A stretch of 55,791 nucleotides of DNA, the filler included, from Dimargaris cristalligena (lineage: Eukaryota), in NCBI GenBank assembly GCA_003614675.1. It is 4 parts of 4 records of this genome, joined end to end, with 100 filler letters (N's around TTAATTAATTAA, not from the genome) between each part and the next. Parts side by side here need not be neighbours in the genome. Positions count along the whole stretch, not along the records: positions 28,022 to 41,861 come from ML002974.1; 3 more parts are not named here. The stretch is one strand, 5' to 3'. The notes below the pieces were generated by a model. It saw nothing but the letters and a program-made list of their open reading frames with translations, was not told the origin of the DNA and ran no database searches. This document shows, in pieces, positions 1 to 55,791 of this stretch; position 1 is the first letter of the stretch, and the number at the start of each line of letters is the position of its first letter. The translations under genes were made by a program, and so were the position numbers.

Positions 1-768
1 AAGGCGGGGTCCCCTCTAAAAGGGGGACACCGTCTCATTATATTTTGTCATCTGGTAACATTTTTCAACAAATTGTGGGTGTATTCTACGTTTGTATTCT
101 TAGTCTACTCACCTATATAAAGCCAACCCGAATCCCACGATCAGCCCTCAGTTAGTTAGCCGTACCAATGCCCCCAATAACTAAGAGTTTACCCTATGGT
201 AAGAAGTACCGCTTGGTTATTTAACTGGTGAAAATATTAGTTTGGCATCAAAATAACCCTAATTTCGACGTAGTTATTCGCTTTATAGCTGCATTAGACC
301 TCTCCCGTATGGGCTATACACGTGTTGCAAGGGTATTGACAATATATCTACCTTCGCTGTATTCTGACATAAGGTCCCTCTGGAGCAACCACGCCAAGTG
401 CATCTACTAGTCGCGATTTACGAGTTCCTATTTAAAACGCCATTGAATGAGTATAGGGTGGTGAGTCTTGAATACGGTATCAAATAATTGGCAGTGGCCG
501 TGGTCACCGATAGGTCGGGTCCGCCCATAAGGGATTCTGACGACTGGGACCAACTAAGGGCTGTATGCCCATACTCTGAACCATTGCAACTATGGCCTAC
601 ACACCACTGATGCTAAAAAGTCGACTTTATCTAAATGCAGCCGAAACCACTGACATAGTCGAAACATGTAATTTATCGGACCACGAAAACAAGTACAGAC
701 ATACGTAGGCGTGTGTACGAGAATATAGCTCCAGATGAAAACAAATAAATAATATAAAACACCCGTAT

Positions 769-3434
769 TTAGAATTCCTGGTGGTGATGGGGAATAGTTT
801 CTACAGCGATTGCTGGTTCAGTGCCATCAGCGGGAAGCACATCGCACGCCGCTGGGGACATGACCTTAAGGTGATATTCACAGGTGCTAGGCTCGGACAC
901 CTCGAGGAGTTTGTTTTCCGCACCACACTCGAAGAATACCTGTAAGTTACAAGGATGAGTATAATAAGACTGATTGTTAGTAACTTATACAAATATATTG
1001 AAATCGCAGTAGGTCAATGGAGCAACTAAGCGACTATGAAGGTGCTTCTGAAACTGTCAAGCATTGTGGTAAACCAGATAATGACACTAATGAATGGTAA
1101 AAGGAATATAAAACATTGAATTACACAGCCCAACACTGTGGATGATGGTGCGATGCCTCACTTCGCCGTCCCTTTCCTCTATATCCTCTAGGAACGGTTT
1201 GTGTATAGTAATTATATGATTATAATCGCTTGACTTACATGAGCCGAGCGCTGGGGACCACCCCAACATTGCTGTCCGCCGCCGTACAGCTGTTCGCGAT
1301 AAAACCGGGGATCCGAGGGATCATTGGTGGAGATGCCCCAGTGTTGGAAATTGCTGTTGAGAGTGGGATGACAAGTGGCAATTCAAAGTCAAAGTCAAAG
1401 TAGTGATTAGTGATCGTTGAAGACCCTAAGAAACGAATTACCATCAATAGATAATATTGGAGAAGGTCAATCAGTAATCAGTGGTAGAGGTCTGGTGTAG
1501 CTGGTTCTAAATGAATCCCAAAACTTACCCAATAGTCACCGTATGATAGGCATTACGGTCTCGTTGGGTAACAGTGCCGTAGAGGCATACCGTGTAAGTG
1601 AACCTATGGCATATATATATATATATATATATATATGAGAATAACAAATGTAGACAAACGGAAGCGTGGTGAGGGGAGGGAGTGATAACCAAGGCAACAC
1701 AAACGCTGCGACAGCCCACTTAACCAATATAGCGGGAATATCGTGGTATTTAAAGGGTTGGCCAGGATAATCTCATGAAATTTACTTCAACCCAGTGGTT
1801 CTCTCAAGTATTCCAAATGCAAACTAATGGATTAACTTACGTGCCGGAATCGATGCGAAGGCACTCATTGGCAATCTTGCCGTACTCGCCATTCGGGCCG
1901 TAGTCCTTAGTCCGCTTGTGTTCCGTGATTTCCAGCTCCGACTGCAGAGATCGCAGGCTGGATTCCGCATCGATCAGTAGTTGGTTATACTTGTCGAGAT
2001 TGTCAAAGAAAAGGTCATTGGGAAGGTCGGCATCACTTCCCGTATATCTGGTAGCGGCGGTACCTTGCGATGATGGCGCAGACGATGACTTACCAACCAC
2101 GGAAGTATAGGTGGCTCGAAGACGCTGGATACCCTGGTTAAACGAATCGCCTATATATATGCATGGTTGTAAGGATCGTGACCGGGATGTACGAGGGTGG
2201 TTAACACAATAAGAAGGATGATAAAAACAGCACATTGAGGAATTGTCGGGAATTGCCAAAGGCATGGTAGGTAAATATATATGGGAGACTTACAAAGGAA
2301 GGAAAGGCCGATAGGTACTCCCCAGACAGCCAGACCCTTGGCTAGGGATGCCTTTTTATCGACGGAAGCCTCGTTTGCGGCCGTTTCAGCGGCAATACGT
2401 TCTTCCTCCACAGCCACCACATCCTCGGTCAGCTGGATAAGATGCTCGGTTTGAACATCCCATGCGTCCGTTTCATCGTCCGATATTTCAAGTATCACCT
2501 GTTCGGAGCCCGACTCCCCTTGGCTATGATATTGTGGGTTTTGACTAACGAACCGATCATACCGTTCAATGGCGCGCTTGACCGCCATATCATGGTAATT
2601 AGGATTGTGGCCCGTTTTGAGTTGGTTAAGAATAATAACGAGTTTTTCCACTTGCTGCTCACGGAGGGTAAGGGCCTCGATTATGCGGGGCACGACATAT
2701 TGGACTTCTTGCGCCAGTGTCGTACCCGGTCGGGCCCGGAATTTACGTTCATTTTCCGAGAATTCGTGGTTTTCCCGGATAATCTGGTTAATCCGCTGTA
2801 AACGGGCCACTGCGCGTTCCTGGTCGGCCACCTGGGTTCGGAACTCGCCAATTCGGCGATCCATATCCTGAATCATTTGCTGACCGTCCCGAATGTACGC
2901 GGCCTTTAAATCACTGGTATGGCGCCGATTTGCCTGCTGCTGGTCCAGTTCCTTCTGGTACTCGACGTGCGCATCCGCACATCGATTTGAACACCGGGCC
3001 AGTCCGTTGTATTCATCGGAGCCGTCGCAGCATTCCGGGTCGCAGATGCCGTCGTTGACCTGGCTGGACCGGATAAGGGCCGGTCGGTGGCCTGCATTGG
3101 CGCAATAAAAATGGCCGTTTGAACAGGCGGACGTGCCAGGTTCGTCGGAACCGTCGGGACAGTCGCAATAGTTGTTATTGACCCGGGTAAAGGGAATGGA
3201 CTTGGAGCCATCGAGGCAGGTAAATAAGGCCGGCGACTGGCCAGGGGTGTAAAGGGCCCGTAATTCGGGAGGTACGCCGTACAGAGGAGTGGAGGGCTTT
3301 TGGTTGAGATTGACCGTCGGTCCAGTGACCACCTCCGTGGATGCCATCTCCGACCAGGCGCCTACGACCAGTAGGGCCGCCAGGAGAGTGGCGGGCGACA
3401 GTCGCACAGAGCGGGAACGGGTTGACCAGTCCAT
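769..3434 (-). CDS. GTB1: Glucosidase II beta subunit (PRKCSH/Gtb1), 5 exons: 3434-2294, 2150-1841, 1603-1529, 1353-1239, 939-769
   Basis: N-terminal signal peptide. LDLa-like Cys motifs ([35 protein letters not shown]) and a coiled coil. The spliced MRH domain reads FTYTVCLYG..., [31 protein letters not shown]. All junctions are phase-compatible GTAAGT/AG. The protein ends HQEF*. Confidence 0.93.
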
Positions 3435-4457
3435 GGGTAGAATAAAGGGATGATGACTAGTAAAGGAGTGTGCGCAATGGGGGGTCAATGACTGAAGTAC
3501 GGAGTAGAAGGAATTCAAGGTATTGGTGGTAAAGAAGTGTAAGGTGATGGACTAACCCTTAATATTCAGGGTGTGGTTCCCATCCAACAGGGACTTTGGG
3601 TGGGTGGCCTGGCCCAATTCGCGCAAAGCTCATCTATTGAACCGCGGTGCACCTACCCCGCTTGCATAATGGTCCGCCCTAAACTGTAGCTGTGCCTGCT
3701 AAACCCCTCTCCATTATCCATGGCGCAGGGGTTGTTGGCTACCTCATAGCCTATTTCTCAGTAATCAAGAGCAGGTTCGTCAACCGCTTGGCGAAACAGG
3801 GCGCCTTAAACCTTGGGCCTACATAATAATTAATATAATCCTACATCCCAAATAAGGGGCTTATTCGGAGCCTTTTTCCCATCTCACCCAAAGCTTTGTC
3901 CGTGGTCGCCATAAATAAAAAGAACTGCATCCCTACTTTATTGCGTCGATTACTTCTTATACTGTCTCTCAGAGGCCATATTATAAGCAAACTTAGTCCC
4001 TTTGGAGGCCTATCTACTCGCCAAACTCTCCAAAAGAGCATCAAGATGAGTGGGCCAAGAGACATTCAATTGGCACAATAGTTCGGTAGATTGGACAAGT
4101 AGCAATACATATCGAATGAAATGTGGGGCACCCTTTATCAACTAATGCCTTGATATCACTCTGTGTGACAGCTCCTGTATATCAGTGTTAAGATCAGGCA
4201 CAGTTCATCCCAAATACCAGTAATTAGGATAGTTACAGCCGCTGGGTACTACGAACTCCACTTAAAAACACAGTCCTTGAACGCTAGTACTAATTGATTT
4301 AATAGAATTATTTAGGGTATAAATAAACATACATAGAGAGGAACCTTGTGCCTAATTTGCAAAAAATAAACAAAAAAACAGGCGCGACAAGAACCCGCCC
4401 TGCAGGGCAGGCGGCTATCAGGAATTTATAAATGTGGGAGAAGGAGATGAAGACGAA

Positions 4458-5351
4458 CTAGTAATTGTCCCAAGTCTCATTACCATAGTCGTTCTCCGGA
4501 CGACCTCCAGCGTAGGCGCCTCCGGTATTCTCTCCGCTCTCTTCCCCCAGTTTGATTTGCATGGTTCCCAGTTTGTCTAATAGAACCGCAATGGAGGTCT
4601 GGAATATATCGACCGGACTCAGGGAGCCGACCGTTTCGACCCGGAAGTAAAATCGGTTAGGTTCGGCGTTAAAATCGAATACGTCGCCTTCCTGGACCTC
4701 GGGTTCCTCGACGGCGTTTTTGGAGAGGGGCCATTCCTTCTTCTCATCTTCTTCCACCCAGTAGTGGGTATGGCGTAACCGGTTATGCGGGTCGTATTCG
4801 AAGCCAATGGCACTCACGGGACTCCACTTGGCGTGCTCTTTTGCCACGCCCTTTTTGGTCAAACAGTTGACCTTGAGTTCTTGACCTTTACGGAGTTTGA
4901 CGATGAGTACCCCGGGGTCGTCGTCGTCGGTTGTCACCGGCACGATGTTGGGGTCACTGCTCACGAAATGCCGACTGGTCACCTCCAACGTTTCATTGTC
5001 GGTACATTTGGCAGTGAGACTCAATTCGACGGTACAATTGTCACAGGCCTGGACGCAACTGCAGTCTCGGGTATACTTCATGCGATCGACGGTACTGCTT
5101 TTGAGGGGTATCAGGCCCAGGCGATGGGCCAGAAACTCATCGGCTAGGACGGAGGTGTTGCTTTCGATCTGGACAATGTCAATGGCCATGGTGGGGACCT
5201 CGGCGATCATCACCCGGCGCAGGGAATTGGCCACACTGAGGTCGGTGTTGGAGAGCACAAAGTCGACCACGTCGTCACGGAGTTCCCGAATGTGGATCTG
5301 TGGACCGCCGGCCTCCGGGATCAAGGAAGACTCAAACGTATCGTAAGCCAT
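4458..5351 (-). CDS. RPB3: RNA polymerase II subunit RPB3 (intronless)
   Basis: Motifs ANSLRRVMIAEVPTMAID, DEFLAHRLGLIPL, a Cys zinc site (CSCVQACDNC) and KGVAKEHAKWSP. Confidence 0.97.
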   Translation of the reverse strand: MAYDTFESSLIPEAGGPQIHIRELRDDVVDFVLSNTDLSVANSLRRVMIAEVPTMAIDIVQIESNTSVLADEFLAHRLGLIPLKSSTVDRMKYTRDCSCVQACDNCTVELSLTAKCTDNETLEVTSRHFVSSDPNIVPVTTDDDDPGVLIVKLRKGQELKVNCLTKKGVAKEHAKWSPVSAIGFEYDPHNRLRHTHYWVEEDEKKEWPLSKNAVEEPEVQEGDVFDFNAEPNRFYFRVETVGSLSPVDIFQTSIAVLLDKLGTMQIKLGEESGENTGGAYAGGRPENDYGNETWDNY

Positions 5352-5926
5352 AGTAGCAGTGGTATAAAAGTATAGGGGAAATGTACTAGAAAGATGCGAA
5401 TAGGGGAATGTTTTCCTTCGTGTTGCAGCGGGTGAAAGATGAGTGAAAAGACGCTAGAAACTGAAGAATAGACTGAAGCCAAACAAAGGATATGTGGACC
5501 ACGATGTAAATGGAAGACCGTGCGGATAAGGGAGGGAGTGACAAGGAAGAATTGAGTAGGGAAATACTCACTTGGTAAGCCAACTCACGCCAGCTCGAAG
5601 CGAACGAGACTCTTCCCTTCAGAATAATGCCACCGTACCCAGTCAACGCCAGCCTCGGGGAAAATGGATCCCCCTATCCAGAATGTCCCGACCGAGTTAC
5701 CAGACTTACTTTCCCAATACCCAGGTTCGTGAGTTTTTTCCCTGGCACCAACATTCTCTCTATATTCATATGCTAGGCTGTAATGGTGTGTGGTGCTTTC
5801 GTACGTTAGATAGAGCTCATACCGGCCAATCCCCTGTTTACTTTCCTTTTATTCGCACTTCGATCGTCCCACCAACGGATACTACCTATACCATAATACC
5901 TCTCGTCTATAACCCTTTCGGATAAC

Positions 5927-6342
5927 ATGAGCAATCCGGCCGCCCTCGGCGAACTCTCCCTGCACATTCGCACCCTTCACTTGTACCGGGGCTACCTTCG
6001 GGCTATCAAGCAGCTAAAGTACTCGGATCGCAACTATGTACACTCCCGGGTCAAGCAGGAATTCCAACGGCTGGGCCAGATCCCAACCGATGAAGACACG
6101 TTGGGCAAACACCTTAAGGTAGGTGAACAGGGTCTTGTATATGTATGTTCACCATTCTCACTGGGGGAGGGTGCTATCCACGCACAACTATTTAGAGGAT
6201 AAAGTCCAGAGCGCTCGACTATTAACCATGTACTTTTCCTCAATCCATTCACCTACATCCCGTATTATGCTGCTTTTATACCCCTCACCTGTTACAGGAC
6301 GGCGAACGACTACTAGCGAATAATCTCGGCGGCCTGTTATAA
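5927..6342 (+). CDS. LYR-motif mitochondrial microprotein resembling AltMIEF1/MIEF1-MP (L0R8F8); exons 5927-6118, 6298-6342 (78 aa)
   Basis: Sequence LYRGYLRAIKQLKYSDRNYVHSRVKQEF. A phase-0 intron (GTAGGT...ACAG) gives the C-terminus DGERLLANNLGGLL*. Divergent from RPB3. Confidence 0.8.
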
Positions 6343-6874
6343 TCCCTTCTCGGCCCCAACTATTGTATTATGGAATATAAACTAACGGTGATACTGCAAA
6401 GCCCATCCACCTTCCTTTTCTTTTTCATTATTTAGTAAAATCTGGTTTTTGAACTCTATTCCAACTACCTCAAGAACTAGCTAGTTGAATGAAGAAATCT
6501 AATTAATGATTGATCTGGGAGATCATTTTAAGAATACAGGGAGAAGCTACAGTTTTCATGGGGAAACATGAGTGGTAAAAATACTAGGGTAGTGTTGAGA
6601 AACTGGGCGATAATCACTTCCATTAGTGCATTTTCGATTTTATTAATGAGGAAAATTTGGCGGGTACCTGGCTGGAGTATGCCCCAGCAGGGGTTAAAAA
6701 TACGAAACTCTACCAAGCCGAGGGGACTCAATTGCTGCGCATGTTCTCTTAGCCTTGGTTTGATTCTTTTTGCCCATCTGACCTGTATAGTTTCACCCTC
6801 CGTCACATAAGTGCATTGGCCCATTCGGACCTTCTCACTCTGCCCCGTTACGCGTTCTTGGTTGACTGGCTGCC

Positions 6875-8482
6875 ATGAGCGTATTATTAGAGACCTCTCT
6901 GGGTGACATCGTCATTGACCTTTATTACGACGAATGTCCGCGCACCTGCCTCAACTTCCTTAAACTATGTAAACTCAAGTACTTCAACTACACTCCCTTC
7001 CACCAGGTCCAAAAGGACTTTATTGCGCAAACGGGGGACCCGACTGGCACGGGAAAAGGGGGCGAGTCGGTCTGGGGCCTTTTACGGGGACCCGCCTACC
7101 GGTACTTTCCCGCTGAAGTCCACCCCCGCCTCAAACACCGGGCCGTGGGTACAGTGTCCATGGCGGTTGCCACGCCCTCGGGTACCGATTTATCGGTGGC
7201 TGACACCGACTGGTCCCTCCTCATGCCGAATTCGACGGACGGGTCGGCGGAACCATCGAGGAAAAAAAGTGGTGGGGCCACTAAAAACGACCCAGGGCTA
7301 CCCAACGGTCCATTAGCGGGAAGCCAATTCCTAATCACTACCGGAGCGGACCTGGACTACCTCGATGGGAAGTACGCCGTATTTGGACAAGTAGCCGAGG
7401 GTCTCGACGTGCTGCAGGCCATCAACGAGGCCCATTGCGATGGTAACCACGTTCCTTATCGGGATATCCGCATTCGCCATACCATCGTCTTGGACGACCC
7501 ATTTCCGGATCCCCCAGGGCTAATCGTGCCGGACCGGTCCCCGCTACCCACCCCCCAACAAGTGGCCAGTATTCGTATCGCGGACTACGAATCCATTGAT
7601 GACGATGACGCGGGTACCGGTGCCGGCAATGGGCAGGCGGCCCAAGCAGGCAATGCCAATGGTAGTGGCGATGACGAGGCCGATATTAAGGCCAAACAGC
7701 GTCGGTCGAAAGAAGCTCAGGCCCAGGCCCTGACCCTCGAAATGATCGGCGACCTCCCTTTTGCCGATATCCGGCCCCCTGAGAACATCCTATTCGTGTG
7801 CAAACTCAATCCCATCACCAACGACGACGACCTCCAGCTTATTTTCGCCCGGTTCGGAGAAATTATCAGTTGCCAGGTCATTCGGGACCGCAAGTCTGGG
7901 GACTCGCTGGGCTACGCCTTTATCGAATTTGGAGACCGGGCAGCCTGCGAACAGGCCTATTTTAAGATGAATAATGTTTTGATTGACGACCGCCGGATTA
8001 AGGTGGATTTCTCCCAGTCGGTGTCCCACTTACACCAACAGTGGGTGGCTGGTCAGGTGCAACGTAAGGGTCGACGGGCCCAGCCTGCCAATCAGCGTTC
8101 GGCGGAGCCCCATTCCCACTCCCGCCAGGATGCTGAAGATATCGGTAATACATCGGAGCGTAGAAGGAGTAACCACCGTGAGGAGCGCATGCCACGATCT
8201 TCATTCATCCGTGACGAACCCCGAAGCCGGCCGTCGAGATCTACTCGGTGGGGTTCACCCAAACCCTTACCCTCGCGCTCACGTCCACGTCCACATTCGC
8301 CCTCCCCGCGTCCCCGGGACCATGGCTGTACGCGCGAGGATCACGGCGATCACAGGGACCGGCGCAAACGTAGCCGTAGCCGATCACCTCGTTCACGCCC
8401 TGAGCGTCGTCACAGTCGTAGTCGGATGCGGAGCCGCAGCCGCAGTCCCCGATCCCACCGAAGTCACCGCTCTCGCCATTAA
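6875..8482 (+). CDS. PPIL4: Cyclophilin-RRM-RS protein (PPIL4/Cyp59/Rct1), intronless
   Basis: [16 protein letters not shown] cyclophilin start, [15 protein letters not shown] ([11 protein letters not shown]...SLGYAFIEF) and an RS-rich tail. Confidence 0.96.
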
Positions 8483-9263
8483 TGTGTATAGCGTTTAGTA
8501 AACCAGAGAGATACTGAATGGGTCCCTCGACGCATTTATTTTTAGCCATCCCTTCTTTCCCTAATATTGTTTTTTTAAAATGGGGCCCTCTCTGAATTAT
8601 TCAACCCGATTTCTCAGTGTACCGCCGAATGGTGAACCTATTATACCCAATCTACAGTGGTACATTAATTGAGCGGGTTGACGGCTAGTGAAAAACCAAG
8701 TGGAAAGTGGAGTTTTTGCAACGTGTGACCCAACCCAACGGTGAAAAATAACGAGGCGAGGAAGAAGGAGACGGGAGAGGAGTGGGGGTTGTATATGGTT
8801 ATCGGGTAAGCGGCCGCCACATTTAACTAAACTGAGTCCGTATTGCTCAATAGATGGAGAATTCCCATGGTGGACACACCTCCTAGTTTGTGAACCCTGC
8901 CCTTTTTAGTCCGTCCATTTGGTTTTAATGAGGACCACGGAAGGATATAGCGCGGGTGGTTTCACAGCGACTAATAATCCTATATAACCCGCTATCGAGT
9001 ATTTTGTCTCACTTACCCCAGTAATTAGCTCCTTTCTCTGCAATCTCCTTGGATGTGTCTATTATATGGTGTCGTTTTAAAACAGAAGCCCCCGCCCCCC
9101 CTCCTCCTCTTTCTACCAAACTATCCAAGAGATTTAAATTTGCCTTGAATCAACATAGTAATGCTTTATCTGATATACTGTTGATATTAGGCGCTCGAAC
9201 TTGATTACCAGTTCCCCAGCTATCCTTAGGAACTGTCCAGTTTTCTTTTCACATTATAAGAGC

Positions 9264-10651
9264 ATGCCTCATCCAATAGCCTTACTTATAATAATCGGTT
9301 TCCTGGTGATTTTCATCATACGTGGTTCGGCTCAGGTATTTAGAGCACCTTTGCCTGATCTCACTCGACTTCCAAACATTAACCCAGGGTTTGAAGAAAG
9401 CACCCCTCGGGAAATCAACTCAGACTCCCTGCTGCCCCCCAACTTGGCCCCCGTCGACCATCAGGCAGCACCCTCCCTCCCCCACCCCCCATTGCCCGCC
9501 CCCGTTCCCCGTCTCTACGATCGCAGTACACTCCGACTGTTCCAAAAAATCCACATTGAACCGGACACCTACCAACGCATTTTAGTGATCGGAGACGTCC
9601 ATGGTTGTTTCAATGAACTTCGCCTGTTGCTCGAAAAGTTTCAATATAACCACAAAAATGACCTGGTGGTGTTCGTGGGGGACCTGGTTAATAAGGGTAC
9701 CCAAAGTATAGAGGTGCTTGATTTTGCCTTAGCCGTGGGGGCACTGTGCGTACGCGGGAATCACGAAGACTATCTACTGAGTTATCGCTTAGAAAAGGCG
9801 CGCGGGATATTTTCGGAAGAATGGCACCCGAATATGATGGAATTGGCGGAGTAAGTTTTGCGGGGTGATATTTACCGTTTATACTAGGCATTTGTCCGAG
9901 CGGGATGTCCGGGGTGGTACCTCATTCTTGGGGGGAGTTCGCTCAGTTACCGTGCACATGGATTCGACCCTGATTGCAGATAATACTGGTACAGGTCCTT
10001 GGTGAGGAAGCTCTAATGACTATGCGAACATATGCTTAACCCCTTATTTCAATTATCTACGGTTTCCCTGTATCGATTCGGATCTATAGAAACATGGCTC
10101 CTGAACACTGGGAGTATATTGAAAAATGCCCGCTAGTGCTTGAACTGCCTCGATCATTTACCATGCCATCACTGCGTAATCCAGCCGGCCCGACTGTTTT
10201 AATTGCCCATGCTGCCCTGGATCCTCGTCGACCCTGGAACAACCAGGACCCTCATTACGCTATGTATTCGCCTTTCTACACCGAGGAAATAGTGGGGGCA
10301 GCTACTACCACTACTACTACTACTGTCCTCTCCTCCTCTCCTAACACCACTACCCGGTTAACTAAAGTATTCGTGCCCCACAACGCCGACTGGATCGAAA
10401 AATGGACCAATTATTGGACCCAGCTGAACCATGAGGAACCTGGGGCCAGCGGCACCACTGCTAGCCATAATCCCCGCCAACAACCCGTGTCCCTGCTGTA
10501 TGGCCACGATGAGGATAAAAGCTTCAACATCAATCCCTTCTCCATCGGCCTGGACAGTGTCTGCTACCAAGGGGGTGATTTAACCGGGAAGGCGTTTCCG
10601 GGAGAGATGATTAAACAGGTGTCCTGTGCCAATGTGGCTAGGCAGGGCTAA
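9264..10651 (+). CDS. Calcineurin-like metallophosphoesterase (Ppn2/ApaH-like) with N-terminal membrane anchor; exons 9264-9850, 10090-10651
   Basis: Motifs GDVHG, GDLVNKG, GNHE, HA and YGHD. Hydrophobic N-terminus. Phase-2 intron GTAAGT...TAG. Confidence 0.85.
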
Positions 10652-11222
10652 CTCGCCGACCTGATTGTACAGGCAATGCACTTTTGGGGACCCAGATATT
10701 ATCCCAACAATACCCTCCCGCAAGGTGAGTGGTTGCGATTTTTAAGCACCGTATACTGCAAAACTCGGCTATTATCAACTATCGAGCTTAACGAATATAT
10801 TGATATAATATAAAGAAAGGCCTGGTTATAGCCGAAATATCCTAGAAATAAATAAATAAGTAGCATACTAAGTTTCTAAAACTGCCGTTGGAAAGCTCTC
10901 CGAATTAATGTTTGGATAGTGCTGGGCTTGGTCGAATAACGAAACCCTGGTCTATTATCACCGGGGTGGGACAACTTGGGGGGTTTCCTAATCATGCCAC
11001 AGTGAGCAAAGTAAAAGGGAATAGTCGAACAGCTCCCTCCTAAGCAACACTACACACGCCGTCCCCTCCCCCATCTTCCACTACGAAAACTGCACGGATC
11101 CCTCGCATGCCCCCTCCAAGTCTGAACATCCCGCTCTTTAGAATTCCCTTATTTGATTCACGTCGCACCTTTCCATTTTGCTAACCCCCCTGCCCCGCCG
11201 ATCTCATTTCTATTTATTGACC

Positions 11223-11765
11223 ATGGCCGACGTCGCTCCCGCCAAGAAATCCCCCTCCGATTTCCTTAACACCATTCTGGGGTGCCGGGTCGTGGTGAAA
11301 CTCAACTCCGGCATCGTCTACAAAGGTACGTCCCATCGCCGACGTGGAAGAAGGGCCAGAAATAATATTTGGCCTTTTGACCCTCCTTTATTTCTTTTCG
11401 CGTCTGCCGGATCCCTATAGGCGGTGTTATAAAAACGTTGCCATGTTTGTCGACAAGTCGTTTAGCCATAAACTAACCCCGAACTAGTCTTGGGCCTGAA
11501 TTTTTAGGGGGTTAAGCCCGATAGAAGGGGGATTTTCTGTTTATACTGGTCGGAACTATCTAACATCACCTAATTACTCCTACATTCCCATTTGGGTATC
11601 CTGTGTTGTTATGCTATATCTGCAGGTGTTCTGGCTTGCCTCGATGGCTACATGAACATCGCCCTCGAACAGACCGAAGAATACGCCAACGGTCAACTCA
11701 AAAATAAATACGGAGATGCCTTCATCCGAGGCAACAATGTGCTTTATATTAGCCGCATCGAGTAA
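11223..11765 (+). CDS. LSM6: U6 snRNA-associated Sm-like protein LSm6; exons 11223-11325, 11626-11765
   Basis: Spliced product PSDFL...VVVKLNSGIVYKG|VLACLDGYMNIALEQTEEY...KYGDAFIRGNNVLYIS. Confidence 0.96.
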
Positions 11766-12217
11766 TAGTAATAACACCGTACCCTCCCCCTCTTCTATCC
11801 ACGTGGATCCGTCTCTTGGGCTATAAGATTTGGTTTATTTTCACGGTCCTGTCACCGTCCGCTGAGGCACCATTATTATCCGATATCCCTAGTGCCCGTG
11901 ACAAGTACCATCCATCCCGTTATACATGATTTACAAACTGTATTATTCCTTGACAAACCAATAAAAATATATATGTTGCGGTAACAGAGCTTATAAGCTG
12001 TGTTCATGATAATGATTATATTCTTTTTGAAGATGAACAGTTAAGTGGGGGATATTTAAGTACTAAATGGCCCAGTGATAAATATAAGCGCAGCTTAAGA
12101 TGGTGGGTGTGGGGATTGAAGAGGGCGGCTCTTAAGACTCCGAAATGGGGTGTAGTGGTCCTTCGATATAAGCCCGCTGAACAAGGAGAGAAGGTCAGCA
12201 CCAAAAAAAAAGAACGC

Positions 12218-12412
12218 CTATACGTTAGTTGTTGGAGTCGATTCCTCAGCTTTAGGAAACCAATGGCGTCGGGCCATGGCGAATAGAGTGCGGCCGTCCT
12301 CCCGCGGGTGGTCCCGCTCGTACAGTAAGTAAGCACCGGTACCGATCAGGAACGAAAAGACAATGTCCCCTCTGGACGAGATGAGGTGAATGTAGCGGAT
12401 AGGGCCGGCCAT
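12218..12412 (-). CDS. NCE101: Non-classical export protein 1 family (NCE101-like), 64 aa
   Basis: YIHLISSRGDIVFSFLIGTGAYLLYER matches the remembered NCE101 pattern (Y.IS...D..F....G..AY..YE). Single TM segment. GCCATGG-type start context. Confidence 0.75.
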   Translation of the reverse strand: MAGPIRYIHLISSRGDIVFSFLIGTGAYLLYERDHPREDGRTLFAMARRHWFPKAEESTPTTNV

Positions 12413-13913
12413 GGTATATATATATATATTTAAGTGGATGTGGGCGAGAGTATGAATTGACTTTTATAATGCTAATAGATTCAAGAACATAAGTAAAAAG
12501 GTGATTAATAAACCGACGAATGTGGGCAGAATGGGCGCTCCCTGAACTAGTAGACACAAGCGGGGTTCATGGTATAACAGAAGCCATTCAATACATTTTA
12601 ATTAAACTATCCAGCCGAGGACTATTAAGCCAGCTACCTTTTTTTAGCCAGGCTGAGGCTTATTTACAATCACTCCAACCTTGAATATAGTTGCTATACT
12701 ATCATATTTAAGATAATTTGCGGTCTAATTACTATCATCGACAGCAGATACCTGTGAACCTGTAACATTTATTACCAAATCGAAGATCTTGATATGGGTG
12801 AAGTTCCGCCAGGCTGTAAAACGAAATATCCGTTGGATGGAGCAAGTGTTACTGGCTCCAAATGAATTCCTAGTCTATTTTCCCATACATATATTATTAA
12901 AAGCCCTATACAGCTGGGCCTAAGCCTACCCACTTCTTTTACCTAGCTCAAACCACTGAACTGAGGGCATCCAGCAACGTCACTTGCGGCTCTTTCTCTC
13001 CTCAGACATCACATTAAATTGCTCCAGGAAGAGCTCTCGTTTACTATTCAATTTATAGTAACAACGCTTTAGACATACAAGTGATCTGGTATATAATACT
13101 GCAATGCATTGGTTTTGCTAGCTTTATCTAGACTGGTTTGCGGGACAATCGTTCGTTCATTTCCTATATTCATGCTGAATCTTCCAGCAATAAACATCCA
13201 GGATACCTCCCCCTTTACTTTAAACTAAATACAAATATTAGAAGGAAACATTGCAGCATCCTACTGGTCTCCCATTACACATAAATTGCAAACTTGAATG
13301 TTGTCAATAAGCCATATCCCTGGAGTTTCAACAGCTGCTTGGTACTCTTACTCAGGACCTGTGCTTAACATGTCCGGTGTTATACTTTATATCTAACCTT
13401 ATCAACACTCGGTTTAGCCGATGACTGGTTGGACTGTGCTTATGATGGAGCTATAAGTATAATCCCGACCTACATATAATCTCCAACATCACCAGTACAA
13501 ATGTGGTAGTTTTGGAAAACTATGTAAAATATGATTCATGACGTATGGGCTGCAATAGTTTCAAAAATCGGGACCAAGTTATGCCGAGGTTTAACATGCC
13601 ATTGATAGTTAGACATGGGCAAACCCAGCCTAATATATGGATGATAGGTGTGGGCCTAGGTCATAGCGTACGTATAAAAGGACGGGCGAATACCTTCCCA
13701 CAGATGTAGGGCTGAATTGCCGGGGTTGTAGTCTTTAACGGTACAGCCAACTGCGACAGTCATCGCTACGCTACGTAATGCAGGCTGGCCGAATACGGGC
13801 GAACTATTCAGAAGGGGCTATTAGATGCTTAAGAATATTAAGAGTGTCTACGTTGCCGACTAGTGTGGGAGTATTGAGGGCCAAGGGGATATCACATTCG
13901 AACTAGCAATATT

Positions 13914-14013
13914 NNNNNNNNNNNNNNNNNNNNNNNNNNNNNNNNNNNNNNNNNNNNTTAATTAATTAANNNNNNNNNNNNNNNNNNNNNNNNNNNNNNN
14001 NNNNNNNNNNNNN
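13914..14013. other. Artificial contig spacer (N44-TTAATTAATTAA-N44)
   Basis: The same 100-nt linker, with stops in all frames, occurs three times. Confidence 0.98.
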
Positions 14014-17000
14014 AAGTAAAAATAGGCACTTGAACTTCGAAATAATAATCAAATGGTTGATGTTTTTTTTTGTAGTTTTCTGGTAACGAAATGAATAGGA
14101 CTGATAAAATATAAGATATTGTTTGATGAATAATTGGTTTTACAGGATGAATTGATAGAGTATAATTAAAGGAGCTGTGCTTTACGTTGATAAATGGGTT
14201 CTAATTAGTAAAGGAATCGGGTAATTAAATATGCTTCCAGTTACCTGCACTCTGCAGCACCACACTACTGTCCCATACGCGTCTGGGGATACGTATTAAA
14301 TTTCTATATGCGAGGGGTTCAACCAGGCTGTATACACCGGTAAATCCGATCAATGGCGGGTCAGTCATTGTCAGTTGGCAAATACACATTCTGTCTATTG
14401 AATTATACGTCATCTAAAACTATATTGGACTAATAATGAAAACATACCATGGTAATGGGCCTGCCACACCCCTCATCAGGTAAATACCCAACAGCTACCC
14501 AAACATTAGCATAGTAAGCACCCTGCTGTCTAGGAGACTATAGAGTTATGCCATGATAAAACAGAGGGGCTTTATCTGACATAAATCACCGCCCACATGT
14601 ACCAGGAATCCTAAAGCAGTGCGGTCATTCTGAAGAACCATGGTGGCTGTGGTAGTGAAAATATTACTGTGGGATACTGTAATGCTGTCCAATTCTTGAA
14701 AGTATGGCATAACCACCATACTGAAATACCTCATTATTTCCCAATCATCGCCTATGTGCTGAAGTTTTTTTAAAAAAAACAGCAGTCTGATTTTTATGGT
14801 CCATATCAGCTGTATTTAAATGGGTATCATTAATACCTGGACCATTCATGGTAGAATTCCGTGAACAGAGACCAGAAGGTGATGTTTTTTCTATTAGGGG
14901 CATAGCATTAGGCCATGACTATGCTATAAGTGGTTGGTGATCAATTGATCGGTGGATAAGAGGGCTCGACAGGGTTTAATAGGTGATATTGGCAGTTCAT
15001 TGGAATGCCTGGCAGGTAGGCCCATCCCCAAAGAAGTGAATACAATGGGTAACTATGAAGGATATAGCTGGTGTGGCTAGTCTGATCATCCTTGGGTGAA
15101 AGCAGACCCGGAGGTCCAGGGCGCACTACTGCATTGTTGTCATCATGAACATCTTATTACATGGAAGCATTCAGTTAATAGCCTCGGCCATAGTCCTGTC
15201 CCAGGACTGGGCGTTGTAGGACGTGCCTAAAGCCATGCTACTTGCTAATTATACCTAGCTGCAGTGTAATGACTATTGTATTATAAATCGTTGGATTACA
15301 ATTGACACACATGAAGACATTTGCGTAGGCAACGGGGTGTATCAGGGAACGGAAACTGTCGTAGGAAATAATCCTGATACTGACTAATATACACACAGCT
15401 CAGAAAAGTTACAAAAGATAATTCACATGGACAGTTGATGTGAAGGGCGTATTATAGATAACAATATGGGAGATATCGGCAGATGGAGTTAACTAAGAAA
15501 GGTGGGTAAATATTAGTGCCAATTAACTAAAGAATAACGACAGGAATCGGCTCGGTTTTATATAGCCGAGCAGACGAATGATAAAGGTGTCGAACCAGCA
15601 AAGAAGATGCTAAAAGACACTATTAGATAGTGGTATAAATGATAGTTAATAATAGATGGGCATATAATGAAGGGGATGCATGAAATATGTGAATCGAGTG
15701 GCAGGAATGGCTGAAAGAAGGTGATCCTTCAATAGGGCAGCATTCCCGCGCCTCGTTGATGGAACTAGGCGATAATGGCGCCTGGTCCTTCTTGGTTAGT
15801 GAGCTATAATCTCATTGATTATTCAGCATGACAACCACCGAGCCAGGTCGAAATCAGCATTTGGCTGTCACGGCTGGGCAGACAGTATCATTATAGAAAG
15901 TAGTTAGGAAACCAGGACGAACAAAATTCATATTCAAAATTAAAATAATGGAAATAGAATTATTGTATATATAGTACACATAATATTTTATTTTGAAGTG
16001 CACTGGCTTTAGTGTCCAGATACTTCGTGTTATGGTATAAGGAGAAATCGTTGTAGGAAACAAAGGAGATGCAGGTGTGTGAAGAGTATTTCTATCATTA
16101 TTAGAACCATATATTGTGAACAGGTGCATTGTCTTCACCATAGAATCACAAGCTAGATGAGTGGCCTAAGCCCTGTTCAATGGCAGCAATCAATTAAGTG
16201 CATGGCTGATAGCTACTGCCCCATCAAAAATCTGCTTTATAAATATACAGCTTCCCTTCCCTACAATTTTTCATCATAACTGATCTTATATCAAGCATTA
16301 TTCTTAATAAGCTTAATTTACATAGATTGTATCTGTACTACCTGGGAGGTCCGGCCTATTGCCAGTGGCCTTTGGGTTTTGCGAGGAGGCAGCAGCCTCC
16401 TTATCAGCATGGCCAAAAGTCATGGTGGCCAGCTCCCTGGTTGTTGAAGACAGGAGGTTCACAGAGTTAGAGGAAACAGGAGCAGAGTTGGGCATCATGT
16501 TGGGGTTACAGGGGGGCAGATGGTTATTAAACCAGACAGGGAACAGGGGGATAAACAAGGAGTGTCAAAGTTTATTGAGAAACAATAAAAACAAGGGAGT
16601 TGATAATTAATAATCAATAAAAGGTCGTCATTGAGTTCAAGGGATATTAAAAATGAGTTTGAAATTTAAATGAGTGATGATTATTGTCCCAAACAAGCAG
16701 GAATTCACTGGTTACTTATGTAACCATCCTGTGGGCCTTAGGGGCTGCTGGATACAAGGGAAAGGACATAGAAAAAAGGTCAAGAATAGAACAATATGGA
16801 ATAACAAGGAATCTACTGAAAAATAGGTCAGACTTTTAAATGCAAAGAAGAATGGCAGACTTTTTTAATGTAAACTGTGAGTATAAAGAAATAAATAATA
16901 TTTTGTTGGTTTTTTGTATATGCTACAGTATAGGTGATATACTTTTTTTTGTGGGTAAGTGATGGGAATGATACCACCATTGCATATCATGGTATATTCC

Positions 17001-20000
17001 ACCCTCTGACAATGAGGACTGGCTGTCTATAGTCCAGGGATAAGTGTCAACCTCTGGATGACACTATATATCCACTGCATTTATTCCCTTCCACTCCCTC
17101 CCTCCAAAGCTTCCTCACATTACTACTTTTGTTATCCCCCTCTCCCTTGAAACCAAACTCTGGCCTCAACCAGATCATCCATCAACACTCCTAGCTGCCT
17201 GTCTTATTATACACATGTGCCACTCTGCATAAATGCAGAGACTTAAAATATGTATTAGCCCTTATCAGGGCTCTACCAGCAGTCCCCCCTACACATTAGG
17301 GAGGGACTACATCCCCTACAATCCCTCTTCCGAACTCTCAGAGGCTGACAGGGGCCATTGTATGGCCCCTCCCACCACCTGGTAAATAATTCACGGGTAG
17401 TAATTGTCAATATGGGGGACTATAATGGCCAAATAACTATTGGTATTTTAGGAATGTGCTAATATTTTCTGTGAATAAACCAAGGGCAGCTGTTCAATTT
17501 ATATACAATATTCTGAGAAGTAGGAATCAATCATTGTTGCTGAATCCACTATACTGTATTTTTGATGGTGTTCAATTAAAAATACCAATATCATAATTTT
17601 GGTGGGTGATTTCTGTCAAAAATACAATGATGTTATGGCTTGATCGATAAAGACAATATGTAGAAGGACTCTTTGACCATTTTCATTTGGAGGGATTTTT
17701 GGAAAGCTAACGTGGCAATTACTATGCTACTAGTATTACCTTTTATTCCATTATTTGGCCTGGTACATTAACATACTTGTAGATGCCGGCTAGGTTATTA
17801 TCTCCTGTTATTCTGTTCTTAATAAACATGTTTCAACCACCCCCCAGTTTCTATTAACATTGACCCTTTTTTCTCTAGCCATTATAAACTAATTATTTAA
17901 ATTATAGATTCGATTATGCTTTATCTGCATGAAGCTGACGACTTCGCTATTCTAAAATTACATGTTCAGTACCAGTGAAAGACCATTGGTCTTGCAGGGG
18001 GATATCTATTTATTCGTAGTAAAGTCCAACGGGTGTACAAAATGGCCGTATATTTTATTGGCCAATTATTACAATAACAGGCATATGAGACCCGGAAAAT
18101 GCATTAGAAATTACATTGCAGCTGACATCTCTTCTGATTTTTACCACTAACAAGAATCCACCAAAACATATACCATATTTCTGATGGCAACATTAATTAA
18201 TGGACCGATACTCCCCTAAGGGTTCCCCGTGGTTTATATTCGGGATAAGTCAGCAGAAGCTCATTGTAATTTGGGGTATATACACTACTAACACTAGAAC
18301 ATATAAAATATGCTGGAATCTCACAAAGGAAATACAACAATTGTCTGCCCATTGATATTTATATTTCGAAACCATTGCTTCCTAAATAAAGTTTTAAATA
18401 TTTTTCTGATATTTCTGAACACGTCCGCTATTTTAATTACATACCACTTACACCCTCATCTATCGTCAAACATGAGTTCTGGCATCCCCTAAACCAGTGG
18501 GCCAATGTCCTCGGGCAACCCCATACCGGCTCACCAGGGATCCTCCATTCTGGCATCTAAGCCTCCTGAGAAGGAAGATGAAGCCACTTCTCCCTTTCCT
18601 AACCTCAGTTTGTTGAAGTTAGAGCAACTCATCACTACGTATTCATATATATATATATATATACCAATATTTGCATTGCTTATTCATAGGCACCTATTTT
18701 TTACTACTTCAGTCAATAACCCAAATAGAGTCTATTTGGACTTTTGTTGGTGCTGTGGCAAAATTAATGAGTAGTACGTACAACTAAATGGTGGCCATTG
18801 TGCCATTCCTATTTTGATGGACAATTAATTTGGTATGTTAAACCAATATTAATATGGATAGTTTAGTTTCTAATCTACTCAATAAAATAGTGGTGCTGAG
18901 CAGTGGAGTACCCACCTAAATACATACCAATGCGCTCTTTACTTGGTCCCAAAGCCCCATTGATGCTACTGGGGTAACTGGGGGTGGTTTATACTATTTA
19001 TATCACTCATTGTTCGCGTTATAGACCAATGGGGCACACTAAATTATGCGGTAACCAAAATTTGGACAAAGTACTAAAGAACGAGTGTATCGAATTCGAT
19101 GGTTTTATAGATACTACATGGCTTCCAATGGGGGCCGAGTTTAGAGTACCTTGACATTCTTGGCACTGTTATCCAAAGGGAAGGGTGGGGGGATGGTTCA
19201 AAACCCAACTTGCTCTTTTCATGGATTCGATTAGTTTATTTCAATGCAGCTCCTTCGAATCTTTTATCGGAGTCATGTGGTCCAAACACAGAAAGTGAGT
19301 TTACTTTGGAATGGGAGAGGTGAAGGGGTAGACAAGAAGCGGGTGCTCTGCACTACTCAAGGGCTACACACCGCCAGCCCATTTGGTGCTTCGATTGTTA
19401 ATCTATATAAAAATAAATCCCAAAGAACAGAGGCAGGAAGAAGTAGCCCTGGTCGAAAAAATGACTTCATTTGCCTATGTGTCTATCCTCCCCCCTTTCC
19501 CTTAACTATTCAAAGTACCTGCAGCTTTCCTTTTAGACTCCCGAATAGGCTACACTATTTTTGTCCAGCCCCCTTCCATTCTTTCCGGCCAGAAATATTG
19601 GATACATAGCCCGAATTCATAGACCACCGCAATAATAGGACTCCTTGGGAATACCCGCCATCGGTATTGGCCAGCAGGTCAATCAGGGTCACCGCAAGTT
19701 GACCCCAAGGCCAATTAAAACTTCTGTACCTTGATATGGCTAGACCGGGTCTCTGGGCCTTGTTCTTGGCGTTGGTGCAGGGCACCCAGTTGGTAACTTA
19801 GGCAAGACCCTAGAGGACATTCCGTTGATGCGGTGTCGCATGGAGGTGGTTGCTAAAGGGATAGGCAATGGTCCTGGATCCGCGGGATGGTATACGCGCC
19901 GGATGGTCTAGCGGGCAATGGGATAGGTCCAAACTTCCGTTGGTCGCATCAACAGTAACATCCATTGGTATGACTTGGTGATAAGGGAAACAGCAGTAAA

Positions 20001-20009
20001 CCCCTCGGC

Positions 20010-20017
20010 TATAAATA
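20010..20017 (+). promoter_or_regulatory. TATA box of small secreted peptide gene
   Basis: TATAAATA followed by a pyrimidine/CA-rich leader and an ACCATG start at 20157. Confidence 0.6.
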
Positions 20018-20156
20018 TGGCGTGGGCCACCCTCTCTTCAACTATCAATTACCCATTCACAGTTTATCGATCCGACAATTACACGCTTCCCCCCCTCCAC
20101 AACCACCGATTTCTTCAACCCACTCCCACTGCCCAATTTTAACCAATTTTCCGACC

Positions 20157-20381
20157 ATGAAGTTCCAGTCCACCGCTGCCCTCACCCTCGTTTTCGTTCT
20201 GGCTACTGTCACTCAGACCCACCCACTGGCCCCTGTCGCGGTCCATTCGCCTCAACTAGCCAAGCGTGGATTCCGCTCTTTTGCTACAAAGGTGGGTGGT
20301 GGTTATGCCGGTTATAAAGTAACCGGAGCTGTAGTCGACAACCTCAAAGGGAATAATAATAAGAATTCGAATACGATCTAG
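20157..20381 (+). CDS. Small secreted prepro-peptide (74 aa): signal peptide, propeptide, KR site, 37-aa cationic Gly-rich mature peptide
   Basis: MKFQSTAALTLVFVLATVTQT-HPLAPVAVHSPQLAKR-GFRSFATKVGGGYAGYKVTGAVVDNLKGNNNKNSNTI. TATA box upstream; AT-rich 3' region with AATAAA near 20698. Confidence 0.8.
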   Translation: MKFQSTAALTLVFVLATVTQTHPLAPVAVHSPQLAKRGFRSFATKVGGGYAGYKVTGAVVDNLKGNNNKNSNTI

Positions 20382-22635
20382 TCCAGCGGCAATTGTTCGG
20401 TTTCCCTGTCTGGTTGATGGTGGTGGATTTCCGACATTGTGTCAATCTCGATTAAATATTTAAAATACTATACTATCACTGCCACACCCTGAATACTTTT
20501 ATATTTTTTAGTGTTGTCAATAGGGGTTTTATCGCCTTGGAATCGATCCGCTTTTTTATTATTTATCATTATACATTTGTATACTAGTTAATCGCATCGG
20601 CTTAGTAGCCCTTTACTTGGTTTAACCTTTGTACATTTGAATTTCCTTATAAAATCCGGGGTTTACTCGACCCGCATCTTCAAACCTCAATATATTCAAT
20701 AAAGCCACCCATAAAATCCAGTAAATTTACGCGGCTGCAATTGCACATTTTGGCTGAGACTAATGGTAATAGAAAAATAGTTTGAGCTAATCATACTTGG
20801 ATACTTGATATGGTTACTCATGTGAGATTTTAATTGCAAATCAGCCTATATCCCACTACCCACTTTTATAATTCGGCTACTCTCAATATGACAGTCAATT
20901 CTAAAGTGAATATGGGTTTTATCTCATTATAGTCATCATGAAATGACTTTGGGCGACATCCAGTCCAGCTTTATAAAGTCTTTAATGAGCCTTTTAAGAA
21001 AATATATATAGGATATTCGTTTTCAGTCTGCAGTTCGTCTCACCCAATGGTTTTTGCATTAGACAGCCTCTGGTTGCATCTGCCCCGCAGTATGTACGCT
21101 ATACTCAATTATGGCTATGCTGTGAACTGTCAAATAGTACGGCCATTCGGTAGTTCCTAACTTTCGAGACTCGTACCTACCGTTCGACCACTATCCGCCC
21201 CCAAGACAAAAACATACAGCTGTTATGGCCAATGGGATGTTGTGTGTACGGGGAGACAGGGTGGGTGAAACAAAGGGGGGATACAATGTATCTCTAGTCA
21301 GTTGGTATCGCCATAATTAAACTCACCTAATCCTGATAGAGAATGGCTACTTCACCCCTGCTGTCCGACGGATTCGCCCGAAAATTACGCTATAGAATAC
21401 ACCTTTGCCGATACACGTTTATTCAGCTTAGAAGTCAAGACCAAAATGGAAGGAATTGGGGAGTATGATATATAGATAAGGAGTGGGGATGAAATAGAAG
21501 GTTTGTGGAACATACCCTATTGGACCAGGCTAATCTCAAACGGCAAGGTACACCATATCTGGGCACCAACTGCCTAAGCCAGCGGCGACGGCGTGGCATC
21601 CAATATATAATTACCCTGACCACTCTCCTTCCACCCGACAGTATTATTTGATTAGTTCAGAATGAGAGGGATTGTAATATCGGATAGACCAATTCGACCA
21701 AACGAAACACCGTTTTCCCAACTTCAATGGGAATAATCCTATTTGGGGATGAATAATGCTGTTTCCTGATTGAGCTGTCGGTGATATTCCTCGTCGGTGC
21801 CACTAAGAAAGCGGGCATCCTGCGATTCGGTGCATGTTCCCAACCACATTATATTCTTAAACGCCCTGATGCTATTTTATTCCGTGTCGGGCTAATAATG
21901 AAATGTAATGAAAATCGACCCTTCTCCCCCTCATGTTTCAGCATTTTACCCAATCTTATTTAGCCAACTCAAGGTCCCGTAAGGGAAATGTTTCATACAA
22001 CCATCGTATCACAAACTTCCTCTGCTTGCTTAATACGAGACAGTCTACTACAGTTCAAGGCAATTACAGGCGACACCGCAATGTATCTAGACCATCTTGT
22101 GAAACAACTGGCCAATGTGGATGAGAAGAGTAGAGGGAGGAGGGCGCTCCCCCTCCCCCCCCTCTTCTCGTCGTCGACATATGCCAACAGTCCCTAAATC
22201 GTGCTGCTTGTTTAAAAATTTAAACCAATAGGTCTTTGGATCAACGGAGATTTGGAATGTCAATTTACGGGTGAAATTAAACACACCCAACATGTGAAAG
22301 ACTGGCCACCACCCCTCCACCACCAGCTGATATTCCGGCAATAATACCTGTTTGGAAGGAGGGGTAACCGGGGCACTTGACAACTCCACCGGGGGGCTTC
22401 TTCCGGTTGCTTTCTGAACCTAACTCAATAAAGAGGGGCAGAGGATAACACAAAGAGAAATGCAATAAATATTTATATATTGTCACAATAAAACGAAGGA
22501 CGAGAACTTGGAAAACCAAGGGCCCTGGTGGGTAAAAGATAACCACCAAGGGAGAAGAGGAAAGGTACAATAGTGGATTTTAGGAGGTGTTCCAGCGACT
22601 CAGAAGAAGGGAGGAGAGTATCACTGGAGAGGGAG

Positions 22636-23781
22636 TTAGGCTGAGCGACGCCAGAACAGGATTTCGCCTTCGTCTTCAACAAAGCGGCAGTGGGCATTGG
22701 TATCCCATAGGGCCTTGGCCCAGTTAGTTTGGTCATTGTAGTAGTAGGAACCCAGCACCTTTTGAATAGCCTGCGTGGCTTCCATGGCGTGGTAGTGGGG
22801 GATGGTGGAGAACAGGTGGTGGGCGACGTGGGTATCGGTGATGTTGTGGAGGCAGTAGTTGAGCAGGGGGCCGAAACTGCGGTCGACGGTAGACAGAGCA
22901 CCGCGAACAAACGTCCACTCCTTGGGGCGGTAATGGGGCACGGAAGGGTGGGTATGCTGCAAAAAGGTGATGGTGACCAGCCAGAAATTGACCATGAAGT
23001 AGGGGATAACGTAGAATTTGACCACGGTAAGAAACGAGAAGATGTAGCTGGCGTAGCCCAGGGCACTTAGGGTGAGCAGCACACCGAGGTCGGACAGCAA
23101 GATATTGTTGTACTGGTGGGGCTTGAACAGCACACTATTGGGGTCAAAGTGGTTGGTCCCTTCGGCGTACTTGGGACCGGATACATTCGTAAACAGATAC
23201 AGGGGCCAGCCGGCAATGGTCATGCCTACGACGTTGTAGAGGGTCATCAGGGGCGCATCATCCGAGGCAGCCAGGATCGAGGGGATCACCGAAGCAGTGG
23301 GGGCCACCTCACGCTGCTGGCGGGTCTTGGGAACGAACACCTCGTCGCGCTGCATGTGGTTGGTGGCCTTGTGGTGGTTGGAGTGGGAGTAGCGCCAGGA
23401 ATAGAAGGGCACCAGAAGGGCCGAGTGCAGAACCCAGCCAACGGCGTTGTTGATGGATTTGGACGAGGAGTACGATTGATGGCCGCACTCGTGGCCAATG
23501 ACCCAGATACCGGTACAGACGATGCCCTGGGCGACCCAGTACAGGGGCCAGGCCAACAACCGTAGTGACGGGGGCAGCACCGTGTCAATAAAGCTGGCCA
23601 GGTAGACGAACAGGGCAACGAGGGCAAAGTCGTGAGCGACGTACACGGACGACCGCAGGGCACTGCGCTCGAAACAGTGGGCGGGCACGGCATCGCGCAG
23701 CTCCTTGATGCCGATGTTGGGGGGCTGGAAAGTGGACTCGAGGTCCGTGGACGGAGTCAGGTACTCGATTTTTTCACCCAT
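22636..23781 (-). CDS. FAD2: Delta-12 (omega-6) fatty acid desaturase, intronless
   Basis: Three His boxes (HECGH, HSNHH, HVAHH) and the N-terminal LRDAVPAHCFERS motif. Confidence 0.93.
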   Translation of the reverse strand: MGEKIEYLTPSTDLESTFQPPNIGIKELRDAVPAHCFERSALRSSVYVAHDFALVALFVYLASFIDTVLPPSLRLLAWPLYWVAQGIVCTGIWVIGHECGHQSYSSSKSINNAVGWVLHSALLVPFYSWRYSHSNHHKATNHMQRDEVFVPKTRQQREVAPTASVIPSILAASDDAPLMTLYNVVGMTIAGWPLYLFTNVSGPKYAEGTNHFDPNSVLFKPHQYNNILLSDLGVLLTLSALGYASYIFSFLTVVKFYVIPYFMVNFWLVTITFLQHTHPSVPHYRPKEWTFVRGALSTVDRSFGPLLNYCLHNITDTHVAHHLFSTIPHYHAMEATQAIQKVLGSYYYNDQTNWAKALWDTNAHCRFVEDEGEILFWRRSA

Positions 23782-25779
23782 AATGTCGGTATGTTAGTTA
23801 GTGCAGCAATGTGGGGTGGTAAGAAGAAAAAACAACAACCCGGGTCAATATGGAGGAAGATGTGATACAATATATCACAATAACGAGCACTGCAGCAAGG
23901 AGGCCAAAGTAGCAGCTACAGTCGAATGCAGCCGAGGAAAAGAAAAGAAAATGGAGCAAAAATTAGAGGTATAGCAAGGGAATTCGAGGAACGCCCCCGA
24001 AGCCGGTTTATATATCGGAACGAGATATATATGGCCCTATTAAGGTGAATGCATGGGCGAGATGATTGTACTGTCCAGTGGGTTTTGGCCCTTTTCCCCA
24101 ACCATACTGTGTGCTAGTAGCGCACGTTGGCGATGGGTGCGAAAAGAAGACCTGGAAGACAGTACAGATAGACACCAGCCTATTGCCAGGCCCAGGCCTC
24201 CTGGGCGTGCCGGGCCAATGGCAAGGAACCACCCCTACCCTACGGCTCTGCGCACACACGCTCCAGAGACCTTTGGGCGCCATTGGCCCAGCTCGGCCAG
24301 TCGGTATCGGATGATTCTGCCAGAAACGCAGGGCTGGACGGATCGGCCGCTGATTGCACACTCCGGAATCCCAGCACTCCTCTTGTTTCGTGGTTATCTA
24401 ACAAATCACCTGATTTCCGCTTAAAGGCCATGCTAATTGATTCAGAGATAGTCAGTATGTCTAAAGAAAGAGACATCCTGGCAAGATGGAGTGGAAAGAA
24501 AATGCGCCGCCCCATCTGAAGTCGCAGTGCGCCGATTCGATGCAAGATTGGCCGGCCAATATAGAGAGCCGTATCCATTCCCAGCCACAGGAGTCGGTGC
24601 GTTATTGGCTCCGGGCATCGTGCACGGGGGGGAAAAGGCCAAGCATGTCCGTTGGACCCCCCTCCACACATAATATACATTACCCCGGTTGGAGATAGTT
24701 CTCTTTTGGCACCCTGAAATGGAAATGACTTTCACTGTTGGTTTGTTTGCCCTGCTGGCTCCAATATCTTACATGAAAGGACGATTCACACTCCATTTAT
24801 TTGTATCCCCCATATGGCAGTGGCATCCCCCCCCTCCTCATGCCTGCGCTTAGCCATTAGCCGTGGTGGTGGTGGTCCTGCTCATTGGGAAATATAGAGT
24901 GAGAGTCGCAAGCGTACCAGTCATCAAATAAAACCACCCCCGGCCCTGGAAAACCCGAAGGCAACTCCTCCCCCCTTTAGCCAATAACGCCCTTTCCCCT
25001 TTTTGGGGTTGATATTAGACCGCTCGGCTATAACCGATACCCTCCGAACGAGGCAGTTAGTTGTACATCTACGACGGTTCTAGTAAATCACTGCTGATAT
25101 CGATTGGTTGAAGCGCACAAGACTCTTTTACTCTGTATTTAGCTGAATATTCGACGGTAGCGGTCTACTGTCACTGCCATTTAATTACAACTGTGGCCTA
25201 CTGTTGAACATGGCGGAGAATACCGCACATGGTATTAATATACCCGCCCTCAACAACTTTCTCTGTAAAAACCTTCCCAGTGCAGTACCATCTGTCCAAG
25301 GCAATTTAAATTCAAAGACCTACTCTACTATGCTTTATGGCTCAACCACACTGGCCATGCTTCATTTTCTCCCCTTTATTCTAGCCTTGTTTGTCAATAC
25401 TATTCGACCGATCCCAAACTGTTATTCACCTTCTCTCCTTCGTCAAGCACAGCCCCTTCCAAACATTGCATGCCACCCCCATGCCTTGCTCGTGGATTAG
25501 ATTCACTGTAACCTGATATTCCTGCTGAGTTGTGCACTACCCGAGTATGTAGTCGTGCTCTCCATCGACGTGCTCCGCTCCACATACCCCCCGATTCCCC
25601 CGAACGTCCGATCCGTACGGCCCTGCCTCCACTGTCGGTACATCCTACCTCGCATTTCTAGTCCAACTGGGTCCGCTTCATTGGGCTTAGCTCCATCGAC
25701 TCCGTTTGACTCTCCCTCTCTCTCCCCGCCACCCCATTTCTGCCCCCTCATTCTCCACCGCTAGGGTAGTTGTTTCTCC

Positions 25780-27789
25780 ATGGCCCAACGGGCGTCCAGA
25801 GGACGACCTAGCAATGGTCGGAAACTATACGATCCTACACAAGACGCGTTGGTTTCCGTGGAGGTTGAAGTGCAAGGAGATGTGCCAAAGTCGACGGCCA
25901 ATTCCCCCCAGCTGTACCGCCCACCGGTGCTAAATGCTAGTCAGGCCAAAGGTAACAACGGCCCACGGCCGGTCAAAGGAGGTCGGGGTCAGATTTCGGG
26001 AACCGCGACAAAGGGGGCGGTGGTAGCATCGCCCCAGCAAGGCCTGCGATTACACCGCCCGCCAGCCAAGGACACCACCACCCCGAGTGGTTCGAAGGGA
26101 ACCGCGCCGCGGACGGCAGGAAAAGACTTCTCGGAATCCCCCGGTCGGGGCCGATCCAGGTCGGGGGCTCCGACCCAAACCCCACCCATCGCGTCGTACA
26201 GTGCGCCGCCACAAGACCCGCGGCTTTACCGTCCCCCGGCCCATCACTCCAGCAGTTCTAAGCATGGAGAGCCTCGAAGCGCCCGACCGGACGGCCCCGA
26301 AGCGCCCAGCCGGGGACCTGCCAGGACCAGAGGTCGAAACCCAGCAATTGAGGCTACAACAAACGGCCCGTCGGTACCCAAATCAGCCAAGTCTCAGGGT
26401 ATCCTGTTCGTACCCAAGTTGGACTCCAGCACCAAGAGCTCCCCCCAAAAGAGTGGTCGATCAAAAAGGGCCGGGGGCCCATCGTCAACTTCAGGGGGGT
26501 TGAAAACCCCAGTTGCTTCTCGATCATCCCCGGCAACGGACTCTCTGTCCCCTGGCCTGACTGGCTCAACATCCCATTCGACCACCCCCCGTCGAGAGGG
26601 TCGAGCGGTGGCAGCCCAAACCCAAGCTGAATCGGTACCGCAGCCCCTGAATCCGCCGGGTCTCTTGGCCCGACCATGCCGAAATGCTCTATCCTTTTTG
26701 ACTCGCCAAATGAAAATTGACGAAGACTCAGTTGTCCCTTTTCTAAGTCCGGCCACTCAACACCAGGTCATTGGAACCCTGGGAGCCAAGGGTACCGGGA
26801 AATCCACCCTTCTTTCCCTGGTGGACTCCGGTTTCCCAACCCCCGCCCCCTCCAAAGACCGGGCCATCCAAGGGGCCGAATTGTTCATTACCCCCCGGCG
26901 GTATTTCTTGATTGATACCCTATCTCTGTTTGATTCCAGCAGCTGGGAACGCGCTTTTCGACGTCTAATCACGGCCACCGATATGGGACCCTCGCAGTGG
27001 TACCAACTGCAGTATTATCAGTTGTCCCATTTACTTCTGTCCACTTGCGACGTCTTGCTGGTGCCCCTGCAGGGGGAGAAACTGGTACGGCCCTCCGACA
27101 CCTCCGTGTCCACGGTACAACTCGGTCGGGACAATAAACGGGTGCTACGGTTTCTGGCTACTGCAATCACCCTCTATCAACGACATACCCTGGTGACATC
27201 GGGGCTTCCCGGGTTTGTCGACCGATTGGATAGACGTAACCGCTTACCCGAAATCTACCTGGTCGTTAACCGCTGTCCGGCCTGGGCTTATCTAAACTCG
27301 TTTAAACCAGTCCTAGAAAACACCCTGACCGACCTCATCCAAGCGCGCTCTGACTCGTCCAGCCTGGACGATCCCTCCTCCTCTCCCCCCACCACGTCCG
27401 ACCTACCTCTTCACATTCATTTCCTGCCCGACCAAAAATCGGTGATTTATTCACCAGCCACCTCCCAGCCGACCCCCAATTCCTCATTTGCCTGCTTCAA
27501 TCCCTTTGATCCCGCCCAACCGTACAATACCCACCAGCCGGGTCCGGTCACCTTTACCATGGCCACCGAGGACTTCTTGGGTCGGCTTCGCCAATCCCTC
27601 CGCCATCGTATCACTCACGATACGCGGGTACCGGCCTTTGTCTCTAACCCCCCCGGATCCCACCTTCCCCTCCACCGGGCCTCTGGAGAAGGCCCTAACC
27701 CGGAACTTTCCTGGCTCCGTCAGTGCGTCCGTTTATGGGAAAATATTCGCCGATCGGATGATATTCGGCAAACTGTCTTTCAACTGTAA
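25780..27789 (+). CDS. SMG9: SMG9-like nonsense-mediated decay factor (disordered N-terminus plus P-loop G-fold), intronless
   Basis: VIGTLGAKGTGKSTLLSL, ELFITPRRYFLIDT, LLSTCDVLLV and C-terminal ELSWLRQCVRLWENIRRS all resemble metazoan SMG9 motifs. Confidence 0.8.
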   Translation: MAQRASRGRPSNGRKLYDPTQDALVSVEVEVQGDVPKSTANSPQLYRPPVLNASQAKGNNGPRPVKGGRGQISGTATKGAVVASPQQGLRLHRPPAKDTTTPSGSKGTAPRTAGKDFSESPGRGRSRSGAPTQTPPIASYSAPPQDPRLYRPPAHHSSSSKHGEPRSARPDGPEAPSRGPARTRGRNPAIEATTNGPSVPKSAKSQGILFVPKLDSSTKSSPQKSGRSKRAGGPSSTSGGLKTPVASRSSPATDSLSPGLTGSTSHSTTPRREGRAVAAQTQAESVPQPLNPPGLLARPCRNALSFLTRQMKIDEDSVVPFLSPATQHQVIGTLGAKGTGKSTLLSLVDSGFPTPAPSKDRAIQGAELFITPRRYFLIDTLSLFDSSSWERAFRRLITATDMGPSQWYQLQYYQLSHLLLSTCDVLLVPLQGEKLVRPSDTSVSTVQLGRDNKRVLRFLATAITLYQRHTLVTSGLPGFVDRLDRRNRLPEIYLVVNRCPAWAYLNSFKPVLENTLTDLIQARSDSSSLDDPSSSPPTTSDLPLHIHFLPDQKSVIYSPATSQPTPNSSFACFNPFDPAQPYNTHQPGPVTFTMATEDFLGRLRQSLRHRITHDTRVPAFVSNPPGSHLPLHRASGEGPNPELSWLRQCVRLWENIRRSDDIRQTVFQL

Positions 27790-27921
27790 GATGCCATCTA
27801 GTATTATAATGCCTATAATGGATGTGTCTATATGGGAGAAGTTCAATCAAGCTATATAACGATTTGGATGAAAGTTCCAATTGATGTAGCGGGACTATTT
27901 TTTTATCGAGACGGGAAATAG

Positions 27922-28021
27922 NNNNNNNNNNNNNNNNNNNNNNNNNNNNNNNNNNNNNNNNNNNNTTAATTAATTAANNNNNNNNNNNNNNNNNNNNNNN
28001 NNNNNNNNNNNNNNNNNNNNN
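27922..28021. other. Artificial contig spacer
   Basis: N44-TTAATTAATTAA-N44. Confidence 0.98.
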
Positions 28022-28121
28022 TAAAGAAATTGATAAAAATAAGCTTCCCTCAATCCTGCACTATGCAGCAGTACAAATACAGGGGTACAGTCCAGTCAGG
28101 GGCAGGGGCTCATTCACTTGC

Positions 28122-28196
28122 CAGGGGCATACTTCCGATAAGTGCAAAAAATAGATAAAAAATAAAAGTAGGTAAAAATGTGGTAAGTTTACCACA
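28122..28196. repeat. End of an unclassified repeat ending in the palindrome TGTGGTAA-GT-TTACCACA; second copy at 41963-42038
   Basis: About 75 bp of near-identity between the starts of contigs 3 and 4 (CAGGGGCATACTTCCGATAAGTGC...GTGGTAAGTT(T/C)ACCACA). Confidence 0.75.
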
Positions 28197-28613
28197 AGGT
28201 GAGAGCTAGTACAAGGGTTGTGCAGCAGGCACACTTACTGGCTAATACAATGGGTAAGCATATAGGGAGTTTATTAGTTAAACTGAGGGGTAAGAAATAA
28301 GCTGAAGAACTAAACCAGTCCCAGAGGGGCCTGTTTATTTATATGTGGGGACCGCTCATCCAAGGGGTCCCTAAGAGCAATGGGATGACTAAAGAAGAGG
28401 CAAGGGTTGGGGTCTTAACTGGGGGCTTGTATCCAAAAGACTCCACTAGGAGGGGATGGACATTAGATCAGCCAGCAGAGTATTGTGTAAGAAGCATTGG
28501 GGCCCAGCCATAGTGGGTTATATAGTAAGGGAAGGGTAATATGGTACAATAAGGCAAGATAGGACAGGACAATCAGTTATTCCCTTATTTAGGGAGGATT
28601 AGGCAGGCTGACA
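28197..28613 (-). mobile_element. Truncated copy of the LTR family seen at 42853-43407
   Basis: Aligns by eye with about 42980-43407 and ends in the same TGACA terminus. It abuts the mariner relic. Confidence 0.8.
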
Positions 28614-29827
28614 AAGGTCCTATAGGAAAATTTGAAAACTCTAGTATTTTTAGTTTTTTTACTATAATTTTTCTCCTAAGTCAACTTTTCATCCCTCATT
28701 TAGTATTCAAAATTCAAAATTCCATTAAATATTAGGCTATATTATAAGCTCTGAAAAAGTGATAATAAGACCTTAGAGATAATCTAAAATATTTATGGGG
28801 ATAGTGCTGTAACTCCTAAAACTGGTTTCTGTTAGTTTGTGAGCTTTAAAGAAGGTCAGGAATAGATTAAGGATAACCCCCACTTAGGATGCCCAGAGGA
28901 AGGGTGCAGTAAGTATCATATCCAAATGGTTGCTAATATCCTGAAAACTGACCAGTAGATAACCACCCCATTACTTTAGGGAATGCCTAAAATACCTAGG
29001 TCCATTATTAACAGGGTTCTGATTAAGGATTTGCATCTGAAAAAGATCTTCACTTAGTTTATCCCCCACAAACTAACTAGTAACCAAATGATTCCCAGAG
29101 TGGACTATAGCTTGGACATGCAGAAAATGGGTAATAGTGACTAAAACTTTACCAGAAGTATTGTTATTGGTAATGAGACTTGGTACTTCTAATTAGAGCT
29201 ATCAGAAAAATGTGAAAACTTTGAGTGAGTAGGTACTGGAGATCCAAGACTGAAGAAATCACACCTTCAGCTGAGCCAAATCAAGGCTTTACTCACTGTT
29301 TTCTTTGACTCCAAGGGGATTATCCATTAGGGATTTACTCCCTAAGGCTAAACAGTCACTAGTTAGTACTACCTGGGAGTCTCAATATGCCTACTAGTAA
29401 GGATCAACTGTATATAGCCAAAGTACAAGAAGTAAGGATCCTGGAGTCTCCTCCATGATAATGAACCTATACATAAGTGTAAAATTATCTGTACATATTT
29501 GGCTAAAAGAGGTGTAGTAGTACTTGAATACCCACTACATTTACCAGATCTAGCCCCAGCTGACTTCTGGCTATTCCCAAAACTTAGGCTGGCTATAAAA
29601 GGGGAGCATTACAGCTCCTTACAGGACATTCAAGATACTGTGACTAACAGCCTAAAGGGCATCCCAAAGAATGAGTTTACAAGCTACTTATACTCATTAT
29701 TTAGGTAATTCTAGTAGTATATTAGTGAAAAAGGATATTATTTAGAACAAATAATAACATAAGTAAAAATCTTGAACTGTTTTCATTTTAGAGCACCAGT
29801 AATAAAAATTTTGGGTCAGGCCGTGTA
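28614..29827 (+). mobile_element. Degenerate mariner (DD34D) transposon; transposase pseudogene about 28700-29750; probable right TIR ending ...GGTCAGGCCGTG plus TA
   Basis: Translation through stops gives YGDSAVTPK...FKEGQE*IKDNPHLGCP, FIPHKLT, IVIGNETW, LTVFFDSKGIIH, WSLLHDNEP and HLPDLAPADFWLFPKL. There are 34 residues between the 2nd and 3rd catalytic D. The left end is replaced by the LTR copy. Confidence 0.92.
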
Positions 29828-30128
29828 CCTGTCATTGGCGTAGCCCATACAAAATCCGGGTGTGGGAGAGATATATCCCCTATATAGCCAATTATTAGGT
29901 TATTCTACAGCACAACCAATGCCCGAGTCAGTATTGTAGGAAACAGTGAAGTGCCTCTTTACATGGATGGCCAAGGTGCTTCTAACTGGAATTTAAACTG
30001 AATTGGGAAACCTATTGTTTTCAATGTGCTCTCTTCTTATTGTGTTGAATCCTATTTTCCAGGGTTTATTGTGCTCTTGATTGCCTTTGTGGGGCATTCT
30101 TCTTTTCATTTGTTTTTATTTACTCGCC

Positions 30129-32573
30129 ATGGGCTCCCAATTTCGGCACAAGCGGAAACACCAGGCCCATCGGCACGGGCGTGATTATGACGACAATGAC
30201 GGTGATTCCGACGATGACCTTATTTCAATTGGAACTGGTTTCGATGAAGCCCCCTCGGGGTCGGGTCCCCAGCGAGGCTCGCGGAGAAACCGGGTGGGTC
30301 AATCGGACCCCTCCCTTCCCGTCGAAGACTATAAACCCCTTTGGCAGCAAGAGGCCCGGAATGAGAGTGGTGAACAGCGTTTCCACGGCGCCTTCACGGG
30401 TGGCTTTAGTGCTGGGTACTTTAATACCGCTGGCTCCAAAGAGGGCTGGGCCCCCAGTCAGTTCCATTCCTCCCGGGCCCTTAAAAAAAAGGTCCAAGCG
30501 GAACAGGCGTCCATTATTAGTCCCGCTGACTCTCGCAAACCGACTACCGATGGCAAACTGCCGACCCCTATTCCCGGCCAACGCGTCGAAGACATCATGG
30601 ACAAGGAAGACTTGGCGGATTTACACAGCAAGCAGAGCTCATTACCCAAAATTCGATCCCAGTTTGGCGCCCGAAAGGCCAACAAGAGAAAATCCAAAGT
30701 CAGTCAAGCCGGGAAAGGCCAACTCAGTTTTGATGTGGATGATGACTACGAAAATGACGGGGTGGACGCCGGCTATTTCGGGGACGAACTGGAAATCGTT
30801 GTACCACGCAGTCGGGGTGACGGTTCCCTGGATCGGGGTATTAAAAATACTATTCCCACCGCTCTGTCTGGTGGGGCCGCCGACGCTCGGACGCAGGCGA
30901 AATCCGGATTTCGATTCACCCGGGATATGAGAGGCCCTGGATCAGCAATAGTTGATACAAAAGGTCTGGTTGATGCCATGGTGGGGCGGATTGCCTCGGA
31001 GTTAGACTCAGGTACCGATGAGCCATCCGCACCCCTTCCCATCGGTGTCCAGTTGCTGGCCAAAATTGGCTGGAATCGCCAAATTTCGAAACCACAGGCC
31101 CAGTCGGTAATGCTGAGTCACTCCCAACCTAACTTGAGTAATAGTGAAGCCAATCTACCTAATGCAAGGCCAGGACACTGCAGAGACACCGGCGCAATTG
31201 CGAGTACGTCGGGTCCTCAGTTAGCATCTAGTGTAAGCACGAATCAGGAACCGACCAATTCAGTACCTATCGCGATAACCGCTCCGCCCATCCAACGAGG
31301 CACGTTTCGTACGGTCATTGTAGATAGTGACGATGAAGATGGCGAGTCGCGCCATCAGCAGGTGCCGCCGACCCAACCAGTTTCTACTCGTCCATCGGTA
31401 ACACTATCCCAGCCCGTGGCGCCTACTTCTACACCTGATCGGCTTACTATTGTTTCATCTAATACGGTAGAAATTCCTTTGGGCTATGCCATTACGCACC
31501 AGCGGAAATACGGGCGGTGTCATGATGGGCTACCACCGCTTCAGGGATTTACTTTGATAGACGAGCGACCTTCGCACGGTCATCGCCCGGATACCATTCA
31601 GCGTACATCTATTCCTAGTGACTTTATCCCAGGCCGTTACCTTGAAAGAATTCTTACACTTCGCCTCCCAAAAGACGCACCATCCAAAACGACGCGTCGT
31701 GGTAAGCAGTCGTCCCAACCACAGAGATCTCACTCACCGTCGAAGCGAGCTGATGACAATTGCCAAATCAGTGATTCTACATCTGTATTAACCTATTTAT
31801 CCAGTAAGGCCCAGCAGCGATTAACCCACTATGCTGACCTGGCGGCCCAACGGCTTGCGAGCCCTGTACGTTCCAACAAAGCTACTCTCCCTCCCTGTCA
31901 TTCCACCACTCAACGCCTTATTCAGAAGGCACGTATCGAATCGGCCGCGCGCAAGAGGTCCGATTCGACCGGTCCCACCTCGGCTTCCCCTGACACACCC
32001 CAAGGTCACCTGTCCGGCTTTGTCCGGGTTCAACAAGATAAGAGCATGGTCCGGCAACCGGGATTATACCAACCGCCAACCAAATGGCCGGCTGGATTGT
32101 CCGAATCCCGGGGCTTATCGTCGACCAACCCCTCGCTTACCTCGGAAACGTCAGCAACCAAGCAGGTACCGCTGCCCCCTAAGCTTTTGATTACCCAAAC
32201 TCGGGGCGATCCTTGGTTTAAAGCAGCCATTGATGCGGCTGCAATGAAATTCTATGGTCCACTAACTCGCCGTGTTACCGCATTTTACCCCCACCCTCTA
32301 CTTAGCCGCCGACTCAATCTTCCGCCATTGACTACTTCGACGGATTCGAGCAAATCCCGGCCTCCCACCCAATCGTCAACATGGCGAAATAAATGGGACT
32401 GGCCCGGGGAACAACCGGCCCACCCTAAGGTAGAGCAACCATCCGCTTCCCGAGATAAATCGGAACAGCCCCCGAACGACTCGGCGGACGATGGTCTGAT
32501 ATTACCCTCTGAAGTGTCTTTGGAACCCAAGCCGCCTATGAGTTTATTCAAGTCCATTTTCGAAGACGTCTGA
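30129..32573 (+). CDS. GPATCH1: GPATCH1/DUF1604 family spliceosome-associated protein, intronless
   Basis: [61 protein letters not shown] and C-terminal [12 protein letters not shown]. Confidence 0.9.
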
Positions 32574-32812
32574 TTACCCATGGGTTTTGAATCAACCTTG
32601 TACCTCGGCTTAAAGGATTTGGGGCCATTGTTTATTTTTTTTTAAAAAAAAAATACCCTCTCCTGAGCTTCAAAGTCAACCAACTAATTTATTATTGAAA
32701 TGTACATAAACAGAATCCTGAAGGTTTTTATGGGCTGGCGCGGTATAACTAATCATAGACGGTATTGTAAATAGTAGTGAACGATTTGAAACGGTACTGG
32801 GTGAATATTGCA

Positions 32813-34613
32813 TCAAATGTCCTGTAGAGTTTGCCATATGTTGAGCAAGGGTTTAACCGGCGGCTGGGGGGACGTGTGTGCCGACTTGGGTGATTGACTG
32901 GCCTTCACGGACTGCAGGTTTTTAAAATAGGTATATAAATGTATTCATATAATAGGCATGGTTAGGATTAGCCAAATACGTTAAAAACGCGGAGTGGGGA
33001 ATACAGGGACACGTGTGCAAAAATAAATATATTCCTAGTACGACTGTCCTGACTTTGCTGTGTATACACTGGTAGATACCCAACCCCCCATTCGTTGTTC
33101 AGGGGGAGAGGGGGCTGGTGGCGTAGAAGGACTATAATGTATCTGCCTACGATTGAGTTAGGGTCATGTATCTAAAAGATGCTACTTACCATTTCGGTGT
33201 CAAGGATCGCTTGAATATCCCGGAGTTGATTTTGAATCGTTGTTGATTGCCCAGTTAAATCATTCTGAATTTTTGTACATTCGCTGTTTATCGTAGATTC
33301 GACGAGGTGGGAGTCAATTGGAATTAATGGGTATAGGGGACTTACTAAATAAGCGAAGAATGCGGCATCATTTGATTCGGTCGGTAAAAATATACTAGTA
33401 GCTGTTAAGAGGGGGTGGTTGAAATATCAGCTTACCTGGTCAACTCATCAGCAAAATGTCTACGGCGATTGGCCTGGTCAGTCATCACAAGCTTAAGTGT
33501 TTCTCGAGCCTAGGTAAGAGCCATATAATGTAGAGACCGCACGGTAGATGATAGCGGGAATTAATCTTAGAGTTTAGAGAACTGTAGTAAACCGCTGTAT
33601 ACTGTTGGGGATGGTCAAATATAGGGGAGGCTAGTATGATTGAAGGTTACATACCTGATAGGGGCGGTATTCGTTGATCAGGTGGTGCATATTGATAAGA
33701 AGCAAGCGAATGTCGTCAATTTCGGAATCGGCCTGTGATATAGTCAGATGAAAATCAAGGCATGATTAAGGTAAAGCAGTCAGTAGTCAAGGTGGAGGAA
33801 GGAGTGATTAGACCAGGTATGCTATACGTGTGAGTGTGTCCAAATAACAGTAGTGAAGGTTACAGAGTCAATAGCAAGTAGACATTCGGCCATACGGACA
33901 AATAGACATCGTAGTGTATCCGGGCACAGTGTAATACTTTACCTCGGCTGGAATGGTTGATAGAGTATCAATGAGATCGAGGTACTTAAATATAAGGGAG
34001 TTATTGAGTTTCCGGAGTTCTTTTACACGGTCTGTAGGGGGCCAGAATCGTTAGAAAATACGTTAAAGGTTAGAAAATACGTTAAAGGTTAGAAAATACC
34101 GCGGACTATAACTCAACCAGTAGAACCGGAGAGTTGGGGATGTCGCTGAATGCGGAGATACGAATTAAATGTACAAGTCAACTATCACTTACTGAAGTTA
34201 TCTGTGGGGTATAGTTGTTCTACGTCCTGTTCGGCCAAAGATGGTAAAGCATCGTTGGTCTAGTTTCCGGGTAGGGAAGCAATGCATTTATAGTGTACAC
34301 AAATATGACTTAATACAATAGCTTGGGTAAGAGGTGGCATGCCCGGCTGCTGGGATTGGGCCAAATACGTGGGGTTAATATATTAGAGTAAGTGACCTAC
34401 CAGCCACCGTTTGCCAAACATATAATAATCGTTTTCCGACGGAATGGTGGGGGGTTCGAGGAATTGAAGGTCTGCGGGAACGGGTACGTCGGGGTTATTG
34501 CTCTTTAGTTCCTTGAATCGCTTTAAGTTGGCGGAGGTAAACTGTTTAAAATATTCCGGCGGCGGCGGAAATGCCGTGTCCATTTGCTGGTGACCCGCGT
34601 TGGTATCGGCCAT
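32813..34613 (-). CDS. MED7: Mediator subunit MED7, about 8 exons (penultimate exon boundary uncertain)
   Basis: AFPPPPEYFKQF, LPSLAEQDVEQLY, RVKELRKLNNSL and LINMHHLINEYRPYQ|ARETL, reconstructed across GT-AG introns. Confidence 0.92.
34050..34099. repeat. 19-bp tandem repeat (GTTAGAAAATACGTTAAAG x about 2.6) in a MED7 intron
   Basis: Directly visible in the sequence. Confidence 0.9.
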
Positions 34614-34775
34614 GGTAGAATTTGTCGAACTTGAAAAAACGAGTAGGAGGACGATAGAACGAAGAAATAGAGTGGAATCGGGGTATACCGAATTAGCGGG
34701 AAGGACTAAAGAAACTCTTAAATAGTAGGAATTAGGAAATGTCCACAGTGTCTAAGCCGGAAGAAGCAATGGTGA

Positions 34776-36925
<2,150 letters not shown>

Positions 36926-37425
36926 AGGCGAATACTGAGATTATTCTTGATTGGCCATTGAACTATTTTCCCTCCCAGAGAACCTGCTGTTACGCTACTA
37001 AACGGGGACCTCCTCACTGATCAGCTACATTTTCCTCCGCAATTTTCCACCTCTTTTCTCTTCCGACCCATCCCTACTGCTGCCTCATTTACTGTTGTAT
37101 TTTTCCCTACCATCCGGGCACTTTGCCATAATCCCAACGTGGCAGACCCCGGGTACTCAACTAACCACCTCTGATCGGTGTAGTTGTGATTATTCTTTTA
37201 AATCCGCAATATTTTATAAACGTTCACTGGTATTCCGTAGCACCCGGCTTTGGCCCTATCTAGCAACCAGTTTAATAAGATGAATTGAGCTATGGCTAGC
37301 AGAGGTTGGTACCATCCGGTCGATGGTTATACCTTCAGATGGTTGACCCAAACAAAAAATAGAAGGGTTACGTATAGGAATAATGGGAATTGATCATGGT
37401 GGCATTTGAGAATAAGTGGGTACCC

Positions 37426-38741
37426 CTATACGCGGAATTGCAATGGTGGCTCAAATTCCGGGATCAGGCCCAGGACAAATTCAGGCGCCGAAAAGGCTTT
37501 GATCTCCTCGGGCGTATAGTCGTGGGGCGGGGCCCTACTTCGGGTCATGGGTTGGTCGGAATTGGTATTAACTGCGGCTGGGGCCGGATTAGCGTATGCT
37601 GCAAAACCCCCGTTCGACACGGGGTTAGGTTGCCCACAGACGTTTGCCGGAGGGGCCGTTTGAAACGTACCACAGGGGACAGGTGGGCCGAATCCAGGAC
37701 CAGGCGGTAGGGCAAAATTCCCGGTGAATGCGTTATTAACGGGAGGGGGGGCGGGATTGCCAAAAGCACCAAAGGCCGACGACGCCCCTAGGGCATTGTT
37801 GGGCGGTCCACTATTATTAACAAACCCGGGTCCGGTGGAAGTTGACGGACCAAAGGGGGCAGGGGGTTGGCCAAAAGGGGTGGGGGGTTGGCCAAACGCC
37901 GAGCCCATACTCGTACCGCCCGGTTGGAGTCTTTTGAACTCGGCCGTGGCGGTTTCCAAGGCCTTCGGGATATCATTACGAATTTTCTGGACGTCATTAT
38001 TTACGGCGTTTTTCAGTTTACGCATTTGGGATTCATAGGCGGAAGTGTTACGCGAATTCCGCAAGGCGGTGTAATACATGACGCGGGCCTCATCCATACT
38101 GAAATCCCTATTCTTGATCAGGTTGGGGTAGCCTTTGTCGGGCCCGTAGCAAGTAAGTGGCCACATCTTAGTATAGGTAGTCATATCCGCCCGAATACTT
38201 TCGCAGGTCATACCAGTGGTCGTCGTAGTTGGATTGGGATCATTGGATGGGCCGGTGGAGTTATTGCGATTGCTATTGCTATTGTTATTGTTACTGGAAT
38301 TCCAAGTGTTGTTACTACTGTCAAGGATTGCGTATTGGTTACTGCCGCCACCGATGGGGCGCCTGCTAGAACCGACGATAGTGGTGGCATTAGCTTTTAA
38401 AATGGAGGAAGGAATTGTTGGGTAAACGACAACACCTGGTTAATGACAAAATGTGGCGGCTGGGCTATGTGCCTTTAATCAATCGTACCGGCATATTAGA
38501 TGGAAGCAACCTTCCATAGTATACCAGCTATGGGTGTTACCAACTAGGTTAGCGGTGTTTTTTTTTAAAGGGGAGGAAGGCTGGCTTCAGTATATCAGCT
38601 AGCCAGGTGTTAACCTGACATTTGAGGGTGAAAGGTATACTTACATTGTCCGGATTTGTCGCCGGGCTCCAGCGTGTGTTTAAATTTACACTTAGCGCCA
38701 AAAGTACAATTGCCTTTTTGGAAGAACCGGCATATGGTCAT
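37426..38741 (-). CDS. NUP42: CCCH zinc finger FG nucleoporin Nup42/NUPL2/Amo1; exons 38741-38645, 38393-37426
   Basis: MTICRFFQKGNCTFGAKCKFKH, WPLTCYGP, FG repeats (AFGQPP, PFGQPP) and the C-terminal Gle1-binding-like AFSAPEFVLGLIPEFEPP. Confidence 0.88.
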
Positions 38742-41536
38742 GTTTAAAAGTAGGGTGGTTACTGTAAGAGTGTTGGTACGAAACCCCGGATGACTGCGCG
38801 ACCGAGATTTAGGCGGAGGGGACTGAGAATGAAGAAGGTGGTACGTTAGAGTGGGCTAATGGAGAAACTTTAGTGGGAGTTGCGAATTTAAAAAGAAGAG
38901 AAAAAAACAGAATGCGAGGAATTTATGACAAGAGAAGCACAAAAGTGGAGGAATGGAGTGGGTTTGATTACCAGAGATACAATACAATAGTTGTTTGATG
39001 GTTTAGTCACCAAGGGATTCCAAGAAAACCAAAAGAGGGAGAAGTAAACGTATTAAAGTCTGGGTGAATGAGGTTTGGCGTAAGGAGAACTGGGCCACTT
39101 TATATTGCCATAAATCCCTCTCTACCCTTTAAATTTCTCTACTTATGGACACCCCTCATAATTTCGTACCAAAGGCAAAACCCCCCGTGGCATATTTAGT
39201 ACCGGAACCATCATGATGCCCTTCCGCCTTGATGGGCGGCGTGTTCACATACTAGCCGTGCATTTTTTTCGTGCAGTTTACGGAAGAATAAGCCCAACCC
39301 AGTATTGAAAAATAGGAGTTTTGGAATAAGGATTGTAGGAATTGGAAGGATCCGGGGTTTTGAAGATGTCCATCACCTTTAATTCACGAGCTCTAGGAAG
39401 GCCTCACGGATAGTTGATGTGGCCCAGTGGAGCTGAGTCTTGAATATGGTGCCTTTATATTACACACCACAGCCCCCAGCTACTTCGGTAACATCAGAAA
39501 TATCGGCCTTATTATGGTTGAAATGCACAAATGAAACCATATGTATTGTAGTCGTGTATTTATGAACCTGATGGAAACGATCGATTCGGAAAGTTAGAAG
39601 AAATATGCTGATGAATGGGAGTGGCCTAGAGTGGAAGTGTGATTGATCTAGTGGGTGGAGAATTGGGACGGTTATAAAGCAACCATACCAACACTATAGC
39701 AGTTCCTTGATCCAGAAGACGGGCGTAATTGGTTAGCCCGCGACTATGAAGTTATACTAATGGCCAGACTCCGCCCTGGCAGAGTGCCCAGGTATGAACC
39801 GCATGAAAATTCGACCTTATCATCCCGCCGAAATATGCGTACAAGCCCATTCGAGTGGCCAGTGCCATCATATACCCCTTCGAAAGCGATGGTTGGCTGA
39901 AGGTTCTTCGCAGAACAGGGGTAGTATTGGCATTTCTGGTACTAACTGTGCTATTGTCACATCTATATTTTACCCAAGACTCTTGGTGGCAGTAAACGGT
40001 CCGTATAGTGATGGATCACCATTATCTGGGTAGATTCGGTACCTGAGAGACGTGGCTTACATCCCCTCTGGCCCATTATATATATAGCGGTGCTTCCATT
40101 CCTCCATTAGTGTACTACAGAAACTCCATATCAATTGCTGGTCGGTCACTCTTTAGTCGAATTCACCTGACTAGTTTAGAGCACTTGTTAGAAAGTGACC
40201 GCCTTGATTACGTGACCTGGTCGGCCGTTCCAGGGGAGCATTTCCTTATTCCAGTCTACTACGTATAAGCAACCTTGCCAAGTGACCTCTATTATGTTGG
40301 CACTGTTCTTCGGTTTTGCCTTGGAGGATTCAACCAGACTGACCAAAGCCGCTCACCCGCATGTCCGCTGACATGATCATCCTTACCTGGTACTCTCAGG
40401 GTAGCGGAACCCCCTGCGGCTTATCTGCGGTGAGCAATGAGGGACAGTAAAAATAGGACGTGCTTCTTAAGGGGAAGTTATAGATGTGTTTTCAATTAAT
40501 ACTAATAAAATATTGGGCTTCTATTTCTACCAGGGGCACACTGGTCTGCGCTGAATTAGTCCAACATGCTGCTTTCCCCTGCTACAGCCTCAAATGCACG
40601 CTTTCTGGATCAGGAAGGACGCGTCCATTATACCTGACCACCTCTCCTTTGAAATATCGCTTAGGTCACATTGTGGTTGGGAGAGCCAATGGGCGGGTTG
40701 GGTATAGGTAATGGTCAGCTGAATTATAAAACCGTAATACTACGTGTACCAATTTATCAACCCAATTGGGGGTTCTTGATGGAGCCGCCGATACGCCTAC
40801 TATTTTATTGACTAGCCGGACCCAGTGACCGTGACTACCGAAAAGGGATTGCCAACCAATGGGTGGGTAAAATAGGGTATCCCCAACTAGTCGGTAGGCC
40901 TCTAGGGCCGACCTCGTCGGTTACAGGATGATATAGCCCAATTGCATTGTTTCTAACCGGGGCGCCGGTGCCTCCAAAAACAGAAGGCATACTTTTCTAT
41001 AACAACCACACCCTGCTCTAGAAGAAAAGACCAGCTGCCTTATTTGGGGGGCGGCCTTTTGAATTGCCAGCCATATATTGGCTACCTAGGCCCGCTAAGC
41101 TTTCCAATACGAGCTGCTTCCACATGTGACCACTTTTTATATTAGGGGCCTCCTCCCACCGACCACCACGGTGGGAAATCCCCCAATTGGGATTTCTGCG
41201 CTCTTCCATTTAGAGTAATCACCACAACCATTGTGCTGAGATGCCTTACATGTGAATACGAATATTCAACTGGCTCCAGCCCACCAAACTGGTCCGTCTA
41301 TAATAACCTAATCCGGCGGCCACAGCCCCCCCCATGCAGCTGGTGTATATATATATATATATATATATATAATGTAACTTCCTTCGCTCGCTCCCAGAGG
41401 TCTGTTATTTCCAAATTGCACCCTGTGGTTCTATCTCATTTTAAGTCTGTCCACCATCCCTATTGTTATAAGTAATCGTTCTTTACCACCGACTTTTATT
41501 GAAATTTCCTTAGTGTACCCCGGAACCGCTATCACC

Positions 41537-41785
41537 ATGGTGTTTAAGTCGACGCTACCCCCTGTCCAATATCCCAAGGTGGACGTCCCTGCCTTCATTT
41601 TCCAGTCTATCGAAAATTCGGCAGCCTGGAGAGACCCCCAACGCCCCGCCTATGTTGATTCCAACACCGGCGAAGTCGTAACCATCGGCGACTTTGTTAC
41701 CCACGTTCAGGAACTCGCGTCCGGCTGGCAGAACACCGTGGGACTTCGCCGTGGGGACGTTGTGGCGATCGTTTCACCCAATACT
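41537..41785 (+). CDS. First exon of an AMP-binding acyl-CoA ligase (4-coumarate-CoA-ligase-like), truncated by the contig end
   Basis: MVFKSTLPPVQYP...PAYVDSNTGE...GLRRGDVVAIVSPNT followed by a GTAAGC donor. Confidence 0.8.
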
Positions 41786-41861
41786 GTAAGCCCACCTTCA
41801 ATTCCTACCTTCACCTCCTAATGTCCCGCTTTGACCCAAAACAACAACTCATGGGGATGCG

Positions 41862-41961
41862 NNNNNNNNNNNNNNNNNNNNNNNNNNNNNNNNNNNNNNN
41901 NNNNNTTAATTAATTAANNNNNNNNNNNNNNNNNNNNNNNNNNNNNNNNNNNNNNNNNNNN
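41862..41961. other. Artificial contig spacer
   Basis: N44-TTAATTAATTAA-N44. Confidence 0.98.
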
Positions 41962-42038
41962 TCAGGGGCATACTTCCGATAAGTGCGAAAAATGGATTAA
42001 AAATAAAAGTAAGTAAAAAATGTGGTAAGTTCACCACA

Positions 42039-42227
42039 CCCCCTTGTACTAACTAGTAAGTGTGCCTACTGCACATCCCTTGCATATACCTGTGCTTATC
42101 CTTTATTAGCTAGTATGGTGACCCATCCTAATACTAGTGGCCACTTGGCTGAGTCTAAGCCCCACCTACCATTAGAAGCCTATCCCCAAGACTCTTGACA
42201 GACTAAGAGTGGTTAATTTGGGTAACA
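42039..42227 (+). mobile_element. Partial LTR copy, inverted relative to 42853-43040
   Basis: Its reverse complement TGTTACCCAAATTAACCACTCTTAGTCTGTCAAGAGTC... aligns with 42853 onward. Confidence 0.85.
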
Positions 42228-42852
42228 CTTAGTTAGTTGTACTCATATGTACTTATTCTTAATACCCTTACTTAATGGTGGCCTATAGTTCATTGATGCT
42301 GTTGAAGGACAGTTATAGCTCTGACTTATTTCTACTACCTTCAGTCTGAGCCATTGATTCCTTTTTTGTATTTTTCATCACAATGGTCTTTCACTGATAA
42401 GTATATGCCAAATAAATGTCACCACAGTGATTCTAGTCATATTCCTGTGTTTCTGTTGATACTGCACCACTGGAATTGTCCAGGATTGAACTAGATACCC
42501 AGACAACCAGCCAGAATACTGTGGACTAGTATTATGCCCCAACTGGGAATCAATAGGGACTTTAGTATAAAATGAGATAAATGTGTGGCCCAGAAGTAGT
42601 TGCTTAGATACCTATACTCCCACTTGATTAATTACTATTATACATGTGTCAGCTATTTTATTCCCTTTAGTTTATATTGGAATACTAAGGATGTAAAGGA
42701 AATAAAACTGGAAGTAAGGGAAGAAAGCAGCTAGAGGACAGTAGGTGCCTCTAGGTGGTTAGTTTCATTGAACTGTATTTTCAAGGGGGTGAAATATATG
42801 TGGCTAACATAAATGATCTCATAATAGCAGACTAAACTAATATAATTGGATG

Positions 42853-43407
42853 TGTCACCCAGGTTACCACTCTTAGTCTGTCAAGAGTCCCGGGGATAGG
42901 CTTCTAATGGTAAGCAGGCTTAGGCTTAGCTAAGTGGCTACTAGTGTTAGGTACGGGGCACAGTACTAACCAAATAAGGGCAAGTGCAGTAACTATGCAA
43001 GGGATGTGCAGTGGAGCACACTTACTGGTCAGTATAAGGGCGGGTGAGTGTATAGGGAGTTTATTGGGGTAAACTATGGGGGTAAGAAATAAGCTGAAGA
43101 ACTGAACTGGTCCCAGAGGGGCCCAGTTATTTATATGCAGGGACCATTCATAGTGAGAGGTCCCTAAGAGAAATGGGATGATTAGATAAAGAGGTGGGGG
43201 GCAGAGTCTCGACTGGGGCTTGCTTCTGGAAGACTCCACTTGGAAAGGAGGAACATTGGATCAGCCAGTGGAGTATGGTGTGAGAAGCATTAGGACCTGG
43301 TTATAGTGGGTTATATAGTTAAGGGAGGGGTAATATGGTGCTATAAGGTAAGATAGGATGGGATGATTGGCATTCCCGTATTTTAGGAAGGATTAGATGG
43401 ACTGACA
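42853..43407 (-). mobile_element. Solo LTR (555 bp) with 5-bp target site duplication GGATG
   Basis: Termini TGTCA...TGACA. GGATG at 42848-42852 and 43408-43412. On the minus strand, TATAAATA (43135-43128) precedes AATAAA (43065-43060). Confidence 0.92.
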
Positions 43408-46400
43408 GGATGAAACAGGATAGGATAAAGGACACGTAGAAACATATTCTTCAACAGTTTATTAATAAACTGCTTATTACATTATATATTATATTCCTAT
43501 ACTGGCGTACACTCAATATTAGCATTTCTACCATTGTCCAATCTTGAATATTTACTATAGCTTCCCGGTTCTATAGTCACTAAGGGTATTCACAGCTAGT
43601 CACAACAATATGTACGTGTTAAAAGAGCATGAAGTATGAGCGGTGTTTATTAAGGAATGAATATATGCAGTATGAACTTGCTGAAGCGATGTGAAGGCTA
43701 GCAAACTGGAGAACAAGAGTGTATACCCATTACTTATTTATATGGATCATAAAAGGCACCCGAGAAGCCTAAGGGGGGGTCGATAACATATTCGTCAAAC
43801 CTTCCGGAATAGGATTCTCGACAACAGAACTGGCGACGTCCTTGGAGGGTATTGATTTACCAGGGGCCCCTGTGCTAGACATATATAGCTGGGATTTATT
43901 CTCGATAGGAGGTGCTGTGGCTGAAACTACAGGATAGGTTGAATCAACGAGCTACAAAGAAATCACACTGCTTTGATGCCCCGGGTCGGGCCCTATATTG
44001 GCTACGGATTTAACATACACACTATTGCCCATGACTCCGAACGGCAGCCTATATGGTGGTTTTAGGAGGGTGTCCAAATGTTCTCCAAGTAAAGAGACTA
44101 TCTATCTAACAATTTATAATGCACTTACGCATTAATTTCAGTAAATGTGTTTGATGTATCACTGGCCGTATTCACCGCATCCTTTTGATATGTACTACAT
44201 AGGCAAACCTAATATACTATAGGTTTCCTAAGTCAATATGGCGGCTTTCGCCAAATCTGGTATTTCTTAAACCTCACCCTACGTTCCTTGTCAGCAGTTT
44301 CCCGGATTTAGTACTACTTGGTGGCTACTACCGATGCTTAAAAATAATACAACAGCTATTTTATCTATTTAGAACATGAATATCATTAATACAAGAGAGA
44401 GGCGGCGGTATGCTGGTGTAATTTTTTCAAATAATTATTCAATAAGTTTGTGTAATAAACTAATTAAAATTGTATGCATTAATAACCCCTCATAAATCGA
44501 CAGTCTGGAAATATAGACCCCAATAATTATGTTTAATCGCTGACTATCCAATTCCCACTAATATAAATTTATAATTATCACAATGGCCCGATTCATAATT
44601 TCCCACTGCATTTGTTGGCTGGGACCCTACGCTATGACCAATGCAGAATAAATCATGGGAATCGTAGGATACCTTTGCTGAAGCCATCGTAAAATTATCA
44701 CCATACTACTACTCTCCACTGGAAACTACCGCGAAATTGCTGGTTAAATCTAGCCTGCCTTATAGGACATTGATGAGGAGACCATTGTAACCTCCTATAC
44801 ATTGTGCCTTGAAACATAGAAGTAAATAATGTTCTGAAGGCCTACCGATCCACAAGCCAACAAAGAGACAATTCACGGTTGACTTCTTTATACCATACTT
44901 CACTGATTCCTTTGTGGTGGATGTACCTGGTGGTAAGGAAGGGGGTGACAGTATGCATGCTGGTCACATATATGCCAGAATACCCCATTGTTAGTATGGT
45001 ATGAATAGATGGCGACATTGGTCAAATTAAAACTAATCAGGCCCAACTTTTGAATATAAAACGGTGAGCGTGCCTCTCACTAAGCCGTCAAATCAGCTTT
45101 TTTAATCATTTTTCTTAAGCCAAGCATTTCTACCAGGAATTATAATGTCGAATTCAAAATCTGTGACGAGCAACTCCCGAATTGTCCTAAAAACTACTGT
45201 TCCACTCACACCTGCCCATCATACCCCATTAGGTGCCCAGGCCTCGGCAGAAATGCCGACAAAAAATATTTTTAGCCATCCTTCTCAGGATAGCACTTCT
45301 ATTCCTGACATAGTACCGTGTCGGGATTATGACACACGACGGCCCAGGGAGCCAATAAACCCTAGGCCGCCGGGCCCAAACCCAACAGGCCAGGATTAAA
45401 TTATCCTGAAGTATCAGCTTAATAACTAGTCAATAACTTGGACCGGTTATTTAATTGATATGTTTATCTGTTTTGGTATTTTGGATAAAGTACAATTGCC
45501 TTTGAGTGATGCCAGTCTATTTATACTAGAAGTCAACCCGGCGCCAATAGTAAATTGGTACTCGAAGCGTAATTATAGCAGTATAATGGAAATAGTCGAC
45601 TACCGATATATTACTGTTGTACGGCGTCTTTATGTATGCCCCAGCCACCTTCAAAGTCAATGATGTGGTGCTAGCTTTCCCCCTTTTACATTTCTTTGGA
45701 AGACACTAGTTTAGCCATTAGGTTATGGCATTCAAATTCAAAATGCCTACTTGTTCTGTGTTTTACTACCATAAACAATTCACATATTTCTAGTAATAAA
45801 TTTTTAAAACCTCTGCCCAACATTACTTTAGCACTTGCCAATTCAAAGACCCTACTATAGATTGGTAGTACATATATACTGTACTGCCATAGGCTCAGAT
45901 GAATTTCCCTTCCCATGAGACAACCTAGGTATATTCCCTCACCACATAATGGCTGCACATTCAATATCCACAGTTACACTCTTTGAGCAAGCACTTGGAA
46001 GACCTCCATTTTGCTGATCAGTGTTTGGGCCTAATCACTTCCACTTCCAATAGACCTACTAACTATTTCTAATTTTGTCAGTTACATGATTCCAGATGAG
46101 TCAGTGGGAATATCCTTCACATTAGAATAAGGGGAGCGACATCCAAGTTTTTCCTTATTTATATCTTATTTTTATGAACACCCCAGAGGATCTGAGGCAC
46201 TTTTCATTTTCTGTTTTCCATTTTCCATATTTCCTTTCTATTTTCGTACATTGTTTAACCCTAAGGACCCAACCAGTTTTCTCCCTTTGTGGTTTCATGG
46301 TTGTCAGTTTGTTTGAGGATGACATCCAAAAGGTCATAGTGTAGTCTTAAGGCTGTAACATCGATTTTTCTTATTTATAGTCTCCCAGTTAGCCCTTAAA

Positions 46401-47372
46401 ATGGCAAGTTATCTTCAAGATAAATTTTTATTATTCAGAATAAATATCTACTTTAACTTCACCCAGTATTTTACCCAGCAGTATCAGCCGAAGACTTCAA
46501 CCAAAAGTCAATTTTTTTTATTTTCCTTAATTTTATTATCTTATTTTCAGCACATAGCCACTATGGCTCCTCCAGCACCTAACTCCAATGACAGGAGTCT
46601 AGGATCATTTTGTGTGGAACACTTTGCACCATACCCCAGTTTGACCTCTGATAACAGCTCCGAGCTGATCTGACTAGCTGAAGGACCATTTCCCAAGTTC
46701 TCCAAGTTACATCCAGGTGCTGGCCCCTTGAAACCAATGTCTGGTGAACCTTCCAGTCCAGAAGGGAGTGGGACATCCAACCCCAGCTCTGATCTCGGAA
46801 TGGGGGTACCTCAAATAACCGGCACAATATATACAATGTATAATGAAATGATGTCGTATTACTTCCGGGTACATTGACATTGAAGTCAAAGCACTGGTGT
46901 TGACACTTTACTAAATTATAATATTCTTTATAGAACTATTTTTTTAGTCATCCTCATTAAATATGGACCAAGTATTCAATTTATTGTGTTCTTAACATAC
47001 AAGGCGAGAGATAGGACCATTTAAAAGGTATAGACATCACCAATACTCTTTGGGCCGGTAGGCTACTCGCCATTTCTTAATTTACTCCTGCTACACTTTG
47101 CACTGATGTTTTTTGGTTTCCCCATAACTATAATTTATTTTCGGACAATTATCTAGTTTGGGAATAAAGGCCCGCCTCCAATTATTGACAGAAGTACGGG
47201 GATGTCAACCAAACGTCATAACATTAGAACATCACATAATTATATACCGAACAACTGCTCCCAGCATGCGAATATCCGTCCAATATTGTAAGAGGTTCGA
47301 GCAGAGGCACTTGCCCTAATAAAGAGGTGCAAGTGCCACTCTGTCTGCCTATATCAAGTCGCGATGATTTGC

Positions 47373-49253
47373 CTATGATCCTGCCGTATAGAAATAGAAC
47401 GACTCCCAAAGGGGTTGGTAGTCGCTCAGAATACCCGTGAACAACGAAATGAGGGGCTTATTTTGGGTTCGCTTGATGATTCGGTCCAGGCGGGGTTTAG
47501 TAAACCGCTCGTAAAATGGACTGCGTAAGAAGTAATACAAGAAGAGCCACAGCCGGCGACTTAATTCAGTGAGCTCCAGGCTTGAGCCGAGTGAGACACC
47601 CGTACTACGCTTACGACTGGAGGAAACGGATAAGAGGCGACTAAGTGATTCGATCGCAAGAGAAATAACCCAAGGTAGCCATGCCCGGCGGCCCCATTTG
47701 CGAATGGCGAATACTGTTGGGGGGGGGTGAGGGGAATATATAAATATTATATCATTAGTGAGCGATTATATGGCCAATACATGTGTATTTATGAACCTTA
47801 GCCAACCAGTTCTTCTGTGGATTTAAGCGGGACTATGAGAGGGATACTAAATACTTCAAAAACAGTATCTGACTTACCATAGAGTATGGGTCGGAGCGCA
47901 AATAAGTATTCACCCAATAACCGCCGATGGGTTAGCCGAGGCACCAGGTCACTGGGACAAACCACTGATTCTGACCGTGAGGCTTTCGTGCGCAGGTAAT
48001 CCGTTACGCCTGCATTGCTACCAGCCGAGCCATCCACGATGGACGAGATCGAGGCGTAACGTAGGCCAGTACGTGAACCCCGCCAGCCGGGGCTTCTACT
48101 ATCGCCTGAATCGACGAGGTTGGGCTGGGGCGCCGCAGGTTCAAATAGTAAGCCGACCGCTTCGGGTTCTAGCTCGCGGTCCGGATAGGCCGGGGAGAGG
48201 AGCATGCGCTTTCCAGAGAGGTTTATTAGCGCCAATCGGCAAGCCACCCTGTAGTTCGGAAGTTGAGCAGTATAAATTAGGGAGAAAAGGGGGATATGTT
48301 AGCCTATTGGTCAACTTTTGAGCCGATAGTTGTCTATTTCACCAACCTAGTAGGACCAGAGGTAACCCATTTTTAGACGGGACATGGTTGGGAGACGACA
48401 TTGAAGAGCACACGGTAAATATATTCGGAATTCAATTGGGTGCACTTACTTGGCCAATTCGATCAGCGTTACTGCCCGCCATTTACTTTTATTGCCCCAT
48501 TTCTTGCGAACAACCATCTCAACTAGACTTTCCGAGAACTGTAGTAGCGTTAGGATAAGTGAGAGTTGGCGATATAGACTGGGCTTCTGGCCATGTTCGA
48601 AGAAATACCGGTGGTATCTGTTGATAGCCGGAGGATCAGGCAAGGTGGCTGACAGGCGGCCACTCCGCAGAGCCCGTCCAACCGCCTTGTGCAAAACGTG
48701 GTCATGGTAGAGGCCAATGAAGTTTAACAGTGTGTAGACTATTCGGTCGCCGTAAAGTTACAGGCCACGGTTGGTTGAGGAGATTGGAACCATAGATACG
48801 CCATAAATATGAAACAGTGAATAACTAGGGAAGGTCGTTTTCGCAATAGGCTAAATTTTTAGGGCAGAGGAAATAGTGTTTGGAAATTGGACAAATTAGC
48901 TTGGAATTTTACTTACGGGCTTCGGAGGCGAGGTCGGCGTCACTGAATCGGCCTTTTGACGATTAATGCGTGGCAAATAGAAGGAGGGTTGGGTGATTAT
49001 TTTATAATTTTAACAAACCGGCCAGTGTCTGGGTGGCCCTTAAACAGGAACTAGGAATTCCCCACAATTTGTACGGGAATGGAAATGCCTGACGGGCTTA
49101 GTCCCATGAGCTGCAGTATAATGTGAAAAGAAGCCGGTGCTTACCAGGTAGTATATAAGTTAGGGAGCGAACAGTGCTCTCAATGGAGCTCACTTGGGCG
49201 GCATTGTTGAGGATGAAACCCTCGTACCATTGGGTCAGTTTAGCCAAGGGCAT
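47373..49253 (-). CDS. PEX16: Peroxin PEX16; exons 49253-49145, 48952-48917, 48738-48450, 48248-47878, 47713-47373
   Basis: YEGFILNNAAQVSSIESTVRSLTYILPG|RFSDADLASEA|LYTLLNFIGLYHD, GEYLFALRPILY, YYFLRSPFYERFTKP and DYQPLWESFYFYTAGS*. Confidence 0.94.
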
Positions 49254-49930
49254 GGCGGGCGCAGTATATCTTTATTTAGCTTGGGGGGCACTGAGAAGGC
49301 GGTACTGTTGCCGGCTATTTGGGGGACATGCGTTGCTAGGAAAGATGAATGAGACCGAAACCCCTACAGAGAAGTCTGGTGAGATACAGAGTGAGACCTG
49401 CTTAAGAAAGTACAATAGACTATACTGCCAATTGCAGATATCCCAACTGAAGCGGCCAAAGTATAAATATATAAATAGAGAAAATAGCAACCGCTGGGGG
49501 AACAAACTTGAGGGTAATGTCACTAGAAATGAACAGCCAAGGTATAAAGAACAGTAGTAGAGAAGGACGCTGTAAAACCTTGTATCGTGAAGGGTTGTTT
49601 ATGTGAGAACACCAAACGACTCGGCTGGTTAGCTGGGACAATGGCGCCAACCAAATCCCCCCATTATAATGGAAAAAGGTCCCATATCATAAGACTGTGG
49701 TTCTATTTGCATGTGCCAGCCAAGTAAGCGAATCGACTCCACCAGCACGGGCACACGTGCGGGGAGATGCCTCTTCAACTCCCAATTTATTATAGTTACA
49801 CCTTTCTGCCTTTATTTTTCACCAGCTAGTAGTCGAACTTCCAATGCTGCAGTTATCCCATTTCGGCAGAGTATCGCTAGAGCCAACTGCGGGCAATGGC
49901 CCAGCCAGTGCAGTAAAACAGGGATATTAA

Positions 49931-52900
49931 TTACATATGACTACTCAAGTCCGATGACTTGGGTTTGAAGGGTAGCGATATCCGATATGTGTAAACCTGG
50001 CCCCCGAATAACACGACATAGAGAATATATGCCCGAAGATAGGGGTCACTCGTGGTCTGTCGCCGGATGCACATGCCTGTAAGACCATATGATATGATTA
50101 CACAATGGGCCACGACCCCCGAAAATTGGGCAGGGAGACCAACATAATAGTAGGTGTTAGAGCGAATGAGTTCAATTAAAGGTAAGGGGGGAGAGAAGGG
50201 AGTGCTGCCAATCTGTACATGCATATACGTAGCTCTACCAGGACTCAAGATGCCTCCAAATTCACCATTTATCAAACATCACTTACCGAGGAGGGGCGCA
50301 TTCGAATCAGAATCGATCGGTAAGTATTGTTCAACATGAAAACCATATTTTAGCACGCCGCTGGTTTTTTTCCTATTGAGGTTAGTCACCAGGTATTATA
50401 GAGATTGAGAGAACGAGGTAGACAAGTTGGAGCAATGGTGAGCAAAAATTCACAATAATATAAACTCATGCGCCGCGTCTATTCTGAACAAGGAATCGTG
50501 CCCAGGGTCCAATGGGCGAACTACAGTATCTGAGGCGCGGACTACATGCTAGTTTCGGATCAGCAGCCACCACCATCAAACGGTCTGGTCTATAGATAAC
50601 TTACCATAATACACGGGTTAATGCAAGTTTTCCGCCCTGGCAGGCTACCACTGCCGCGCTGATTTCTGGTAGCCACTGATTAAAGCAAAGTTATAAAGAC
50701 AGGCATGAATTATAAGAACCATTGGTCAATAGCCGGGTTAGTTTCGTTTAAACGGTAGAAAGTTTTTACAGTTATATAGGAGGAAGTCGAGCGAGGAGCC
50801 AGTGGGGAAACTAACGGGGCAACTGCCCTGATACCGAAGAGCACTGATCCGCTAAGCAATTCACAATAGTGCGACCGGGTTGGTCCAATGTGTTATAAAA
50901 AAAACTGGCCGTATGTGTAGCAAAATTCAACCGATTCCGTCTAGAGTCAGCCAGTCCACGCTGCTAAAAATAAATTCGGCAGCATATGTAATTGTTTATA
51001 TACCGTATACTTACCTCCATCATATTAAGGCGCCAGTACGGGTTTGAAAGCGTGTGGTCGAGTAAATATTTTTTGGCGACTAGATACGGGTCCGTATAAA
51101 GTAAGGAGAGGTGACCCGTGGCCGTGTCCAGAAGCGATAAACCATGGATCGTCCCAAATAAGATAAGATACGGATGTAGTAGACTGGCTGCACCCTCGCC
51201 CCCCTTCTTTTCTTGGGCGCTGTTGATATTATAACCACCACGGCCGTCGCCAGCATTACCTGGTACATGCATGGTCACCAGATTGGCATGGACGGGTTCA
51301 ATAGAGTCCACGGAATGGGCGCTCCGACGATGGCCATTCAAGGCAGTGGGCCTGGGGCCGATGACCCGGTGGTACCATGGAAACGAAACCGCCTCCTGAT
51401 CGCTCTCCTGATTAAAATCCGACTCGGAAATAATATCTTCCATGGCTACGGTGCGGTCAGCTATGGCGCGGCTGGTACGACTGGGTGGACGGCGGGGGTT
51501 ATTATTCGACGAGGGCGGGGGTGACCACGTAGATACTTCCCCATCGTCCGAGCTCGGCTCATCCGAATCGGATAATTCATCAGCGTATAGATCGGCGGCG
51601 GCATTAAATTCGGCATCCTCCGAGTCGGACATCTCGGAAGGAGATGGTCCACGATGATCGGGGTTTTCTTGATTCATGGGTTCTTCGTCACTAACTCCTT
51701 CCACAACGGCTCGGCTGGAACCAGCGACAGCGCCTACAGTACTGCCTGAATTAGGAGCTTCTTGTGAATCACCGGTTATGGAATCGTCCGTATGGTCACT
51801 GGGGTAATTGTCGCTCTGGCTACGCATGTCACTCCCCGTGTCGTCATCATCATCGTCGTCGTCGGCATGACTAGCACGCCAAGTCAAATGGTGCATTAGA
51901 ATAGGCGGCAGTTCTTCTAAAGGTAGACTGGACGCACCCGAGGCGCTCCTCTCATGGTTTGAGGCGGCATACCGGGCAAGCAATGCTTCCATAATATCAT
52001 GGGGTGATTGGTCCATATTCCTCAGATGGAATGGGTGTATAAACTGTACAGACCAGCCCCTAGATTTTTCAATCATACGTGGTAGTCAGTATATGCACAG
52101 TGCGGTGTTGTGCGGAAATCAGGGGGGTACAATACAGCACCGTTGAGTTAGTAGAATGTATAAATAGCTGATATTCGAGGAATATCCCGATCAGTAGGCC
52201 TTTTGGCCAAGCGATGTCACTTACCATTCGTTGGATATAGTGCGCCGCTGGAGAATATCGCCCGAATCCACGGCCCAAACAATACACCACCGATCGACAC
52301 TACTTGACGCCAAGTAGTCTCCACAGGGACTGAATGTCACATTAGGGATATTGTGCTTATGACCCACCAATCGGCCATAAGGCACCAACCGGCCCGGGTC
52401 GACTAACGACCGAATTGATTCCGAGAAGCAAGGGCGAGAGGATGGGGGGTGGTCTGATGTCGGAGTACCCGAACTCGATTCGCTACCAGATACAGCACGC
52501 CTTACTTCATCGGAGAGGTCAAAAAGGGAAACAATATAATTATTGGAACTGACGGCCACCAAGGCCCGCCCGGAGTGAATATCAACTCCCCACGAGGATG
52601 AAGCGATATGGAAAACCAACCAGGGGCGGGGACCCATTTCATCTAAACGCCATATGCAAATCAGGCCGAGTTCGTCGATGCTAACGAGCACCTCAATCGG
52701 ACCCAATCGGCCGGTTTTAATGGCATTGATGTATGCCTCCTGGAGAAGCGTAGTCGGTAAATCCGGAGGGAAATAATAATATCACAGATAAATATATTGA
52801 AATATTTCAAAAATGAAGGATATAGCCGTATTTATATCCTCGCGAAGGTGGCTATTACACTTTAGAGAGTATATGGGAAATCAAGTATATTTATCTATTT

Positions 52901-53422
52901 GATTGTGAAATACTTCGCGTCGGCCAACTTACCGAAATGTTTCCAGTCAAGTAAACATCCCGCTGGAACGATCGTGGTGGTCTTAGTATTCTCGAAGGCG
53001 TGAGGGCAATCGTGTGGTTATCGAGAATATTATACAAGTAAATTAAGTCCCGGAGAGCTATAGTTAATAAATAAATAAGCAAATAATGATGGATGTATAG
53101 GATTATTAGTAGGGGAAATAAAGGAGTTCGCATCACCCTCTCTATTCAGCAGATATATTCTAAAAGCTGCGTAAATGGGGCTAAGTGGGCTTGGCTACTT
53201 CAGGGTTAACGCGACCATAAATTGCCCAAAGGGTTTCAACTTAAGGGTGTCAGCGGAGCCAACTCCCCAAATTAATGCGCAAAATGGCCTACCGACAGCG
53301 AACACGGCCGGGCCAAAGTGGGGCTGACTAATGGCACACAGATTCATGCGCCAGGTGACCGCATTCATGGTGTCGAGGAGACCGCCCCTCAGTAAGGGTT
53401 CCACGGTGAGTTTGGTGTACAT
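49931..53422 (-). CDS. CRT10: CRT10-like WD40 protein, about 7 exons
   Basis: WRMNLCAIS, YINAIKTGRLGPIEVLVSIDELG, SSWGVDIH, VAVSSNN, GHKHNIPNVTF, W|GWSVQF, RLNMME|WLPEISAAVVACQGG. Long acidic insert. Confidence 0.75.
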
Positions 53423-53980
53423 GGCCAAGTGGAGGAAATAAACAATAGGGCGAATTGTATCAAGGTAGGGAATGCGTTGTAATAAGGTTTAGGAATAAAT
53501 ACAAATGCGAATGGGGTAGCTGACACCCAGACTAACGAATGAGTGGGGGTGGATGGGCTGGTGGGCGTTGGGTGGAAATGTATATTCAGGAAAGGCCAAG
53601 CAGGATAAACAGCGATTCTATAGGAGTAAGTGAATTGTCAAGGCCAGCCCATCCAGCAAGCTTACAGTGGAGGTGGAAATACTAGACAGACTATTCCAAA
53701 GCCCCCCCCCCCCCGAGTCTCCTGTGGACTATACCTCACAGTGAAATTACTATCATAGTTAGGCCGGGATATATTGGCAATAATTCCCAATGATATCCCT
53801 TTCCCCCACTTAATGCTGATTTATGATTGAGGTTACCTTGGTACTGCCCGGATAAGGTTCATTAGCCAAGCATATTGGCCAGGGGGGCTCATTAAAGGAA
53901 CTGTGTTAATCATTTGTACTCCTTTCGGTGCCCCCATAGTTCTCCCTCCGTTTTTGGTCACAAAATGAGGTTAGAACCAC

Positions 53981-54171
53981 GTGGAAAGGAAAACTAAGAC
54001 AACCATAAAATCCTTTGGATGTGGTGTTAATGATAAATCAGATGGTAGCATTGTTTTAGCCGCTAGTAAAACCTGCCGCATCCAATTGGTCTTTCGCTGT
54101 ACAGTAAGTACACATGCCCAATTAAACGGAGGGCTTACACCACTGCATATATCAGCTAAATATAGATATTT
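53981..54171 (+). pseudogene. Possible degenerate ankyrin-repeat fragment
   Basis: GCGVNDKSDGSIVLAA and NGGLTPLHISAKY resemble the ankyrin consensus (G.TPLH.A). Followed by a GTAAGT donor. Confidence 0.35.
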
Positions 54172-54242
54172 GGTAAGTCAACGGCCGAGCGATTAAAGTC
54201 GGGAAACTCTACTTCTATATAATGTTTCAATAATTTAGAAAC

Positions 54243-55707
54243 CAACCATGTTGGCGTTTCAAAGCCTCTTATAACCACCAAGACGACTAATGAAACCACC
54301 CACTTCCGACAGTTAACCCAAGAGGCCATCCCGTCGTTGCAGAGTTGGCGGCCTGAGGGTACATTGGTGGCCTTCTTTAAGGATCACACGGCGGCCATCA
54401 AAGACATTAGTTTATCCACCAGCCAGGCTCTGTTCGCCACTGCCAGCGATGATATGAAGGTCTAAGTGTGGGACTGCCTGCGGTTGGAAAAACACGTCCT
54501 CCACCGGGCCCGGTCTAGCTACTATCTGGACGCCCGCGTGCAGAGTTTGACTTTCCTACAGGGAATGTATAGCCTGGCGGCGACTGGTGATGACGGGAGT
54601 ATCCATTTGCTCCGGATCGGTTCGCATGCGGAGGTGTGCCCTTTGAACGGCAAATTCCTCCGTACCGCGGGTAGTCACCGTAAACTACGGTACTGGGACT
54701 TGGGATGTATCGAGGAATCCTATGTGATTAGCGGTGGTGGAGGAGGGGGGGGAATGGGCATGCATATGGATATGGTTATGTATATGGGGCTACAACTACG
54801 GGAGTATCTGGGAATGGTCATTATTTGCCGAATGATGGCGGACTCTGTTTTTACGAAGCCTACAAAATGGGCCTTACACGATTTTATATGGAAGCTCGCC
54901 TTTCCTTGGAAGCCATCGCACCACCCCTGTCATCGGCCCTTTTGGCCGCTTCCTCATCGTCGATTACCTCCACTGTGGCGGGAGCCCCTCGCCTGGGATC
55001 CCGACCCACCGTCTGTCCTCCAGTTTCATGAAACTTCTTGCTACGGGAATGGCCCTGGGTGGAGGAGGAAGTGGGGGTGGGGGTGGCTCATCGGCGCTTG
55101 CTGCTATAGCTGCGACGAAAAAACTCCGTCTGCGGCCACGACCGCGCCTGGCGTTTGCGGACCATGAATATTGTATTACTACACTGCAGCTGGCTGAAAA
55201 TCCTTACCCCATGATCATCTGCGGGACTCGGAATGGGGTCATTCGGATTTTCATGTAATCATAGGCGGTTATTATTATTATTATTTTGGTGAGTGTGTAT
55301 GAATAGAAGTATTAAACCGAGTTTTTATCCAAATTTCACTTTGCTATATCATAAGCGATGAGGAGGAAGACCGCCCCATTCAATTAGACACCCTTTTACC
55401 TCTATATACATATCTATATATTTGTTTGGTTTGGTTGGCCGACTGTGGGTATCATATTAGAAATGTTCAGCCCTGCTGTATAATTGAAAAGCGGCTTGAC
55501 GGGTTAGCTGCAAATGATTCAAAATAAATAAATGCTTGGAACTCCCGAGAATATTTACATATTGCCAACCGAAGTCGAATGCATTAATCCCGGGGATCTA
55601 GAGATCGAGAGGTTGATTTTAGGGCCTGGTTTGTCACTCTTTAAAGTGGTGTGGTTTCATTAGTCGTCTTGGTGGTTATAAGAGGCTTTGAAACGCCAAC
55701 ATGGTTG
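54243..55707. repeat. Perfect 57-bp inverted repeat pair (54243-54299 and 55651-55707)
   Basis: CAACCATGTTGGCGTTTCAAAGCCTCTTATAACCACCAAGACGACTAATGAAACCAC and its exact reverse complement. Confidence 0.93.
54314..55258 (+). pseudogene. VPS15: VPS15 (PI3K regulatory subunit) C-terminal WD40 fragment, disabled
   Basis: WRPEGTLVASFKDH, FATASDDMKV*VWDCLRLEK, TAGSHRKLRYWDL and DHEYCITTL...PMIICGTRNGVIRIF*. Stop at 54463-54465, frameshifts, middle WD repeats missing, no kinase/HEAT part. Confidence 0.8.
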
Positions 55708-55709
55708 AA

Positions 55710-55787
55710 CTATTAACAGTAGATACCAATGGTATTTCTTCGAACATGACCAGAAGCCCAGTCTATATCGCCAACTCTCGCTTATCC
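55710..55787 (+). pseudogene. Diverged copy of part of PEX16 exon 3 (source 48553-48627)
   Basis: GGTATTTCTTCGAACATG(A/G)CCAGAAGCCCAGTCTATATCGCCAACTCTC(G/A)CTTATCC is shared. About 5 substitutions and a 3-nt insertion. Confidence 0.88.
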
Positions 55788-55791
55788 CCCC

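Follow-up and report, generated by a model that had tools for sequence, protein, structure and literature searches.

A transposon remnant in the genome of a Dimargaritales fungus has lost all of its CpG dinucleotides, and the mariner family to which it belongs carries in addition an excess of C to T changes at CpA. With a probability of roughly 0.58, this reflects gradual decay of repeats in which DNMT1 methylation, heavy at CpG and secondary at CpA, would be followed by dispersed deamination on both strands. Of this reading, the mutation spectrum, its direction, its confinement to repeats and the presence of the enzymes are shown directly.

The CpG-free block, its mariner and the host

The stretch of 55,791 nucleotides analysed here (filler included; hereafter the window) consists of four separate contigs of similar length, joined by N-linkers with a TTAATTAATTAA core at 13914-14013, 27922-28021 and 41862-41961. 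The block of interest sits at the start of contig C767 and adjacency across the linkers is artificial, so that its only true neighbour is the right-hand gene. The features are the following.

27922-28021, no strand: N-linker between the unrelated contigs C766 and C767
28040-28200, no strand: terminal part of a short, very abundant repeat, lying where the contig begins and occurring again at 41963-42019
28205-28615, no strand: high-copy repeat of about 410 bp, CpG-stripped and with a CpA excess
28355-29821, no strand: CpG-free run, 0 CpG with about 51 expected
28625-29827, plus strand: remnant of a mariner (Tc1/mariner, DDE) DNA transposon, about 100 bp including the left terminal inverted repeat being absent
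28701-29750, plus strand: dead transposase frame, collinear with the intact transposase P0102 (61% identity), with 19 internal stops
29797-29827, plus strand: right terminal inverted repeat sequence, then TA; it matches the left ends of other copies in inverted orientation
30129-32573, plus strand: neighbouring DUF1604/G-patch gene with normal CpG, the same-contig control

The CpG-free run comprises the tail of the 410-bp repeat and the 5'-truncated mariner. The CpGs nearest to it are at 28353 and 29822, and this gap of 1469 is the longest between CpGs in the window; the right-hand one, the first to survive, sits inside the right terminal inverted repeat. Base shuffles of the run (n=2000) gave a minimum of 33 CpGs, and the absence of CpG over about 1.47 kb, described in an earlier note on this DNA, was thereby confirmed. 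The same note had called the flanking genes CpG-rich, which holds for the right gene (180 CpGs vs. 179 expected) but not for the left, where the supposed flanking gene lies on a different contig beyond the N-linker. In contigs of a second-study run the mariner block was recovered in pieces of 617, 157 and 151 bases, which contain 2, 0 and 1 differences, respectively. Such near-identical sequence means that the block is not an artefact of whole-genome amplification, and that explanation was rejected. Elsewhere in the window, positions 41963-43450 form another CpG-stripped block, with a 905-bp CpG-free run and nested inverted repeats, and positions 16330-17070 belong to a CpG-stripped 740-bp family whose copies differ in age, one of them retaining 20 CpGs.

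The host is placed in the Dimargaritales (Zoopagomycota). For RPB3, encoded on contig C765, identity to the Tieghemiomyces, Dispira and Dimargaris proteins is 75, 72 and 70%, respectively, and the catalytic region of DNMT1 in the genome assembly (G000) is 75-80% identical to those of the same three genera. These identities bear out the view that the organism is a non-Dikarya fungus, and not a Pezizomycotina ascomycete. The genes of C767 have a GC content of 0.54-0.56 and 73-77 CpGs per kb, the same as the RPB3 and DNMT1 loci. Some foreign DNA is nevertheless present in the assembly, since two eukaryotic SSU rRNA genes in it are unlike each other, with 75-84% identity where they align; two AT-rich SSU-like genes were found additionally (all four among L170, L171, L172 and L173). 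This suggests that another organism has contributed DNA, perhaps the fungal host.

The element had rightly been recognized as a mariner, as the window copy matches PF01359. P0102, an intact transposase of almost the same family from public contigs, matches PF17906, PF01359 and PF13358 (Mos1-type HTH and DDE transposase), and the family belongs to Tc1/mariner by its HTH/DDE transposase and by its short terminal inverted repeats, which in several copies have TA next to them. P0102 is 82% identical to the ancestor built in our script and was used as the outside reference for polarity. The named relatives of P0102 are arthropod sequences, and horizontal transfer of the mariner into the Dimargaritales fungus is possible. 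Among 43 DNA matches in G000, 12 long mariner copies (the window copy and 11 further ones, 79-82% identity) were aligned; the remaining 31, which reached no further than the initial 85 bases of the query or an inverted end, were left out. All 12 copies are dead, with stops or frameshifts in each. An unmutated DNA copy of the mariner was sought in vain in G000 (40 DNA and 20 protein candidates scored), the listed contig pieces of four runs showed no evident one, and metagenome contigs gave a single distant (34%) match.

Mutation spectrum of the mariner copies

In pairwise comparisons of the mariner copies transitions are 4.4 times as frequent as transversions. In the copies, the 36 column pairs accepted as former CpGs by the strict criterion now show TG 143 times, CA 141, TA 69 and CG 9 times. 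Similarly, at arginine codon starts anchored on P0102 (197 cells) CA occurs 76 times, TG 73, TA 41 and CG 4 times, i.e., CpG has been lost in 98% of the cells and symmetrically on the two strands. A consensus with restored CpGs gave too many CpG sites (69 by the loose and 36 by the strict count), and the conclusions are therefore based on the strict columns and on the outside protein. In columns with majority letter C and an invariant next base, T is carried by 78/83 CpA columns (26% of cells), compared with 11/42 CpC (2.7% of cells) and 28/86 CpT columns (4.5%), or 39/128 for the latter two together. The P0102-anchored counts, which include only codons whose sequence context is fixed by the residue, gave 137/404 mutated cells (34%) of CpA type vs. 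59/868 (7%) of CpC/CpT type, with 35/38 and 33/81 of the sites hit, respectively (p=4e-8). TGG codons have changed to TAG 102 times and to TGA 14 times. The rates per C are approximately 1.9 : 0.41 : 0.04-0.07 for CpG, CpA and CpC/CpT, the CpG value being a floor due to saturation. A CpA bias beyond AT drift, on which the earlier note had staked its proposal, is real by the column and the anchored counts alike, and at the level of sequence these settle the question for the mariner family.

The TA dinucleotides at former CpGs, far in excess over background (p=1e-10), need a second, CpA-type hit after the first change. Their share of 0.21 (95% CI 0.15-0.27), considered as a sign of whether CpA mutation ceases once the CpGs are exhausted, fits both a constant (0.26) and a coupled model (0.18). 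The CpA rate shows no dependence on the distance to former CpGs (0.26, 0.26, 0.29 and 0.20), and the 5' context of the changes ranges from 0.30 to 0.49 across the four bases, none being marked and none of a TpCpN type.

The 19 stops of the window transposase include eight derived from Gln, two from Trp and six from Arg, the last with both letters of the CG altered; three require a transversion. Compared with P0102, the window copy has 136 residue differences, part of which predates the insertion: 90 can be explained by C>T/G>A only, 13 by T>C/A>G only, one is mixed and 32 involve a transversion. C>T and G>A changes are thus the majority, but the statement that nearly all lesions are of this kind was overstated. 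Likewise, GDETW>GNETW, EDD>KDN and the Arg to stop changes, previously listed as CpA-type, do contain one CpA-type step, but the sites are former CpGs that have been hit twice.

It could be argued that the CpG decay alone is real, and that the CpA excess is a consensus artefact or reflects shared ancestry or a genome-wide bias unrelated to repeats. We find this very improbable, and for the mariner family it is largely refuted. The copies do show slight subfamily structure (p=0.016), but their tree is near-star, and private changes alone fall in 13/20 CpA columns vs. 29/126 CpC/CpT columns. In addition, P0102 gives ancestral C at 67/74 informative CpA-context sites vs. 58/109 CpC/CpT sites. The artefact reading is helped by a TpA observed/expected ratio of about 1 in much of the unique DNA and by the modest excess in other repeat families. 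The real copy pairs described below stand against it, and so does the symmetry of intact paralogues.

Other repeats and duplicated genes

T makes up 11.7% at CpA columns in the 740-bp family (19 of 20 fetched loci, after a length filter) and 11.3% in the 410-bp family (30 loci; 339 first-look candidates in G000, 40 of them scored), compared with 1.8-4.5% at CpC/CpT columns in the two families. The CpA excess is accordingly weaker than in the mariner. For a directional comparison of young and old copies, 12 real pairs were picked and six pooled, after four pairs reusing a copy and two pairs of intact paralogues had been dropped. The pooled counts are 272 vs. 24 at CpG, 213 vs. 105 at CpA, 92 vs. 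63 at CpC (p=0.02) and 107 vs. 118 at CpT; taken pair by pair, the CpA excess is not significant in three of the six. A LINE pair that formerly had almost no CpG shows 18 vs. 3 CpA>TpA changes and 5 vs. 5 at CpC. This loss in a CpG-poor element, together with the missing distance effect in the mariner, indicates that a nearby CpG is not required, and that maintenance at hemimethylated CpG alone is insufficient.

The retroelement pair L061 and L071 behaves differently, with former CpGs read as CA 28 and as TG 8 times and an excess at CpC instead of CpA; selection on the reading frame may lie behind this odd spectrum. More distant retroelement pairs (65-75%) were discarded as uninformative for the spectrum, since synonymous change dominates in them. 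Five LINE-like elements of G000 (L075, L076, L078, L079 and L085) have long open frames almost free of CpG (9 observed vs. 106 expected in L076 and 29 vs. 175 in L075), their remaining CpGs mostly equalling the count of arginine CGN codons. They are possibly active retroelements with evolved CpG avoidance.

The genes of G000 have a CpG observed/expected ratio near 1. Around the 12 mariner copies CpG survival per 100 bp is 0-0.3 inside, 0.8 at the end and approximately 4 at a distance of some 400 bp from the element, climbing at the element ends and across approximately 300 bp of flank.

RIP is characterized by clustered, strand-coordinated mutations with a load that is uneven among copies, and it targets any duplication above approximately 400 bp and 80% identity. 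A true RIP-like system, with premeiotic recognition of homology and both CpG and CpA mutated by a RID-like or convergent enzyme, is a poor candidate here. It does share with our data the directional C>T changes concentrated in repeats, the preference for CpA over CpC/CpT and the death of all mariner copies, and the product index (1.26) and composite index (0.19) agree with it. CpA is, however, not the preferred target, given the near-complete loss of CpG, the substrate index is 1.07 and the excess of transitions is just the 4.4-fold one given above. Adjacent events lie on the same strand in 352/687 cases vs. 341±12.5 after shuffling, with no strand runs (p=0.20-0.64), and neither per-copy strand bias nor overdispersion of CpA hits was detected (P=0.17; heterogeneity P=0.17-0.90), although many weak rounds of RIP could mask clustering in these tests. 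Subtilase paralogue pairs, one of 2.1 kb at 84% identity and one of 2.6 kb at 80%, have kept their CpGs and differ symmetrically, so duplications in the RIP range have been spared, with a possible survivor bias, as selection acts on which paralogues survive. The HSP70 paralogues, at 77% identity or less, had diverged too far for a test of the threshold. Retroelements with long open frames also persist, including one pair of 99.8% identity. In favor of RIP, two subtilase (S8) pseudogenes (L161 on contig C1595 and L162 on C2038) have been stripped of nearly all CpGs (1 vs. 86 in the intact paralogue), which shows that the decay process can destroy host gene copies.

As to other Zoopagomycota, RIP indices are reported for Zoophthora and Entomophthora, with caveats by the authors, in PMC11105155. 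In a kingdom-wide screen from 2025 (PMC12543289), RIP-like signatures are confined to ascomycetes and 8/8 Zoopagomycota are scored as "no_rip", by a coarse k-mer screen of scaffolds >50 kb. By the properties compared here the feature falls outside RIP, and is better classified as a decay of repeats, probably linked to methylation, in which the CpA component resembles RIP. CpG and non-CpG methylation with deamination, one of the two mechanisms proposed in the earlier note, fits better, and the repeat-targeted RIP-type system is left unsupported: CpG is the main target, runs and bursts are missing, duplicates are spared and no RID-like match was obtained in the searches described below.

Methylation enzymes and related systems

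G000 encodes a DNMT1 (locus L033:3480-6770) with RFD, BAH and methylase domains and intact PPCQ and ENV motifs, the C-terminal part of which runs off the contig. It is a close relative of Ascobolus Masc2, i.e., of the Masc2 type. Directly behind the ENV motif, G000 and Tieghemiomyces have a Tyr and Dispira a Gln, whereas 67/83 scored homologues have an Arg. A UHRF1-like PHD-SRA-RING protein is also encoded, and five Piwi matches were obtained. Searches of the G000 contigs with PF00145, TIGR00675 and DNMT1 queries returned no RID-like gene, but only DNMT1 and a second methylase gene, which by its motifs we take to be DNMT2-like. The absence of RID, DIM-2 and DNMT5 from this assembly of 2220 contigs, searched via a loose first-look filter, is weak evidence, and the same holds for APOBEC_N, which had no match in G000.

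In the decay that we favor, the Masc2-type DNMT1 would mark repeats with the aid of the UHRF1-like reader. Repeat CpG would be heavily methylated and CpA less, yet substantially, and the methylcytosines would deaminate singly, across many cell generations and on both strands. As a result CpG would be almost wholly lost and CpC/CpT would stay near background, while CpA, including the CpA/TpG newly made from CpG, would erode more slowly to TpA. Targeting would follow transposon or heterochromatin status and not the pairing of any two similar sequences. We infer that methylation takes place, that DNMT1 writes the CpA marks and that the process is vegetative. The hierarchy CpG >> CpA > CpC/CpT, the strand-symmetric CpG loss confined to repeats and the joint presence of an RFD-BAH-methylase DNMT1 and a UHRF1-like partner support the model. 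Against it speak the CpA rate, which at 5-10 times that of CpC/CpT is high for a maintenance-type DNMT1, the restriction of CpA signatures to RID/Masc1 genomes in PMC4352252 and the CpG loss of the two subtilase pseudogenes; many weak RIP rounds, furthermore, would likewise erase strand runs.

Alternatively, passive CpG deamination might be combined with an active, RID-independent CpA>TpA mutator, a DNMT1-family enzyme or a partner of it, working in vegetative heterochromatin. This is rather unlikely in our judgment, even if it accounts well for a CpA loss that is unaffected by local CpG, reaches nearly all CpA columns, has no flanking preference except for the 3' A and strikes also the sites newly made from CpG (21% TA). 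PMC8016269 describes a DNMT1-family enzyme capable of mitotic CpA mutation; there, however, Zymoseptoria tritici spares CpG, with >98% of the changes at CA, whereas the Dimargaritales mariner is changed mainly at CpG. Nor do the second-study contigs favor ongoing mutation, with 3 differences in 925 mariner bases (the three internal contigs listed) vs. 6 in 3034 bases of the neighboring gene contig, both small counts. Sequence alone cannot separate an active CpA mutator from methylation with spontaneous deamination.

The nearest precedents appear to be Tuber (CpG and CpA) and Zymoseptoria with its Dim2-dependent CpA mutator active in mitosis. According to PMC4352252, CpA signatures occur exclusively in genomes with RID/Masc1, Masc2-type enzymes are linked to CpG decay, genomes with Masc2 only show CpG changes only, and Tuber has both. 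In Tuber melanosporum transposons CpG is the dominant and CpA the secondary context of C>T changes, similarly to the Dimargaritales repeats, and repeat methylation reaches approximately 80% at CG and 30% at non-CG sites, the indices showing no RIP and the process being judged MIP-like (PMC4165359). Tuber is, however, an ascomycete with a RID/Masc1 gene (PMC4352252), whereas in the Dimargaritales genome, outside Dikarya, only the Masc2-type DNMT1 was found. Microbotryum and the rusts share with it the repeat-confined CpG loss and the Masc2-type RFD-BAH enzyme, and have no RID, for which the G000 searches also gave no match, but according to PMC4352252 only CpG is affected in them (in Microbotryum in a TpCpG context), unlike the CpA changes at 5-10 times background and with no 5' context seen here. 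CpG is thus not the sole elevated context, as it is in the Masc2-linked decay of PMC4352252, since CpA is raised in three repeat families and in the retroelement pairs. In Zymoseptoria CpA>TpA changes affect methylated repeats, are tied to a DNMT1-family enzyme and do not need meiosis, as may be the case in our fungus; it differs in being a RID-bearing ascomycete whose enzyme is DIM-2 and in which CpG is spared, as opposed to a Masc2-type enzyme and CpG as the main target (PMC8016269). RFD-bearing DNMT1 is associated with CG preference in PMC7862722 and PMC13297926. Neurospora and Pezizomycotina RIP has in common with the Dimargaritales pattern the C>T changes in repeats, CpA over CpC/CpT, and dead collinear frames rich in TAA/TAG. 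It differs in that the latter has CpG as its main target, no RID found and no strand-coordinated bursts, and in that similar gene copies as well as young, intact elements have survived in it. For lower fungi, CpG decay of the kind linked to Masc2/DNMT1 was reportedly treated by Clutterbuck in 2017, and that work and the one by Bewick et al. from 2019 may already cover the CpG loss or enzyme content of the group to which Dimargaritales belong. Our literature search, with subscription papers mostly outside its scope, found no alignment-based CpA signature for Dimargaritales.

CpA-directed C>T change in repeats is usually taken as diagnostic of RIP and thereby of RID/Masc1 enzymes. Here a polarised CpA bias is combined with near-total loss of CpG in a fungus of the Zoopagomycota, and the searches of its genome turned up no more than a DNMT1 of the Masc2 type and the DNMT2-like gene. 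If DNMT1-family enzymes alone leave a CpA signature, CpA indices would be weaker as evidence for RIP; alternatively, fungi other than Dikarya acquired or retained a mutator resembling RIP. Dimargaritales may tentatively be suspected of having a RID-independent, repeat-directed CpA mutator, a Masc2-type DNMT1 or its partner, which would erode transposons after CpG has been exhausted. If true, non-Dikarya fungi would have reached a RIP-like result by a route of their own, and this would break the published link between the CpA signature and RID/Masc1.
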